DNA from: Collinsella sp.
GTDB taxonomy: Bacteria > Actinomycetota > Coriobacteriia > Coriobacteriales > Coriobacteriaceae
DNA: 64,000 nt
Reading direction: 5' to 3'
Assembly: GCA_018373675.1 (NCBI GenBank)
Contig: JAHAGQ010000010.1
Coordinates: 1,349 to 65,348, forward strand
Positions within the stretch are counted from its first letter, which is position 1. Every line of letters begins with the position of its first letter. The position numbers were made by a program, and so were the translations under genes. The notes beneath the pieces were generated by a model. That model did no database searches. It was given only the letters and a program-made list of their open reading frames with translations, and was not told the origin of the DNA. Of this stretch, positions 1 to 64,000 are shown one piece after another.

Positions 1-518
1 TATCGGCTTGGACGGACTCGAAGGCCTGCTTGATTTGATTGGATTTCACGGTCGCCCTCCTCTAGGATGAACTTGAGCTTCGATCTGCCGCGAGCCAAAC
101 GCGTTCGAACAGTCGCGGCTGGCACATGCAATAACTCGGCAATCTCTGAGGTCGAAAAGCCCAGATAGTAATAGAGCATGATGGGAACACGGAATCGTTC
201 CGGAAGTCGCATAACGTCTGACAGGACCGCCTTGGTCTCCTCCTGCGCCGTCGAAAGCGAATCGGCCAGGTTCTCAATATCCTCCACACGCCTCCATGGC
301 TTTCGAAAGAGAGATTTGCATTCATTGATCGTGACCCGGATAAGCCATCGACGAAGATGTTCCCAGCTTTCAAATTGCGCATCGCTTTTGAGTAACTTCA
401 GAAAGACGTCTTGAGCGACATCGTCGGCATCGGCACGATCGCGCAGATACGTCAATGCGATTCGAAACACGACATCTCTGTGATCTTCAACCGCCTGTCT
501 AAATGCTTGTTCTTCCAT
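1..518 (-). CDS. ECF-type sigma-70 family RNA polymerase sigma factor (partial; 3-prime end beyond window start)
   Basis: Minus-strand ORF from ATG at 518, with RBS GGAGGTGA as the rc of 521-528. Translation MEEQAFRQAVEDHRDVVFRIALTYLRDRADADDVAQDVFLKLL...RVPIMLYYYLGFSTSEIAELLHVPAATVRTRLARGRSKLK shows sigma region 2 and the region 4 HTH. No stop before position 1, so the ORF is absent from the ORF track. Confidence 0.75.
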   Translation of the reverse strand, partial: MEEQAFRQAVEDHRDVVFRIALTYLRDRADADDVAQDVFLKLLKSDAQFESWEHLRRWLIRVTINECKSLFRKPWRRVEDIENLADSLSTAQEETKAVLSDVMRLPERFRVPIMLYYYLGFSTSEIAELLHVPAATVRTRLARGRSKLKFILEEGDREIQSNQAGLRVRPSR

Positions 519-606
519 AATCACCTCCCGGTGACGTTAATAATTCTTGGTGAGGCCCTCACCTTAGATACGCTCTTGTCGGGCGAAATGTTTCAAATTC
601 AAGCAT

Positions 607-642
607 GAAAAACCGACCAAAATAAACCTGTCCCTTTTTGGC
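607..642. repeat. 34-bp terminator-like repeat element (copy 1, inverted relative to the copy at 32826-32859)
   Basis: The rc reads GCCAAAAAGGGACAGGTTTATTTTGGTCGGTTTTT, 33 of 34 nt identical to 32826-32859. It forms a hairpin with a T-run and lies downstream of the rpoC stop. Confidence 0.6.
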
Positions 643-766
643 ATAAAGGAATCCCCTCCCGTCCCGGGAATCCGACGTACTCGTCGGGGCAACGTTCCTC
701 ATCAAAAAAGGCCCGCCCCCCTGTTGGGAAGCGAGCCTTTATAAGGGCGGTTAACGTACTAGGAAA

Positions 767-8743
<7,977 letters not shown>

Positions 8744-9005
8744 CAGGTTTTTCCTCCTTCACGGAAATGCTCGGTGGGTTGGCGAGGCATAGCTTCGCCA
8801 GTTATCGCAACCTAATAGTTTATCAGGTACCGACCGTTGGGCAAGAAAAGCCTTGACGCGATTGAGTTTTTGGAGTAGCAAAGTTTTTCGACAGAAAACA
8901 CGCAGGTAGATAGGTGTGCATCGAACACCTGTTCATATATTTTCTGTGAACGAGACCGCTGGTACGGGCCGCTGCATGGCGGAATGGCGGCGAGGGTTGA
9001 TCGAG

Positions 9006-9178
9006 CGGAAACTGCGTCCCGTTTTGAGGCCTCAAACTGGGTCGCAGTTTCCGGTTGAGCCCTGTTTGGGAAAGCATATCCCGTTCTGAGCCGAAATTCC
9101 GGGTCGCAGTTTCCGCTAGGGGCCTCAGCCGGAAAGCGCATCCCAGAATTCGGCCGAATTGTGGGTCGCAGTTTCCGG
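9006..9178. repeat. Tandem array of three 48-50 nt hairpin units in the rpoB upstream region
   Basis: Units at 9006-9053, 9068-9115 and 9129-9178. Each has a stem of CGGAAAnnGCnTCCC paired with GGGTCGCAGTTTCCG, with palindromic loops (gttttgaggcctcaaac, aattcggccgaatt). Same family as the cluster at 25116-25317. Confidence 0.55.
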
Positions 9179-9251
9179 GGCTAAGCTGTAGCTCGCATAA
9201 AAAACGGGTGCAGACCGAAGTCCGCACCCGTAAATGTCGATGTCCGAAGGC

Positions 9252-10160
9252 TTACTTGCGCATCAATCCGCCGCGCTCGTCGATGGCGTCCCAGAAGGCG
9301 CCGGCAAAGCGAGGATCGCTTGCAGCCATGAGAGCGTTGGTGGCCATCCAGCCAGAGGGAGTGCCGGTGTCGTAGCCCGACAGCGGGTCGGTGACGACGG
9401 CATACATGGCCTCGCGGTCGAGCGAACGGGCCATGGCGTCGGTGAGCTGGATCTCGCCGCCCTTGCCGGCCTGCTGATCTGCCAGCAGGTCCATGACCAG
9501 CGGGCTCAGCAGATAGCGGCCGACGATGTACAGGTTGGACGGAGCAGCCTCGGGAGCGGGCTTCTCCACCAGGCCGCCGATACGCCAGACAGCGCCCGGC
9601 TCTGCATCGGCAACGTCCTCGGCGCCCTCGAGCGAACCGACGCGCTCGCCGGCGATAACGCCGTAGCGGCTGACTTCCTCGGGCGAGCAAGCAGCGACGG
9701 CGATAACCGAAGCGCCACCGTGCTCCTTGGAAACGGCGAGCATCTTGTCGCAGATGTCGCGGTTAGGCACAACGTAGTCGCCCAGAAGAACCAGGAAGTT
9801 CTCCCCTGCCACGGCGTCGGCAGCAGAGCGGATAGCATGGCCGAGGCCCTTGGGCTCGTACTGATAACGGAAGTCGACCGGCATACCGCCAGCGTGGGCG
9901 ACGGCATCGGCATAGGCGTTCTTGCCGCGCTCGCGCAGCAGGTTCTCGAGCGAGCGATCGGGCTGGAAGTAGTTCAGCAGCTCGGGCTTGCCGGGAGAAG
10001 TAACGATGATGGCATCGTCGACCTCCTCGGGGTCGAGCGCCTCCTCAACGACATACTGAATGACGGGCTTGTCGAGCACCGGCAGCATCTCTTTGGGCGT
10101 GCACTTAGTGCCAGGCAGAAAACGCGTGCCAAGACCGGCGGCGGGGATGATTGCCTTCAT
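9252..10160 (-). CDS. galU: UTP--glucose-1-phosphate uridylyltransferase
   Basis: MKAIIPAAGLGTRFLP...LPVLDKPVIQYVVEEA is the nucleotidyltransferase signature. Start assigned to the ATG at 10160 with RBS AAAGGA; the track ORF over-extends to 10244. Confidence 0.85.
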   Translation of the reverse strand: MKAIIPAAGLGTRFLPGTKCTPKEMLPVLDKPVIQYVVEEALDPEEVDDAIIVTSPGKPELLNYFQPDRSLENLLRERGKNAYADAVAHAGGMPVDFRYQYEPKGLGHAIRSAADAVAGENFLVLLGDYVVPNRDICDKMLAVSKEHGGASVIAVAACSPEEVSRYGVIAGERVGSLEGAEDVADAEPGAVWRIGGLVEKPAPEAAPSNLYIVGRYLLSPLVMDLLADQQAGKGGEIQLTDAMARSLDREAMYAVVTDPLSGYDTGTPSGWMATNALMAASDPRFAGAFWDAIDERGGLMRK

Positions 10161-10411
10161 GTTATTCAAAGATCCTTTCGCAGGCGCAAAAGCGCCCCAT
10201 GCGTGCGGCACACAGCCGCAGACCAAATTGCGATACCTAAGCATCTTACCGCTGGAACTATATGTCGCTACAAGGCAGAGACAATTCTTCAGCAGGTCAA
10301 CGCAAATTATTGCTCGAATGGTGCAATTTTATCGACCAACGGTAGCGACCCCAAAGCACCGCAAACGACGGCAATTTGCATGCCGAGCCAGCAAAATAGA
10401 GGGGTCATAAA

Positions 10412-10445
10412 AAAGACGGGGCTCGCAATGCGAACCCCGTCTGCA
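10412..10445 (-). terminator. Intrinsic terminator downstream of rplL
   Basis: Minus-strand hairpin AGACGGGGTTCGCA/TGCGAGCCCCGTCT followed by TTTTTT. Confidence 0.5.
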
Positions 10446-10469
10446 AAGAAATCTGGCGAGAAAGCCTGA

Positions 10470-10847
10470 TTACTTGAGGGTGACAGCAGCGCCAGCAGCC
10501 TCGAGCTTCTCCTTGGCAGCCTCGGCGTCCTCCTTCTTGGCACCCTCGAGAACAGCCTTGGGAGCGCCCTCGACGACCTCCTTGGCCTCCTTCAGGCCAA
10601 GGTTGGTGAGCTCACGGACGGCCTTGATGACCTGGATCTTGTTGTCGCCGAAGCCCTCGAGCACGACGTCAAACTCGGTCTTCTCCTCGGCCTCAGCAGC
10701 GCCAGCAGCGGGAGCGGCGACAACAGCGGCAGGAGCAGCGGCGGAAACGCCGAAGGTGTCCTCGATAGCCTTGACGAGCTCGGAAGCCTCGAGAAGGGTC
10801 ATTTCCTTAAGAGCATCGATGATCTCATCGGTGGTAAGCTTAGCCAT
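10470..10847 (-). CDS. rplL: 50S ribosomal protein L7/L12
   Basis: [34 protein letters not shown]... with an Ala-rich hinge and a C-terminal domain. Start at 10847 with RBS AAAGGA. Confidence 0.92.
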
Positions 10848-10949
10848 TTCTAAGTCCTTTCGGTTTCCGTGCGGATGCACGGAGATCAGTTAAAACACGG
10901 CGCGAATGCGCCAGGGGTGCGGCGTTGCCGCCGCGGGTGAAAACAGCGA

Positions 10950-11471
10950 CTAGGCTGCCTTCTGCTCGGAGACCTGCTGGATCGAACGAGCGAGACCAGA
11001 GGAAACGCCGTTGACGCAGACAGCGATGTCGCGAGCGAAACCGGAGATGAGACCGGCGATCTGGCCGAGAAGCTGATCCTTGGTGGGCAGCTCGGCGATA
11101 GCCTTAACATCATCAGCGGAAACGGCCTTGCCGTCGGAGATACCGCCCTTGATCTCAAGGACGCCCTTGGACTTAGCGGAGAAGTCCTTAAGGGCCTTAG
11201 CGGCCTCGACCGGCTCGGACTCGTAGAACACATAAGCGACGGGGCCGGCGAGAATCTCGTCGAGCTCGGGCTGCTCCTGGTTCTTGAGGGCGATCTTGAC
11301 CAGGTTGTTCTTGTAGACCTTCATCTCGGCGCCGCACTCGCGAAGCTGATGACGCAGCTCCTGAGCCTGCTTAACCGTCAGACCGTTGTAGTTGACGACG
11401 AACAGACCGGCGTTCTCGGCGATACGGGACTCGATCTCTGCAACCTTGTCGATTTTGTACTGCTGGGGCAT
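10950..11471 (-). CDS. rplJ: 50S ribosomal protein L10
   Basis: 173 aa, MPQQYKIDKVAEIESRIAENAGLFVVNYNGLTVKQAQELR; immediately upstream of rplL. Confidence 0.92.
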   Translation of the reverse strand: MPQQYKIDKVAEIESRIAENAGLFVVNYNGLTVKQAQELRHQLRECGAEMKVYKNNLVKIALKNQEQPELDEILAGPVAYVFYESEPVEAAKALKDFSAKSKGVLEIKGGISDGKAVSADDVKAIAELPTKDQLLGQIAGLISGFARDIAVCVNGVSSGLARSIQQVSEQKAA

Positions 11472-11479
11472 GAATTACA

Positions 11480-11700
11480 CCTCCTCGAATTCTTTCCGGG
11501 CACGGTCCGCCACAAGGACGTGACGGGGGCATGTCCAAAAAGAAAGCCCCCGCGCTGCATGAGCGACGGGGGCGAGAAGACATATCTACTCGACCACCTC
11601 GGCTGGCGGGAAGTCCCATTAAGCTCGCGGGTAAGACCCGTTTGCGCCGGCTGTCTCTGGCAGCGGATTCGTGCGTGAACCGAAAGTATTATGGCGGGGA
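11480..11700 (-). promoter_or_regulatory. Structured rplJ-rplL leader with an attenuator-like hairpin (L10-leader-like)
   Basis: Minus-strand 5-prime UTR containing CGCCCCCG...CGGGGGC followed by TTTCTTTTT about 100 nt upstream of the rplJ ATG. This position and architecture are typical of L10(L12)4 autoregulatory leaders. Confidence 0.4.
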
Positions 11701-11758
11701 CCCCGGCGTCGGTCAACGGAAAACCGGACTGCACACAATTCCACCATCCGGCCGCACC

Positions 11759-11874
11759 GCCGAAGGCCAGGCGCAAGGTTTTCGCTCGGTCAGGTCCTGG
11801 GCTCGCACGAAGAGCACATTAAGTGCTCTTCGGCTCGTGCGGAATCTACGAAAACCTTGCGCCTGGCCTTCGGC
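11759..11874. repeat. 26-bp perfect inverted repeat with a nested inner hairpin
   Basis: GCCGAAGGCCAGGCGCAAGGTTTTCG (11759-11784) is the exact reverse complement of 11849-11874. The 64-nt spacer contains a second imperfect hairpin, GCACGAAGAGCAC/GTGCTCTTCGgctcGTGC. Confidence 0.7.
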
Positions 11875-11977
11875 GGCGCGTGCCTGCGTTGACTTTGGGC
11901 AGCCAGGGTTGCCGTTGGCCGGCGCGCCCCACTCATAATGCTTGGGTCGGTGGGCTGATGTGTTGCGTCCCTGATGG

Positions 11978-13114
11978 CTACAGGGTTGAAACGAAGGTGG
12001 ACAGGCGGCGGAGACCTTCGTCCAGGTTTTCATCGCTTACGCAGTAGCTGAGGCGGATGTGGCCTTCGGTTCCGAAGCAGTCTCCCGGGACTAGGGCTAC
12101 GTTTGCTTCTTTGATGGCTTTGATGCAGAAGTCTTCGCTGGTTAGGCCGAACTTTTTGATGCTCGGGAAAGTATAGAAGGCTCCTGCGGGCTCTACTACG
12201 TCGAGGCCCATGGCGTCTAGGGCTGTGAGTACGCGCTCGCGACGGGCTCGGTAGACTTCGAGCATGGGGGTTGGGTTGACGGTCAGGGCTCGGGCCGCGG
12301 CGTCCATCTCGAAGGAGACGGCGCTCGATACTAGGTATTGGTGAGCCTTGGCGATCTCGGCGATGACGGGCCCTGCCGCTGCAAGCCAGCCCAAGCGCCA
12401 GCCGGTCATAGCCCAGGGCTTGGAGAAGCTCTCGATGACGACCGTCTGCTCACGCAGCTCCGGGTGACGCTGGGCAAAGCGCTCGTAGCCATCCACATAG
12501 ACCAGGCGGTTGTATACGTCGTCGCAGACCACGTAGATGCCCGCCTCCTCCGCCACGCGCGCCACGGCGTCGAGCGACGCCGCGTTGAGGATGCAACCCG
12601 TGGGATTGTTGGGCGAGCAGATGACGATGGCCTTGGTCGCCGGCGTCACGCAGGCACGAAGCGCCTCCTCATCAATCTGAAATTGCGCAGGCTCCGTATC
12701 CAAAAAGACCGCTTTGGCGTGATTGGCCACGACGATGCTCTCGTACAGGCCAAAGGCCGGCGTGGGGATGATGACCTCGTCGCCGGGGTTGAGCATAGCC
12801 ATGAATGTTGCCGACAGGGCCTCGGTCGCGCCGTCGGTTAGGATGACCTCGTCGGCCGAAAACGTAAGGCCCGCGTCCCCCATGTAGGCAGATAACGCCT
12901 CACGCAAGGCGGGGCGACCGTTGTTGGGCGGATAGTGCGTGTCACCGCGGTCCAGTGCGGCGATCACCTCGGCACTAATCACATCGGGCGTGGGAAAATC
13001 GGGCTCGCCAAGCGCAAGCGCGATGCACCCCGGGTGCTGGGCGGCGAGCGCGTTAATCCGGCGGATACCGGAGGGCTTGAGCATGGCAAGCGAGGTATTC
13101 ATGGGCAGACGCAT
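11978..13114 (-). CDS. Class I/II pyridoxal-phosphate-dependent aminotransferase
   Basis: 378 aa, with NPTG, SFSKPWAMTGWRLGW (the Lys-containing PLP motif) and an AFY..PS C-terminus. RBS AAAGGAAC before the ATG at 13114. Confidence 0.85.
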   Translation of the reverse strand: MRLPMNTSLAMLKPSGIRRINALAAQHPGCIALALGEPDFPTPDVISAEVIAALDRGDTHYPPNNGRPALREALSAYMGDAGLTFSADEVILTDGATEALSATFMAMLNPGDEVIIPTPAFGLYESIVVANHAKAVFLDTEPAQFQIDEEALRACVTPATKAIVICSPNNPTGCILNAASLDAVARVAEEAGIYVVCDDVYNRLVYVDGYERFAQRHPELREQTVVIESFSKPWAMTGWRLGWLAAAGPVIAEIAKAHQYLVSSAVSFEMDAAARALTVNPTPMLEVYRARRERVLTALDAMGLDVVEPAGAFYTFPSIKKFGLTSEDFCIKAIKEANVALVPGDCFGTEGHIRLSYCVSDENLDEGLRRLSTFVSTL

Positions 13115-13207
13115 GGCGTTCCTTTCGTAAGGGTTGCACTAGGATAGCGCGGCGGGGCGCCACCAGACGGTGTAACCTAAACGGAAACGAGCCGGAAAGG
13201 AGATGGC

Positions 13208-13864
13208 ATGGAGACAATCGCGCGTGGCGACGTACCAAAAACACTACAAACCATTGCGTATATCAGTATTCCCAAGAGCGCCGATCTTGAGTTTTTGCTC
13301 TGGGACTTGCAGGATGCCATCGCCGCCTATGCTCAGCTTTCTGGCACCGCGCTCCCCCGCCCAGTCGACTTGAAGGCAAATGACGCCGGCAGCGTTGCCG
13401 ATGGCATCGTGCTGGCCATTGAAGATGTGGCTGACGATGAGACGTTGACAGCTATCGAGCAGGCGCTTGAGCGCTTTGGCAGTACGGGAGCGCGTGTCTA
13501 TGCCGTGATTCGAGCCGCACAACGGGGCGCTGAGCAGGCGCGTGGGACCGCCGTTCGCCTGCACAAGGCATGTGAGCGCCATGACCAATTGTGGTGTGGC
13601 GGCGTTGCCATCTGCGCCGGCAGCGGCATCGCAGCGCTTCGCCATTCCCCACGCATGGGCCTCTTGCGCCGACCATTTTCGGAAGCGATAGATAAGCTTG
13701 TGGGCGCTGTGCGCATGGGCTGCTCCGTCGAGCATGCACAGCGACTTGGCGGCGGCAATGCCGCCAACGTCGACGCCGACGGCATGGTTTGCGCCGAGCC
13801 AGCCGTGCCCGCGCCGATCTGGCACGCCGTTATGAGGCATCTTGCCGAGCACTCAAACTGCTAA
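13208..13864 (+). CDS. Hypothetical protein
   Basis: 218-aa ORF with a strong RBS (AAGGAG, 5-nt spacer) and protein-like amphipathic helices. No family recognised. Its stop overlaps the convergent gene at 13861 by 4 nt. Confidence 0.55.
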   Translation: METIARGDVPKTLQTIAYISIPKSADLEFLLWDLQDAIAAYAQLSGTALPRPVDLKANDAGSVADGIVLAIEDVADDETLTAIEQALERFGSTGARVYAVIRAAQRGAEQARGTAVRLHKACERHDQLWCGGVAICAGSGIAALRHSPRMGLLRRPFSEAIDKLVGAVRMGCSVEHAQRLGGGNAANVDADGMVCAEPAVPAPIWHAVMRHLAEHSNC

Positions 13865-14430
13865 ATCGAAAAAGCCTGCCAATCAACGGCTTCACTCCAG
13901 CGCTCGACAAGGCGTTCCAGACGCCACGCCGCATTGGCGGGACTTGTCGACGGCAGAACGATGGCCGGCAGCCCGGTGCGCTCTTGTAGATAGCGCTTGT
14001 AGAGCCGGCCAGCTGTACCACCGTTGCATATCACCTGCTCAATGGGAGCTGCGCCGGTAATGCGCTCGATATGTGCCGGCACAACGTTGCGGATGCTCGC
14101 GTCGCTCGAGCCCTTAATGTCGCAGCTCTCGATTGCATCCCACAGGGCCACGCCGCCGTTCAGCAGCATGGCCCGCTTGGCGGCAATGGAGGCATCGAGC
14201 GTCGCGGGCTCACCGCTTGCCAAAGGATCGCCCTCGTTGGGCGGCACAGGCATACCGAGGCACGTGGCCATCACACGCCAAAAGCGATTCTGAGGGTTGC
14301 CGTAATAAAAGGCATTAGCGCGCGACAGCACCGAGGGAAACGATCCGAGCACCAAAACGCGCGAGTGCTGGTCGAACACGGGCTCAAACCCATGCTCAAT
14401 ATGTTGATAGCCCTCGTCAGACGCTGCCAT
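13861..14430 (-). CDS. Uracil-DNA glycosylase superfamily protein (deoxyinosine / G:U-mismatch glycosylase-like)
   Basis: 189 aa; VLVLGSFPS...GNPQNRFW motif is characteristic of the Mug/TDG/hypoxanthine-DNA glycosylase family. Confidence 0.7.
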   Translation of the reverse strand: MAASDEGYQHIEHGFEPVFDQHSRVLVLGSFPSVLSRANAFYYGNPQNRFWRVMATCLGMPVPPNEGDPLASGEPATLDASIAAKRAMLLNGGVALWDAIESCDIKGSSDASIRNVVPAHIERITGAAPIEQVICNGGTAGRLYKRYLQERTGLPAIVLPSTSPANAAWRLERLVERWSEAVDWQAFSI

Positions 14431-14433
14431 GGC

Positions 14434-15810
14434 CTAGGCCCTCAACAGATAGCGCACCTCGTAGGGCGCAAGCTCAAGGGAGCCCGCCAGCTCGACCGTG
14501 GGCACGCCGTCGGCAAGCAAATCGACAAAGGAGCCGTTGAGCTCGCCGGCGCCAAAGGTGTAAGGCTCGTCCACGGCGTTCACCGCCACGAGCACCGTCG
14601 CGTCGTCGCAGGCGCGCTCGAACAGCAGCTGCTTGTTCTGGATCACCACATTGCGATAGGCACCGTAGTTGAGAGCACGGGCCGCCGCGTCGTTTGCCGA
14701 GCGCAGGTGCGCCAGCTGCGTGATGAAGGCCGTCAGCTCGTTGGGCGCAGGCTCATCGAGCGCAGGGCGCAGCGCCCAGTCGCCATCGGGGCCGCCCTTT
14801 TCACCAGCAATTCCCCACTCGCTGCCATAGTAGACGCACGGAATGCCCGGCATGCCAAAGAGCATGCCATAGGCGGGACGCAGGCACGACTTGTCGGTGA
14901 GGATGCTTGCCAGGCGCGGCACGTCGTGGTTGTCGACAAACGACAGCAGGTGTTTGCCGCGGTAGATGCACCAGGGGTCGCCGCCAAACTGGCGATGCAG
15001 CGAATGGGCGATCTCGAACATGTTGACCGAGTTAAAGCTGGAGTACAGGCCCTTGTAGCACTCGTAGTTGGTGCAGGAGTCGAGCATCTCGTCGTTGACG
15101 ATTTGGTTGTAGTCGCCGTGGAGCGTCTCGCCAATCAGCACAAAGTCGGGCTTGAGCTCACGGGTAAAAGCGTGCAGGCGGCGCATGAAGTCGCGGTCGA
15201 GCATATAGGCAACGTCCAAGCGCAGGCCGTCGACGCCAAAGACCTCGGCCCAGCGACGCACGGACTCAAGCAGGTAATTGACCACGGCGGGGTTTTGCAG
15301 GTTGAGCTTCACAAGCTCAAAATGGCCCTCCCAGCCCTCATACCAAAAGCCGTCGCCGTAGCACGAGTCACCGTCAAAGCTGATGTGGAACCAATCCTTG
15401 TACGGCGAATCCCACTTGCGCTCCTGCACATCGCGGAAGGCCCAAAAACCGCGGCCGACGTGGTTGAAGACGGCATCGAGCACCACGCGGATACCGTGGG
15501 CATGCAGTGTGTCGCACACGGCGGCAAAGTCGACATCCCCACCCAGGCGGCGGTCGATATGGCGCAGGCTGCGCGTATCGTAGCCGTGGCTATCGGACTC
15601 GAGCGGCGGGTTGATGAGCACAGTGCCAACGCCGAGTTCCTGCAGGTAGTCGGCCCATTTGGCAATCTTCATGATGGGCGCATCGGGGCTAGCTGTGGCA
15701 TCGGCGGCCTGGGCGAGCTCATCCTCGGCAACGGGGGCGGCGTTTTCGCGCGGAGCTCCACAAAAGCCCAGCGGATAGATCTGATAGAACGTCGTCTCGT
15801 ATGCCCACAT
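14434..15810 (-). CDS. Glycoside hydrolase family 13 (alpha-amylase catalytic domain) protein
   Basis: 458 aa; FYQIYP, GIRVVLDAVFNHVG and GLRLDVAYML motifs correspond to conserved GH13 regions. Confidence 0.8.
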   Translation of the reverse strand: MWAYETTFYQIYPLGFCGAPRENAAPVAEDELAQAADATASPDAPIMKIAKWADYLQELGVGTVLINPPLESDSHGYDTRSLRHIDRRLGGDVDFAAVCDTLHAHGIRVVLDAVFNHVGRGFWAFRDVQERKWDSPYKDWFHISFDGDSCYGDGFWYEGWEGHFELVKLNLQNPAVVNYLLESVRRWAEVFGVDGLRLDVAYMLDRDFMRRLHAFTRELKPDFVLIGETLHGDYNQIVNDEMLDSCTNYECYKGLYSSFNSVNMFEIAHSLHRQFGGDPWCIYRGKHLLSFVDNHDVPRLASILTDKSCLRPAYGMLFGMPGIPCVYYGSEWGIAGEKGGPDGDWALRPALDEPAPNELTAFITQLAHLRSANDAAARALNYGAYRNVVIQNKQLLFERACDDATVLVAVNAVDEPYTFGAGELNGSFVDLLADGVPTVELAGSLELAPYEVRYLLRA

Positions 15811-15881
15811 AGCAACCTCCCGGTAAGCTCAACACAACGACATCCATTGTATGCCTGCCGTGCATCCCCTCCCCCAAAATA

Positions 15882-15947
15882 AGTTGCGGTGGAATAGTTC
15901 CTGCTTGAGCCTTCAAAGGCCTTAAACAGGAACTATTCCACCGCAAC
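15882..15947. repeat. 66-bp palindromic element, copy A (AGTTGCGGTGGAATA family)
   Basis: Perfect 22-bp terminal inverted repeats AGTTGCGGTGGAATAGTTCCTG / CAGGAACTATTCCACCGCAACT around a 22-nt centre. Related copies at 25336-25403 and 62717-62783. Confidence 0.65.
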
Positions 15948-15963
15948 TGATGAGGGGACGTGG

Positions 15964-17160
15964 CTAGGCGACGGGCTTGGCGCGGCGGATGGCTGGGAAC
16001 ATCACCGTGATGGCGAGGATAACGCCCACGACGGCAATCGCCCCGCCCGCGAAGCCGATCCAAGCGATACCGGGACCCGAAACCACGGCGCCGCCGATTG
16101 CGGTGCCCGTGCCAATACCGAGGTTAAACAGGCCCGAGAAGATCGACATGGCGACGGCTGACGAATCTGCCGGCGTGTGCTTGATGAGCTCGGCCTGGAA
16201 CGCCACATTGAAGGCCGTGGCGCAGCAGCCCCACAGTGCGCAGACGGCAAGCACTGTCACGAGCGACGATGCGGCCGGCCCCATGAGCAGCAGGGCCACC
16301 GGCACGCCGGAGAGCGTGATAGCAAGGAACGGAAAACGGTGCCCGTCGAACAGGCGGCTGAACAGCCAGCTGCCCACCAAGCCGGAACAGCCAAACGCCG
16401 TCAGCGTCATGGTGATGGCGCCCGCATCGACGTGCGCGACCTGCGCCAGGAAGGGCTCGATATAGCTGTAGCTTGCGTAATAGCCGGTCGCCATGAAGAC
16501 CGTGACTGCGTAGAGCGCGATGAGGAGCGGGTTCTTGAGCAGCTCGGGCAGCTGTTTGACGGTAAAGCGCTCACCCGCCGGCATGGCCGGGAACACCGCT
16601 GCCTGGTAGACGACCGCGATGGCTGAGAGGCCCCCGACCACGGCAAACGTCATGCGCCAGCCCACGGCCAAGCCAATGGCGCGACCGAGAGGCAGGCCAA
16701 AGATCTGCGCGATGGACGAGCCCGTGGCGATCATGCTGATGGCGAGCGAGCCGTGGCGAGTGTCGACCAGGCGCGAGGCCATAATCGAGGCGACTGACCA
16801 GAACACGGCATGTGCGCAAGCGACCACCAGGCGCGCGCAGACCAGGATGGGATAGGTCGGCGCCACAGCGGACAGGAACTGACCGAGCGAGAACACGGCC
16901 AGCACGCCCAGCAGCATCCGCTTGAACTCGAAGCGCGAGGCAAACACCATGAGCGGCAACGACAGCAGCATGACGCCCCAGGCATAGACCGAGATCATGA
17001 TGCCAGCTTGGGCCTCGGTGAGCGAAAACGATGCAGCGATGTCGGTCAGCAGGCCGATGGGCATGAACTCCGACGTGTTGAACACGAACGCGCAGCAGGT
17101 GAGCCCGATGAGCGGGAGCCACTGCCTGAGCGTGATGCCGTCTTGCTTTGTTTGAGCCAT
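15964..17160 (-). CDS. MFS transporter (sugar/drug efflux type)
   Basis: 398 aa with 12 predicted TM helices and an MFS-type N-terminal half. RBS GGAGAGG before the ATG at 17160. Confidence 0.85.
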   Translation of the reverse strand: MAQTKQDGITLRQWLPLIGLTCCAFVFNTSEFMPIGLLTDIAASFSLTEAQAGIMISVYAWGVMLLSLPLMVFASRFEFKRMLLGVLAVFSLGQFLSAVAPTYPILVCARLVVACAHAVFWSVASIMASRLVDTRHGSLAISMIATGSSIAQIFGLPLGRAIGLAVGWRMTFAVVGGLSAIAVVYQAAVFPAMPAGERFTVKQLPELLKNPLLIALYAVTVFMATGYYASYSYIEPFLAQVAHVDAGAITMTLTAFGCSGLVGSWLFSRLFDGHRFPFLAITLSGVPVALLLMGPAASSLVTVLAVCALWGCCATAFNVAFQAELIKHTPADSSAVAMSIFSGLFNLGIGTGTAIGGAVVSGPGIAWIGFAGGAIAVVGVILAITVMFPAIRRAKPVA

Positions 17161-17335
17161 ATAGGAAAACCTCTCCGATTATCTTGAGCGGTGGGCGATT
17201 ATAGCAATGAGAAGTCTATAAAATGAGCAACAAAAGAATTCTTGGAAAACGATTGTTAACAAACGGCGCGCCAATTCTGCTTAGAAAGCAAGGTACGCAG
17301 GAACTCAATGTCGAAAACGCGGCTTCATCTTCGGG

Positions 17336-18088
17336 CTATCGATCCTGCTCGGATACGCACAAGGACACCCCCATGAGCACGTCAATTTCGAGCCAACTCG
17401 CAACCGCACAATGAACTAGCAAAAGCAGCATATAAGCAAACGCCCCATAATAAAGTCCCTCATGCACAAGCGCCGTCACTGAAAGTGCCGACGGCAGCGC
17501 CGCACTCGAAACTACCCATCCAACAAGAACCTGGATAGCGCAACTTGCAACCAGGTTCCATGCCACCAGCAGCGTTGCGGGACGCGCGATTTCTCTCCAG
17601 GAGGAACGAAGCACCGTGACCGAACGCATGATGTAGCGTGGTGCAAACCGAATGCCTCGTAGTCCCCTCTGCTCCACGTCCGCATCTTCAATTAACACGA
17701 ATACGAACGACGCGGAAAGAAGCGTCACGATTACTGCCACCACAAGCGAGCACAACACCCCGAGCTGACTGCTCGCAAGCGAGGCAAAGACTACAATTGC
17801 CGATAAAATCAAGTGAACCAAATAAATTAGCAGCGCCCCAGAAATCTGGAGGGGAACCGTCGAGGCCAAGAGATAAACCGGAGGGGTTCGAGCAGGTTGC
17901 ACCGTCTCTTTGGACCGGTCGACGGCAAATAATGAAAAAGCCACATTCGATAGAAGCAGGTTTAAAAAGGCCGCGACCACAGTGCAAATAAGCGTAATGG
18001 ACGGATTGATATAGGCGAGCTCAGTTGCAACGTTTGATACACCAATTTGAAGCGCGCTCATAACAAACAAGGGGATATATAACGCCAT
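17336..18088 (-). CDS. Hypothetical polytopic membrane protein in a lower-GC segment
   Basis: About 250 aa from ATG 18088 (RBS GGAGTGG); the track ORF extends to 18163. Multiple hydrophobic helices. Local GC is visibly lower than in the flanks. Confidence 0.5.
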   Translation of the reverse strand: MALYIPLFVMSALQIGVSNVATELAYINPSITLICTVVAAFLNLLLSNVAFSLFAVDRSKETVQPARTPPVYLLASTVPLQISGALLIYLVHLILSAIVVFASLASSQLGVLCSLVVAVIVTLLSASFVFVLIEDADVEQRGLRGIRFAPRYIMRSVTVLRSSWREIARPATLLVAWNLVASCAIQVLVGWVVSSAALPSALSVTALVHEGLYYGAFAYMLLLLVHCAVASWLEIDVLMGVSLCVSEQDR

Positions 18089-18253
18089 CGTGCAGCCACT
18101 CCGGCATTCCTTCGCCCGATCGCCCGATTCCAGAAAGACATTGAAGTTCTCTCGCAAGTTCACTCTATACCCGTTTTCTTACTAAGCAGGGCGAACGGGC
18201 GCCAATATAAACGCCGGTCCGCCCATCCATAATTTCTAGTTTTAACGTCCAGA

Positions 18254-19627
18254 CTAGTCTGTCCAGCCGTCGATGTAGTCGCGGTTAAGCTCAAAGTACT
18301 GCGCGGCGATATCTTTCGCCAAGGAGTACGAATTAACGAGCGGGTGCATCGCGAGGCTCTCGACAATGTCGCGCTTCGATCGGTTAACGATGCCACGCGC
18401 CACGGTGCGCTCGTAGTACTTGACGCGACGAATCAATTCGAGGTTTCCCGCGGGCACAGAATCGGCTTCGACGCGATGCGGCACGCAGCCATCGGTGGAG
18501 ATATCGCACGTTGACTCAATGACATCTGTATCGAGAAGGCCGGGGATGGCGCCATTGTTGGGGGTGCACAGGATCATCTGCTGCGTCTTGCCAGAGCGAG
18601 CAATATCCATGAAGCGGAGCGCGACACCTGCGTATCCGCCAGCATCTTTGCCGTACACGTCAAACGTCCACGGCTTGTCGCGATGAATACCCGTCTCGGC
18701 CGCCATGTAGTTGTTTTCGCGCATTCCGTACCACTTCTCAAAGCACGCGAGGCCTTTTTCGAAGTCGTTCTCAATATCGATAGATGCAAGCTCGCTCGTC
18801 ATTTCTCGATTAATTTCTTCGATTAGTTCACCGCGCGTCTGGGGCGAAGAGAGAACGTTGGCAACGGCGCGCTCGCGATAGTAGAAATAGTATAGGTACT
18901 CATTTGGCACGCATCCGCGATTTAGGACGAGGTCCTTCTCGAAGAACCTAAGATCTGTATGAGCATATGCCCCGTCGTCGTGGATCAAGTCGGACATGAT
19001 GTCCTCGCCGTCAACCGTCACATTGCGGAAGAACGAGAGGTGGTTGAGTCCATAGCACTCGCCCTGAACCGATGCGGGATCAACGCCTTTATACTCGGCA
19101 AACTGATGCAACATGCCCGAGGGAGCATCGCAAATGCCATAAGTAAAATCATAGCCCATATCGCGTAGGGCCTGAGATACGACGCCAGCGGGATTAGTAA
19201 AGTTAAACACCTTGACGTCCGGCTTTGCGTACTTCTTGATTAACTCGCAATACGAAGCAAGCGCAGGGACGGAGCGCATGGCAAAAGACACGCCGGCTGC
19301 GCCAGTCGTCTCTTGGCCAAGAACCCCATGCGAAAGAGCAATGCGCTCATCGCGAACGCGCATATGGTCCCCACCGACGCGAATCGTCGTGATCACGTAA
19401 TCGGCGTCCTTAACGGCCTCGACTGCATCGCCCGTCAGTGAAAAATTAAGCGTGGGGCAAAGCATGCCCGAGACATGGGCGGCAAGGCCACCGTAGATGC
19501 GCAGCTTCTCGGGATCATTGTCCATAAACACAAGTTCGTCGATTCCAAGCGATGACGCCTGCTGGGCTATGCTCTTTGCCAAAAACATGGAGCGGACGCC
19601 ACCGCCACCTATGACCGTAAGTTTCAT
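18254..19627 (-). CDS. GH4 6-phospho-alpha-glucosidase / maltose-6-prime-phosphate glucosidase family
   Basis: MKLTVIGGGGVRS is an NAD-binding N-terminus typical of family 4 glycosidases. Start at ATG 19627 with RBS GGGGGT; the track over-extends to 19828. Confidence 0.85.
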   Translation of the reverse strand: MKLTVIGGGGVRSMFLAKSIAQQASSLGIDELVFMDNDPEKLRIYGGLAAHVSGMLCPTLNFSLTGDAVEAVKDADYVITTIRVGGDHMRVRDERIALSHGVLGQETTGAAGVSFAMRSVPALASYCELIKKYAKPDVKVFNFTNPAGVVSQALRDMGYDFTYGICDAPSGMLHQFAEYKGVDPASVQGECYGLNHLSFFRNVTVDGEDIMSDLIHDDGAYAHTDLRFFEKDLVLNRGCVPNEYLYYFYYRERAVANVLSSPQTRGELIEEINREMTSELASIDIENDFEKGLACFEKWYGMRENNYMAAETGIHRDKPWTFDVYGKDAGGYAGVALRFMDIARSGKTQQMILCTPNNGAIPGLLDTDVIESTCDISTDGCVPHRVEADSVPAGNLELIRRVKYYERTVARGIVNRSKRDIVESLAMHPLVNSYSLAKDIAAQYFELNRDYIDGWTD

Positions 19628-19802
19628 ATCGAAACCCCCAATTAGCACATTCAATATTGCATGGTTCGCCTGTGTTTGGATATTGTATCCAGCATGGAGG
19701 GCCGCTTCCCGCCCCGGTTGCAAGGCGGGAAAGGAATTCCCCAAGGAGTTATTATTTACGCAACGGAAGCGGCCACACACGTCCGGCGGGAAGGAAGCAC
19801 CG

Positions 19803-20555
19803 ATGGTTGATAAAAAGCAGATTTCCAAGCTCTACTCAGCCGCAAAGCTATCCGAAACCGAGCAAAGCGTACTCGAATACCTACTCAACAATATCGACAC
19901 CCTCGATGATATTGGCATAAAACCCGTCGCCATGGCATGCTTTACCAGCATGACGACAGTCATCAGGCTTTCGAAAAAGCTCGGCTACCGTGGCTACCGC
20001 GAAATGATGTACGATCTCAAGCACCTTCAGCATGTCTCCCGCGAAATGAATCAATCACTCAAAAACAGTAGCGTCCACTTCGTATGTCACACCGGAGATG
20101 TAGACGTATTCATCGCCGCACTGCATCGCAACAGAATGATCGGAGTAAACGGAGAGGGCTTCTCACGCATCGTTGCGCAGTACATGGCGACTAAGCTCGT
20201 TGGACTTGGCTTTTTGGCCGTCATACAGGACTTCCTAGAGACCGATCAGTTTGTCGAATCCAACCGAAATACGCTCAGCTGCATGATGCTCATATCCAAA
20301 TCGGGCCAGACAGAAGCCATCCTGGAAACCGCAAGGGCATGCCACGACGCGGGCATTACGACCCTCGCGTTTACCGGCAACGAAGACAGCGAGCTCGCCA
20401 AGACGGCAGACGCGATCTTTACGATACATGACGATCACCCAATGGATCTTAAGAACGTTAAGCCTAACTGCTTTACCGGAAGTTGTATTCTCGCATTCGA
20501 AGAACTATTGAGTATCTGCCTTGACAATCTAAAACAAGAAGGCCTGGCCCCCTAA
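19803..20555 (+). CDS. RpiR/MurR family transcriptional regulator (HTH + SIS domain)
   Basis: MVDKKQISKLYSAAKLSETEQSVLEYLL is the HTH_6 N-terminus, and the C-terminal half is an SIS domain. RBS GGAAGGAAG before the ATG at 19803. Divergent from the GH4 gene. Confidence 0.8.
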   Translation: MVDKKQISKLYSAAKLSETEQSVLEYLLNNIDTLDDIGIKPVAMACFTSMTTVIRLSKKLGYRGYREMMYDLKHLQHVSREMNQSLKNSSVHFVCHTGDVDVFIAALHRNRMIGVNGEGFSRIVAQYMATKLVGLGFLAVIQDFLETDQFVESNRNTLSCMMLISKSGQTEAILETARACHDAGITTLAFTGNEDSELAKTADAIFTIHDDHPMDLKNVKPNCFTGSCILAFEELLSICLDNLKQEGLAP

Positions 20556-20617
20556 ATCATGCGATAGGAAGCCAAGCCCTGGAATTGCGCTATGCAATTG
20601 AAAGCCACTTGCGCGTT

Positions 20618-22282
20618 TTACTCGTCACCGAGAACTTCGTGCACCTCAGAAGCGACTTCGCCGACACGAGGACCGTAAATGACCTGGATTGCCTTGTCGC
20701 TCAGGCGGATAACGCCCATAGCTTCAAGATTCTTGGTGAACACCTCGTCGTCTGCAACCTTAGAACCATCCTTGACAATCACGCGAAGACGTGAGATGCA
20801 GTTGTCAAGATCATCAATGTTGTCGGCTCCACCAAGCGCTTCGACAATGCCAACAGCAAGCGCGCTGTCCTTGGCCGCACGGCCCTGGACTGCCTTCTCG
20901 GGAGTGCTATCAGACTCGCCCTTTGCCTCAGCGGCCTTTGCCTCGAACTCGGCTCTGCTGTTGATCAACTCAATATCGTCACCATCGTCTCGACCGGGCG
21001 TCTTGATATCGAACTTAGTAATAAAGAACCGGAAGAGGAAGAAAGCTGCCAGGAAAAAGGCGGGGAGCAGGATAAGGTATGGAAGCAGATTAAGCTTCTC
21101 GGGGCGGAATAAGAATGGGATCAGGTCCTTGATATTTCCCTGGTACACCGAAACGCCCATTGCCTCCGAGAGAACTTCACCCAGTCCGGAAAGCGGAGCG
21201 TAAACGCCAAAGTAGAGCCAGGGGGCGGCAAACAGGAACGTAAAGAGAATAGGCTCCGTAACGCCAAAGAAAACAGTCGAAATCACTGTGGGGATTAAAA
21301 GACCAGCAACCTTCTTGCGGTTCTGGGGCTTGGCACAAGACCACATAGCAAGGGCGATGCCCGGGAACAACGCGTAATCGTTAATGCCATAGCCAGCCAT
21401 GAAGGCCCTAACCAAGAGCTTGTCACTGCTGGGAGAAGCGAGCTGTGCAAGCTGAATGGCGCTATTGCCCACCACGCGCGTTCCATCGACGACCATGGAG
21501 CCGCCAAGCTCAGTCCAATACATGGGCGTCTCGAGCAACGGATGCAAGCCAAACGGCACAAGGCTCTCGAGCACCCAGCGATAGACAAACGTACCGACCA
21601 GACCGGAGCCTTTCACGAACGTCGCAATACCCGAGAAGCATCCACCGATGACGGGCCAGACGAAGTACATAATGCCGCCCAGGATGCCACCGGCGACCAG
21701 CGATACAATGGGGACCGTTCGACTGCCCGCAAAAAACGCCAGCGCCGTTGGAAGCTTGGTCTTGTAAAAGCGGCCGGTGATCCAGGCGACCAGGCAGCCC
21801 ACGATAATGCCGCCAAAGACACCAGAGCTGTAGCCAAAAAAGCCGAGCGAGGTAGTGTAGAGTGCGGACTGCTCACTCGCCTGAATGGACGTAAGGCCGA
21901 CCTTCTGAAGAGCTTCCACCGTTGTATTGTCGGCAGCCAAGCCAGCTGCTCCAAGCAGAATCTCAACCGTCTTGAGCATGGTGAGATAGCAGACAAGGGC
22001 AGAAAAGGCAGCCCAGCCCTTCTCTTTGCGAGACAAGGAGAAGGCGCAGCCGACAGCAAACAAAACACCGAGGTTTCCAATGATTACCTCGCCGAGACCC
22101 TTAAATACCGAGAAGAACGTAAAGAGCGGCGAAGCGGCATACCAGTCCCAATTAACGCCAAGGGACACAAGGGTCAGTTCGGTCGTAAAAACGCTACCGA
22201 TACCCAAAAAGAGACCGGAAATGGCAATGAGCGTAATCGGAACGAGCATTGCCTTTCCGAACGATTGGAATTTTTCTTTCAT
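20618..22282 (-). CDS. PTS glucose/alpha-glucoside family transporter, EIICB
   Basis: 554 aa from ATG 22282 (RBS GAGGAGGG). It has an EIIC membrane domain plus a C-terminal EIIB with the CISRLR motif (NCISRLRV). Forms a locus with the GH4 gene and the RpiR regulator. Confidence 0.85.
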   Translation of the reverse strand: MKEKFQSFGKAMLVPITLIAISGLFLGIGSVFTTELTLVSLGVNWDWYAASPLFTFFSVFKGLGEVIIGNLGVLFAVGCAFSLSRKEKGWAAFSALVCYLTMLKTVEILLGAAGLAADNTTVEALQKVGLTSIQASEQSALYTTSLGFFGYSSGVFGGIIVGCLVAWITGRFYKTKLPTALAFFAGSRTVPIVSLVAGGILGGIMYFVWPVIGGCFSGIATFVKGSGLVGTFVYRWVLESLVPFGLHPLLETPMYWTELGGSMVVDGTRVVGNSAIQLAQLASPSSDKLLVRAFMAGYGINDYALFPGIALAMWSCAKPQNRKKVAGLLIPTVISTVFFGVTEPILFTFLFAAPWLYFGVYAPLSGLGEVLSEAMGVSVYQGNIKDLIPFLFRPEKLNLLPYLILLPAFFLAAFFLFRFFITKFDIKTPGRDDGDDIELINSRAEFEAKAAEAKGESDSTPEKAVQGRAAKDSALAVGIVEALGGADNIDDLDNCISRLRVIVKDGSKVADDEVFTKNLEAMGVIRLSDKAIQVIYGPRVGEVASEVHEVLGDE

Positions 22283-22596
22283 CAATTCCCTCCTCAATGA
22301 GCCTCTACAAACGACTATTGCACCCCACGTCCCCACACAGGCGAAACGGAAGACATGCTCGGCAATAGACACAAAGTGATTGTAGAAAGGGGCACAAAAA
22401 ATGTGCATCGGCATCGCGTGATGCGGTTAAATCGACCGACGATTGCAAGTATTTACGAATCCGCAAACGGCAGCAAATAGGCAGCGAACGGCAACCTGCA
22501 GCGTAGGACAGTCCCCGCAGGCCGACAATTACCGGTATTTTGGCTCATATTTGTTTAATTGTTGCTCGCCCAAAAGCGCGGAGCATCAACGCGCCC

Positions 22597-24957
22597 CTAA
22601 GCCAGCCCCAGCAATATGCCCGCCGAATGCACGACAAACGCCACGATCCAGGCGACCGTCACTTGAAACGCGAACACGGCAACGGCGTAGCGCGCGCCCA
22701 GCTCGCTCTTGACGGCGCCGATGGCTGCCACACAGGGCGGGTACAGCAGCGTAAAGACCAGGAACACATAGGCAGTGAACGGCGAAAACATGGTCGACAG
22801 TGCCGCGGGCGAGGTCGCGCCCAAAAGCACCGTGAGGGTCGAGATGACACTCTCCTTGGCGATAAGTCCGGTGACGAGCGCCGTGGATGCACGCCAGTCG
22901 CCAAACCCAAGCGGCGTCAGCGCCGGCGCAATGATGCTGCCGAGACCCGCAAGCAGACTCTGCGACTGATCGGCGACCACATTAAAGCGGATGTCGAACG
23001 TCTGAAGGAACCAGATGACCACGGTAGCGGCAAAGATAATGGTAAAGGCCTTGGTAATAAAGTCTTTGGCCTTATCCCATGCCAGCATCACCGTCGTCTT
23101 GACGCTCGGCAGGCGGTAATTGGGCAGCTCCATGATAAACGGCACCGGGTCGCCCTTAAATGCCGTGCGGTTGAGTACCAAAGCCGCGATACAGCCAACC
23201 GCAATGCCGATCAGATAGAGCGAGACCATGGCGGGAACCGTCGCCTGTGGGAAAAACGCCCCGCACAGCAGACCATAGACCGGCAACTTGGCCGAGCAGC
23301 TCATGAACGGCGTGAGCATGACCGTCATCTTGCGGTCGTGCTCGGATGGGAGCGTACGGGTCGACATGATAGCCGGCACGGTGCAGCCAAACCCGACGAG
23401 CATGGGTACAAAGCTGCGGCCCGACAGGCCAAAACGACGCAGCACCTTATCCATGACAAAGGCGACGCGCGCCATGTAGCCCGAGTCTTCCAGAATGGAG
23501 AGGAACAAGAAGAGCACGACGATAATCGGCAGGAAGGTCAGCACACTGCCCACGCCCGTAAGCACGCCGTCGACAGCCAGCGAGCGCACCACGTCGTTGG
23601 TGCCGAACGCCTTGAGGCCCGCATCGGCCGAGGCGATGATAGCAGCGATACCGTCCTCCATGAGTCCCTGCAACGCCGCGCCGATCACGCCAAACGTCAG
23701 CCAAAAGACGAGGCCCATGATCACCAGGAACGCCGGAATGGCCGTGTAGCGACCCGTCAGGATGCGGTCGATCTTGACGGAGCGCACGTGCTCGCGGCTT
23801 TCGTGCGGTTTGACGACGCAGCGCCCGCACACGTCGCCGATAAAGCTAAAGCGCATATCGGCCAGCGCGGACAGGCGGTCGGTGCCGGCCTCGCCCTCCA
23901 TCTGGGTAATGATGTGCTCGATAGCGTCGAGCTCGTTGCGATCCAGGTGAAGCGCCTCGGTCACCAGCTCGTCGCCCTCAACCAGCTTGGTCGCCGCAAA
24001 GCGCACCGGGATGTGCGCCGTCACGGCATGGTCCTCGATCAGGTTGGCAATGCCGTGGATGCAGCGATGCAGTGCGCCGCCGTCCGATCCATCGGGCGCA
24101 CAGAAGTCCAGGCGACCGGGGCGCTCGCGGAACCGCGCCACGTGCAAGGCATGATCCACCAGCTCGCCGATACCCTCGTTGCGGGCAGCGCTAATGGGAA
24201 CAACAGGCACGCCCAACAGGCTCTCGAGCAGATTGACGTCCACGGCGCCGCCGTTGGCCGTCACCTCGTCCATCATGTTGAGCGCGATGACCATGGGGCG
24301 GTCGAGCTCCATAAGCTGCAGCGTCAGGTACAGGTTACGTTCGATGTTGGTGGCGTCGATGATGTCGATGATGGCGTCGGGGTTTTCGTCCAAGATGAAT
24401 TGGCGGCTGACGATCTCTTCGCCCGTGTACGGCGACAGGGAGTAAATGCCGGGCAGATCGGTAACGCTTGCCTCGGGATGGTTACGGATGGTGCCGTCCT
24501 TGCGGTCGACCGTCACGCCAGGAAAGTTACCGACGTGCTGGTTGGAGCCCGTAAGCTGGTTGAACAGCGTGGTCTTACCGCAGTTTTGGTTGCCGGCGAG
24601 GGCAAAATGCAGCGGTGCGCCCTCGGGCACGGCCGTTTTTGCCGCACGGGGCGAATACATCCCCTCGCCGAGTGCCGGATGCTCCGTCGTTCCGATTGCG
24701 GCGTTGGCGCGCGGACCGGTATCGGTGTCGTGCACATCCACGAGCTCAATGCGTGCGGCATCATCCTTGCGCAGCGTCAACTCGTAGCCACGCAGGCAAA
24801 TCTCGAGCGGGTCGCCCATGGGGGCGCACTTCATCATGGTGACTTCGGTGCCCGGCGTTAGGCCCATGTCCAAAATATGCTGTCGGAGTGCCTGGTCGTC
24901 CGATGCCACCGATGCGACAACGGCGTCCTTTCCAATCTCGAGCGTATCGAGCTTCAC
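22597..24957 (-). CDS. feoB: Ferrous iron transporter, FeoA-FeoB fusion
   Basis: N-terminal FeoA-like SH3 domain (VKLDTLEIGKDAVV...), then a G-domain (ALAGNQNCGKTTLFN) and a polytopic permease. Likely GTG start at 24957 preceded by GGGGGAGG; the track ORF continues to 25194 through low-GC promoter-like sequence. Confidence 0.85.
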   Translation of the reverse strand: MKLDTLEIGKDAVVASVASDDQALRQHILDMGLTPGTEVTMMKCAPMGDPLEICLRGYELTLRKDDAARIELVDVHDTDTGPRANAAIGTTEHPALGEGMYSPRAAKTAVPEGAPLHFALAGNQNCGKTTLFNQLTGSNQHVGNFPGVTVDRKDGTIRNHPEASVTDLPGIYSLSPYTGEEIVSRQFILDENPDAIIDIIDATNIERNLYLTLQLMELDRPMVIALNMMDEVTANGGAVDVNLLESLLGVPVVPISAARNEGIGELVDHALHVARFRERPGRLDFCAPDGSDGGALHRCIHGIANLIEDHAVTAHIPVRFAATKLVEGDELVTEALHLDRNELDAIEHIITQMEGEAGTDRLSALADMRFSFIGDVCGRCVVKPHESREHVRSVKIDRILTGRYTAIPAFLVIMGLVFWLTFGVIGAALQGLMEDGIAAIIASADAGLKAFGTNDVVRSLAVDGVLTGVGSVLTFLPIIVVLFLFLSILEDSGYMARVAFVMDKVLRRFGLSGRSFVPMLVGFGCTVPAIMSTRTLPSEHDRKMTVMLTPFMSCSAKLPVYGLLCGAFFPQATVPAMVSLYLIGIAVGCIAALVLNRTAFKGDPVPFIMELPNYRLPSVKTTVMLAWDKAKDFITKAFTIIFAATVVIWFLQTFDIRFNVVADQSQSLLAGLGSIIAPALTPLGFGDWRASTALVTGLIAKESVISTLTVLLGATSPAALSTMFSPFTAYVFLVFTLLYPPCVAAIGAVKSELGARYAVAVFAFQVTVAWIVAFVVHSAGILLGLA

Positions 24958-25115
24958 GTCCGTGTTCCTCCCCCGGCGCCCACAGGGCGTTGCATTTATG
25001 TTCACCTTGGCTAACCGTTTGCCACGGCTAACCAATTTAACCATGCATGATAGCGCGAACACACAACGATGTTCAATCAGCAAATTGGCGCAATGGGGAC
25101 AGGCAGGAGAGTTCA

Positions 25116-25317
25116 GGGCCATAGTTTCCCGATGAGGCCTCTCGGGAAAACTACATCCCAGAATTCCGGCTCGAAACGGGATATGGTTTCCCAAACAGGC
25201 CTCTTACGGAAAATGCATCCCGGAATCCCCGCTCGAAACGGGACGCGCTTTCCCAGTCGAGGCCCTATGGGAAACTGCGTCCCACCTTGAAAGGCAAAAC
25301 TGGGGCGCAGTTTCCGG
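25116..25317. repeat. Tandem array of four hairpin units upstream of feoAB
   Basis: Stems GGGCCATAGTTTCCCG/CGGGAAAACTACATCCC; CGGAAAATGCATCCC/GGGACGCGCTTTCCC; GGGAAACTGCGTCCC/GGGGCGCAGTTTCCGG. Same family as 9006-9178, with compensatory base changes between units. Confidence 0.55.
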
Positions 25318-25335
25318 ACGGGGCATCAAAAACGA

Positions 25336-25403
25336 AGTTGCGGTGGAATAGTTCCTGGATGGGCTGGTTGATGCCCCAGATAGGAACTATTTCACCGCAA
25401 GTT
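25336..25403. repeat. 66-bp palindromic element, copy B
   Basis: AGTTGCGGTGGAATAGTTCCTGG...AGGAACTATTTCACCGCAAGTT; a slightly degenerate copy of 15882-15947. Confidence 0.6.
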
Positions 25404-25429
25404 ATTGAAGGGCTTGGATGCCGGGACTC

Positions 25430-26329
25430 TTACAGATGGCGCTCGAGGAAGCGGAAGGCCAGGCGGATCCAGGGACGGACGGAAACCTGCTTGTCCTCGT
25501 TGTCGACCGCGGTGTTGGCGTTGCCGAGCGAAAGGCCGTGACCACCTTGGTCAAAGACGTGCATCTCGCAAGGGACGCCCTCCTCTGCCATGCGTTGGGC
25601 AAACGGGTAGACCTGCGCGATCGGCGCCGTCTTGTCGTCGGACACACCCCACACAAAGGTCGGTGGCATCTGACGCGAAACATGCGTGGTGGGGCAGATG
25701 TCGGCCAGATGCTCGTCAGTTGCCTCGCCGCCCGTCACCATCGACAGGTAGTCGTTGAGCAAATCGCGCCCCGTCTTGCCGCCCGTCTTGGGCACGCGCA
25801 AGTCAATGCGCGGATCGCGCGTCTGCATGTCGCGCACATAGGCAAAGTCGAGCAATGGATAGCCCAGCACCACGGCATCGGGACGAATGTCGTCCGGACG
25901 CGCGCCGGCCAAGCCCGCGAAGGGACCAGTCTTCCATTGCGTTGCCAGCGAAGCGCAGATCATGCCGCCCGCCGAGAATCCCACGACGCACACGCGCTTG
26001 GGATCGACATGCCACTCGTCGGCGTTGGTGCGCACGGTAGCGACCATCTTGGCGAGGTCCGCCTGCGGGTGCGGAAAGCTCACATCGCCCGTACCACTCG
26101 TCACATAGTTGAGCACAAAGGCCTGGTAGCCGTGATCCAAAAACGCAAACGCCACGGGATCCTGCTCATGCGGAGCGATATGCGTAAACGCACCTCCGCC
26201 GCAGATAATCACGGCAGGGCGGCGGCCATTCGGTTTATCGGGCAGCGGCTCGGCACCCAAATACGTAAAGGTCGCCGGATATTCCTCGGTCGGCTCCTCG
26301 CCCCACAGCGCATGGTTCTCGACAATCAT
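25430..26329 (-). CDS. Alpha/beta-hydrolase fold esterase/lipase
   Basis: GFSAGG nucleophile-elbow motif and the HGG oxyanion region (IICGGGAF). Start at ATG 26329 with RBS AAGGGAG; the track over-extends to 26536. Confidence 0.75.
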   Translation of the reverse strand: MIVENHALWGEEPTEEYPATFTYLGAEPLPDKPNGRRPAVIICGGGAFTHIAPHEQDPVAFAFLDHGYQAFVLNYVTSGTGDVSFPHPQADLAKMVATVRTNADEWHVDPKRVCVVGFSAGGMICASLATQWKTGPFAGLAGARPDDIRPDAVVLGYPLLDFAYVRDMQTRDPRIDLRVPKTGGKTGRDLLNDYLSMVTGGEATDEHLADICPTTHVSRQMPPTFVWGVSDDKTAPIAQVYPFAQRMAEEGVPCEMHVFDQGGHGLSLGNANTAVDNEDKQVSVRPWIRLAFRFLERHL

Positions 26330-26572
26330 ATGTGCTCCCTTCGCGCAAATTAAGCGCCCTTGTTTTTTGCCTTCAAGCGTACCCCACTTGAACCCGTGGC
26401 GCAGAAACACTCCGGCAATAAGTTTCCCTTCAACTGATATATCACATAATCCCAGCTCAGAGGTATCTTTGAGCAGCGTAGAATAGGGGCGTTGACCAAG
26501 CCGCGAAACACATATGAAACGTTTCCGGCAAACCAAACGCGCGATATGCGCCTATTTAAGTTGGAGGCAACT

Positions 26573-27136
26573 ATGGGTCTGCTCGATTCGCTTAAGTCCA
26601 CCTTCACCTCGACCGGCGAGGCGTCCGTTCCGCCCGCAGCAAGCTTCGCTACCCGCGAAGGCGTCATCTATGCCCCCGTCAACGGCGTGCTCGTCAACCT
26701 GAACGAGGTTCCCGACGAGACGATCGCCTCGGGCATGCTTGGCCAGGGCTATGGCATCGAGCCCATTACCGGCACCATCTATGCGCCCGCCAACGGCCGC
26801 ATCGGTGCCACCACTGTCACCAACCACTCCATCGGCATGATTACCGAGGACGGCCTGCGCGTGTTCATCCATGTTGGCCTGGGCACCGTGGAAATGAACG
26901 GCAAGGGTTTTGCCCGCTTTGTCGAGATGGGCGATGTGGTCAAGGCAGGCCAGCCGCTCATCAGCTTCGACCGCGAGGCCATTAAGGCCGCTGGTCACGA
27001 GGACATCGTGACCGTCATCGTCTCCGAGCTCGATCGTCTTAAGAGCATCGACCATGTCGGCGAGTCTGGAACGCTTATCGGCGGCAACCCGCTCGTCAAG
27101 CTTGGCGACCCGCTGCTGGTTGCCAAGACCAAGTAG
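26573..27136 (+). CDS. PTS glucose-specific EIIA component (Crr-like)
   Basis: 187 aa; the motifs GxGxAIxP...HxGxxTV ([24 protein letters not shown]) match EIIA-Glc. RBS GGAGG before the ATG at 26573. Confidence 0.8.
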
Positions 27137-27171
27137 CCAGGCCCCGCGCCACACAGCCAAAAGGCACCTCG

Positions 27172-27215
27172 TCAAGCGCCCACGACCATTAGGCCGCGGG
27201 CGCTTTTCGTTTGAA
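27172..27215 (+). terminator. Terminator after the EIIA gene
   Basis: AGCGCCC...GGGCGCT hairpin followed by TTTCGTTTG. Confidence 0.4.
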
Positions 27216-27305
27216 AAACCATCCCGCCAATGCCTTATCTGTATAGCCCAAATGAGCCGAGCTGCTAAAATATCGAACTGTATGGATAACTATCATTCAA
27301 CCGTT

Positions 27306-28721
27306 ATGGGAGGATACGTGAACCGCACCAAAATCGCGCAGCTCTATGCCGATGCCGAGTCGCTCGGCGGGCAGACCGTCACCGTCGCCGGCTGGGTCAA
27401 GTCCGTCCGCGACATGAAGAACTTTGGCTTTGTTACGCTCAACGACGGCAGCTGCTTCCGCGACCTGCAGGTCGTCATGAACCGCGAGGCACTCGACAAC
27501 TACGACGAGATCGCCCATCAAAACGTCTCGGCCGCACTCATTTGCACCGGCACCGTCAAGCTGACCCCCGATGCGCCCCAGCCTTTCGAGCTTTCTGCCA
27601 CCTCCATCGAGGTCGAGGGCGTCAGCGCCCCGGATTACCCGCTGCAGAAGAAGCGCGCAACCGTCGAGTTCCTGCGCACCCAGCAGCACCTGCGTCCGCG
27701 CACCAACCTGTTCCGCGCCGTGTTCCGCATCCGCTCTGTCGCGGCTGCCGCCATCCACCGCTTCTTCCAGGAGCAGGGCTTTGTCTACGTCAACACCCCC
27801 ATCATCACCACGAGTGACTGCGAGGGCGCCGGCGAGATGTTCCGCGTGACCACGCTCGACCCCAAAAATCCGCCCCTCACCGAGTCCGGCGAGGTCGACT
27901 GGAGCCAGGACTTCTTCGGCAAGCATGCAAGCCTCACCGTGTCCGGCCAGCTCAATGCCGAGAACTTTGCCATGGCCTTTGGCGACGTGTACACCTTTGG
28001 CCCCACCTTCCGTGCCGAGAACTCCAACACCACGCGCCACGCCGCCGAGTTTTGGATGATCGAGCCCGAGATGGCCTTTGCCGACCTTAACGACTACATG
28101 GATAACGCCGAGGCCATGCTCAAGTACGTCCTTAAGGACGTCATGGCCACCTGCCCCGACGAGCTCAATATGCTCAACAAGTTTGTGGACAAGGGTCTGC
28201 TCGAGCGCCTGGACCATGTCGCCAACTCCGACTTCGCCCGCGTTACCTACACCGAGGCCGTCGAAATCCTGGAGCAGGCAGTCGCTGCTGGCCACCAGTT
28301 TGATTACCCTGTCAGCTGGGGCATCGACCTGCAGACCGAGCACGAGCGCTTCCTGACCGAGGAGCACTTTAAGCGCCCGACCTTCGTGACCGACTACCCG
28401 GCCGAGATCAAGGCGTTCTACATGCGCATGAACGAGGACGGCAAGACCGTCGCCGCCGCCGACTGCCTGGTTCCCGGTATCGGCGAGATTATCGGCGGCT
28501 CCCAGCGCGAGGAGCGCCTGGATCTGCTCGAGGCCCGCATCAAGGACCTGGGCATGAATCCCGAGCAGTACAAGTACTACCTTGACCTGCGCCGCTACGG
28601 TTCCTGCAAGCACGCCGGCTACGGTCTGGGCTTCGAGCGCTTGGTCATGTATCTGACCGGCGTGGGCAACATCCGCGACGTCCTGCCGCACCCGCGCACC
28701 GTGGGCAACGCCGACTTCTAA
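27306..28721 (+). CDS. asnS: Asparagine--tRNA ligase
   Basis: Class II aaRS motifs ([39 protein letters not shown]) and an N-terminal OB fold. ATG at 27306; a GTG at 27318 is an alternative start. Confidence 0.9.
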
Positions 28722-28767
28722 TCGTCGGACGCTAGCTCGCGTCGCCACACGCCAACGCTCATCGCAT

Positions 28768-28806
28768 AAGCGTCTCTCGACATCGGTCGAGAGACGCTTT
28801 TTTCAA
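28768..28806 (+). terminator. Intrinsic terminator after asnS
   Basis: AAGCGTCTCTCGAC-atcg-GTCGAGAGACGCTT followed by TTTTTT. Confidence 0.65.
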
Positions 28807-28970
28807 CAGCATCCGTCAAGCTTTTGGCAAGTTTTTGGTCAGTTGAGCAGGGCTGTTGAAAACTCGGCCCGCCGTTTGCCGACGACTACCGACCGCCCAG
28901 AGCGCCCTGCGCCCCTGGGAAAGCCCCACGTCCTAGGCTCCATACCGTCGCCACCCAAAACGGAAAGGAC

Positions 28971-29765
28971 GTGGGCACGATGACCGAAGCCGCTGTTGAA
29001 ACCTACGACACCACGACGAGGGGCGCCGCCTCGATGGCAGCCTATCGCGCCGTTCGCATCCTGCAGCTCTTGAGCGAAAACACCGGCGAAGACAAGGCCA
29101 TGCTTTCCGATGAGCTGATCCGGCGCCTCGCCCATCCCGACGACCCCGCCCGCATGCCCATCTCGGCGGCGCGGCGCAGCATCTACACCGCCATCTCCGC
29201 GCTTCGCCATGCCGGATACGAAATTGAGTACAAACGCGGCGTGGGCTACAAACTTCTTACCCGCCCGCTCACCGATGAAGAGATCATCCGGCTCCACGGT
29301 ATGGTCATGCGCAACCGCTCCACGCCTATCGCTATCCGCAAGAGCATGGCGCAGCACTTAGTTGCCATGGCGAGCGCCGACGTTCGCGGCTACCTCGATA
29401 CACCCGAACCCGCTCCAAGCGCAGGCAGCAAGGCTACCAAGGCAACACGCACGCCCATCAAGCGCATCGACACGTGCGAGCTCGTCGAGCAGGCCATCGA
29501 CCACGGAACCACGGTGAGTTTTGATATTTCGAGCGTCACGACACGCGGCGAAACCGAAGCAGCACGGATGACACTCCGTCCCTTTGCCATCAGGCAGCGC
29601 GATGGCATCTCGTATCTGCTGGGAACGGTCTACGACGCCCGAGGCACCGACGATACGCTGCGCACCGTCGAGATCGCCCGTATGAGAAACGTCACCACAC
29701 GTCTCCTCGACGGCAAGAAGCTCTTCGCCGCCCTAGACGAGGACGACGCCTCCTCCGCCGCATAA
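28971..29765 (+). CDS. HTH-WYL domain transcriptional regulator
   Basis: N-terminal DeoR-like HTH (AYRAVRILQLLSENTG) and a C-terminal WYL-type domain (MTLRPFAIRQRDGISYLLGTVYDARG...RTVEIARMRNV). Confidence 0.7.
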   Translation: MGTMTEAAVETYDTTTRGAASMAAYRAVRILQLLSENTGEDKAMLSDELIRRLAHPDDPARMPISAARRSIYTAISALRHAGYEIEYKRGVGYKLLTRPLTDEEIIRLHGMVMRNRSTPIAIRKSMAQHLVAMASADVRGYLDTPEPAPSAGSKATKATRTPIKRIDTCELVEQAIDHGTTVSFDISSVTTRGETEAARMTLRPFAIRQRDGISYLLGTVYDARGTDDTLRTVEIARMRNVTTRLLDGKKLFAALDEDDASSAA

Positions 29766-29925
29766 GACCCTCCGCCGCCCATTCGACTACCCGTACCGCC
29801 CATCCGATTCTGTATTAAAAAACCCGCCAGGCTGTTGTAAAAATGGACATCAGCGCTACTATAGTTCCACTTGCACTTTGTCCCAGTGCAGTGTTTCCAG
29901 CCATTTTTATACTGGGGGTAATGAT

Positions 29926-30906
29926 ATGAAGGACATCACCATCAGCCGCAGGAGCCTTCTGGTCTCCGCTGGCCTGCTCGCGCTCGCCCCGCTCGCCGGA
30001 TGCGGCGGCAACTCTGGTTCCGGCTCTGCTGCCGCCGGTTCCGACTACACTATCGGCGTTCTGCAGCTCACCGAGCACTCCGCACTCGATGCCGCCAACG
30101 ACGGCTTTGTCAAGGCCATCAAGGAGAGCGGCCTTAAGGTCAAGATCGACCAGAAGAACGCCCAGAACGACCAGTCCACGTGTAAGTCCATTGCTGACAA
30201 GTTTGTGGGCGACAACGTCAACCTGATTTATGCCATCGCCACGCCCGCCGCGCAGGCTGCCGCCGGCGCCACGGCCGATATCCCCATCGTGGGCTGCGCC
30301 ATCACCGACTACGCCGCCTCCGGCCTGGTCCAGGACAACGACAAGCCGGGCACCAACGTCACGGGCGCTTCCGACCTCACCCCGGTCGCCGAGCAGCTCG
30401 AGATGATGCAGAAGGTCCTGCCCGACGTTAAAAAGGTCGGCCTGCTCTACTGCACCGCCGAGTCCAACTCCGACGTCCAGATCAAGGCCGCCGAGAAGGA
30501 GCTCGACAAGCTGGGCCTCGAGTACACCGATTTCACCGTCTCGAGCTCCAACGAGATTCAGTCCGTCGTCGAGTCTGCCGTGGGCAAGGTCGACGCGCTG
30601 TACTCCCCCACCGACAACACCATCGCCGCGGGCGCCTCGCAGGTGGGCCAGATCTGCAAGGAGAACAAGCTTCCCTTCGTGACTGGCGAGGAGGGCATGT
30701 GCATGGCCGGCGGCCTGTTCACCCTCTCCATCAATTACGAGGATCTGGGCTACGCCGCGGGCGAGATGGCCGTCAAGATTCTGAAGGGCGAGGCCAAGCC
30801 CGAAGACATGCCTATCAAGCACCTCTCGAGCAAGGACCTGGTCGTCGTCAAGAACGACGAGATGGCCGAGGCCCTGGGCATCGACCTTTCCGCTCTGGAC
30901 GCGTAA
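29926..30906 (+). CDS. ABC transporter substrate-binding lipoprotein (ABC_sub_bind-like)
   Basis: Signal peptide with lipobox LAGC (MKDITISRRSLLVSAGLLALAPLAGCGG). RBS GGGGG with a 7-nt spacer before the ATG at 29926; the track TTG start at 29878 is unlikely. Confidence 0.8.
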   Translation: MKDITISRRSLLVSAGLLALAPLAGCGGNSGSGSAAAGSDYTIGVLQLTEHSALDAANDGFVKAIKESGLKVKIDQKNAQNDQSTCKSIADKFVGDNVNLIYAIATPAAQAAAGATADIPIVGCAITDYAASGLVQDNDKPGTNVTGASDLTPVAEQLEMMQKVLPDVKKVGLLYCTAESNSDVQIKAAEKELDKLGLEYTDFTVSSSNEIQSVVESAVGKVDALYSPTDNTIAAGASQVGQICKENKLPFVTGEEGMCMAGGLFTLSINYEDLGYAAGEMAVKILKGEAKPEDMPIKHLSSKDLVVVKNDEMAEALGIDLSALDA

Positions 30907-31109
30907 TGCTATACGCGGCATGCGTCTAGAGCCCGTGCTCGCGCTTTAGCTGCGTTATTCAATATCTGAGCCACAGGGGCGGGCGCTGTAGACCGGCGTC
31001 CGCCCTGCTTGTTTCAGGTAAAACAAAACGTCTGTCCGCAGCTCTTCTATGCATTGTTACCGCTATTATGGTGAATCACGTGTCCACCCTATCCTAGGAG
31101 GTATGAAGC

Positions 31110-32033
31110 ATGCTCATTGCATTGCAGGGCGCCGTTTCGCAGGGCGTCCTCTGGGGCATTATGGTGCTTGGCGTGTTTATCACGTTCCGCCTGCTCGACA
31201 TTCCCGATATGACCTGCGACGGCAGCTTTGCCCTCGGCGGCTGCGTCTGCGCTGTGCTCATCGTCAATAACAACGTCGACCCGCTGCTCGCCGTGCTGGC
31301 CGGTATGTGCGCCGGCGCCATCGCGGGTGCCGTCACGGGCATTTTGACCACCGTCTTCGAGATTCCCGCGATCCTCGCCGGAATCCTCACCCAGATCAGC
31401 CTGTGGTCCATCAACCTGCGCATCATGGGCAAGTCCAATACGCCCATTCTTGCCAAGGGCACCGTGTTTTCGGCCGTCAGCAATATGACCGGCCTGCCGC
31501 AGTCCACCGTTGCCATCATCTTGGGCATCCTGCTCGCCGTGGCTATCGTTGCCATCCTGTATTGGTTCTTTGGCACCGAGATCGGCTCGGCGCTGCGCGC
31601 CACCGGCAACAACGAGTACATGATCCGCGCCCTGGGCGTCAACACCAACTCCACCAAGATGATCGCCCTCGTGCTCTCCAACGCCCTCATCGGCCTTTCG
31701 GGCGCGCTCATCTGCCAGAGCCAAAAGTATGCCGACATTGGTATGGGCACCGGTGCCATCGTTATCGGTCTTGCCGCCATTGTTATCGGTGAGGTGCTCG
31801 GCCGTCTGCTGCCCGGCAGCCTCACGCAGTTTAGCGTCCGTCTTGCCTCCGCCGTCTTTGGCTCCGTGGTGTACTTCCTTATCCGCGCCATCGTGCTGCA
31901 GTTGGGCATGGACGCCAACGACATGAAGCTGCTCTCCGCCGTGATTGTCGCTGTGGCCCTGTGCGTGCCCGTGGTTTGGGAGCGCTATAAGCTCCGCAGC
32001 TCCTACACGAAGGGGGATGAGGCAGATGCTTAA
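31110..32033 (+). CDS. ABC transporter permease
   Basis: 307 aa, polytopic, with branched-chain-type permease fold features. RBS GGAGG. The stop overlaps the next start (ATGCTTAA). Confidence 0.8.
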   Translation: MLIALQGAVSQGVLWGIMVLGVFITFRLLDIPDMTCDGSFALGGCVCAVLIVNNNVDPLLAVLAGMCAGAIAGAVTGILTTVFEIPAILAGILTQISLWSINLRIMGKSNTPILAKGTVFSAVSNMTGLPQSTVAIILGILLAVAIVAILYWFFGTEIGSALRATGNNEYMIRALGVNTNSTKMIALVLSNALIGLSGALICQSQKYADIGMGTGAIVIGLAAIVIGEVLGRLLPGSLTQFSVRLASAVFGSVVYFLIRAIVLQLGMDANDMKLLSAVIVAVALCVPVVWERYKLRSSYTKGDEADA

Positions 32034-32820
32034 GCTCTCGCACGTCAAGAAGACCTTTAACAAGGGCACCGTCACCGAGAAGCGCGCGCTCACCGGCGTC
32101 GACCTCACCCTAAATGACGGCGACTTTGTAACCGTGATCGGCGGCAACGGCGCCGGCAAGTCCACGCTGCTCAACATGATCGCCGGCGTGTACCCGCTCG
32201 ATTCGGGCGTTATTGAGCTCGACGGCACCGACATCTCGCGCCTGAGCGAGTCGCAGCGCGCCAAGTACCTGGGCCGCGTGTTTCAGGACCCCATGCGCGG
32301 TACCGCTGCCGACATGCAGATCGCCGAGAACCTGGCCCTCGCCAAGCGTCGCGGCCAGCGTCGCGGCCTTTCGTGGGGCGTCACCAAGGCCGAAAAAGAT
32401 GAGTACGTCGAGCTGCTCAAGCGCCTGGACCTTGGTCTGGACACGCGTCTCAACGCCAAGGTCGGCCTGCTCTCGGGTGGCCAGCGCCAGGCACTCACCC
32501 TGCTGATGGCCACGCTCACCAGGCCGCGCCTGCTGCTGCTCGACGAGCACACCGCGGCCCTCGACCCCAAGACGGCCTCTAAGGTGCTTAACCTGACCGA
32601 GGAGATCGTCGACGAGAACCACCTGACCACGCTCATGGTCACGCACAACATGAACGACGCCATCCGTCTGGGCAACCGTCTGATCATGATGCACGAAGGC
32701 CATGTGATCTACGACGTGGCCGGTGACGAGAAGAAGTCGCTCACCGTAGCCGACCTGCTACAGAAGTTCGAGGAGGTCTCGGGCGGCGAGCTCGCCAACG
32801 ACCGCATGCTGCTAAGCTAA
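32026..32820 (+). CDS. ABC transporter ATP-binding protein
   Basis: Walker A GGNGAGKST, signature LSGGQRQ, Walker B LLLLDE. ATG at 32026 overlaps the permease stop. Confidence 0.85.
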   Translation: MLKLSHVKKTFNKGTVTEKRALTGVDLTLNDGDFVTVIGGNGAGKSTLLNMIAGVYPLDSGVIELDGTDISRLSESQRAKYLGRVFQDPMRGTAADMQIAENLALAKRRGQRRGLSWGVTKAEKDEYVELLKRLDLGLDTRLNAKVGLLSGGQRQALTLLMATLTRPRLLLLDEHTAALDPKTASKVLNLTEEIVDENHLTTLMVTHNMNDAIRLGNRLIMMHEGHVIYDVAGDEKKSLTVADLLQKFEEVSGGELANDRMLLS

Positions 32821-32825
32821 AACCT

Positions 32826-32859
32826 GCCAAAAAGGGACAGGTTTATTTTGGTAGGTTTT
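32826..32859. repeat. 34-bp terminator-like repeat element (copy 2)
   Basis: GCCAAAAAGGGACAGGTTTATTTTGGTAGGTTTT; near-identical inverted copy at 607-642. Confidence 0.6.
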
Positions 32860-32874
32860 ATCTGCGCAAACGCC

Positions 32875-32914
32875 AAAACCGCCGCAAAGGGACAGAGGCC
32901 CTTGCGGCGGTTTT
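32875..32914. terminator. Bidirectional terminator hairpin with a GGGACAG loop
   Basis: AAAACCGCCGCAA-agggacagaggccc-TTGCGGCGGTTTT. Confidence 0.6.
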
Positions 32915-33156
32915 CGCATATTATGTCGATAATCCGATATTCAACCAGACATTCTGGCTAAGGACTAAGGAAACTGCCATGAAAAGACCTCTTCCCCGTC
33001 TTGCTTGACCGCCGCACTCCTTACCGGCGTGCTCGCCGGCGCCCCAGCTTACGCCACCGCGACCGCCCCATCTCAAGTTATCGGCCCGTCCGATGTGATC
33101 GGACGGGCTTTTTGGTGGGTATCATGGTTGAATGATCATTAGGAGGTTTTCCCTAC

Positions 33157-33924
33157 ATGGAATTGTTTGAGCCGATTCTTCATTTCTTTGAGCAACGGTG
33201 GGTCCACAACATCATCTGGGCCGGCATCTTGGCAATAGGCACGGCAATCGCCACCAAAGTCGTTTCCAAGACGCTGCGCCACCTACTCAACCGCGACGAT
33301 AACCCGCTTCCAGCATCGAGCATCTTCATCAACATCGCTCGCGCCGTCATCTGGATGATCGGCGGCAGCTTTATCCTCGACAACTGCTTTGGCATTAACG
33401 CAAACGCGCTCGTCGCCGCTCTTGGCGTCGGCGGCATCGCCATCTCCCTGGGCTTTCAGGACACGCTCTCAAACCTTATCGGCGGCATGCAGGTGACCTT
33501 TATGGGCATCATCAAGCCTGGCGACAACATCGAGGTCGGTGGTGTATCAGGCGTGGTCCAGGACATCACCTGGCGCCACACGACCATCGAAGATGCCTGC
33601 GGGCAGACTATCATCGTCCCCAACTCCAACATCTCCAAGAACACGCTCGTGCATTTGATGCCCTTTGGGCGCGTAGCCGTCCCCGTCGCGGTGAAAGACC
33701 CCTCAAAATGGGCTTCGCTCGACGCACTGGCAGACGAGCTGACCAGCGCCACTAAAACGGCCGTCTCGCCCATCTCGGGTTTTGACAAGGAGCCGTATGT
33801 GCTCTTTAGCGAGATCGGCGACTTTGGCATTAAGGGCAAGATCATCTTTATCGTCAGCGACGACAGCACCACTTTCACCGCTGCCGACGCCTGCATCCGC
33901 GCCATCGCCCCCATCATTGCCTAA
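33157..33924 (+). CDS. Small-conductance mechanosensitive channel (MscS family)
   Basis: 255 aa with N-terminal TM helices followed by the MscS beta-domain pattern (GDNIEVGGVSGVVQDITWRHTTIEDACGQTIIVPNS). RBS GGAGG. Confidence 0.8.
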   Translation: MELFEPILHFFEQRWVHNIIWAGILAIGTAIATKVVSKTLRHLLNRDDNPLPASSIFINIARAVIWMIGGSFILDNCFGINANALVAALGVGGIAISLGFQDTLSNLIGGMQVTFMGIIKPGDNIEVGGVSGVVQDITWRHTTIEDACGQTIIVPNSNISKNTLVHLMPFGRVAVPVAVKDPSKWASLDALADELTSATKTAVSPISGFDKEPYVLFSEIGDFGIKGKIIFIVSDDSTTFTAADACIRAIAPIIA

Positions 33925-33960
33925 ACCACCACAAAGGGGACAGGCACCTTTGTTGTGGTT
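33924..33960 (+). terminator. Terminator hairpin after the MscS gene with a GGGGACAGG loop
   Basis: AACCACCACAAAGG-ggacaggcac-CTTTGTTGTGGTT followed by a T-run. Confidence 0.55.
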
Positions 33961-34016
33961 TTCATTCGTGGTACCATGGTTCATATAGTTGTTTAAACGA
34001 CTAAGGGAGCAACATC

Positions 34017-35933
34017 ATGGAAGAGGCCTACCGTCAAGCACGCAAGCGCGGCGAGCAAGGACGTCGACGCGCCATTAGTCAAAGCGAGTATCCGTACCTC
34101 ACGGACCTCGATAGCTTGGTTGCCCAGCTCCCCTTAGGCCAGCGAGAGAATGTCGGCCTGAGAGACATTCCGCTCGAAATGGTCGTCGGTACGGTTACCA
34201 AGGGCCGTCAGTCCGCCTTTTCATGCAACTTTATGCCCCTACTGCCGTTTGGCACCGAGTTCGCCCGCAAGTGGTCCAACCTCTACGACATCCAGGTAAC
34301 CGAGGGTTATCGCGACCCCATCATCGTCACCGAGTTCATGCATCGGTTCTATGTCCAGGAAGGCAACAAACGCGTCAGTGTCCTCAAATTCCTGGACGCC
34401 CCGACGGTTTCGGCCAAGGTCACCCGTCTCTACCCCGGCACATGGGATTCCGTCGAAAGCCGCCTGTACGGCGAGTTCTGCGCGTTTTGGCGCGTCTGCC
34501 CCCTATACGAGATCGAGTTCTCGCGTGAGGGAAGCTACGAGACGCTCGCCAAGATGCTCGGTCAGAACCTTATCGAAAAATGGCCGCAGAAAAAGGTCGA
34601 CTACCTGCGCCACACCTTCCTGCTCTTTAAGCGCGCCTACCTTCGCGCAGGCGGCGACCACCTGGACATTACGCCTGCCGACGCCATGCTCGTGTACCTC
34701 AATGTGTACAACCAGGACCGCCTGCTGGATACGCCGACGGATATCGTTGTAAACCGCCTGTGCAAGATTTGGCGCGAGCTGGTCATCGCCGGCAAAAATG
34801 ACGAGGACAAGGTCGATCTTGTCGAAGCACCGAGCGTCGACGAGGAAGAGTCGCCCGCCCAGTCCACCTCCGGTGTGCTCAACTTCTTTATGGGCAAGAC
34901 CGTCTACTCGGTGGCCAACCCCCTGCGCATCGCCTTTATCCATGAGTTCCCCTGTGCGACGTCGAGCTGGGACAGCCTGCACGACCAAGGGCGCCAGTAT
35001 CTCGATGAGCACTTTGGCGGTATCGTGCGCACTGAGGCGTTCGAGGACTGTCACGATCCGGATGTGTTCTACGCCGCCGTGGAAACGGCTGTCAAACATG
35101 GAGCAAACGTCATCTTCTCGACCTCGCACCGCCTGATGGAATACACGCTCAGGGCTGCCGTTGAGTATCCCCAGGTTCGGTTCCTCAACTGCTCTATCGG
35201 CCTTCCCCATCAAAGCGTCCGTTCGTACTTTGGCAAGATGTACGAGGCCAAGTTTCTCCTGGGCGCCCTTGCCGCCAGCATGGCGGACAACCACCGCATC
35301 GGTTACCACGCGTCGGTATTCGCCTCGGGCGCACTCAGCGAGATCAACGCCTTTGCGATTGGCGCCTCGCTGCTCGACCCACGCGCGCAGGTAATCCTCA
35401 CCTGGGGCGATGTGCCTGCAGGTGGTCTTGTCGAGGCCATGTACCGCGAAGGCGTGAGCGTCATGACCGGCGCTGACATGTCAAAGTCGCTCGAAGACCC
35501 AACGGCCTACGGACTCCACCGCCTGGTCGATGGCAAGGTTTCCGGCATCGCCATGCCGGTATGGAACTGGGGCCGTTACTACGAGCTCATCGTTCGCAGC
35601 CTTCTGCACGGTACGTGGGACGAGACCAGCGATGACAACCAAGTGCGCGCCGTCAACTACTGGTACGGCATGAGCTCAGGCGTTATCGACATTCGCTACG
35701 CTCCGGGCCTGCCTTATCAGACGCGCAAGCTTGTTCAGCTCCTCCGCAATGGCATTGTTGAGGGATCCATCAACCCCTTTGGCGGCGAGCTCCACAGCCA
35801 GAACGGCGTGGTACAGATCGAAGGCTTCCCTCCGCTGCCGAGCACGCAGATTGTCGAGATGAATTGGCTGGCGGACAACGTGGTGGGCACCATTCCGCAG
35901 CTCGACGATGAGCCGAAAGTCCCTGCCCTATGA
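34017..35933 (+). CDS. Cytoplasmic fusion protein: N-terminal ParB/DUF262-like domain and C-terminal BMP/PnrA-like nucleoside-binding domain
   Basis: 638 aa with no signal peptide. The N-terminal 270 aa contain DPIIVTEFMHRFYVQEGNKRVSVLKFLDAPTV, which resembles the ParB/Srx/DUF262 strand-[DE]G[QN][HK]R-helix motif. The C-terminal 340 aa align in order with BMP-family lipoproteins (IAFIHEF..SW, GANVIFSTS, EYPQVRFLNCS, GALAASMADNHRIGYHAS). RBS AGGGAG. Confidence 0.6.
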   Translation: MEEAYRQARKRGEQGRRRAISQSEYPYLTDLDSLVAQLPLGQRENVGLRDIPLEMVVGTVTKGRQSAFSCNFMPLLPFGTEFARKWSNLYDIQVTEGYRDPIIVTEFMHRFYVQEGNKRVSVLKFLDAPTVSAKVTRLYPGTWDSVESRLYGEFCAFWRVCPLYEIEFSREGSYETLAKMLGQNLIEKWPQKKVDYLRHTFLLFKRAYLRAGGDHLDITPADAMLVYLNVYNQDRLLDTPTDIVVNRLCKIWRELVIAGKNDEDKVDLVEAPSVDEEESPAQSTSGVLNFFMGKTVYSVANPLRIAFIHEFPCATSSWDSLHDQGRQYLDEHFGGIVRTEAFEDCHDPDVFYAAVETAVKHGANVIFSTSHRLMEYTLRAAVEYPQVRFLNCSIGLPHQSVRSYFGKMYEAKFLLGALAASMADNHRIGYHASVFASGALSEINAFAIGASLLDPRAQVILTWGDVPAGGLVEAMYREGVSVMTGADMSKSLEDPTAYGLHRLVDGKVSGIAMPVWNWGRYYELIVRSLLHGTWDETSDDNQVRAVNYWYGMSSGVIDIRYAPGLPYQTRKLVQLLRNGIVEGSINPFGGELHSQNGVVQIEGFPPLPSTQIVEMNWLADNVVGTIPQLDDEPKVPAL

Positions 35934-36640
35934 AAATCCTTGCCATAGCCGATACCGAAGAACGATGCCTTTGGGAGTGCTTTCGCAAGGAACGCTTTGA
36001 GGGAGTCGACCTGATTTTGTCCGCCGGCGATCTGGACCCGGACTATCTTGAGTTTTTGGTTACGGTCATCAACAAACCGCTCATCTACGTGCGCGGCAAT
36101 CACGATGACCGCTACGCACGTCATGCACCGGGCGGATGTATCTGCGTGGAAGACAGCGTGTACACGTACCGAGGGATTCGCATTGCGGGCCTTGGCGGGT
36201 CCATGCGTTATCGCGACGGCGCCAACATGTACACCGAACGCGAGATGTCCAAGCGCATGCGTAAGCTGTCGCGTAAGGTTAGGATGGTCGGCGGGTGCGA
36301 CATTCTGCTTACCCATGCGCCCGCCGCCGGTATGGGTGATCTGGACGATCTACCGCATCGAGGGTTTGAGTGCTTTAACACGGCGCTTGAGTCCTGGGGG
36401 GCCGGCTACATGGTGCATGGGCATGTACACCAAAGCTACGGTTACGATTTTCAGCGCGAGCGGCAGCATGTGTGTGGAACGACGATCATCAACGCCTGCG
36501 GCCATACGCAGTTTGAGCTCGACCAGACGCACTACCCCATCCGCGGCTGGCAAGCAGCTTGGCTCAACTCACAAACCATGCGCCGCGAGCTCAAACGCCA
36601 CGAAGCCATCGAGTCTTCAACAGCCAGAACACCCTGGTAA
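35930..36640 (+). CDS. Calcineurin-like metallophosphoesterase
   Basis: 236 aa with D..GD (ILSAGDLD), GNHD and GHVH motifs. The ATG overlaps the upstream stop (ATGA), which indicates translational coupling. Confidence 0.75.
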   Translation: MKILAIADTEERCLWECFRKERFEGVDLILSAGDLDPDYLEFLVTVINKPLIYVRGNHDDRYARHAPGGCICVEDSVYTYRGIRIAGLGGSMRYRDGANMYTEREMSKRMRKLSRKVRMVGGCDILLTHAPAAGMGDLDDLPHRGFECFNTALESWGAGYMVHGHVHQSYGYDFQRERQHVCGTTIINACGHTQFELDQTHYPIRGWQAAWLNSQTMRRELKRHEAIESSTARTPW

Positions 36641-36641
36641 C

Positions 36642-36680
36642 CACCATAAAGGGGACACTGTCCCCTTTATGGTGCTTTTG
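36642..36680 (+). terminator. Terminator after the metallophosphoesterase gene
   Basis: CACCATAAAGGGG-acactgt-CCCCTTTATGGTG followed by CTTTTG. Confidence 0.6.
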
Positions 36681-36692
36681 ACGCGATAGCAA

Positions 36693-36728
36693 GAAACCCG
36701 GTCCTGCACAAGGCAGAACCGGGTTTCA
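36693..36728 (-). terminator. Terminator downstream of rplA
   Basis: AAACCCGGT...ACCGGGTTT hairpin with a T-rich tail on the minus strand. Confidence 0.5.
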
Positions 36729-36765
36729 TTAGCAATGCTTGCTGTACTCAGGCAGTAACTAGCAG

Positions 36766-37473
36766 TTACTCAGCCAGGAAGTCACGCTGGACAGCGGGAT
36801 CGACCTTGACGCCAGGGCCCATGGTGGAAGACACGGAGATGGACTTGACGTACTTGCCCTTAGCAGAAGAGGGCTTGACGCGCAGAATCTCGGTGTACAG
36901 GGCAGCGTAGTTCTCGACGAGCTGCTGCTCAGAGAAGGACTTCTTGCCCAGGGGCACGTGGCAGATGCCGTAGCGGTCGGCGCGGTACTCAACGCGGCCA
37001 GCCTTGAGCTCGGAGACCATCTTGGCGACGTCCATGGTCACGGTGCCGAGCTTGGGGTTCGGCATGAGGCCACGGGGACCAAGGATCTTACCGATGCGGC
37101 CAACCTTGGCCATCATGTTCGGCGTAGCGATAGCGGCGTCGAAGTTGATCTCGCCCTTCTGAATCTGGGCGACGAGCTCGTCGGAACCGATGATGTCGGC
37201 GCCGGCAGCCTCAGCCTCACGGGCCTTCTCGCCCTCGGCGAAGACGGCAACACGAACGGTCTTGCCGGTGCCGTGGGGCAGGGAGATGGAACCACGGATG
37301 TTCTGGTCAGCCTTACGAGTATCGATGCCCAGACGGAAGTGAGCCTCGACGGTCTCGTCGAACTTGGCGGTGTCGAGCTCCTTGATGAGCTTGGCAGCCT
37401 GAAGGGGGGTGTAGAGCGTGGCGCGGTCGATCTTCTCGGCAGCGGCGTTATAGCTCTTACCATGCTTAGCCAT
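36766..37473 (-). CDS. rplA: 50S ribosomal protein L1
   Basis: [17 protein letters not shown]... RBS AGGAGGT with a 7-nt spacer to the ATG at 37473; the track ATG at 37479 has a 1-nt spacer. Confidence 0.9.
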
Positions 37474-37590
37474 GTGCATTACCTCCTGTGGTTAAACGGG
37501 CGTGAGCCCTCCCACATCGTATCGTGTGCCCTATTGCACACATTTAACGGGCGCCCCGGTCGGAGCACCCGCCGTTACCATAAGAAATCG

Positions 37591-38019
37591 CTACTCAGCG
37601 ATGGTGACGCCCATGGAACGGGCGGTACCGGCGATGATCTTCTTGGCGGCGTCAATGTCGTTGGCATTGAGGTCCGGCATCTTGATCTCGGCGATCTTGG
37701 TGAGCTGCTCCTGGGAGAGCTGACCAACCTTGTCAGCCTGGGGCTTAGCGGAACCAGACTTGAGGTTCAGCTCCTTCTTGATAAGGTGAGCCGCCGGCGG
37801 GGTCTTGGTGATGAAGGAGAAGGACTTGTCCTCGTAGACAGAGATCTCAACGGGGATGATGTCACCCTTCTTGTCCTGCGTCTCGGCGTTAAAGGCCTGG
37901 CAGAACTGCATGATGTTCACGCCAGCAGCGCCCAGGGCGGGGCCGACGGGAGGAGCAGGGTTTGCTGCACCAGCAGGAATCTGGAGCTTAATGACGTTGG
38001 CAACCTTCTTCTCAGCCAT
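37591..38019 (-). CDS. rplK: 50S ribosomal protein L11
   Basis: [30 protein letters not shown]. The second ATG (38019) has a 6-nt spacer from AGGA; the track start at 38025 abuts the RBS. Confidence 0.9.
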
Positions 38020-38139
38020 GGTCATTCCTTTCGAATCACGAGTGTGAAGTACTTGCTATATCGTAAGCACGCACGTGTTAGAAGCACTCCTGAGATGAGC
38101 AGTCACAGAAGAAGCACGCTCGCGCGAACGGACGAAAAC

Positions 38140-38676
38140 TTAAGCGATGACAGCGACCTGGTTAAAGTCGAGCTCGACCGGCGTCTCGCGGCCAAAGATC
38201 ATCAGCGTGACCTTGAGCTTGCCAGCCTCGGTGTTAACCTCGGAGACCTTGCCATCAAAGTCGGTAAGCGGGCCATCGGTGACGCGGACGGACGTACCGA
38301 CCTCAATATCAACCGAGGTGCGCTTGGGCGAATCGCCCTTACCGGGACGACGAGTCATCTTGTTGTACTCGTCGCGGGAAAGCGGAGCGGGCTTGCCGTT
38401 GCCGCCTAGGAAACCGGTGACGCCAGGCGTGTTACGAACACACGTCCAAGCATCATCATCCATCTCCATGCGGACAAGGACATAACCCGGGAAAATCTTG
38501 GAATCCTTGGTCTCACGCTTGCCACCCTCTTTAATCTCGGTGACACGCTCCATAGGAATCTCGATATCAAAGATACGGTCCTGCATGCCCATAGTCTCGA
38601 TTCGATGCTCGAGATCGGACTTAACACGGTTCTCGTATCCAGAGTAAGTGTGAACGACGTACCAACGCTTAGACAT
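38140..38676 (-). CDS. nusG: Transcription termination/antitermination factor NusG
   Basis: [26 protein letters not shown] is the NGN domain; the C-terminal KOW domain reads [21 protein letters not shown]. Confidence 0.9.
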
Positions 38677-38679
38677 GGT

Positions 38680-39018
38680 TTAGCCCCTCAATCCAGAGAA
38701 CAGAGCAAGAGCCTCGCCAAAGCCAGCATCGAGCAGAGCGATGACGACGCCGACGACGATCAGAGAAGCGCAAACGACGACCGAGTAGTTCACGAGCTCC
38801 TTCTTATCGGGCCACGTGACACGCTTCATCTCGGACTTGACCGAAGCGAAATACTTCTTGGTGCGGGCGAAGAAACCAGGCTTCTCGTTCTTCTTGGACT
38901 TCGCAGCCTTCTCGTTCTTCTTGGCAACGGCCTTCTTGGCCTCAACCTTGGAGTTGGCGGCAGCGTTGTTGGCAGGCGCCTGCTGCTGAGCCTTCTTCTT
39001 GTTCTTCTTGTTGGCCAT
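38680..39018 (-). CDS. secE: Preprotein translocase subunit SecE
   Basis: 112 aa with a basic N-terminus and a C-terminal TM helix (KELVNYSVVVCASLIVVGVVIALLD). Lies immediately upstream of nusG. Confidence 0.85.
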   Translation of the reverse strand: MANKKNKKKAQQQAPANNAAANSKVEAKKAVAKKNEKAAKSKKNEKPGFFARTKKYFASVKSEMKRVTWPDKKELVNYSVVVCASLIVVGVVIALLDAGFGEALALFSGLRG

Positions 39019-39094
39019 TTGGGTTACCTCCGCGCAATGCGCTTATACATGAGTAAACCGTAAGCCCCCAATTGGGAGCTTACGGAATAATGAC

Positions 39095-39170
39095 TGGCAC
39101 GCCAGGAAGGACTCGAACCCTCAACACTCGGTTTTGGAGACCGATGCTCTACCAATTGAACTACTGGCGT
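39095..39170 (-). tRNA. tRNA-Trp (anticodon CCA)
   Basis: Minus strand: acceptor stem ACGCCAG/CTGGCGT, discriminator G, CCA 3-prime end, anticodon loop CTCCAAA. Lies between rpmG and secE, a conserved position. Confidence 0.85.
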
Positions 39171-39183
39171 ATGTGACTAGAGA

Positions 39184-39333
39184 CTAGCGAGTCTCTTTGT
39201 GCAGCGTGTGGTGACGGCACCAGGGGCAATACTTCTTGATCTCCATACGATCAGGCATGGTCGACTTGTTCTTGGTGGTCGTATAGTTGCGGCGCTTGCA
39301 CTCAGTGCACGCAAGAGTAACTAGAGTACGCAT
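39184..39333 (-). CDS. rpmG: 50S ribosomal protein L33
   Basis: 49-aa [52 protein letters not shown] with a CxxC...CxxC zinc ribbon. Too short to appear in the ORF track. Confidence 0.85.
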
Positions 39334-39549
39334 GTATCCTGAACCTTTCATTTCCGCCCCGTACGGGCACGAGTTGTTACTTTATCAGCTCCACGTAAGT
39401 GCTGTCAATGAAAACCTCGAGTCAATTGGTTCTCGGTGGATCCATTCATATTTGGAACACATCAATGAAGCCATCGAGATCTAATCGACGGTGCATCCAG
39501 GACCATTGTCGATCCTCTCGACACCAGCAACGGCTCAATATCCATTGCA

Positions 39550-39586
39550 GAAAAGAACCCGGCACCCATATAAGTGCCGGGTTCTC
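39550..39586 (-). terminator. Terminator downstream of tuf
   Basis: GAACCCGGCAC-ttatatgg-GTGCCGGGTTC followed by TTTTCTG on the minus strand. Confidence 0.6.
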
Positions 39587-39612
39587 TAAGTCAGCTATAT
39601 CAAAGAGCTAAT

Positions 39613-40803
39613 TTACTCAATGATCGTGGAGACGATGCCCGAACCGACGGTGTGGCCACCCTCGCGGATAGCGAAGCGCAGGCCCTCCTCCATGGCGATC
39701 GGGTGGATGAGGTCGCCCTCGATGGTGATGTGGTCACCAGGCATAGCCATCTCGGTGCCCTCGGGGAGCTTGACCGTACCGGTAACGTCGGTGGTACGGA
39801 AGTAGAACTGAGGACGATAACCATCGAAGAACGGGGTGTGACGGCCGCCCTCCTCCTTGGTCAGAACGTAGATCTCGCCGGTGAACTTGGTGTGCGGGGT
39901 AACCGAACCGGGCTTGCAGAGAACCTGGCCGCGCTCGATGTCCTCACGCTTGATGCCGCGGAGCAGCAGACCGACGTTGTCGCCAGCCTCGCAGAAGTCC
40001 ATGGACTTACGGAACATCTCGATACCGGTAACGACGGTGTTCTGGGTATCCTTGATGCCGACGATCTCGACGGGCTCGTTGAGCTTGAGCTCACCGCGCT
40101 CGACACGGCCAGTAGCAACGGTACCACGGCCGGAGATGGTCATAACGTCCTCAACGGCCATCAGGAACGGGAGGTCGTTGTTACGAGCAGGCGTCGGGAT
40201 GTACTCGTCGACGGCCTTCATGAGCTCGCGAATGGCGTCCATCCACTTGGCGTCGCCCTCGAGAGCGCCCAGAGCGGAGCCACGGATGACGGGGATGTCG
40301 TCGCCGGGGAAATCGTACTCGGAGAGGAGCTCACGGGTCTCCATCTCGACGAGGTCGATGAGCTCGTCATCGTCGACCATGTCGCACTTGTTCAGGAAGA
40401 CGACGATGTAGGGAACGCCGACCTGACGGGCGAGCAGGATGTGCTCGCGGGTCTGAGCCATGGGGCCGTCGGTAGCAGCGATGACCAGGATAGCGCCGTC
40501 CATCTGAGCAGCGCCGGAGATCATGTTCTTGACGTAGTCAGCGTGGCCCGGGCAGTCAACGTGAGCGTAGTGACGGGCAGCGGTCTCGTACTCAACGTGG
40601 GAGACGGAAATCGTAATGCCGCGCTCGCGCTCCTCGGGAGCCTTGTCGATGTTCTCGAACGCAGTGAAGTCAGCCTTGCAGCCCTCGGTCTCGGAGAGAA
40701 CCTTGGTGATGGCAGCGGTCAGCGTGGTCTTGCCGTGGTCGACGTGACCAATGGTGCCGATGTTAACATGCGGCTTAGTGCGCTCAAACTTCTCTTTGGC
40801 CAT
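39613..40803 (-). CDS. tuf: Elongation factor Tu
   Basis: [33 protein letters not shown]..., 396 aa. Confidence 0.97.
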
Positions 40804-40899
40804 AAAGCCCTCCTCTTAACAGGTCGTCCCCGGACGGGACTTTGCCTTTATACCATAGTGGCCTCTCAACATACTATTGAGAAGCCACCGTGTTACCTA

Positions 40900-40976
40900 T
40901 GGTAGCGGTGACTGGATTCGAACCAGTGACGCCACGGGTATGAACCGTGTGCTCTAACCAACTGAGCTACACCGCC
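40900..40976 (-). tRNA. tRNA-Met (anticodon CAT)
   Basis: Minus strand: GGCGGTGTAGCTCAGTTGGTTAGAGCACACGGTTCATACCCGTGGCGTCACTGGTTCGAATCCAGTCACCGCTACCA. Confidence 0.8.
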
Positions 40977-40979
40977 GGA

Positions 40980-41055
40980 TGGAGCCTGCAACCAGACTTG
41001 AACTGGTGACCTCTTCGTTACCAACGAAGTGCTCTACCGACTGAGCTATACAGGC
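40980..41055 (-). tRNA. tRNA-Thr (anticodon GGT)
   Basis: Minus strand: acceptor GCCTGTA/TGCAGGC, anticodon loop TTGGTAA, T-arm GGTTCAAGTCC, CCA end. Confidence 0.8.
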
Positions 41056-41065
41056 ACTTGACGGG

Positions 41066-41147
41066 TGGGAGCTATAGGATTCGAACCTATGTAGGCAGAG
41101 CCAACGGGTTTACAGCCCGTCCCCATTAACCACTCGGGCAAACTCCC
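41066..41147 (-). tRNA. tRNA-Tyr (anticodon GTA), class II with a long variable arm
   Basis: Minus strand: GGGAGTT...CCCGAGTGGTTAATGGGGA...CTGTAAA anticodon loop, long variable arm, TTCGAATCC T-loop, CCA end. Confidence 0.8.
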
Positions 41148-41470
41148 AATCGTTCAAGTATCCGCAGGTTCTTTGGTCTTTTGGACCGTCGCCCCCGCGA
41201 ACGAAGAAGATAATACGATGCCACCTTGGGGGCTGTCAACGAAAACCTCTAGATACACGGTGCCGGGCGTATCTATATAGCCGTGACCTGCGGTTTTATT
41301 GAGTTTGGATATGAAGGACAGTGGTTTTGGATACTGAGGTGACGTTTCCCAAGGTAACACTTTGCTGTAGTGGAGTACACCTTCAGTATCGAACTTCGAT
41401 ACCAGCTTATTTGCACCTATATATAGGTCGAGATCGGGGCTGCCCAGACAGAAGATTGCTCTTCCCAGGC

Positions 41471-41622
41471 AAAATCGAGCGTGGATTTTCTTCCGTTTGA
41501 AATCGAGCGTGGATAATCTCCCACTTTGCCGTGCCATCGAATCCAAAGTGGCAGATTATCCACGCTCATTCACTAGGCGGAAGATTTTCCACGCTCGTGT
41601 GTCCGATAATCCACGCTCGATG
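41471..41622. repeat. Cluster of five 14-bp ATCCACGCTCGAT-type repeats (DnaA-box-like cores) in both orientations
   Basis: Copies at 41471-41489 and 41499-41518 (forward, ATCGAGCGTGGAT), and at 41554-41570, 41583-41599 and 41605-41622 (reverse). Cores TTATCCACG/TTTTCCACG/ATAATCCACG resemble the DnaA box TTATCCACA. Confidence 0.55.
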
Positions 41623-41650
41623 ACGATGACCAACCTCGCCCCGGCCTATG

Positions 41651-41866
41651 TCTCGACCTGTAACAGTAAGAGGGTTATTCCTCCCCTATCTGTTACAGAT
41701 CGAGATGTTTCGCAGAAACCCCCGCTTACGTCTCATTCTGTAACAGTAAGAACGGTTTTCAGCCTCTTCGTGTTACGGATCGAGATGTTATCGGCCTTCC
41801 CTTGGCAATGTTTCGATCTGTAACTATAAGGAGGGTCTTCAGCCCACTCGTGTTACGGATCGAGAC
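41651..41866. repeat. Three tandem 80-bp direct repeats, each containing a 10-bp inverted repeat
   Basis: Units start at 41651, 41731 and 41811. Consensus tctgtaacagtaagaRSggtYttYYagccYctYcgtgttacggatcgagatgtt. TCTGTAACAG pairs with CTGTTACAGA within each unit. Confidence 0.6.
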
Positions 41867-41960
41867 AAACCTGAAGCTTGGTTGGCGCCAAACACGCTGA
41901 CTTATCGACATAAATAGAAACGGGCCCTGTCCCACAAGGAAACAGAGCCCGAAACTCTCA

Positions 41961-42035
41961 TGGAGCCAGTGACAGGAATCGAACCTGCAACCCACTGATT
42001 ACAAATCAGTTGCGCTACCGTTGCGCCACACTGGC
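41961..42035 (-). tRNA. tRNA-Thr (anticodon TGT)
   Basis: Minus strand: GCCAGTGTGGCGCAACGGTAGCGCAACTGATTTGTAATCAGTGGGTTGCAGGTTCGATTCCTGTCACTGGCTCCA. Confidence 0.8.
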
Positions 42036-42188
42036 ACACTTGGCGCTTTCACGCGAAGCGAGTTAAGAATAAAGGAATTGCGGACGGGGCGCAACAGGCC
42101 GCACGGCGTTATACAAATATGCAAAATCCAGCAACAACGCGTACCAGGCCCGTTCATTTCTGTCAGTGCGCCCTCAATCTTAAAACCA

Positions 42189-42249
42189 TTCGCCAGAACG
42201 AATAGTTTTAATTACAATTGCTATATATAAAACTATTCGTTCTGGCGAA
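42189..42249. promoter_or_regulatory. 22-bp perfect inverted repeat (candidate operator) overlapping the promoter/RBS of the HTH-HipA-like gene
   Basis: TTCGCCAGAACGAATAGTTTTA (42189-42210) is the exact reverse complement of 42228-42249. The 17-bp AT-rich spacer contains TATATA. The arms extend imperfectly to about 29 bp. Confidence 0.55.
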
Positions 42250-42259
42250 GGGTTTCGCG

Positions 42260-43600
42260 ATGCTTACTACCAAAGAAGCCGCCGAGCTGCTCGGCATCAC
42301 TCCGCGCAGGGTGCAGGAGCTCATAAAAAACGGAGCACTTGAGGCCCGCAAGGCTTCTGGTGTATGGCTCATCGACAAAGACAGCGTCGACACGCGACTC
42401 CGCTCTGTGACCAAAACGGGGGGACGTCCCCGCCGCGGCCACGGTAAGAGCGAGATCGCGTTCACCCTCATGAACCGCACGTACGAAGTCGCTCAGCTGG
42501 TCTACAGTACATCGCGAAAAGACTTTACCCACATCGGTGCCGACATCGATTACGCCCACGCCCCTATTGGAGTATTTGGCCCTAATAGCCCCATATCGCT
42601 AGACTCCTTCCGCATCTGGTGGCGCGGCCGCGGTATCCCGCTCGCACGCATTGGGCTAGCCTCCCTGCTTGCAGAAGCCGCTGTCGATGTTCCCGATGAA
42701 CTCGTCCAGCGAAATCTCGGCCTCTCCTTATCCGACCAGTATTGGATTAGGCCCCAAGGTTCCGGTCTCACCTGGGAGGATATCAACTTCTTCAATAACG
42801 CCTTTGATGACGTCTCGCTGTCCATTGCACCCTTTGCCCCAGAGGGAAAAGCGGCTGCCGCAAAGCCCGATAACACCTCGGACGGCAATCTTCAAAAGTA
42901 CTGGACGTGCGAGGGCGAACGTCGAATTCTGCATAAGGCAGGAGCGCACCTGGACCAGGAACCTTATAACGAGCTGGTGGCGACCGCGCTCCACCGTCGC
43001 ATCCTAAACGCCTGCGATTATGTGCCTTACTCGCTCGAGGGCACGGGCACTTCCGCCCTGAGCACATGCGATGTCTTCTTAACTGATGAAGAAGAGTATG
43101 TCCCTGCGTTCTATGTAAACCAGCACGCAAACGCAGATGAACGGCTAACCGACTACGAGCGATATGTAGCAAACTGCGAGGAGCTCGGGGTGACAGGCGT
43201 CAAGGATGCCCTTGACCGCATGATCGTATGTGACGACATCATTGCCAACTACGATCGTCATTGGCGCAACTTCGGCCTCGTGCGAAACGTAAACACGCAA
43301 GCTTGCAGACCTGCCCCCATCTTCGATTCGGGCTCATCGCTCTGGTGCAACATATCACTAGAGGAGCTTAGGGCGGGAGAGCACAGTTTTACCAGCGCAC
43401 AATTTCATTCAAGCCCCGCCAAACAAATGTTGCTCGTCGAGGACATGGGCTGGTTTGACTGCGACAAACTCGAAGGCTTCGTTGACGAGGCAATCGAGAT
43501 TCTTTCCAGAAACGACGCGCTCACGGCAAGGCTGCCATATCTAAAAGAGGCGCTAACGTGGCGCCTCGAAAGAATGATCGACATCGCTGAATGGAGTTAG
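42260..43600 (+). CDS. Solitary HTH-fused HipA-family Ser/Thr kinase (YjjJ/HipH-like)
   Basis: 446 aa from ATG 42260. N-terminal excisionase/MerR-like HTH (MLTTKEAAELLGITPRRVQELIKNGALEARK). The C-terminal region carries a HipA-like catalytic-loop pattern DRHWRNFGL (compare DAHAKNYSL in the canonical HipA at 50624). The size matches E. coli YjjJ. Confidence 0.6.
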   Translation: MLTTKEAAELLGITPRRVQELIKNGALEARKASGVWLIDKDSVDTRLRSVTKTGGRPRRGHGKSEIAFTLMNRTYEVAQLVYSTSRKDFTHIGADIDYAHAPIGVFGPNSPISLDSFRIWWRGRGIPLARIGLASLLAEAAVDVPDELVQRNLGLSLSDQYWIRPQGSGLTWEDINFFNNAFDDVSLSIAPFAPEGKAAAAKPDNTSDGNLQKYWTCEGERRILHKAGAHLDQEPYNELVATALHRRILNACDYVPYSLEGTGTSALSTCDVFLTDEEEYVPAFYVNQHANADERLTDYERYVANCEELGVTGVKDALDRMIVCDDIIANYDRHWRNFGLVRNVNTQACRPAPIFDSGSSLWCNISLEELRAGEHSFTSAQFHSSPAKQMLLVEDMGWFDCDKLEGFVDEAIEILSRNDALTARLPYLKEALTWRLERMIDIAEWS

Positions 43601-43627
43601 CGAGGCAGCATTGCCCCGCCAACTTCC

Positions 43628-44305
43628 CTACCTCCCGCGCAGGGCCTTGAGCTTGGCCAGGGCATCGGGGCTCAGGCGACTGCCCAGAGTCATCTTGATT
43701 TGTGGAGCTTCCTCGGCCTCGTGCACGTCGTTGTCGATCTGTTTGATCTCGTCCACCAGCATACGGCTCGAGATGCGCGTAACGCCCTTGCCCATGACGA
43801 CGGCCTGGATCGTGCCGTCGCTCGACACTACAGAACACGCGCGGCCTTCCTCGCGCGCCTCGATGCAGAGCTTCTGCACCACGGTATCGGCCGAAACACC
43901 CGTCGGCGAAAACTCAATGCGCACACCGCGGGCCGGTAGGTTGGGGCGCTCGCTGGAGATATTGCCCGCGCCGTCAAATACGATCACGGCCTCGTAGCGG
44001 CCCTGGGCAAACGCAGCTACGTCATTAATGAGCGCCGTTCGCGCCATATCGTGAACGTCGCTGGAATACGGATCGTCGGAATGGTCGTACACGAGCTTTT
44101 CGTAGCGCGGCGTGCAGTGGATCACGTTGTAACCGTCGACCACCAGCAGCTCGGGCTTGTTGGAGTGCACCGTCGAGACTGGGTCGGCGATAGCCTGCGC
44201 AAACGCATTGCCGCCCACGCCATAGGTCGCGGCCGAAACAATCGGCTTGGCCGAGCCCTCGCCAAAGCGCTTGGCCTTGGACTTGGCACGGTTCTTTTTG
44301 GACAT
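43628..44305 (-). CDS. NYN-domain YacP/Rae1-like ribonuclease
   Basis: LLVVDGYNVIH...VIVFDGAG is the NYN/PIN-like signature of YacP. Its position after rlmB-cysS matches the Bacillus yacO-yacP synteny. Confidence 0.75.
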   Translation of the reverse strand: MSKKNRAKSKAKRFGEGSAKPIVSAATYGVGGNAFAQAIADPVSTVHSNKPELLVVDGYNVIHCTPRYEKLVYDHSDDPYSSDVHDMARTALINDVAAFAQGRYEAVIVFDGAGNISSERPNLPARGVRIEFSPTGVSADTVVQKLCIEAREEGRACSVVSSDGTIQAVVMGKGVTRISSRMLVDEIKQIDNDVHEAEEAPQIKMTLGSRLSPDALAKLKALRGR

Positions 44306-44308
44306 GCG

Positions 44309-45223
44309 CTACTCCTCCCCCATCAGCTCGCCGGTGTTGCGGCGCAGCCACTCAAAGCACAGCGCCGTGGTCGCCTGGGCAACATTGAGGCTCTCGGTCA
44401 TACCGCGCTGGGGAAGCTTGGTCAAAAAGTCGCATTTCTCGAGCACCAGACGCGAGATGCCGTCGCCCTCGGAGCCCATGACGAGCGCCACGCGGCCCTC
44501 GAAAGGAGCATCCCAGCAACTGCCTTCGGCGTGCTCGGAAGCACCGCCCACCCAAAAACCAGCGGCCTTAAAATCGTCGAGCGCACGGGCGATATTGGGA
44601 ACCTGCGCGATAGGCAGATGCATGACGGCACCGGCTGAGGTCTTATAGCTGCCCACGGTCACGCCGGCGGCACGCTTATTGGCAATGACGACGCCCGCCG
44701 CGCCCACAACCTCGGCGGAGCGCACGATGGCGCCAAAGTTGCCGTCGTCAGTCACGTGGTCGAGCACCACGACAAGTGCCGGGCCCTCGCCTGCGCGGTC
44801 GAGAATATCGGCGACATCGGCATAGGGGAAGTTGCCAACCTCGAGCGCGATGCCCTGGTGAGCGCCGTGGCTCGACAGTGCGTCGAGCTGCGCGCGCGGC
44901 ACATACTTAATGCGGACACCCACGGCGTTGAGGTCGTCGACCAGGCGCGACAAGGCGGCATCGCGCTCCCCGCCCTCGGCAATGAGCGCGCACTTGATGG
45001 GAAAACCAGTGCGCAGCGCCTCGGCGGCTGCACGACGACCTTCGATAAACTCGCCCTTGGGAGCCTGGACAGCGTCGCGGTTGCGATCGCGCTGCGGACG
45101 TGCGGCCTGGGTGCGATCGCGCTGGCCCTTGGGAGCGGCAGCGCGGTCATTGCGGCGAATCGGACGCGAGCCAGAAGCAGCCTGCTTGCCGCCACGCGAT
45201 GCACGCTTGCGATTGTCGGCCAT
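44309..45223 (-). CDS. rlmB: TrmH-family 23S rRNA (guanosine-2-prime-O)-methyltransferase RlmB
   Basis: SpoU/TrmH motifs (VVVLDHVTDDGNFGAIVRSAEVVG, LVMGSEGDGIS, ESLNV) and a basic N-terminal extension. Start at ATG 45223 with RBS GGAGG and a 7-nt spacer. Confidence 0.8.
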   Translation of the reverse strand: MADNRKRASRGGKQAASGSRPIRRNDRAAAPKGQRDRTQAARPQRDRNRDAVQAPKGEFIEGRRAAAEALRTGFPIKCALIAEGGERDAALSRLVDDLNAVGVRIKYVPRAQLDALSSHGAHQGIALEVGNFPYADVADILDRAGEGPALVVVLDHVTDDGNFGAIVRSAEVVGAAGVVIANKRAAGVTVGSYKTSAGAVMHLPIAQVPNIARALDDFKAAGFWVGGASEHAEGSCWDAPFEGRVALVMGSEGDGISRLVLEKCDFLTKLPQRGMTESLNVAQATTALCFEWLRRNTGELMGEE

Positions 45224-45390
45224 AAAGCGACCTCCTAAATACAACTATCAAACGAAACAAATAGACCGACCGCCCGAGGTGCGGCAGATTGCCTTGAAAG
45301 AGGAGGGCATAGACCTTGAGGTCATGCCCGACGATTGAAAGGCAAGGTGCCGTGGCTCGGGCGGTCGGGTGCTTGGGAAACCCGCGGGGA

Positions 45391-46857
45391 TTAGAGAGAT
45401 TTGATACGAGTGCCGGCGGCGGTATCTTCAATCGTCAGGCCCAGGTCCTTGAGCTGATCACGGATGGCATCTGCCAGATCCCAGTTCTTGGCGGCACGAG
45501 CCTCGGCACGAGCCTCGAGAATCTTGGCAGCGGCCTCGTCCACGTCGTCGCCCGTGTAGGCAACCAAACCGGCGGCAACGCCCAGCAGGCCCAGCGGCAA
45601 CTCGACCTTGGGCTCGGGAAGCTCAACGCCAAACGTATCGAGCAGCTCGGCCAGCGTATCGGCGGCAGCCAGGGCTGCGGCCTTGTCGGCAGCATCGCCC
45701 GCCTGCTCCAGATACTGATTGCACTCGGTGACAAAGCCAAAGACAGCACCCATGGCACCGGCGGTGTTAAAGTCGTCGTCCATGCACTCCTTAAAGGCGG
45801 CGCGGGTCTCGGCGGCCTTGGCGGAAAACGCCTCGGCGGCACCCGCATCGGCATCGGCCGTCGCATGGTTCGCAGCCCAACGAAGGTTCTCGACCGTACC
45901 GGCAATACGCGTGAGTGAGTTCTCGGCACCCTCCAGGCGCTCCCAGGAGAAGTCGAGCGGCGAGCGATAGCTCGTCTGCAGCATCAACAGGCGCAGGGCC
46001 GCGGCAGAGTGCTGCTCGAGCACCTCGGCCAGCGTAAAGAAGTTTCCGAGCGACTTGGACATCTTCTCGCCGTCAACCAGCAGCATGCCCGTGTGCATCC
46101 AGGTGTTGGAGAAGCCCTGGTGCCAGGCGCAGGTGGCCTGGGCGCACTCGTTCTCGTGATGCGGGAAGGCAAGGTCGGAGCCGCCGCCGTGGATGTCAAT
46201 CGGGGTGCCCAGGTAGCGGTGTACCATGGCGGCGCACTCGGTGTGCCAACCGGGACGGCCCTCGCCCCAGGGGCTCGGCCAGCTGGGCTCGCCGGGCTTG
46301 GCGGCCTTCCACAGGGCAAAGTCGAGCGGGTCGTTCTTGTCCTCGTTCTCCTCGATGCGCGCACCCACCATAAGGTCATCGATGTTGCGGCCCGAGACCT
46401 GACCATAGTTGGGATCGCTGCGCACGGCAAAGTACACGTCGCCGTTATCGGCGGCGTAAGCGTGGCCCTGCTCGATGAGCGTCTTGATCATGGCGATCAT
46501 GGGACCGATCTCCTTGGTGGCGCGGGGGCGCACATCGGGATCGAGCACGTTGGCGGCGCGCATGACGCCGATGAACTTGTCGGAGAACTCCGTCGCGACC
46601 TCGGCGGCAGTGCGGCCCTGCTCGTTGGCGCGCTTGATGATCTTGTCATCGACATCGGTGAGGTTCTGGGCGAACGTGACCTCGTAGCCGCTCGCGATGA
46701 GCCAGCGACGAATCACGTCAAAGCTGATGAACGTGCGGGCATTGCCGATGTGGATGTTGTCGTAGACCGTGGGGCCGCACACATACATGCGGACCTTGCC
46801 GGACTCGATGGGCTGGAACTCTTCCTTTTTATGGGTAGCGCTGTTGTAGATACGCAT
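45391..46857 (-). CDS. cysS: Cysteine--tRNA ligase
   Basis: 488 aa; YVCGPTVYD...HIGNAR (HIGH) and KMSKS motifs. Confidence 0.92.
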   Translation of the reverse strand: MRIYNSATHKKEEFQPIESGKVRMYVCGPTVYDNIHIGNARTFISFDVIRRWLIASGYEVTFAQNLTDVDDKIIKRANEQGRTAAEVATEFSDKFIGVMRAANVLDPDVRPRATKEIGPMIAMIKTLIEQGHAYAADNGDVYFAVRSDPNYGQVSGRNIDDLMVGARIEENEDKNDPLDFALWKAAKPGEPSWPSPWGEGRPGWHTECAAMVHRYLGTPIDIHGGGSDLAFPHHENECAQATCAWHQGFSNTWMHTGMLLVDGEKMSKSLGNFFTLAEVLEQHSAAALRLLMLQTSYRSPLDFSWERLEGAENSLTRIAGTVENLRWAANHATADADAGAAEAFSAKAAETRAAFKECMDDDFNTAGAMGAVFGFVTECNQYLEQAGDAADKAAALAAADTLAELLDTFGVELPEPKVELPLGLLGVAAGLVAYTGDDVDEAAAKILEARAEARAAKNWDLADAIRDQLKDLGLTIEDTAAGTRIKSL

Positions 46858-46860
46858 TCG

Positions 46861-47355
46861 TTACTCCTTAACGGTTTTCTGTAGCAGGCAAACGGCCCAG
46901 GCGCCGATTCCCTCGCCCTGGCCTTCCCAACCGAGCTTTTCGGTCGTAGTGGCGGCGACGCCCACGTTTTCGACGTCAACGCCCAGGGCATGGGCAAGGT
47001 TGGCGCGCATGGCATCGCGATGCGGGGTGATCTTAGGCTGCTGGCAGGCAATGGTGCAGTCGGCATCGACAAACTCAAAGCCCAGCTCACGCGCATAGTC
47101 CATTACGCGGGCAAGCAGCACCATCGAGTCGGCGCCCTCGTAGGCAGGGTCGGTATCGGGGAATAGCTTGCCGATGTCTCCCCCGCGGCAGGCGCCCAGA
47201 ATGGCGTCGGCCAAGGCGTGCGCGAGCACATCAGCATCCGAGTGGCCCAGCAGGCCGCGCTCGTAGGGAATGTCGACACCGCCGATGATACATCGACGCC
47301 CCTCCACCAGACGGTGAACGTCGTAGCCATGGCCAATGCGCAGGTTACTGAACAT
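46861..47355 (-). CDS. ispF: 2-C-methyl-D-erythritol 2,4-cyclodiphosphate synthase
   Basis: MFSNLRIGHGYDVHRL...GHSDADVLAHAL... Start at ATG 47355; the track over-extends to 47388. Confidence 0.9.
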   Translation of the reverse strand: MFSNLRIGHGYDVHRLVEGRRCIIGGVDIPYERGLLGHSDADVLAHALADAILGACRGGDIGKLFPDTDPAYEGADSMVLLARVMDYARELGFEFVDADCTIACQQPKITPHRDAMRANLAHALGVDVENVGVAATTTEKLGWEGQGEGIGAWAVCLLQKTVKE

Positions 47356-48073
47356 GGGGAAGGTCCTCTCCCTCGGCCATGCGGCCAAGCAGAATCGCGG
47401 TTACGGGACGCAGGTCCTCGGGCACCGTCACCTTAAGGTTATCGCGTGGGCTCTGGACGCAGCGGACGCGCCCACCCATGCGCTCGACCAGCGACGAATC
47501 ATCGGTACCGATAAAGCCCTCGGCAATGGCTGCAGCGTGGGCGCGCTTCATAGCATCGACGCTAAAGATCTGCGGCGTCTGCGCTGCCCAGTAGAGCTCA
47601 CGCGGCGGCGTCTCGACGATATTATCGCCGTCAACGATCTTGAGCGTGTCGATCGCGGGCTGACCGCACACGACACCGTCGAGGGCACGGTCGCTCACGA
47701 GCACGTCGATAGCGTGGTCGATGGCCTCGGTCGTAATGAGCGGACGAGCGCCGTCGTGGATGGCGACATATTCGAAACCCGCCGGAACCGCATGCACGCC
47801 GGCACGGGTGGAATCCTGACGGGTATCGCCGGCATCGGCAAAGCTGATGGGCGTGTCATAGTCAAACGGGTCGATGGCCAGGCGGCGCATCTCGGCACGG
47901 CGCTCGGCAGGGCAAACCACGACGATATGGCCGACCTTATCGCTACGATCGAACGCGCGGATGGACCAGCTCATGAGCGGACGGCCCGCCACATTAACGA
48001 GCTGCTTGCCGCCGGGATTTCCAAAGCGCTGGCCGCTGCCGCCGGCAACGACCACGGCGCATACGGGCGCCAT
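47345..48073 (-). CDS. ispD: 2-C-methyl-D-erythritol 4-phosphate cytidylyltransferase
   Basis: AVVVAGGSGQRFG...KQ is the cytidylyltransferase N-terminus. The gene overlaps the ispF start, and its ATG overlaps the disA stop (TAATG). Confidence 0.85.
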   Translation of the reverse strand: MAPVCAVVVAGGSGQRFGNPGGKQLVNVAGRPLMSWSIRAFDRSDKVGHIVVVCPAERRAEMRRLAIDPFDYDTPISFADAGDTRQDSTRAGVHAVPAGFEYVAIHDGARPLITTEAIDHAIDVLVSDRALDGVVCGQPAIDTLKIVDGDNIVETPPRELYWAAQTPQIFSVDAMKRAHAAAIAEGFIGTDDSSLVERMGGRVRCVQSPRDNLKVTVPEDLRPVTAILLGRMAEGEDLPHVQ

Positions 48074-49140
48074 TATGCGTTCCCCTGTTTGGTGCCCTTC
48101 ATGCGGTACAGCGAGTCCGCAAGAATGGCAGGGTTGTTGACGCCAAAGTCGCCCAAGCGCTCCGGATCCTCGCTGATGTCGTCCATGAGCTCCTGCAGCG
48201 AGCCGTACTCGTCGACGATCTTCTCGGCCACGCCGTCGCGCACGACGGACACGCGCGAAAGCGTGCGCAGGCCCAGCGGCGTCATGACGGAGTCCTCGTC
48301 CAGGTCGTCGTAACCCAGAACTGCCGCCACGTGCTGCGGGTCGGACAGGTCCTTAGGCGTCATGCGGCTCAGCTCGGCGCGGATCTTCTCGGCGTTTGCC
48401 TCGGAGGAATCGCTTGCGTAGTCGCGGATCATCAAGTCGTATTCGGTATCCATGCTGGAGCCCGCGAGCTGCTCGAGCTGCATCTGCACGAGCTTGCCCT
48501 GGTTGCCCAGCTTGACAATGCAATCCTTAAGCTCGGTCTTTGCCTGCTGCATGATCTCGAAGCTCGAGAAAATACCGGTAATGTCGGCGAGCGTGACGTA
48601 GTCGTCGAGCTCGAGGGCCGTCAGGCGCAGCAGGGAGCGGTCGAGCGACTGACGGGTAGTCTGGAGCGTGGCGACGAGCTGGTTGACCGAGCTCATGATG
48701 GTGGTGACGGGCTGGATCTCGTAGCTCTTGCCGTGAACGTACACGTTAACGACGGCGCGACGAGCCGAAACCGAGATCACGATGGCGTCGGTGAGCACCG
48801 ACATGCGAGCGGCAGTACGGTGACGCATGCCCGTCTCACTCGTGGCAAGCGAGGGATCGGGATTGAGGTGGAAGTTGGCGCGCAGGATCTGGGTGAGGTC
48901 GCCATCGATAACGATGGCACCGTCCATCTTGGAAAGCTCGAACAGGCGGTTCGAGGTAAACGAAATGTTGAGCGGGAAGCCGTCGTTACCGGCAGCGAGC
49001 ACGTTTTCGGTGTCGCCGACGCAGATAAGGGCACCCAGGTGACCGGCAATGATCATGTCGAGGGCGGTGCGGATCGGCTGGCCAGGTGCCGTCAGGCGAA
49101 TGGCCTGTTCCATACGCTTTTGCAGCTCGTTCTTATCCAA
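48073..49140 (-). CDS. disA: DNA integrity scanning protein DisA (diadenylate cyclase)
   Basis: DAC domain (DGAIVIDGD...RHRTAARMS), a linker and a C-terminal HhH. Conserved position upstream of ispD. Confidence 0.85.
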   Translation of the reverse strand: MDKNELQKRMEQAIRLTAPGQPIRTALDMIIAGHLGALICVGDTENVLAAGNDGFPLNISFTSNRLFELSKMDGAIVIDGDLTQILRANFHLNPDPSLATSETGMRHRTAARMSVLTDAIVISVSARRAVVNVYVHGKSYEIQPVTTIMSSVNQLVATLQTTRQSLDRSLLRLTALELDDYVTLADITGIFSSFEIMQQAKTELKDCIVKLGNQGKLVQMQLEQLAGSSMDTEYDLMIRDYASDSSEANAEKIRAELSRMTPKDLSDPQHVAAVLGYDDLDEDSVMTPLGLRTLSRVSVVRDGVAEKIVDEYGSLQELMDDISEDPERLGDFGVNNPAILADSLYRMKGTKQGNA

Positions 49141-49295
49141 GGCATCGCTCCCATCGTATACGCTCCATAAACGTCAATAAGTTTCTCACGGTTTGCCCCT
49201 GTGACGCCCGCAAAATCCGATGCTTACAGAATGAGCGAACACAGCTGAGAGCCCCAATCCAAATGAGCTGCTTATGTGGTAGCATCGGGATTCGC

Positions 49296-49436
49296 ATAAA
49301 TGAGGGAGTAGTCGCGTGACCGGGTTCGCCTCCGGTGGCGCGGCAAGTCAACATACTGGCCGATGCGGTCTGGCTTGCCTTAATGAACGAGACTCGTGGC
49401 TGTGCGCACAACGCGTACGCCACGGGTCTTTTTGTT
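49296..49436 (+). ncRNA. Putative yybP-ykoY (Mn2+) riboswitch with a terminator expression platform
   Basis: GAGGGAGUAG and GUCAACAUAC conserved-loop-like sequences with CUUGCC...GAGAC elements, followed by CGTGGC...GCCACG and GGTCTTTTTG. Lies directly upstream of mntP. Confidence 0.5.
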
Positions 49437-49486
49437 ACTCCCCCAAGAGGTACACGCGGGCCCGCCCGCAGAAAGGGAGCCAGACT

Positions 49487-50071
49487 ATGGGACTCGCAGA
49501 GCTCGTATTGCTCGCTATCGGCCTTTCGATGGACGCCTTTGCCGTATCCATCTGCAAGGGCCTTGGCATGAAGAAGATCAACCTTAAGGTCGCCGTAGTG
49601 CTCGGCCTGTTCTTTGGCGGCTTCCAGGCCGGCATGCCCGTAATCGGATGGGCGCTCGGCAGTCAATTCATGAGCATCATCGGACCCATCGACCATTGGA
49701 TCGCCTTTATCCTTTTGGCCTTTATCGGCGGCAAAATGCTGTGGGAGGCCTTTACCGAAGACGAGGATGAGGACGAGAGCGACGGCAAGGATGCCGAAAA
49801 GATTGACCTGGGTGAGTACCTGATTCTGGCTATCGCCACCTCAATCGACGCCCTGGCCGTGGGCATCTCATTTGCTGCGCTCTCGGTTGACATCGTTCCC
49901 GCTGTATCGCTTATCGGAGTCACAACGTTTATCTTCTCCGTCGCCGGCGTAGCGATCGGCCACACCTTTGGCGAGCGCTACGAAAAACCCGCCACCATCG
50001 TGGGCGGCGTCGTGCTCATCCTCATCGGCCTCAAGATTTTGCTGGAGCACCTGGGGATTTTGGTGCTGTAA
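49487..50071 (+). CDS. mntP: Manganese efflux pump MntP
   Basis: MGLAELVLLAIGLSMDAFAVS... Two DUF204 repeats are separated by an acidic loop. RBS AGGGAG. Confidence 0.85.
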   Translation: MGLAELVLLAIGLSMDAFAVSICKGLGMKKINLKVAVVLGLFFGGFQAGMPVIGWALGSQFMSIIGPIDHWIAFILLAFIGGKMLWEAFTEDEDEDESDGKDAEKIDLGEYLILAIATSIDALAVGISFAALSVDIVPAVSLIGVTTFIFSVAGVAIGHTFGERYEKPATIVGGVVLILIGLKILLEHLGILVL

Positions 50072-50097
50072 AACACCCTTCAAAACTAAACGTCCGT

Positions 50098-50178
50098 ATG
50101 AGGCCTCATGCAGAGTTTTGCATGAGGCCTTTTCATGCAGACTTTTGCATGTCATACTGATATGCAAAAGTCTGCACG
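50098..50178. promoter_or_regulatory. Operator-like array of palindromes and direct repeats upstream of hipB
   Basis: 12-bp perfect palindrome ATGAGGCCTCAT. Direct repeats TCATGCAGAGTTTTGCATG and TCATGCAGACTTTTGCATG. Inverted repeat GCAGACTTTTGCAT/ATGCAAAAGTCTGC. Confidence 0.5.
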
Positions 50179-50191
50179 TTAGGAGATCGCC

Positions 50192-50623
50192 GTGGATATC
50201 CTTCCCATCACCACGCCGCGCCAAGCCGGCATCTACGTGCGTCAGGCGCGCGAGGCGCAGGGGATCACCCGTGCCGCCCTCGCTAAAAAAGCCGGTGTTT
50301 CGGAACGCCTGCTCGCATCGCTCGAGCTAGGAGACGCCACCGGCATTCGACTCGACAAGTTGCTGACCGTCTTTAACGCACTCGGCATTGGTCTCTTCGC
50401 GCAAAGCGATAACGACTCCATCGCATCGCCCTCCGAACATCCGACGACGATAGTGAACCTCCCTATCGCGAACTCGAATACCCTGCCAAAGCCAAGCGCA
50501 GGCAGACGACCCACTCGACAAGGAACGCCATCTTCCTATGGTGCCTTGCTGGCCCAAATCGCAGCCGAGCAAGGCCTTTCCGGCACTTCAAACCTCTCCT
50601 TTGGCTGCAAGGTTGTGAAATAA
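50192..50623 (+). CDS. hipB: HipB-like XRE-family HTH antitoxin
   Basis: GTG start with RBS AGGAG. HTH reads GITRAALAKKAGVSERLLASLE. Long disordered C-terminal tail. The stop abuts the hipA ATG. Confidence 0.75.
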   Translation: MDILPITTPRQAGIYVRQAREAQGITRAALAKKAGVSERLLASLELGDATGIRLDKLLTVFNALGIGLFAQSDNDSIASPSEHPTTIVNLPIANSNTLPKPSAGRRPTRQGTPSSYGALLAQIAAEQGLSGTSNLSFGCKVVK

Positions 50624-51928
50624 ATGGCAGAGATGGAGCTCGCGACCCTCATTTGTGGCGAAATCGCCGGCACTCTCCGCCAAGACGAGCATGGACTCTG
50701 CAGCTTTGCATACGCCCCAACCTATCGCGGAGCACCGTTATCGCTAACAATGCCGCTTTCCAATCGCACGTATGGCCATAGCATCGTCCGCCCGTTCCTA
50801 TTTGGCCTTTTGCCCGACAGTCAAGAGCAGCGTCGCGCTATTGCCACCGAGCATGATGTTGCATCCAACAACCCCGTCGCCCTCTTGTGCCATATCGGTC
50901 TAGACTGCGCGGGGGCCGTTCAGTTTTGTCGAGCCGATCAATTAGACGCCGCCCGCGGCAGGGTCTCGGCATACCGCCCGCTTACCAATTCTCAAATCGC
51001 TCACAAGCTCAAAGCAATTCGCGATGACGAAAGAGAGACATGGATGGGCTCCAACGAAAGCTGGTCCCTGGGCGGCAATCAAGGCAAATTTGCACTAGCT
51101 TGGCATGATGGCCAATGGTGCGAATGTCTAGGGTCATCCCCCACTACCCATATCTTCAAAAATGGTGTCGTTGGGTTCAAACATCAGGCCTTAAACGAAT
51201 TCGTCTGCATGAAAACGGCTCGGCGTGTTGGCATTCCAACTGCCAACGTCTCCTATTACACATTTGAAGACGAAGCCGCGCTCGTCGTTGAACGGTACGA
51301 CAGAATGGTCAATAGCAGCGGAAATATCGAAAGGCTGCATCAGGAGGACTTTTGCCAGGCGCTCGGTGTATTGCCAATCCAGAAATACACCGCCGACGGA
51401 GGACCAACTACACGAGACATCCAAGAACGACTGATTAACACAGTCCCCCACCACATGAATCTTGTGCTTTTTACCTATATGTTGTTCTATAACGCCATTA
51501 TCGGAGCGCCTGACGCACACGCTAAAAACTACTCGCTCATCCTTGGCAAAGGCACAAACGCGGCGCTCGCACCCATGTACGATGTCGCATCGGGGCTGGC
51601 ATACGAGCGCATGCGCCGCCGGGCGCGCCTTGCCATGAGCGTTGGCGGCGAAAATCGTGTGGGGCGCATCGGTCCAGGCGCTATCCGCCGATACCACGGT
51701 ATGGGCGACCCCGCGCTGGAGGCGGCACTCACCGATGCCGGGCTATCCGAGAAGTTTTGCTTTGCGACCATGATGGACCTCGCCTACGAGGTGCCCATTT
51801 GCATGGAAGAGGTCATGGACGAATACGCCGACCTGCCCGGCATGGCGGACCTGCGCGAGCATATGCTCGGCCCCGTCCGCGAAAACTGCCAGCGCACCCT
51901 CGACCTCATCAAGGCAGAAATGGACTAG
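50624..51928 (+). CDS. hipA: HipA-family Ser/Thr kinase toxin
   Basis: 434 aa; SLGGNQGKFAL, HQEDFCQALG and DAHAKNYSL motifs of HipA. Coupled to hipB. Confidence 0.85.
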   Translation: MAEMELATLICGEIAGTLRQDEHGLCSFAYAPTYRGAPLSLTMPLSNRTYGHSIVRPFLFGLLPDSQEQRRAIATEHDVASNNPVALLCHIGLDCAGAVQFCRADQLDAARGRVSAYRPLTNSQIAHKLKAIRDDERETWMGSNESWSLGGNQGKFALAWHDGQWCECLGSSPTTHIFKNGVVGFKHQALNEFVCMKTARRVGIPTANVSYYTFEDEAALVVERYDRMVNSSGNIERLHQEDFCQALGVLPIQKYTADGGPTTRDIQERLINTVPHHMNLVLFTYMLFYNAIIGAPDAHAKNYSLILGKGTNAALAPMYDVASGLAYERMRRRARLAMSVGGENRVGRIGPGAIRRYHGMGDPALEAALTDAGLSEKFCFATMMDLAYEVPICMEEVMDEYADLPGMADLREHMLGPVRENCQRTLDLIKAEMD

Positions 51929-51959
51929 GTGGCCTTAATTTCGCAATTATCAAACAAAA

Positions 51960-52000
51960 GAGAGGGGACACCCGTCGCAAAAGACCGGGTGCCCCCTCTC
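51960..52000. terminator. Bidirectional terminator between hipA and pepD
   Basis: 15-bp stem GAGAGGGGACACCCG/CGGGTGCCCCCTCTC with a T-run on the minus strand. Confidence 0.6.
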
Positions 52001-52055
52001 ATAATGTCATTTGCAATCCGCTAGCACGTGGCTCGGACTGCTGCTAGCGCAACCT

Positions 52056-53513
52056 TTACGCAGCGAGGCGCTTGAGGACGTCGATGAGCAGCTCGTAGAA
52101 GCGCTCGGCAGAAGCGAGCTCCATGCTCTCGTCCGGGGTATGGACATCGGAGAGCGTCGGGCCCACGGCGATGGCGTCCAGGCCGTGCAGAGCCTCGGCA
52201 AACAGGCCGCACTCAAGGCCGGCGTGAATGGACTCGATGCGCAGCTCGGAGCCAAAGAGCTCTCGATAGCTCTCGACAAAGACTTCGCGGACCGGCGAAT
52301 GCTCGGCATAGCTCCAGCCGGGATACTCGAACTCAAACTTGGCGTCGAAGCCCAGGACATCGGCAAGCGTCTGCAGGCGGTCCTTGAACTCGTTCTGCAG
52401 CGAGGTGATCGAGGAGCGCGGGGACAGCATAATCTTGACCTCGTCATCGGAGGTGGCGACCACGCCGATGTTGGAGGAAACCTCGACGGAGCCGTCGGTG
52501 GCGACGTTGCGGCGAATCACGCCGTTAGGGGCAAGACGCAGGGCGCGGATGAGGGCAAGCGCGGACTTCTCGTCCATGGCCTCGACCTCGGCGTCGTCGG
52601 CAATCTCGACGGTGCAGGTAAAGCCGGGGTCGAAGACCTCGAGCTCGGCAGTGACGTCGGCGATGATGCCCTTTGCGATCTGGGCCGCGGCCTCGGCGGC
52701 AGCGTGATCGGCATAGACCAGAACGGCCTTGCACTCACGGTTGATGGCGTTGTCCTTGGTGCCGCCGTTGAAGCTGACGATGGCGGGCTCGCCGGCGACC
52801 ATCAGGCGGTCGATGATGCGGGCCATGATGAGGTTTCCGTTGCCGCGCTCCAGGTTGATATCACTGCCGGAGTGGCCGCCCAACAGACCGGAAATGTCGA
52901 GCGTGAGGGTGCTACCGGTCTTGTGCTCGCGCACGATGGGGCAGGTGTAGGTAACGACGACGCCGCCGGCGCAGCTGACGGTGGCAACGCCCTCCTCCTC
53001 GGAGTCGAGGTTGATCATGGTGCGGGCGCTGATCTGGGACTTGTCGAGCGTCTCGGCGCCAACCAGGCCGGTCTCCTCGTCGGTGGTGAACACGCACTCG
53101 AGGGCCGGATGGGCAATCGAATCGTCGTTGAGCACAGTAAGCATAAGCGCGACGGCGATACCATTGTCGGCGCCCAGGGTGGTGCCGTTGGCGGTAAGGA
53201 CGCCGTCCTTGACGACCAGGTCGATACCATCGGTCGTAAAGTCGTGCTCAACGGAGCCCAACTTGTCGCACACCATATCGATGTGGCCCTGCAGCATCAC
53301 GGTCGGGGCATTCTCGGCGCCGGCAGATGCGGGCTTGCGAATGATGACGTTGTAGACCTCGTCCTGATACACATCGAGACCGCGCTCCTTGGCAAACGCG
53401 ACCAGGAAATCGCTGATGCCCTTCTCGTTGCCAGACCCACGGGGGATCGCGCTGACCTCCTCAAAGAAATGGAACAGCTGGGCGGGCTCGTAGCCGGTAA
53501 TCTTGTAGTCCAT
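52056..53513 (-). CDS. pepD: Aminoacyl-histidine dipeptidase (M20 family, PepD-like)
   Basis: MDYKITGYEPAQLFHFFEEVSAIPRGSGNE...LQGHIDMV... Start at ATG 53513; the track over-extends to 53618. Confidence 0.85.
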   Translation of the reverse strand: MDYKITGYEPAQLFHFFEEVSAIPRGSGNEKGISDFLVAFAKERGLDVYQDEVYNVIIRKPASAGAENAPTVMLQGHIDMVCDKLGSVEHDFTTDGIDLVVKDGVLTANGTTLGADNGIAVALMLTVLNDDSIAHPALECVFTTDEETGLVGAETLDKSQISARTMINLDSEEEGVATVSCAGGVVVTYTCPIVREHKTGSTLTLDISGLLGGHSGSDINLERGNGNLIMARIIDRLMVAGEPAIVSFNGGTKDNAINRECKAVLVYADHAAAEAAAQIAKGIIADVTAELEVFDPGFTCTVEIADDAEVEAMDEKSALALIRALRLAPNGVIRRNVATDGSVEVSSNIGVVATSDDEVKIMLSPRSSITSLQNEFKDRLQTLADVLGFDAKFEFEYPGWSYAEHSPVREVFVESYRELFGSELRIESIHAGLECGLFAEALHGLDAIAVGPTLSDVHTPDESMELASAERFYELLIDVLKRLAA

Positions 53514-53727
53514 GGTGCCTCCTTGGCGCAACTGGTTAGACAGTAAGACATGCGACTTGTATATTCCCAGACTTTGCGTGCATAAACCAGTCGAAAACGC
53601 CGAGCGCCCTCGCATCATCGGCTAACGGTGGACCGTATAGCGTAACGGTCACAACTTCCGCAGCTCTACAAATCGAGGCGCCCTTTCCGGAGCGCCTCGA
53701 TTGCGCGTATCAAATTGTCGCCACGCC

Positions 53728-56370
53728 CTACAGCGCGCCGGAACCGGCTTGCATCATGCCGCCGGGGCCCGAGGTCACGCCGCCGCTCACGGGCGCGACG
53801 TTGCCGGTGTGCGGAGCCGCCGGGGCGGTATCGCCACCGAGCGTGCCCGCCGGACGCGGTGCCGGAATCTCGCCCGTGCCGTGACTAAAGACAAACTTGC
53901 CGTCGGCCACATCGCACTGAACGGTATCGCCCTCGCCCCACTCACCGGCCAGCAGTTCCTCGGACAGCGGGTCCTCAATGAGCTTTTGGATGGCACGGCG
54001 CAGCGGACGCGCGCCATTGGTGAGGTCGGTGCCCTCGGCCACAATCTTGTCGTAGGCCGCATCGGTGAGCTTGATGTTCATGCCGTTGGCAATCAGGCGT
54101 TGACGCAGGTCGTCCACCAGCAGGTGCGCGATCTTGGTCAGATTCTCGCCCGAAAGCTTCTGGAACACCACGATGTCGTCGATACGGTTGAGCAGCTCGG
54201 GGCGGAACAGGCGCTTAAGTTCGCCCATCGCACGACCCTTAATCTCGCTCGAGGTAAGACCCTGCTCGCCGGTGGTGCCAAAGCCAACGCTCGCATCCTG
54301 CGCAATCTCGCGGGCGCCCACGTTGGACGTCATGATGATCACGGTGTTGCGGAAGTCAACCGTCTTGCCCTGGCTATCGGTCAGACGACCCTCCTCCAGC
54401 ACCTGCAGCAGGATGTTGAAGATGTCGGGATGCGCCTTCTCGATCTCGTCGAACAGCACGACCGAGTACGGGTGGCGACGAACGGCCTTGGTGAGCTGGC
54501 CGCCCTCGTCGTGACCGACGTAACCCGGAGGGCTACCGATGAGCTTGGAGACCTCGAACTCGCTACCGAACTCGGACATGTCGAAGCTGATGAGTGCATC
54601 CTTGCTGCCAAAGAGGTACTCGGCGAGCGTCTTGGCGAGCTCGGTCTTGCCCGTGCCGGTGGGACCCAGGAAGATAAAGCTGCCGCCGGGGCGACGCGGG
54701 TCCTTGAGCGGCGAACGGCTGCGGCGCACGGCCTTGGCAACTGCCTCGACAGCCTCATCCTGACCGATGATGCGCGTCTTGAGCACGCTTTCGGCTTGCA
54801 GCAGGCGACGGCTCTCGCTCTCGGTAAGCGAGGACACCGGCACGCCCGAAGTCACGGACACGATGTCGGCGATCTGAGAGACATCGATGGTGAGCGGGCT
54901 GGCGTCGAGCTCGGCGGTCCAGGCGGCCTTGGCCTCGGCGAGTTCAATCTCGGCGGCCTTCTGCTGCTCGGTGATCTCGGCGGCCTTGTTCATGTCGTCG
55001 CTCTCGGTGGCCTCCTGCGCGGCGGCCTTGAGCTCCTCTATGCGATGCTCGGCCTCGCGCACCGGCTCGGGCGCGCGATTCGCGGCGATGCGAGCGCGTG
55101 CGCCGGCCTCGTCAATGAGGTCGATGGCCTTATCGGGCAGGAAGCGATCCTGGATGTAGCGGTTGGAAAGGTTCGCGGCGGCCTCGATAGCACCCTGCGT
55201 ATAGCGCACATGGTGGTGCTCCTCGTAGCGCGGCTTGAGCGCGGTCAGGATCTTGACCGTGTCCTCGACGCTCGGCTCCTCGACATCGATGGTCTGGAAG
55301 CGACGCTCGAAGGCCGGATCCTTGGTGAGGTACTTGCGGAATTCCTCGGCCGTGGTGGCGCCGATAATCTGGAAGGCGCCGCGCGCGAGCACGGGCTTGA
55401 GCATGGAGCTCGCGTCGATGGAGCCCTCGGCAGAACCGGCACCGATGATGGTGTGCATCTCATCGATAAACAGGATGACGTCGTCGGCCTCGGTGGCCTC
55501 CTGGATCACGTTCTTGAGGCGCTCCTCAAACTCGCCACGATACTTGGCGCCCGCCACGAGGCCCGGCAGGTCGAGCGTCCAGATATTCTGGTTCATGAGG
55601 TTCTCGGGCACGTTGCCGGCTGCAATCTGCTGAGCCAGGCCCTCGACGATGGCCGTCTTGCCCACGCCGGGGTCGCCCAGAATGAGCGGGTTGTTCTTGG
55701 TGCGGCGCGAAAGAATTTCCATCATACGCTGGACTTCCTTTTCGCGACCGATCACGGGGTCGAGCTCGCCATCGCGCGCCTTCTGCGTGAGGTTGGTCGC
55801 GAACTGCTTAAGCGTATCGGTGCCACTCCCCTTTTGCTGAGAGGCATCCGAGCCGCTAAAGAACGGCAGGCCCGCACCGGGACGACCAGCACCGGCGCCG
55901 GCGAGCGGACGCTTCTTGTCCTGGTCCTTGGCAGTGAGTTTCTCGATAGCCTTTTTGATGGAGGCGGACGACACACCCAGGCGCATGAGGATGTCCATGG
56001 CCATGCCGTTGCCCTCTTCGACGATTCCGATCAGCAAGTGCTCGGTCGACACGTAGGTCTGGTTGTTCTCACGCGCCACGCGGAATGAACGCTCCATCAC
56101 ACTAATGACGAGCGGCGTAAAGGCGAGCTTGGCCGCCTCGGTCTCCTCACTGGGCTCGGGAACCGTGGTCTGGACCTCCTTGAGGGTGTCCATGATGTCG
56201 TCGTAGGAGATATCAAGCGAGCGCAGCGCCTCGGCAGCGATGCCCTCGTCCTCCTTGGCGAGTGCGAGCAGCAGGTGCTCGGTGCCCACCTTATTTGAGT
56301 GCAGATCGAGCGCCTCCTGTTTGGCCATCGACATGACCTTGCGCGCTCGATCGGTAAATCTATCTAACAT
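53728..56370 (-). CDS. clpC: ATP-dependent Clp protease ATP-binding subunit ClpC
   Basis: N-terminal Clp repeats, two AAA+ modules (GDPGVGKT; GPTGTGKT) and a UVR-like linker. Start [13 protein letters not shown] at 56370 with RBS AAGGAAAC. Confidence 0.9.
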
Positions 56371-56562
56371 GCTCGTTTCCTTACATGAGTTCATCGAAAT
56401 CAAAACGCCCGCCCGTCGGCGGCGCTTTTGTCTCTTTACCCACAGGTTGTCTATGTTAACAGCTGGAGGAATATCTATAAACCCGGCTCACATGAATGCA
56501 GGTTATGACCGCATCGCGGGACTCACCGCGCGATGCGCGACAGGCGCCCCGCAAGAGAAACC

Positions 56563-57252
56563 CTAGGCGTCTTTCACCACGTCGGGACTCGTCGCACGCG
56601 ATGCGCGATGGGCATCGGCCTCCTCGGAGACGCGTTCGAGCAGCTCGGATGTATCGACGCCCTCGACTTGCGCGACCGTTTCCACCGTCTGCATGGCGAC
56701 CGCCCTCAGGTACGCGCACGCGCTGTCCCCCGGCTGCTCGAGGTCTATCTCCTCGCCGCCCTCCCGGGCAAAGCCGACCGCCATCACAAAGCCCATGATG
56801 CCCGAGACCAGAAAGCCCACCGCAAAGCTCGAATCTGCCTTGAGCTCTTCTCCGTCGGGGTGGACGATCTCTCTCACGCGGTCGATGATGATCGTATGGA
56901 TGCCCTGCACGACCTGCTCGGCGGCACCCGCCCTCATGGTGATGACAATGCGCCGCAGCAGGCAGCGGACGTCGCGCCGGTCGAACGCCGAAAGGTCGCC
57001 CTCGCTCGAAAAATGCCAGAGGGCATCGGTGATGAGCTCGTTATCCTGCAGCAGCTGGGCTATGGCGATGGCGACGAGTTCATCGAAATCGTGAAAATAG
57101 TAGTAAAACGTTCCGCGATTGCACTGGGCGGCGCGGGTCACCTCGCCAACCGACAGCTCGAAGATGCTGTTGTTCTCGATGAGCTCCCAAAACGCCTCGA
57201 TGATACGGGTGCGTGCATCGGGCGCATCGGCGTCCTTACGCGGTCTCGCCAT
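56563..57252 (-). CDS. TetR/AcrR family transcriptional regulator
   Basis: N-terminal HTH (FELSVGEVTRAAQCNRGTFYYYF). Start ambiguous between ATG 57252 and GTG 57261. Overlaps the end of the upstream large gene. Confidence 0.7.
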   Translation of the reverse strand: MARPRKDADAPDARTRIIEAFWELIENNSIFELSVGEVTRAAQCNRGTFYYYFHDFDELVAIAIAQLLQDNELITDALWHFSSEGDLSAFDRRDVRCLLRRIVITMRAGAAEQVVQGIHTIIIDRVREIVHPDGEELKADSSFAVGFLVSGIMGFVMAVGFAREGGEEIDLEQPGDSACAYLRAVAMQTVETVAQVEGVDTSELLERVSEEADAHRASRATSPDVVKDA

Positions 57253-60200
57253 GCGCCTCACCGCACCCCTGCGCCTTGGCGTTCATGATGAGCATCTGAA
57301 GACGGTTCTCCACGTTGGCGAAGCTCACGTCGGGATCGTAGTCGAGCGGCAGGAACTGCGCCGTGGGATACTGCTCCTTGAGCGCATGGATGAGCCCGCG
57401 CCCCACGACATGGTTGGGCAGACACCCGAACGGCTGCAGGATCACGAAGTTGCGGCAGCCGCGCTTGGCGTGCTCGAGGATCTCCGCCGGAATCAGCACG
57501 CCCTCGCCCGCATCGAACGTATGGTGCAGGATCTTATCGCTCGCGCGCACGAGCTCGGGCATGCGCGTCGGCGGCTCGTAGAGCGGGCTCGCCGCGCCCA
57601 GGCGGTCGCAACGGTCGTGCGCGAGCTCGAACAGGTTGTCCGCCGTGGCGTACCAGGCCTTTTCGGGCAGCGACAGGTCGACGTGGAACTCGCGCGACTG
57701 CGCATGCTTGTAGAAATAGGTCTTGCGGATCACGTCGGTCATGCGCGCCTCGATGACCTCGAGCCCGTTGTCCTCGAGGTAGCGCTCAATCTCGTGGTTG
57801 GCGCCGAGATGGAAATTGAGCAGGTACTCGCCCACGATGAGAACGGTCGGATGCGGGTTCGAGCGGTCGTACGGAACGGCGTCCATGATCGCAAGCGCGC
57901 GTTTGAAGCCCGTCGCCTGGCCTCTCAGCCCGGAGCGCTCCATGCCCTCGATAACCTCATCGAGCGCGCGGTCGAACGCAGCGTCCGCCGCGCCCTTCTC
58001 GAGCTCGTAGGGACGGATGCGCCTAAGCATGGCCTCGAGGGCATCGATCATGGGAAGACCGTAGGCGATCTGGATGCTCGGGCCAAGGCCGAGCTTGAAG
58101 CCCGGATGCGCATTGTGGGCATCGACGTCGTCGTTGGTGAGCACCGGGACATAGTCGTATCCCGCGTCGTCGAGCGCGCGGCGCAGCAGGGGCATGTAGT
58201 GCGTCAGGCGGCAGTCGCCGATATACTTGCCAGTCACCACGGCGACGTCGTGCGGGTCGTACTTACCGCTCTCGAGTGCCGCGAGCGCCTCGCCGATCAC
58301 GATTTGCGCGGGGAAGCAGATGTCGTTGTGCACATAGCGTTTGCCCAGGCGGATGGCATCCTCGCGCCCGATATCAAGGGCCTCGGCGCGCACGCCCTGA
58401 TTGCGCATCGCCGCGGTCATGAGCCTGCAGAACGCATGGGAGGTGTTGGGGACCAGCGCGATCTTGTCGTGCCGGTCGCGCTTGGTGTACTTGACCTTAT
58501 ACGGGTCGTCGAGCGGATGGACCGCGTGCACCCGGGCGCCCTCGGCACGCTCCTCCGCGCGACGACGGTTGACCGACTCGATAAACGAACGCACACGAAT
58601 GCCCATGGGACCGGCGACGTCGCTCTCATCGAGCTTGATCATCATCGGAACCTTGGAGCCCATCTCGCCCATCATGCGCGCGATCTCGTCGGTGAGATAC
58701 GCATCGTGGCCGCAGCCGAAGCTGCCCATCTGCACGAGCTCGAGCTCGGGCGTCGATGCGACGATGACCGCGCACGACAGCATGCGCGCATGATAGTTGT
58801 TCACGATGTCGATGCGGCTGTTGGAAAGATCGACGTTGCAGACCCCCGGCACCGCATCGGGCGTCAGCACGGGGATGCCGCGCTCAGAGAAGAGCTTGGG
58901 CAGCCCGTGGTTGACCAGCGGGTCGTTGTGGTACGGGCGCGAAGCGATCACCACCGCGTAGCCGCCGTCCTCGCGCACGTTCTCGAGCACCTGCCTGCCG
59001 CGCAGCTGCAGCTGGTTCTCAAACGTCTCCTGCGCGCGGTCCGCCTGCTCGGTCGCCTTGGCAACCAGGTCGGCATCGATATCGAAGGTCTCCTTGCACC
59101 ACGCCTTGAGCTGGCGGTTTCGGTCGCCCTCGTCGTACCAGTGGAACAGCGGCGTATCGAACGGAACGCCGAAACGCTCCTCCGGGTTATCGGAATTGCG
59201 CATCACGTAGGGGTATCCCTTTACGACGGCGCACATCCACTCGCTGGTAGAGGCGGTGTTTTCGGTGGGCACCGTCGTGATGATGGGCATGAAGATGCGG
59301 TCGACGCCGGCGTCGACGAGATTGCGGATGTGCCCGTGGACGAGCTTGGCCGGGAAGCACACGGTGTCGGATGTGACGTGCGCCAGACCGCGCTCGTACA
59401 TCGCCTTGGTGCTGCGTCCCGAGACGCGCACCTTAAAGCCGAGCGTGCTGAAGAACGTCGACCAGAACGGCATGGTGTCCCAGAACTCGAGCACACGGGG
59501 AATGCCGATCGTGACATCGCGCCCCCCGCAGACGGGAACCGTGGGGTACGACTCGAACAGCAGCTTCTCGCGGTCGACAAAGAGATTGGGGGCAGCCGCG
59601 GTCCGGTCGCGCCCCGTGCCGGGTGCCTGTGCCTCGCAAGCACCCTGCGGACGCAGCTCCTCCGCCGCGGGAACCTCGCGCACGAGCTCATCCCATGAGA
59701 TGGCGCCGCCGCGCGGGCAGCGATTGCCCGTGACGTAAAGCGAGCCGTCGCCAAATGCCACGACCGCGCGCTGGCAGCGGTTGTTGCACCGACGGCAGGT
59801 AACGCCGCCGAACTCGCGATGCTCGAAGCGCTCCACGGCATCGAGCCCGATAAACGACGTGCCGGCGTCGCCCTTGCGGCATTCCTCGCGCGCGAGCAGG
59901 GCGATACCGATAGCGCCCATCAGCCCCGGGTGGGGCGCACGCGTGACGGGTTTGCCCAGATACTGCTCGAATGCGCGCAGCACCGCGTCGTTTCGGAACG
60001 TGCCGCCCTGGACGACGACTTTGTCGCCCAGACGGTTGAGATTTGAAACGCGAATGACCTTGGTGAACACGTTCTCGATAATCGAACGGCAGAGACCGGC
60101 CATGATGTCGCCCGGACCCTTACCGCGCCGCTGCTCGGAAACGACGCTGCTGTTCATGAACACCGTGCAGCGGCTGCCGAGAACGGCGGGGGCTTTGGAC

Positions 60201-61675
60201 GAAAATGCCTCGGTCGCGATATCCTCAACGGCTATTCCGAGGTTTTTGGCAAAACCCTCGAGGAACGAGCCGCAGCCCGCAGAGCACGCCTCGTTGACGA
60301 CGATATCGGTCAGCACGCCGTGGTTGAGCCGGATGGCCTTCATATCCTGTCCGCCGATGTCGAGCACGAAGGTCGCATCGGGAACGCATGCGCACGCGGC
60401 GCGGGCGTGCGCGACCGTCTCGACCGTATGGTAGTCGGCGTGGAACGCGCGCGCGAAAAGCTCCTCGCCGTATCCCGTGGTGCCCACGGCATCGATCGCA
60501 AGCGTGACTCCCGCTGTCTCCCAGCGGTTCTTCAAGCTGACAAGACCCTGTTGGGCGACGTCGAGCGGTCTGCCGTTATTAGACGCGTAGAACGAATCGA
60601 CAAGCTCACCCGCCTCATCGACCAGGGCGAACTTGGTCGTCGTGCTCCCCGAATCGATACCGAGCGCCACACGCACCGTCTCTCCGGGCGCATACGCATC
60701 CGGACCCTTTGCCGGCGTCTCTTTGCCATGGCGTGCCGTAAAATCCGCCTGCTCGGCAGGTGTGGCAAAAAAGGGCTGGGCAAGACGTCCCTCCCCGCTT
60801 GCGGGCGCGACCGTCTCGAGCTTATCCAGCCGGACAAAAGCGTCGGGAAGGTCGATCGGTTGGGACGATGCGAACATGTCGGTCAGCGACAGGGCGGCAC
60901 CGCGCGCGACCATGATCTGCGGATCGCGCGGGACGATAACCTGATCGTCCGATAGATTCAGTTGCTCCCGGAACACGCGGACCAGTGTGGGGTTGTAGGC
61001 GAGCGCACCGCCCTCGAAGATTACCGGCGGCTCGATGTCGATACCCTGGGCCAGACCGCCGATCGTTTGGCGGGCGACCGCGTGAAGCGCCGAAAGCGCC
61101 AGGTCGGTGGTAGGAATGCCCTCGTTGAGCAGCGGCTGGATATCGGTCTTTGCGTACACGCCGCAGCGGCCCGAGACCTCGTGGACGGTCGTTCCCCGGC
61201 TTGCGAGCTGCTCGAACTCGCCCGATTCGGTGCCGACCCCCATGAGCTTTGCCATCTCGTCGATAAATGCACCGGTACCGCCTGCGCACGAGCCGTTCAT
61301 GCGCATGTCGGCAACCTCGATGTCTCCCTTATCGTTGGTGCGGAAGAAGATCATCTTGGCGTCTTGGCCGCCCAGCTCGATGGCGCAGCGCGTCTGCGGA
61401 TAGAACCTGCTGATCGCGAGCGCGTTGGCGACCACCTCCTGAACGTACGAGGCGCCCAGCGCGGTCGCGATATCGCGCGCACCCGAGCCGGTCACCGCAA
61501 CGCGCAGCGACTCATGGGGAAAGCGCTCGGCGAGCTCGCCGAGCATGGCGCGCACGCTCGCTGTCTGACACGCCCCGTGGCGGCGATATCCCCACCACGC
61601 CTCGGTCATATCCTCGTGCATCGCGTAAACTTTGGTCGTCGTCGACCCTACGTCCAGTCCTACTAGCAACGCCAT
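57236..61675 (-). CDS. Large BadF/BcrA/HgdC-type double-ATPase CoA-substrate-specific enzyme activase-like fusion protein
   Basis: 1479 aa. Two ASKHA-type ATPase modules (LGLDVGSTTTKV; LGIDSGSTTTKFALV) are followed by a roughly 900-aa C-terminal region of the 2-hydroxyacyl-CoA-dehydratase-activase-related type. Confidence 0.75.
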   Translation of the reverse strand: MALLVGLDVGSTTTKVYAMHEDMTEAWWGYRRHGACQTASVRAMLGELAERFPHESLRVAVTGSGARDIATALGASYVQEVVANALAISRFYPQTRCAIELGGQDAKMIFFRTNDKGDIEVADMRMNGSCAGGTGAFIDEMAKLMGVGTESGEFEQLASRGTTVHEVSGRCGVYAKTDIQPLLNEGIPTTDLALSALHAVARQTIGGLAQGIDIEPPVIFEGGALAYNPTLVRVFREQLNLSDDQVIVPRDPQIMVARGAALSLTDMFASSQPIDLPDAFVRLDKLETVAPASGEGRLAQPFFATPAEQADFTARHGKETPAKGPDAYAPGETVRVALGIDSGSTTTKFALVDEAGELVDSFYASNNGRPLDVAQQGLVSLKNRWETAGVTLAIDAVGTTGYGEELFARAFHADYHTVETVAHARAACACVPDATFVLDIGGQDMKAIRLNHGVLTDIVVNEACSAGCGSFLEGFAKNLGIAVEDIATEAFSSKAPAVLGSRCTVFMNSSVVSEQRRGKGPGDIMAGLCRSIIENVFTKVIRVSNLNRLGDKVVVQGGTFRNDAVLRAFEQYLGKPVTRAPHPGLMGAIGIALLAREECRKGDAGTSFIGLDAVERFEHREFGGVTCRRCNNRCQRAVVAFGDGSLYVTGNRCPRGGAISWDELVREVPAAEELRPQGACEAQAPGTGRDRTAAAPNLFVDREKLLFESYPTVPVCGGRDVTIGIPRVLEFWDTMPFWSTFFSTLGFKVRVSGRSTKAMYERGLAHVTSDTVCFPAKLVHGHIRNLVDAGVDRIFMPIITTVPTENTASTSEWMCAVVKGYPYVMRNSDNPEERFGVPFDTPLFHWYDEGDRNRQLKAWCKETFDIDADLVAKATEQADRAQETFENQLQLRGRQVLENVREDGGYAVVIASRPYHNDPLVNHGLPKLFSERGIPVLTPDAVPGVCNVDLSNSRIDIVNNYHARMLSCAVIVASTPELELVQMGSFGCGHDAYLTDEIARMMGEMGSKVPMMIKLDESDVAGPMGIRVRSFIESVNRRRAEERAEGARVHAVHPLDDPYKVKYTKRDRHDKIALVPNTSHAFCRLMTAAMRNQGVRAEALDIGREDAIRLGKRYVHNDICFPAQIVIGEALAALESGKYDPHDVAVVTGKYIGDCRLTHYMPLLRRALDDAGYDYVPVLTNDDVDAHNAHPGFKLGLGPSIQIAYGLPMIDALEAMLRRIRPYELEKGAADAAFDRALDEVIEGMERSGLRGQATGFKRALAIMDAVPYDRSNPHPTVLIVGEYLLNFHLGANHEIERYLEDNGLEVIEARMTDVIRKTYFYKHAQSREFHVDLSLPEKAWYATADNLFELAHDRCDRLGAASPLYEPPTRMPELVRASDKILHHTFDAGEGVLIPAEILEHAKRGCRNFVILQPFGCLPNHVVGRGLIHALKEQYPTAQFLPLDYDPDVSFANVENRLQMLIMNAKAQGCGEAHGETA

Positions 61676-61724
61676 AATGCTCCGTCTCTCGCATTTTTCC
61701 TGCTAGAGATATACCACTCTACGT

Positions 61725-61743
61725 AATACAACAGACTGTTGTA
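61725..61743. promoter_or_regulatory. 19-bp perfect palindrome upstream of the activase-TetR operon (candidate TetR operator)
   Basis: ATACAACAG-A-CTGTTGTAT about 50 bp upstream of the start at 61675. Confidence 0.45.
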
Positions 61744-61756
61744 TTTAAACTCCGTA

Positions 61757-61795
61757 TAAAAAGCGGCTGCCGAAACGCTTCAGCAGCCGCCGAAT
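61757..61795 (-). terminator. Terminator downstream of the membrane protein gene
   Basis: GCGGCTGC-cgaaacgcttca-GCAGCCGC with TTTTTA on the minus strand. Confidence 0.5.
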
Positions 61796-61956
61796 GCACC
61801 AACAGATTGTTCTGCGCGCTAGCACGTCGGGCAACGGAGCAGCACGGGCCCTCCGGTCATGCGCACCGCTCACGCCCGCGATGTCGCCGAGAGAGCTATC
61901 CACGCTTAGGGCTCCAACCAAGCAAGTCGCCCGCGCTCAGCAGATCCCTAAGCGAG

Positions 61957-62505
61957 CTACTCGCACTCAGGAGCCATAGCCTGCTCCAAGAGCTCGGCAT
62001 GCTCCTCCTCGAAAACCGTCCCCACAGGGAAGGCGCGACGGAAGACGAAGTGGGAAATCGGACCGGCTACCAAAAGGTTCCACGGCAGCGCCATCACAAA
62101 ATTATGCGGGATGTTGATCATCCAGATCGCGGGCACGGAATACAGGTTCGCAAGGATGCCGCCGGGCATGTGCGTCAGACCCTCGCAGGCACCGTACAGC
62201 GACATGATGATGACCATGGGAACGACCATGCAGGAGCTGACGGCGAGCGTCATGGCAAGTGGCGAGCTCTTGCCCGGCGTGACCAGGAATTTAAAAGCGA
62301 AACCCTTGGCAAGGGGGCTGGCAACAAACCAGTCGCAGCACATGGCAAAAATGTAGGCAACGGGGAAGCCGAGCCACGCGGCGGCAACAACCTCGCCGCT
62401 GATGGCCCCGTGCTGCAGGGCAACGTTGTAGATGCTCATCCAGAGCACCATGCAAAAGCACATGATAAAGGTGAACAGCAGGCTCTCTCGTTTGTTGATA
62501 GGCAT
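61957..62505 (-). CDS. Small hypothetical membrane protein (DUF2798-like)
   Basis: 182 aa from ATG 62505; the track over-extends to 62565. Four hydrophobic helices. No recognised motifs. Confidence 0.5.
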   Translation of the reverse strand: MPINKRESLLFTFIMCFCMVLWMSIYNVALQHGAISGEVVAAAWLGFPVAYIFAMCCDWFVASPLAKGFAFKFLVTPGKSSPLAMTLAVSSCMVVPMVIIMSLYGACEGLTHMPGGILANLYSVPAIWMINIPHNFVMALPWNLLVAGPISHFVFRRAFPVGTVFEEEHAELLEQAMAPECE

Positions 62506-62716
62506 AAAGGACAAAATCCTTTCTGTGTTACGCCGCGGCACCACGCAACAAAAACGGGCGGGCAAGATGGAGCTGTTGGGACTTCATCTCGCCCGCCCGT
62601 GGTACGTGCGTCTGCGACTACTTATGTGGTGGAACTACCCTAACACGAACGGCGCGCGCTTCGTAAGCGTTGAGTTTATGGAGATGCAGGGCACCAATAA
62701 TCCCCCCGACCCCATA

Positions 62717-62783
62717 AGTTGCGGTGGAATACGGACTGTTTTGACCCTTTAAGCAGCAATTCAGTCCCTATTTCACCGCAACT
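62717..62783. repeat. 66-bp palindromic element, copy C
   Basis: AGTTGCGGTGGAATACGGACTG...CAGTCCCTATTTCACCGCAACT. Confidence 0.6.
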
Positions 62784-62790
62784 CATTGGG

Positions 62791-62819
62791 GGTGCAAAGT
62801 ACCCTGTCCTCTTTGCACC
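62791..62819 (-). terminator. Terminator hairpin after the ThrE-like gene with a GGACAGGG loop
   Basis: GGTGCAAAG-taccctgtcct-CTTTGCACC. Confidence 0.5.
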
Positions 62820-62821
62820 AA

Positions 62822-64000
62822 TTAGCTGGTGTGGCGCCAGCGAGGGTCGGTGAGTGTACGTGCTACACCCAGACCAACGGGCAAAAACGCCACGATGAGC
62901 ACTGCACGCACAAACCAACCGAGCATATTGACCGTATCGAAGGTGCACATGTAGTACATCGAGCGATACAGATACAGGCCCGGCACCATAATGACAATTG
63001 ATGGCACCGTGAGGGCGATACGTGGGTAGGTGAGCTTGACTTCGGCCAAACTTGCCAGCAGTCCCGATACCAGCGCGCCGATAAACGCTGCCGCCTCGGG
63101 AGGCATACCTACGCTCAGGCCCAGAAAGGGAAACAGCGTCGGCGCATCGACGAGCGTAAGGCGCAAGGTATTGGACACGGCGCCGATCAGCCCAGCTGCC
63201 GCGGCCATCTTTACCGGGCTGTTGAACATCACCGAGAAGCCGAATACGCCAACGAAGCTCATCACCACGCGCAGGAGCGTAAGGGCAAGCGGCGAAAGGC
63301 CGAGCGGGGCAAAATCATCCGGTGCCAGCCCCACACACTCGGCAACCATCCAGCCCACAAGGGTCGCCATCACAATAATCGACACGGCATACGAAAGACG
63401 CTCAATGCCGCTTCGCATATCGAGCTTAGCGATGTCGAGGCCTGCCGTAATGAGGGGAAAGCCGGGAATCACGAAGAGCATGGCGCCGATATAGCCTTCT
63501 TGGTGCGACATTGCCCCCGGTACGACCTGGCCAAGGCCGAGCAATGCCAGCAGATACGAAACGCAAGCGAGCGCAACGCCCGTCGTCAGCGCGCTAAACT
63601 GGCCAAGACCCTGCTTGAGAATATGGGAGCGGGCAAAGTTACCGACACCAGCGCCTACGAATGCGCAGGCCATCTCGATAGGGCCGCCGCCGAGCAAAAA
63701 GACGAAGGCGCCGCAAGCACAGGCTGCCGCAAGGCCCTGTTGCCAGGGAGCGTAATCGGGCTTTGAGCTCTCAACGGTCCTGAGCATCTCGTGATACTCG
63801 TGCACCGTGAAGCGACGACCATAGGTCTCGATTTCCTTGAGGAAACTCTCCATCATCCAAATGCGATGGGTATTGACTCCCGTTGTGGGCAGGCTGACAA
63901 CCTCGTTAAAGCAGTGGCCATCTTCGATGCAGGTGCACTCAAACGACAGAAGACTCAGGTCGACGTGAATCGTGACGCCCAGTACGGCAGCAACACGATT
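62822..64000 (-). CDS. ThrE/YjjP-YjjB family (DUF1212+DUF3815) putative amino-acid exporter; 5-prime end beyond the window
   Basis: The track ORF starts at 63856, but the reading frame stays open to 64000 (...VAAVLGVTIHVDLSLLSFECTCIEDGHCFNEVVSLPTTGVNTHRIWMMESFLKEIETYGRRFTVHEYHEM). The region is polytopic, with the two-domain architecture of the ThrE family. Confidence 0.65.
   Translation of the reverse strand, partial: NRVAAVLGVTIHVDLSLLSFECTCIEDGHCFNEVVSLPTTGVNTHRIWMMESFLKEIETYGRRFTVHEYHEMLRTVESSKPDYAPWQQGLAAACACGAFVFLLGGGPIEMACAFVGAGVGNFARSHILKQGLGQFSALTTGVALACVSYLLALLGLGQVVPGAMSHQEGYIGAMLFVIPGFPLITAGLDIAKLDMRSGIERLSYAVSIIVMATLVGWMVAECVGLAPDDFAPLGLSPLALTLLRVVMSFVGVFGFSVMFNSPVKMAAAAGLIGAVSNTLRLTLVDAPTLFPFLGLSVGMPPEAAAFIGALVSGLLASLAEVKLTYPRIALTVPSIVIMVPGLYLYRSMYYMCTFDTVNMLGWFVRAVLIVAFLPVGLGVARTLTDPRWRHTS

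What the first reader, a model, noticed from the sequence alone, without database searches (positions are those of the whole stretch)
34017..36640. Translationally coupled pair: cytoplasmic ParB/DUF262-like + BMP/PnrA-like nucleoside-binding fusion protein with a metallophosphoesterase
The 638-aa protein joins an N-terminal domain carrying a strand-[DE]G[NQ][KH]R-helix pattern (VQEGNKRVSVLKFL), the hallmark of ParB/Srx/DUF262 NTP-binding domains, to a C-terminal domain collinear with BMP/PnrA purine-nucleoside-binding lipoproteins. There is no signal peptide or lipobox, so the sensor domain is intracellular. Its stop overlaps (ATGA) the start of a calcineurin-like metallophosphoesterase. A ligand-binding nucleoside sensor fused to a ParB-like NTPase/nuclease-type domain and coupled to a phosphoesterase is a plausible nucleoside/nucleotide-sensing signalling or defence module. 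I do not recognise this architecture as a described system. It sits alone between mscS and rplA, bounded by terminators.
Basis: partly seen in the sequence, partly recalled or inferred. Interest (0 to 1): 0.72.

Follow-up and report, generated by a model that had tools for sequence, protein, structure and literature searches.

The report
Cytoplasmic ParB/Srx–BMP fusion with phosphoesterase partner
A conserved two-gene unit in gut Gram-positive anaerobes joins an NTP-binding ParB/sulfiredoxin-type domain to an intracellular copy of a purine-binding "transporter" domain and always pairs it with a phosphoesterase; the function is unknown and databases label it as a transporter part, which is probably wrong.

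Summary
Gene A (34017-35933, 638 aa) and gene B (35930-36640, 236 aa) overlap by ATGA and lie between mscS and rplA.

- **A, C-terminal part:** a full-length BMP domain, closest to the guanine binder AtzT. It keeps the aromatic sandwich (W318/W463) but not the guanine-reading residues. There is no signal peptide, lipobox or TM segment.
- **Linkage:** the genes are adjacent in every locus that extends past A. These come from Coriobacteriia, Lachnospiraceae, Oscillospiraceae and Erysipelotrichaceae, and the flanking genes are otherwise unrelated. In Collinsella the pair keeps a fixed position.

This argues for a housekeeping module, not defence, transport or DNA partition. The most likely reading (inferred) is a ligand-gated NTP switch that controls or partners a nucleotide phosphoesterase. 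The fusion is absent from a 2025 survey of ParB-fold fusions.

The parts
33923..33961 (+). Hairpin followed by UUUUCAUUC after the mscS-like gene. It is a probable but weak terminator that isolates the pair from upstream transcription.
   Evidence: -18.2 kcal/mol, z -1.64. Sequence read. Not called by the consensus scan.
34004..34010 (+). Shine-Dalgarno-like AAGGGAG, 6 nt before the ATG of gene A.
   Evidence: Sequence read directly.
34017..35933 (+). Gene A: 638-aa cytoplasmic fusion protein (ParB/Srx-fold module, linker, BMP domain).
34131..34442 (+). ParB/Srx-fold core (aa 39-142). Invariant residues include R64, E81, K85, E106, E115, G116, N117, K118, R119, S121 and R137.
34350..34382 (+). 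Invariant motif Y-V-Q-E-G-N-K-R-V-S-V (aa 112-122). This is the Box II / GCHR-equivalent putative phosphate-binding loop at a strand-to-helix junction.
   Evidence: HMMER aligns E-G-N-K-R with S-G-C-H-R of Arabidopsis sulfiredoxin.
34443..34802 (+). Acidic all-helical subdomain (aa 143-262) following the ParB/Srx core. It occupies the position of the ParB DNA-binding domain but is unlikely to bind DNA.
   Evidence: Helices in the model. Family median pI 4.84 and net charge -5. No HTH family hit.
34914..35900 (+). BMP (type I periplasmic-binding-protein fold) domain, aa 300-628, of the AtzT-like subfamily. The aromatic sandwich W318/W463 is retained. Invariant G438 replaces AtzT Glu165. Further family-specific residues are invariant N391-C392-S393 and R402, plus near-invariant D487.
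   Evidence: Pfam PF02608, E 2.9e-16. AtzT 6pi5 E 1.9e-30 and Brucella 3s99 E 2.9e-26 over the whole domain. Pocket residues taken from PMC6834077. Conservation.
35930..35933 (+). ATGA overlap of the stop codon of A with the start codon of B (translational coupling).
   Evidence: A 4-nt overlap recurs in L081, L084, L087 and L091. Other loci show an 8-nt overlap (L082) or gaps of 1-24 nt, and one has a gap of 114 nt.
35930..36640 (+). Gene B: 236-aa MPPED2-like binuclear metallophosphoesterase. Motifs are D8-x-E10 (variant of DxH), G33-D34, G56-N57-H58-D59, H129 and H163-G-H165-V-H167.
36642..36674 (+). Perfect 15-bp hairpin followed by CUUUUGA: the intrinsic terminator of the A-B operon.
   Evidence: -26.2 kcal/mol, z -4.95, 0 of 200 shuffles as stable.

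Best explanation
A and B form a conserved chromosomal, cytoplasmic two-protein module with a housekeeping role in nucleotide-related metabolism or signalling. Protein A has three parts: (i) a ParB/Srx-fold NTP-binding module, (ii) an acidic helical subdomain, and (iii) an AtzT-like BMP 'Venus-flytrap' domain. Protein B is an MPPED2-like binuclear metallophosphoesterase, made in fixed ratio with A through translational coupling.

Proposed mechanism:
1. A planar, purine-like heterocycle is clamped between W318 and W463 of the BMP cleft.
2. Closure of the cleft is transmitted to the ParB/Srx module, whose pocket (R64, K85, N117-K118-R119) binds an NTP and acts as a switch, as in ParB-type proteins.
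3. The state of A controls, or supplies the substrate context for, the phosphoesterase B, which cleaves a nucleotide-type phosphoester.

Shown: the folds, the cytoplasmic location, the invariant motifs and the strict A-B linkage. Inferred: NTP binding, the chemical class of the ligand, the physical A-B complex, and the direction of control.
For: - **Phosphate-binding residues.** K85 and N117-K118-R119 align with the ATP-contacting Lys and the C-H-R of sulfiredoxin's GCHR motif. They are invariant in 30 sequences down to 35% identity.
- **BMP domain.** Pfam hit. It aligns over its full length to AtzT and to a Brucella BMP protein. The aromatic sandwich equivalent to AtzT Tyr45/Trp194 is kept as W318/W463.
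- **Cytoplasmic location.** No signal peptide, lipobox or TM segment.
- **Linkage.** B lies directly downstream in every locus that extends beyond A. That is 100 loci with both genes full length, covering Collinsella, Olsenella, Parafannyhessea, Chordicoccus, other Lachnospiraceae, Subdoligranulum and Erysipelotrichaceae, with otherwise unrelated flanks. A search starting from B also recovers A. Divergence of A and B is correlated.
- **Housekeeping character.** The position mscS-A-B-rplA is fixed in Collinsella.
- **Precedent.** Cytoplasmic type I PBP-fold domains are classically allosteric sensors (LacI/GalR; established knowledge). ParB-fold proteins fused to ligand-sensing CBS domains are documented (PMC12704722).
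Against: There is no biochemical evidence of any kind. The N-domain scores nothing against Pfam ParBc or DUF262, even at E <= 10, and its only sequence-level PDB hit is E 0.92. The residue equivalent to the catalytic Glu of ParB and the Cys of Srx is Asn117, so hydrolysis or phosphotransfer chemistry is uncertain. The polar residues that read guanine in AtzT are not conserved: Glu165 becomes invariant Gly438, and the Asn218 and Asn220 positions are variable, so the ligand may not be a purine. The many invariant polar residues in both domains (N391-C392-S393, R402, D487, E81, E106, E153, D222, E254) would suit an enzyme active site as well as a sensor. No A-B fusion protein was found that would prove physical coupling. 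No riboswitch or conserved third gene hints at the ligand.
Confidence: 0.35

Rival explanations
1. Metabolic enzyme pair. A is a small-molecule phosphotransferase of the Srx/SerK/SbnI type. Its BMP domain captures the substrate (a nucleobase-, nucleoside- or flavin-like heterocycle) and its ParB/Srx site transfers phosphate from an NTP. B then hydrolyses or remodels the phosphorylated product. Together they would form a two-step salvage or detoxification pathway specific to Gram-positive gut anaerobes.
Confidence: 0.25
2. Anti-phage defence module. A senses a phage-induced nucleotide or nucleoside through the BMP domain. It then acts through a DUF262/ParB-like NTPase-nuclease domain together with a phosphoesterase effector.
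For: A gives weak PADLOC hits to six PD-Lambda-5_A models (E 0.003-0.035), all confined to residues 97-134. B hits the candidate family PDC-S10 at E 2.4e-16. ParB/DUF262 domains and metallophosphoesterases both occur in known defence systems (established knowledge). Seventeen IMG/VR contigs carry the pair.
Against: The pair has a fixed chromosomal position next to ribosomal protein genes in 80 Collinsella species-level genomes. Residues are invariant across two phyla, unlike fast-evolving defence genes. Neighbours are ordinary housekeeping genes, not defence islands. The only full-length 'plasmid' and 'phage' hits are a mislabelled 900-kb chromosome piece, an unannotated 56-kb Subdoligranulum record and an UNVERIFIED fecal contig. 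The IMG/VR contexts show queC, clpB and asd, with an integrase or IS30 element at the edge, so they look like host flanks. The PD-Lambda-5 hits cover only the shared motif, and there is no nuclease (HNH/DUF1524) domain.
Confidence: 0.06
3. ParB-like DNA-binding regulator. A would work like KorB, VirB or Noc, or like a LacI analogue: an NTP-dependent DNA clamp or repressor whose activity is tuned by the ligand in the BMP domain, which replaces the ParB C-terminal dimerisation domain.
For: Foldseek aligns 220-230 columns of the N-module with Noc and ParB, including their helical DNA-binding region (E 6.6e-5). The order 'DNA-binding module then type I PBP sensor' is the LacI/GalR logic (established knowledge).
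Confidence: 0.05
4. The database annotation is right: A is the substrate-binding protein of an ABC nucleoside/nucleobase importer.
For: RefSeq names it 'BMP family ABC transporter substrate-binding protein'. The Pfam Bmp hit is above threshold.
Against: There is no signal peptide, lipobox or TM anchor in any of 88 family members. A 290-residue cytoplasmic-type domain precedes the BMP domain. No ABC permease or ATPase genes lie next to the pair in the contexts examined, apart from unrelated exporter-type ABC genes two genes downstream in Parafannyhessea. The ABC operon upstream in the window has its own PF04392 binding protein and its own terminator.
Confidence: 0.02

Closest known systems
Sulfiredoxin, and the free serine kinases SerK and SbnI (ATP-using ParB/Srx-fold proteins)
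   Different: There is no catalytic Cys; Asn117 takes its place. There is no Pfam-level sequence match. The protein is fused to a 330-residue BMP domain and coupled to a phosphoesterase. The substrate and the chemistry are unknown.
ParB-CTPase switches (ParB, Noc, KorB, PadC, VirB)
   Same: Fold of the N-terminal domain and position of the Box II-like G-x-[KR]-R loop. This is a module known to be reused through domain fusion, with varied NTP specificity (PMC12704722).
   Different: No HTH DNA-binding domain (the helical subdomain is acidic). No ParB C-terminal dimerisation domain, no ParA partner, and Asn instead of the catalytic Glu of GERR. It is not retrievable with PF02195, so it lies outside the published survey.
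AtzT and the Brucella BMP protein 3s99; more distantly PnrA/BmpD nucleoside-binding lipoproteins
   Same: Full-length collinear BMP fold (E 1.9e-30 and 2.9e-26). The aromatic sandwich and the Ser97 equivalent are retained: W318, W463 and S370.
   Different: It is cytoplasmic and is not next to a dedicated ABC importer. The guanine-reading Glu165, Asn218 and Asn220 are not conserved, with invariant Gly438 at the Glu position. New invariant N391-C392-S393 and R402, and near-invariant D487.
MPPED2 (a mammalian class III-like cyclic-nucleotide metallophosphodiesterase), with bacterial aq_1956, TT1561 and PptH
   Different: Motif I is D-x-E rather than D-x-H. Sequence identity is only about 21%. 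B is an obligate operon partner of the ParB/Srx-BMP protein. Its substrate is unknown.
LacI/GalR repressors and archaeal ParB-CBS fusions (functional analogues, not homologues)
   Same: The logic is the same: a cytoplasmic small-molecule sensor domain (type I PBP fold, or CBS) fused to an effector or switch domain (for ParB-CBS; LacI/GalR from established knowledge).
   Different: The partner domains differ. Here the output appears to be a phosphoesterase rather than DNA binding.
PD-Lambda-5 subunit A and PADLOC candidate PDC-S10
   Same: Motif-level similarity of A residues 97-134 to PD-Lambda-5_A. B resembles PDC-S10 at E 2.4e-16.
   Different: The hits for A are marginal (E 0.003-0.035) and short. 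The genomic behaviour is that of a core gene, not a defence-island gene. To my knowledge PDC-S10 is an unvalidated candidate.

Membership tests
ParB/Srx (ParB-CTPase) fold superfamily | Three-dimensional fold of the roughly 100-residue ParB N-terminal/sulfiredoxin domain | tested here: met
ParB/Srx (ParB-CTPase) fold superfamily | Match to the Pfam ParBc PF02195 (or DUF262 PF03235) profile | tested here: not met
   No Pfam hit on residues 1-280, even at E <= 10. The full protein hits only Bmp. NCBIfam gives nothing.
ParB/Srx (ParB-CTPase) fold superfamily | Box II / GCHR-type G-x-x-R phosphate-binding loop at a strand-helix junction, plus the upstream Lys/Arg | tested here: met
   E115-G116-N117-K118-R119 is invariant. 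The loop joins strand 110-115 to helix 117-125. It aligns with S-G-C-H-R of Arabidopsis Srx, and K85 aligns with the Srx Lys.
ParB/Srx (ParB-CTPase) fold superfamily | NTP binding or hydrolysis | not testable with these tools
   Needs DRaCALA, ITC or hydrolysis assays. The survey paper notes that neither sequence analysis nor AF3 predicts specificity reliably (section heading).
Canonical ParB (partition/Noc/KorB type) | HTH DNA-binding domain, C-terminal dimerisation domain and a ParA partner or parS site | tested here: not met
   No HTH or ParB C-terminal family hits. The helical subdomain is acidic. No parA gene in the gene neighbourhoods examined.
DUF262/GmrSD-type and PD-Lambda-5_A defence proteins | Profile match across the domain, a DGQQR-type motif, an associated HNH/DUF1524 nuclease, and a defence-island context | tested here: not met
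   Only 30-40-residue PADLOC hits at E 0.003-0.035. No nuclease domain. Core-gene context. Not on genuine mobile elements.
BMP/PnrA family (Pfam PF02608) fold | Profile match above the gathering threshold and collinearity with solved members | tested here: met
   PF02608 at 59.8 bits against a cut-off of 24.1. AtzT 6pi5 E 1.9e-30 over residues 300-628 aligned to 22-355, and 3s99 E 2.9e-26.
BMP/PnrA ABC-transporter substrate-binding lipoproteins (functional class) | Signal peptide with lipobox (export) and adjacent ABC permease/ATPase genes | tested here: not met
   No lipobox match. The maximum 19-residue Kyte-Doolittle mean within the first 40 residues of homologues is 0.91, and the N-terminus is charged and helical. 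There is no adjacent BMP-type importer. The upstream ABC operon has its own PF04392 binding protein and terminator.
BMP/PnrA family ligand pocket (AtzT type) | Aromatic sandwich plus polar residues reading the purine (AtzT Tyr45, Trp194, Ser97, Glu165, Asn218, Asn220) | tested here: inconclusive
   The sandwich and the Ser are kept (W318 invariant; W463 and S370 near-invariant). Glu165 becomes invariant Gly438, and the Asn218 and Asn220 positions are variable. The neighbouring D487 is nearly invariant. The mapping rests on a pairwise HMMER alignment.
Calcineurin-like metallophosphoesterases | Pfam match, the five metal-binding motifs and the fold | tested here: met
PADLOC candidate PDC-S10 | Profile match and defence context | tested here: inconclusive
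   B matches the profile at E 2.4e-16, residues 1-190. The genomic context is not defence-like. The candidate has no described mechanism in the papers searched.

The most novel reading that the evidence does not exclude
The pair defines a previously unrecognised cytoplasmic pathway in dominant human-gut Gram-positive anaerobes. A Venus-flytrap BMP domain, recruited from transporters, gates or feeds a divergent ParB/Srx NTP-dependent module. A dedicated MPPED2-like phosphodiesterase makes or removes a nucleotide-derived signal or metabolite. This would be a new class of ParB-fold switch or kinase with a small-molecule input, and it is invisible to current ParB profiles.
Probability: 0.25. Interest if true: 0.85.

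Novelty: new variant of a known kind. Interest (0 to 1): 0.6.

Why it matters
- **Annotation.** The family is labelled throughout public databases as an ABC-transporter substrate-binding protein. The evidence here says this is wrong: it is intracellular and carries an unrecognised ParB/Srx-fold domain.
- **Scope of the ParB fold.** It adds to the list of ParB-CTPase-fold fusions a small-molecule-sensing architecture that profile-based surveys miss, because PF02195 does not detect it.
- **Abundance.** The close-homologue cluster alone holds about 32,000 member sequences. The N-domain family has 439 clusters at 50% identity with E <= 1e-30. It is present in Collinsella, Lachnospiraceae, Oscillospiraceae and Erysipelotrichaceae, so any function would apply to a large share of the human gut microbiota.
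- **Testability.** The strict pairing with an MPPED2-like phosphoesterase makes a concrete biochemical hypothesis (ligand plus NTP leading to phosphoester hydrolysis) directly testable.

Tried and rejected
- The genome-contig scan with the family alignment returned only Collinsella among its 80 best loci. It showed conservation within the genus but not taxonomic breadth. Breadth came from the look-up of encoding contigs and from the plasmid, phage and IMG/VR searches.
- Pfam, NCBIfam and PHROGs on the N-domain gave nothing usable. A profile search of PDB sequences gave only Srx at E 0.92.
- The afdb50 fold library was not available, so no annotated AlphaFold-database neighbours of the N-module were obtained.
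- I looked for A-B or other 'Rosetta-stone' fusions among longer homologues. P0249 and P0260 only carry Ala/Glu/Lys-rich tails, and P0248 continues from about residue 550 into unrelated hydrophobic sequence, probably a frameshift or chimera.
- I looked for riboswitches or other RNA elements upstream of A in 8 loci and in the window. There were none.
- The promoter consensus scan found none, and the terminator scan missed both hairpins. I folded them directly instead.
- I looked for a recurrent third gene. Only Erysipelotrichaceae have a coupled 80-aa ORF, with a weak sub-threshold DUF1858 hit. It is not general.
- I considered a link to the upstream ABC transporter and rejected it: that operon has its own binding protein and terminator.
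- Both structure-prediction jobs went on the two separate domain models, so no full-length or complex model was made.
Full report
**1. The observation**

The window holds two co-directional ORFs: A at 34017..35933 (638 aa) and B at 35930..36640 (236 aa). The stop codon of A and the start codon of B overlap in ATGA. An AAGGGAG ribosome-binding site precedes A.

The pair follows an mscS-like gene (PF00924/PF21088). It precedes, convergently, rplA-rplK-nusG-secE-tuf. A perfect 15-bp hairpin with a U-tract follows B (36642-36674, -26.2 kcal/mol, z -4.95). A weaker hairpin follows mscS (33923-33961, z -1.6). The base composition of the pair matches its surroundings.

The window is Collinsella aerofaciens-like: 80 Collinsella species-level genomes carry A at 96-100% identity. 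In RefSeq the two genes are named 'BMP family ABC transporter substrate-binding protein' and 'metallophosphoesterase'.

**2. Protein A, C-terminal domain**

Pfam detects only Bmp PF02608, at residues 305-486 (E 2.9e-16). Against PDB sequences, residues 300-628 align collinearly with the whole mature atrazine/guanine-binding protein AtzT (6pi5, E 1.9e-30). They also align with a Brucella basic membrane lipoprotein (3s99, E 2.9e-26). The next hits are much weaker: Med at 1.1e-5 and Lbp at 0.025. PnrA is not detected at E <= 1.

The AtzT paper lists the guanine pocket as Tyr45, Trp194, Ser97, Phe98(N), Glu165, Asn169, Asn218 and Asn220 (PMC6834077). I mapped these through the alignment, where paper numbering equals chain index plus 5:

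- The aromatic sandwich is retained as W318 (30 of 30 sequences) and W463 (29 of 30).
- Ser97 is retained as S370 (27 of 30).
- Glu165 becomes an invariant glycine (G438).
- The positions of Asn218 and Asn220 are variable.
- The neighbouring D487 is nearly invariant.
- N391-C392-S393 and R402 are family-specific invariants.

So a cleft for a planar aromatic ligand is probably kept, but its specificity cannot be read off.

**3. Protein A is cytoplasmic**

The N-terminus is charged and helical. There is no lipobox match. The most hydrophobic 19-residue window of A scores 1.33 and lies inside the BMP fold. In 87 homologues the first 40 residues never exceed 0.91. The database name 'ABC transporter substrate-binding protein' is therefore very unlikely to be correct.

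**4. Protein A, N-terminal module**

Residues 1-280 have no Pfam hit even at E <= 10 and no NCBIfam hit. An AlphaFold2 model built on 88 sequences is confident (pLDDT 92.4, pTM 0.86).

A family profile aligns weakly (E 0.92) with Arabidopsis sulfiredoxin. It places E-G-N-K-R on S-G-C-H-R, and K85 on the lysine that, from my knowledge of the human Srx-ATP structures, contacts ATP. R64, E81, K85, E106, E115, G116, N117, K118, R119, S121, R137, E153, D222 and E254 are invariant in 30 sequences down to 35% identity.

The helical subdomain after the core (143-262) is acidic throughout the family (median pI 4.84). It has no HTH signature, so ParB-type DNA binding is unlikely.

**5. Protein B**

B matches Metallophos and Metallophos_2. 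In 46 homologues the motifs G33-D34, G56-N57-H58-D59, H129 and G164-H165-x-H167 are invariant. Motif I is an invariant D8-x-E10 rather than D-x-H.

**6. Linkage and distribution**

The fusion is not an artefact. Thousands of homologues of 620-690 aa exist. An N-domain profile finds 439 clusters at 50% identity with E <= 1e-30, and almost all full-length ones have the same architecture. Longer members only add low-complexity tails.

B lies immediately downstream in:

- Chordicoccus, Parafannyhessea, Olsenella and three Lachnospiraceae-like MAGs;
- Erysipelotrichaceae and Solobacterium, found by starting the search from B;
- Subdoligranulum and a fecal contig, both at about 35% identity;
- all non-truncated IMG/VR loci.

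In total, 100 loci have both genes full length and adjacent. The only Collinsella locus without B ends 5 nt after A. Flanking genes differ in every lineage.

In Collinsella the order mscS-A-B-rplA is fixed (68 complete loci, the rest truncated). Divergence of A and B is correlated (r 0.67 outside Collinsella). No riboswitch precedes the operon.

**7. Not a mobile or defence element**

- **Defence-library hits.** These are six marginal 30-40-residue matches of A to PD-Lambda-5_A (E 0.003-0.035) and a match of B to the candidate PDC-S10 (2.4e-16).
- **Plasmid and phage hits.** The full-length 'plasmid' hits are a 900-kb C. aerofaciens record that carries rplA and tuf and an unannotated 56-kb Subdoligranulum record. 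The one full-length 'phage' hit is an UNVERIFIED fecal contig with non-phage neighbours.
- **IMG/VR contigs.** Seventeen of 2.9 million IMG/VR contigs carry the pair. They do so next to queC, clpB and asd, with an integrase or IS30 element at the edge, so these are host flanks.

Together with the fixed position and the extreme residue conservation, this argues against defence.

**8. Interpretation**

Shown:

- a cytoplasmic protein that joins a ParB/Srx-fold module, with conserved putative phosphate-binding residues, to an AtzT-like BMP domain with a conserved aromatic cleft;
- an obligate, mostly translationally coupled MPPED2-like phosphoesterase partner;
- housekeeping-type genomic behaviour.

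Inferred, as my preferred reading (about 0.35): the BMP domain is an allosteric sensor, as cytoplasmic type I PBP domains usually are. The ParB/Srx module is an NTP-dependent switch, and B is the controlled effector or partner acting on a nucleotide-type phosphoester.

The main rival (about 0.25) is that A is itself a small-molecule phosphotransferase like Srx, SerK or SbnI, acting on the BMP-bound ligand, with B processing the product. Defence, DNA-binding regulator and transporter readings are unlikely. A substantial remainder is 'something else'.

**9. Comparison with what is known**

A 2025 survey of ParB-CTPase-fold fusions used PF02195 as its seed. It reports HTH, HNH, UPF0020, methyltransferase, DUF3850/4417, CBS, ASCH and MT-A70 partners. 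Neither its text nor its held supplements mention Bmp/PnrA or metallophosphoesterases (PMC12704722). Because A does not match PF02195, that survey would have missed it. No paper in the library links ParB or Srx with BMP/PnrA proteins.

I therefore class this as a new variant (a new fusion architecture) of a known kind, the ParB/Srx-fold NTP-binding modules, with unknown function.

Noticed in passing
window 29878-32820 (+), terminator 33083-33109: A complete ABC uptake operon lies upstream of mscS. It comprises a PF04392 ABC_sub_bind binding protein, a BPD_transp_2 permease and an ABC ATPase, and ends in a strong 12-bp terminator. It has its own binding protein, so it is not the missing transporter for the BMP fusion.
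   Followed up: partly
L088 2816-3058; L089 2149-2391; L090 2826-3068: In Erysipelotrichaceae and Solobacterium, an 80-aa ORF is translationally coupled upstream of the fusion gene. It is 71% identical between two genomes and gives a weak sub-threshold DUF1858 hit. It is absent from the other lineages examined, and its role is unknown.
   Followed up: partly
L093 (NZ_OY725717.1 563269-577182): A 900-kb record deposited as 'plasmid 6' of Collinsella aerofaciens carries rplA, rplK, nusG, secE, rpmG, tuf and asnS. It is evidently a chromosome segment labelled as a plasmid, which inflates plasmid-database hits.
   Followed up: no
L092 (MT836456.1), L094-L110 (IMG/VR): The 'Bacteriophage sp.' (UNVERIFIED) record and several IMG/VR contigs that carry the pair have bacterial housekeeping neighbours (M32 carboxypeptidase-like, queC, clpB, asd). 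The only mobile-element genes seen are an integrase or an IS30 transposase near an edge. These are probably host flanks or misclassified contigs.
   Followed up: partly
P0249 (885 aa), P0260 (820 aa): Some homologues of the fusion protein carry 170-240-residue Ala/Glu/Lys-rich, probably coiled-coil, C-terminal tails with no Pfam match.
   Followed up: no
P0054 / L082 (Parafannyhessea umbonata), alignment A1 columns 167-199: A 24-residue acidic, Gly/Ala/Glu-rich insertion sits just after the ParB/Srx core, between R137-x-x-P140 and Y151, in one Atopobiaceae lineage. This marks a surface loop that tolerates insertions.
   Followed up: no
window 35951-35959 (gene B residues 8-10): Motif I of the metallophosphoesterase is D-x-E instead of the canonical D-x-H, invariant in 46 homologues. 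One Chordicoccus sequence reads D-E-P-E in the local alignment. This implies a carboxylate in place of a histidine metal ligand.
   Followed up: partly
window 39098-39170 (-): A tRNA gene (Rfam 64.4 bits) lies between secE/rpmG and tuf, as is usual for this conserved cluster.
   Followed up: no

Follow-up and report, generated by a model that had tools for sequence, protein, structure and literature searches.

The stretch of Collinsella DNA analysed here is 64,000 nucleotides long and is referred to as the window. The region of interest is an 812-bp spacer between two minus-strand tRNA genes, tRNA-Tyr(GTA) at 41063-41148 (ARAGORN; 58.9 bits with the Rfam tRNA model) and tRNA-Thr(TGT) at 41961-42035 (ARAGORN and Rfam). 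These assignments confirm the description in an earlier sequence-only reading: followed along transcription, the segment starts at the 3' end of tRNA-Thr(TGT), where integration takes place in other strains, and stops at the 5' end of tRNA-Tyr. The tRNA-Tyr gene heads an operon of tRNA-Tyr, tRNA-Thr(GGT), tRNA-Met and tuf, and a promoter scan gave a sigma-70-type promoter for it, TTGACA-18-TATTAT (11/12), at 41210-41239 on the minus strand, about 60 nt upstream of tRNA-Tyr and identical in every strain aligned; the repeats of the spacer are thus upstream of the tRNA-tuf operon, as had been said. Above the promoter, alignments across strains and species revealed a conserved region at 41240-41470 (minus strand) that holds the invariant palindrome CCTATATATAGG at 41416-41427 and also GATACGCCCGG, which is present too upstream of the Lancefieldella tRNA-Tyr promoter (L015), and judging from these alignments this region is native to the locus and separate from the repeats. 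At the other end of the spacer a terminator scan placed the intrinsic terminator of tRNA-Thr(TGT) at 41911-41951 on the minus strand, a 13-bp stem followed by TTTCTATTTA, and therefore the repeats are placed between this terminator and the next promoter. The lower GC content and the lack of a convincing coding sequence were also borne out: the GC content is 46-51% in the spacer compared to about 58-64% in the flanking genes, and no credible coding sequence was found in the spacer, where the sole long open reading frame (41154-41546) has a GC3 of 0.51 compared to 0.63-0.82 in real genes.

Repeat and motif searches together with folding identified at 41474-41621 an unstranded 148-bp composite palindrome of five units, which we call the box module, with the unit pattern AY-GAGCGTGGA-WWW-TC-(TCCC or GGAC). 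The 14-mer GAGCGTGGAWWWTC occurs in it five times, on the plus strand at 41477-41490 and 41505-41518 and on the minus strand at 41554-41567, 41583-41596 and 41605-41618. The 13-mer ATCCACGCTCGAT is exact at 41474-41486 and 41502-41514 (both minus) and at 41609-41621 (plus), and it occurs with 2 mismatches at 41558-41570 (plus). The five copies that had been reported are therefore correct for the 14-mer, but of the 13-mer only three are exact and two are degenerate. Only about 0.002 exact copies of a 13-mer are expected in 64 kb (2 x 64000 / 4^13), and outside the spacer one more match to ATCCACGCTCGAT with at most 2 mismatches was found in the 64 kb, at position 25225. The module is bounded by a 17-nt inverted repeat, ATCGAGCGTGGATWWTC, at 41474-41490 and 41605-41621, and the whole of it folds as a single 148-nt composite hairpin of -48.2 kcal/mol (z -11.1). 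Inside it lies an unstranded central hairpin at 41505-41567, an inverted repeat that is 96% complementary (z -9.9) and consists of 24-nt arms, GAGCGTGGATAATCTSCCACTTTG, and a 15-nt variable loop.

Beside the box module the repeat search gave three tandem, unstranded 80-bp hairpin units at 41639-41709, 41719-41789 and 41799-41869, whose starts are exactly 80 bp apart and whose mutual identity is 66-76%. Tandem Repeats Finder reported no repeats in the 40-43 kb interval because unit identity falls below 70%. The 15-bp arm TCTCRATCTGTAACA was located at 41651, 41691, 41731, 41771, 41811 and 41851 in alternating orientation and in steps of exactly 40 bp, with variable 25-nt stretches separating the arms, and outside the array one more arm match with at most 2 mismatches was present within the window, at 53365. 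The three 80-bp repeats described earlier are thus present at the 80-bp spacing, but only one of them is still a strong hairpin, with z of -6.5 versus -0.9 and -2.3 for the other two.

When metagenomes were scanned for box pairs, at least 80 loci were obtained from human-gut, Collinsella-like contigs, with 122 modules among the loci listed, and only about 15 of the 80 listed were the tuf locus. The remaining loci fall into at least 12 unrelated intergenic flank contexts, which answers the question of whether the motif has other copies: the box modules are dispersed and have no DnaA context. The adjoining genes are housekeeping genes (fthc, metA, ldh, pyrE-like, RecQ, Clp ATPase, tgt, SDR and others), no shared functional theme that would suggest a regulon was seen among them, and neighbour-gene scans found no rep, dnaA, transposase or integrase gene beside the modules. 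Within modules of 2-6 boxes across 37-173 bp the orientation of the boxes is always convergent, boxes of the same orientation are spaced by 22 bp (80 cases) or 28/29 bp (144 cases), and the central pair of boxes is 49-51 bp apart in 104/110 cases. The architecture of the family is a central hairpin of about 64 bp, made of two inverted 24-nt arms starting GAGCGTGGATAATC and a variable loop, around which stand 0-4 extra copies of a 22- or 29-bp unit, all pointing inward. The outer boxes vary while the centre is constant, and the inverted pair is missing in only about 12 of the 122 modules listed, which are probably truncated; the central hairpin is the core of the box module. Ends matching the ATCGAGCGTGGATWWTC inverted repeat are present at all other modules, sequence conservation runs past the box itself, and the flanks are locus-specific. 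Box modules often lie 3-50 nt past stop codons, and among the matches listed 43 of 85 distinct central hairpins are within 150 nt of a gene 3' end.

The hairpin units likewise form a family of 1-3 tandem 80-bp units, each an inverted pair of 15-bp arms 40 bp apart, of which 47 arrays were counted in at least five contexts. Arrays were seen upstream of tRNA-Glu, at a phage-adjacent site and downstream of a gene for an M16 peptidase; in C. aerofaciens TSDC17.2 an array stands between a DeoR and a RluA gene that converge. Both families typically occur just after stop codons, between convergent genes, and beside terminators and tRNA genes. No structural covariation was detected in the hairpin arms, where the variable pair 5/51 assorts independently (G-C 27, G-T 17, A-T 16 and A-C 16), and two units of the window fold no better than shuffled sequence; it is therefore the sequence and not the pairing that is conserved.

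On the evidence of the database comparisons the two repeat families are restricted to Collinsella. In Lancefieldella the tRNAs stand in the same order and the spacer, 309 bp long, lacks both repeats. No phage matches to the spacer were found by BLAST against 50,697 records, and box-pair scans of viral contigs gave nothing beyond low-GC chance matches. In PLSDB (72,556 records) both repeats, and the spacer as a whole, matched one Collinsella record only, NZ_OY725717.1, which is a 900-kb piece of C. aerofaciens chromosome that carries the label 'plasmid 6', and the proposed BLAST of the repeats against plasmids and phages thus counts against a replicon origin, its sole match being mislabelled chromosome. 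The matches in this 900-kb record are confined to one region. The '7 places' matched in it were at one point considered as dispersed copies and this was rejected, as no copy lies in its first 250 kb; the surplus places probably reflect repeats of the tuf locus aligning with one another, since that locus by itself yields as many alignments and the 250 kb are empty. About 360 kb of C. aerofaciens DNA contained one box module, and no empty sites of other modules came to light in this sequence, from which the orthologous regions are missing. A literature search found no paper describing these Collinsella repeats, and both families are apparently undescribed.

The spacer was compared across 22 other Collinsella copies (L001-L010, L012-L014, L260-L262 and L264-L269). 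An EF-Tu scan of genome contigs gave, among the matches listed, mostly distant phyla, with three Collinsella, one Lancefieldella and two partial loci. Hairpin units were present in all 22 spacers and boxes in all but L014, and copy number at the tuf locus varied from strain to strain between 2-5 boxes and 2-3 hairpin units; L012 carries a short box module. In L014, which is a related Collinsella species, the entire box module is absent and the tRNA-tuf promoter is near-identical, so that the comparison of this spacer in relatives counts against an origin, and judged from L014 the box module is dispensable for the tRNA-tuf operon. The cargo in the spacer differed between strains, namely GmrSD, two unknown genes, IS110, or a 4-kb PTS/GH1/RpiR operon, and it enters at three different points; the IS110 adjoins the hairpin array in L002. 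At the 3' end of tRNA-Thr(TGT), L009 carries an integrase and L263 a Type ISP island. As read from these alignments, the spacer is a strain-variable insertion hotspot. The suggestion that the segment is the relic of an integrated mobile element was thus upheld as far as a variable hotspot with mobile-like repeats is concerned, but it is not the relic of any single element, because all 22 other spacers have hairpin units and all but L014 have boxes.

A probable explanation, and the one we prefer, is that dispersed, extragenic, palindromic repeats of two Collinsella-restricted families have colonised the spacer and that they are not a replication element. Both families would be non-autonomous elements of the REP/BIME or MITE type, whose units may be recognised as DNA sequence by a putative protein supplied in trans. 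At the tuf locus the repeats would be neutral, or at most a structural buffer between two transcription units. A spacer filled with repeated palindromes would be prone to recombination and insertion, and this would explain why differing cargo is found at differing points among strains. The mobility of the repeats is suggested by their dispersal; neighbour-gene scans gave no transposase, RAYT-like gene or recombinase that could be an autonomous partner, and the modules show no visible target-site duplication.

REP, BIME and REPIN sequences are repetitive extragenic palindromes of Proteobacteria that are mobilised by RAYT transposases, and in known cases REP elements are targets for insertion of the IS110 family. 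Compared with them, the Collinsella repeats are also extragenic, imperfect palindromes, taxon-specific, and found at gene 3' ends or between convergent genes; as in REPINs, inverted pairs of units form long hairpins, and as in BIMEs the units are clustered with fixed linkers in alternating orientation. What defines the REP type was therefore found here, that is, dispersed extragenic imperfect palindromes in a narrow taxon, in inverted or alternating clusters with fixed linkers. Unlike REP sequences, however, the Collinsella repeats have longer units, of 21-29 bp with an additional 24-nt arm, they do not have a GTAG-type 5' tetranucleotide, no RAYT/Y1-transposase gene was found beside the modules (Pfam scans of 20 neighbour families of box modules detected no Y1_Tnp domain), and the host is an actinobacterium (Coriobacteriia). 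Copy number also appears low, about a dozen contexts versus hundreds, and this low number for a REP family is a point against the REP side of the preferred explanation.

With MITEs and with the transposon ends of Tn7, Mu and Tn402 the box module shares a length of 37-173 bp, terminal inverted repeats (17 nt in the window), inward-facing sites at fixed spacing, presence or absence as in L014, and locus-specific flanks. Unlike in a MITE, the centre of the module is constant and the outer boxes are variable, whereas the tips of a transposon are essential, and this argues against a classical MITE. The idea that the modules are MITEs or transposon ends in the strict sense was set aside, as there was no target-site duplication and no parent IS with these ends in the fetched loci; the two bases that flank the module complement each other and are not duplicated, and the empty site of L014 is without a duplication. 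The repeats also recall pneumococcal BOX elements (boxA-boxB(n)-boxC) in being modular and intergenic, in varying in unit number between strains and in their predicted stable stem-loops, but there is no sequence relationship, and one Collinsella unit is used in two orientations as against three module types in BOX.

A point against passive repeats is that at three loci two modules flank accessory genes, and such pairing could mean that they are recombination sites instead. Box modules would then be attC- or pdif-like sites, read by a recombinase supplied in trans that recognises the box or the central hairpin, and the module at the tuf locus would be an empty site; we regard this as unlikely, and we would give the same limited credence to its general form, in which an undescribed system of cassette exchange, spread over the chromosome, uses the box modules and perhaps also the hairpin arrays as its recombination sites. 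In such a system an unlinked enzyme would recognise the 21-bp box unit or the folded central hairpin, and single defence genes (SoFic, AbiEi-like) or small operons (PTS/GH1/RpiR) would be inserted and excised without an integron platform. Three independent polymorphisms between module-cargo-module and single module are consistent with it. At the tuf locus, a direct repeat of about 30 nt that covers a box unit stands on either side of the PTS/GH1/RpiR operon. Between fthc and metA, the gene p341 is present in 23 of the 80 loci listed, flanked by modules, and in L168 it is absent and one hybrid module is found; p341 is AbiEi-like by PADLOC (3.9e-9) and had no Pfam, NCBIfam or PDB match. It was considered as the mobilising enzyme and rejected, its sole match being the AbiEi-like one in PADLOC. 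Between RpiR-like and pyrE-like genes, SoFic and an extra central hairpin are present in L136, L202 and L246-L249 and absent in L126, and SoFic is lower in GC, as seen from its sequence and its failure of the GC3 gene filter. The boundaries of the cargo match unit edges and the cargo consists of defence-type genes. As with integron attC sites and Acinetobacter pdif sites, the modules are palindromic with conserved arms and a variable loop, they flank single accessory or defence genes, and gene-bearing alleles with two sites occur as well as gene-free alleles with one.

Against this, no recombinase is linked to the modules, and ordinary deletion by recombination between directly repeated modules accounts equally well for the single-module alleles. 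In one contig, L197, the SoFic cassette is connected with the tuf-locus module, which would speak for exchange, but in 16 of 16 other contigs examined SoFic is at one and the same locus, and L197 is a 1.3-kb contig with 1.85x coverage in which the switch of partner falls inside a 25-nt shared arm, so that it may be an assembly chimera. Unlike attC sites, the Collinsella modules are scattered among housekeeping genes without an intI-like integrase, a cassette array or a GTTRRRY core; a search for the integron pattern (RYYYAAC...GTTRRRY core, array and intI) did not find it, and by direct reading the hairpin-unit arms TGTAACA/TGTTACA fit GTTRRRY only partly. Unlike pdif, the geometry does not fit a XerC/D site of two 11-bp arms and a 6-bp spacer, and the inverted-box spacing of 36 bp (or a 14-18-nt loop) does not fit the core site of a tyrosine recombinase.

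It is improbable, in our judgement, that the repeats are functional cis-elements, either a terminator or insulator block or an operator array for a nucleoid-associated protein or regulator that tunes stable-RNA transcription. As an insulator they would shield the strong tRNA-Tyr...tuf promoter from read-through of tRNA-Thr and of cargo, and they do lie exactly between the terminator at 41921-41951 and the promoter at 41210-41239. Elsewhere both families are found at gene 3' ends beside terminator-like hairpins, the central hairpins are very stable (about -37 kcal/mol as RNA), and the fixed spacing suggests protein binding. However, the promoter is unchanged in L014 where the module is missing, copy number is free to vary between strains, the hairpins are not consistently followed by T-tracts, the strand shows no bias with respect to the gene upstream (13 versus 6), and the neighbouring genes have no regulon-like theme. 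A related idea, that the modules are RpiR operators, was rejected; RpiR genes abut modules at two loci, the two proteins are just 20% identical, and the adjacency looks like coincidence.

It is very doubtful that the spacer is the source of one or several structured non-coding RNAs, in which the hairpins would be the functional RNA structures. The module folds strongly (z -11), and the arm variants cgtttt versus aaagtg in many central hairpins give G-U wobble on one strand, but with Rfam at permissive E-values only tRNAs pass, the other matches being far under gathering scores and coming from microRNA models that fit palindromes. Covariation is missing in the hairpin arms, neither strand is preferred in the central hairpins, two of the three 80-bp units do no better than shuffled sequence, and the region is downstream of a terminator and upstream of a promoter.

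The sequence-only reading had taken the boxes and the tandem repeats for a DnaA-box cluster with iterons, that is, a secondary or relic origin, the remnant of a plasmid or ICE replicon, or a datA-like titration locus. What favours it is that two boxes, at 41508-41516 and 41556-41564, match the DnaA box TTATCCACA at 8/9 positions and that the spacer is more AT-rich than its surroundings; also, E. coli datA adjoins tRNA genes, and as in the DnaA-box clusters of oriC, datA, DARS and Bacillus, TCCAC sites follow an A/T-rich trinucleotide in both orientations near tRNAs. The resemblance of 7-8 of 9 positions that had been claimed holds for these two boxes but others go down to 6/9, and TTTTCCACG reaches 8/9 only with the relaxed consensus TTWTNCACA. 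In a logo of 290 boxes the equivalents of T1 and T2 of the DnaA box are about 50:50 A/T (about 0.4-0.6 each) and the equivalent of A9 is G in about 100%, while CTC-R after the box and GA-(GGGA or GTCC) before it are conserved as well, which a 9-bp DnaA site leaves unexplained. From the logo and the matches in the window, the boxes do not agree with the DnaA consensus TTATNCACA (T1, T2, T4 and C-A-C-A), and on the logo the box consensus is shifted relative to that of DnaA, with GAGCGTGGA as the conserved core.

The surroundings point the same way. With a B. subtilis DnaA query of approximate sequence, tblastn found no dnaA in the window and, in 290 kb of TSDC17.2, nothing beyond an AAA-type match of 41 residues; in the plasmid collection it yielded no Collinsella record. 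There is no rep gene near the spacer and no switch of strand bias at it, the minus-strand coding fraction being 0.77 to the left and 0.81 to the right. Plasmid-type iterons were rejected, as the units are inverted 15-bp arms every 40 bp, the spacer has no coding sequence and plasmid homology is lacking. A replication terminus was considered in addition, the tuf locus being at about 50% of CP048433.1 and at 52% of another 2.4-Mb contig (the record start may not be dnaA), and it was rejected as no strand-bias switch or clear skew change is present in the window. Unlike DnaA-box clusters, the modules are dispersed in many places, at gene 3' ends in at least 12 contexts, they have a rigid palindromic grammar and they are dispensable in a sister species. 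With dnaA and rep missing nearby, no homology to plasmids or phages, supposed 80-bp iterons that recur at other loci as inverted arms, and dispersal and a module-free L014, both of which the sequence-only reading had itself named as counting against it, an origin, a replicon relic or a DnaA-titration site has almost no chance of being correct.

For annotation, this means that clusters of TTATCCAC-like motifs with AT-rich tandem repeats are an easy false positive for an origin or a DnaA-titration site, and that an extended logo, dispersal and a comparison of presence and absence tell such repeats from origins. The genus Collinsella is abundant in the human gut and has very many lineages at species level, and its repeats point to hotspots at which the defence genes of strains differ (GmrSD, SoFic, AbiEi-like, HipA-like and Type ISP) and strains also differ in a beta-glucoside-type PTS operon. 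If the modules were truly recombination sites they would be a new route for defence-gene shuffling, and the tuf module would be a vacant landing site next to an operon that ranks among the most highly expressed in the cell. Passive repeats would still be of use as markers for strain typing and would call for caution in metagenome assembly. The module-flanked SoFic cassette nearly always came out as a contig of its own, about 1.6 kb long, and our reading of this is that the flanking repeats break short-read assembly there.

The minus-strand EF-Tu gene at 39613-40803 encodes the same protein as Collinsella aerofaciens ATCC 25986 (CP048433.1) and many gut-metagenome contigs and, therefore, the window is a C. 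aerofaciens-type chromosome. The gene order along transcription on the minus strand is cysS, rlmB, yacP (43628-44305), tRNA-Thr(TGT) (41961-42035), the 812-bp spacer, and tRNA-Tyr (41063-41148), followed by tRNA-Thr(GGT), tRNA-Met, tuf, rpmG, tRNA-Trp, secE, nusG, rplK, and rplA. On this strand, tRNA-Thr(TGT) has an intrinsic terminator with a 13-bp stem (41951-41921) and on the other side of the spacer there is a near-consensus promoter, TTGACA-18-TATTAT (41239-41210), thus the repeats lie between two transcription units. What the sequence-only reading had described here was confirmed: the GC of the spacer falls to 46-51% and credible coding sequence was not found, the DnaA-box-like 14-mer (box) GAGCGTGGAWWWTC occurs five times, two in one orientation and three in the other, and the three 80-bp hairpin units (41639-41709, 41719-41789, and 41799-41869) begin at exact 80-bp intervals and share 66-76% identity. 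The five boxes make up a single 148-bp composite palindrome (41474-41621), the box module, whose edges are a 17-nt inverted repeat, whose centre is a 24-nt inverted repeat, and which as a single strand folds into one long hairpin (z -11.1). The 80-bp unit is a pair of inverted 15-bp arms TCTCRATCTGTAACA, with arms every 40 bp in alternating orientation, and two of the three units in the window folded no better than shuffled sequence. The palindrome CCTATATATAGG (41416-41427) and about 230 bp around it (41240-41470) are conserved in all strains and species compared, and GATACGCCCGG, just 5' of the -35 element, is found also 5' of the Lancefieldella tRNA-Tyr promoter; both probably belong to the native control of the tRNA-tuf operon, for instance as a second promoter or the binding site of a factor.

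When the same spacer was examined in further strains with the same EF-Tu, all ten had 2-3 hairpin units and 4-5 boxes, and nine additional strains had 2-3 hairpin units and 2-5 boxes. Since the repeats are kept across strains, they are old residents of the locus and not the scar of a recent insertion. In other species the box module is shortened (L012) or wholly absent with three hairpin units present (L014), and both have a nearly identical promoter and promoter-upstream region; in Lancefieldella parvula the tRNA order is the same, and the spacer is 309 bp long and has neither repeat. The spacer is also an insertion hotspot, where cargo was found at three points. In the stretch from the tRNA-Thr gene to the hairpin units there is a GmrSD-type restriction gene or a pair of unknown genes (L001, L260, L267); an IS110-family element (DEDD_Tnp_IS110/Transposase_20; L002:3664-5213) is inserted at the exact boundary of the last hairpin unit and the first box; and a 4-kb PTS-EIIBC/GH1/RpiR operon lies between boxes (L003 type), bordered on both sides by a direct repeat, about 30 nt long, that spans a box unit. 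REP-like palindromes are known targets of IS110-family elements. The 3' end of tRNA-Thr(TGT) carries large islands with an integrase-like gene in some strains (L263:11493-18678; L009:1-709), one of which encodes a Type ISP restriction-modification enzyme. The repeats, by their repeated, palindromic nature, would make the spacer recombination-prone.

Both repeat families are dispersed well beyond the tuf locus, as was found by exact-pattern scans with a hairpin-unit pattern and a box-pair pattern, in which GC content, sharing of the tuf locus, and mutual similarity were the only grounds for assigning metagenome contigs to Collinsella. The hairpin-unit pattern was found in eight IMG/VR contigs of 61-64% GC, none of them the tuf locus; in three, the arrays are some 100 nt 5' of tRNA-Glu(TTC), which has a prophage on its other side, and in the other five they occupy a second, phage-adjacent site. 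Further arrays are found 3' of an M16 peptidase gene and, in C. aerofaciens TSDC17.2, where DeoR and RluA genes converge, making 47 arrays in at least five flank contexts. A conserved terminator-like hairpin, AACCACCRCAAAGGGG-ACAGGCA-CCTTTGYGGTGGTT(TT), immediately adjoins the arrays on either side at all non-tuf loci (L097-L104; L145:6440-6520) and may be a repeat family of its own or part of a composite element. The box-pair scan of metagenomes gave at least 80 loci, and the tuf locus accounted for only about 15 of 80 among the matches listed. Counting the window, related tuf-locus copies, and the listed metagenome loci there are at least 122 box modules, and the 102 modules of the window and the 80 listed metagenome loci have at least 12 flank contexts. 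Their neighbours are ordinary genes (fthc, metA, ldh, a pyrE-like gene, RecQ, Clp ATPase, tgt, SDR, LMW phosphatase, ThrE, and an MFS transporter) and the module often starts 3-50 nt 3' of a stop codon. In about 360 kb of C. aerofaciens DNA the sole box module was that of the tuf locus and, therefore, the copy number per genome is modest and lineage-dependent. In viral contigs the box-pair pattern had no matches other than low-GC ones due to chance, and in all of PLSDB both repeats matched one Collinsella record only. This record, NZ_OY725717.1, is labelled there as 'plasmid 6', 900 kb, circular, and non-mobilizable; we rejected it as a plasmid because its gene content (tuf, rpoB-region genes, ribosomal protein operons, recA, ftsK, and many tRNA synthetases) is that of a chromosome fragment.

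The boxes always point inward, same-orientation boxes being 22 or 28/29 bp apart and the central inverted pair 49-51 bp, and a module has 2-6 boxes across 37-173 bp. Its central hairpin is GAGCGTGGATAATC-tcccRYTTTGG, a variable loop of 14-18 nt, and CCAAARYggga-GATTATCCACGCTC; in the outer box units a GGAC end replaces TCCC, and the logo of 290 distinct boxes is A-Y-GAGCGTGGA-WWW-TC-(TCCC|GGAC)-R. The hairpin unit consensus is TCTCgATCTGTAACA-NN-TAGA-N13-TCTA-NC-TGTTACAGATcGAGA, and the one arm position that varies often does so independently of its partner (G-C 27, G-T 17, A-T 16, A-C 16). The stability of central hairpins is the same on either strand, and they have no bias relative to the upstream gene. 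Because of this independent assortment, the weak folding of two of the window's three hairpin units, and the lack of strand bias, the conservation looks like DNA-sequence recognition and not the result of selection on an RNA or DNA fold.

By their commonly accepted defining features, the closest known kinds are REP/BIME/REPIN, MITEs, and pneumococcal BOX, all of them short, taxon-specific, palindromic, modular, intergenic repeats, and the Collinsella repeats fit this kind in location, palindromy, inverted pairs, fixed linkers, and variation in copy number and presence. However, neither a RAYT-like or transposase partner nor a target-site duplication was found for them, their observed copy number is low, and the variable part of the modules is the outer units and not the centre. 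The fit being good but incomplete, we file them in the REP/MITE/BOX general kind without assigning a means of spread, and we take those at the tuf locus to be neutral passengers. Literature searches found no description of either family. A third repeated element, the palindrome GACTAGTCATTGGGGACGTTCTTAAATGACTAGTC, abuts several box modules (L126:9000-9050; L136:2150-2190, 9700-9750; L168:14243-14290; L205:150-200) and the repeats, therefore, form mosaics like BIMEs.

Accessory DNA lies between two modules at three loci, where other genomes have a single module and no cargo. The cargo is the PTS operon at the tuf locus, p341 (AbiEi-like) between fthc and metA, and, between RpiR-like and pyrE-like genes, a SoFic defence gene together with an additional central hairpin (missing from L126). 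The module-cargo-module pattern is like that of integron cassettes or pdif modules, as attC and pdif sites are generally defined, and the box modules could be recombination sites that move cassettes. These paired alleles, and cargo edges that are unit edges, are what such sites would give, but the single-module alleles are equally explained by ordinary recombination between two directly repeated modules. The same cassette would also be expected at different modules, whereas SoFic was at one locus in 16 contigs and elsewhere only in L197, and we keep recombination sites as a rival but unlikely reading. In L197 (1312 bp, 1.85x coverage) the SoFic cassette is joined via a box module (544-639) to the tuf-locus promoter region, with the partner switch inside a 25-nt arm common to both loci; since the contig is short, coverage is low, and the switch is in a shared arm, an assembly chimera is possible, and L197 may be that or a rare real recombinant. 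The p341 gene (L145:8069-9094, minus strand, 341 aa) lies between modules at 7957-8042 and 9327-9441 and was so bracketed in 23 of 80 metagenome loci among the matches listed; in L168 it is missing and one hybrid module (7565-7679) is left. It had no Pfam, NCBIfam, or PDB match, only an AbiEi-like match in PADLOC (3.9e-9), and its C-terminus by eye resembles DUF559/Vsr-like nucleases. The 1.39-kb SoFic-type Fic gene (L136:2256-3643 and L246-L259; PADLOC 2e-106) has modules on both sides, between an RpiR-like or PTS-EIIA gene and the pyrE-like gene. Its GC, read by eye, appears to be below that of its surroundings; the gene also failed the GC3 gene filter. Short-read assemblies nearly always leave SoFic on a contig of its own, about 1.4-2.3 kb long (6402 members in one cluster), probably as a result of assembly breaks at the flanking repeats.

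The proposal that boxes and iterons form an origin or a DnaA-titration site did not hold. In the DnaA-box frame the unit reads GA-WWW-TCCAC-G-CTC-R (logo); set against the familiar features of DnaA boxes and datA, it was rejected as a DnaA site because A and T are about equally frequent (50:50) at the two initial T's, the final A is replaced by G in every case, and conservation is strongest outside the 9-mer. The sites are scattered at gene 3' ends, and one species, L014, has the same promoter and no box module; dispersal and a relative of this sort had both been named beforehand as evidence against an origin. Neither the window nor 290 kb of a related strain has a dnaA homologue, the minus-strand share of coding sequence is alike left and right of the spacer (0.77 and 0.81), and nothing points to a fork start or end at the spacer. 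A plasmid or ICE replicon relic is dismissed, since there is no rep gene and no similarity to plasmids or phages. Two 2.4-Mb records have the tuf/rplKA/rpoBC cluster about 50-52% of the way along (CP048433.1, 1214477-1227667 of 2428218; L008, at 1254869 of 2408322), and if dnaA is the start of these records, the distance of the main translation-gene cluster from the origin is unusually large.

Between yacP and tRNA-Thr(TGT) there is a 446-aa ORF (42260-43600, plus strand) with an N-terminal HTH_17, a weak HipA_C match, and a PADLOC PDC-M03A match (4.5e-15), and directly upstream of it is the inverted repeat AAACCATTCGCCAGAACGAATAGTTTTA (42183-42255), 28 nt and near-perfect with a 17-nt loop. 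The ORF is strain-variable, being absent in L001, L005, and L007 with the inverted repeat kept, and appears to be a toxin- or defence-like gene under its own regulation. In NZ_OY725717.1, Gfo/Idh/MocA oxidoreductase and DeoR regulator genes lie directly 3' of rplX (511294-513123; L270:2008-3837), inside the normally contiguous S10-spc ribosomal protein cluster and followed by a three-unit hairpin array, and this site may be another repeat-marked insertion hotspot.
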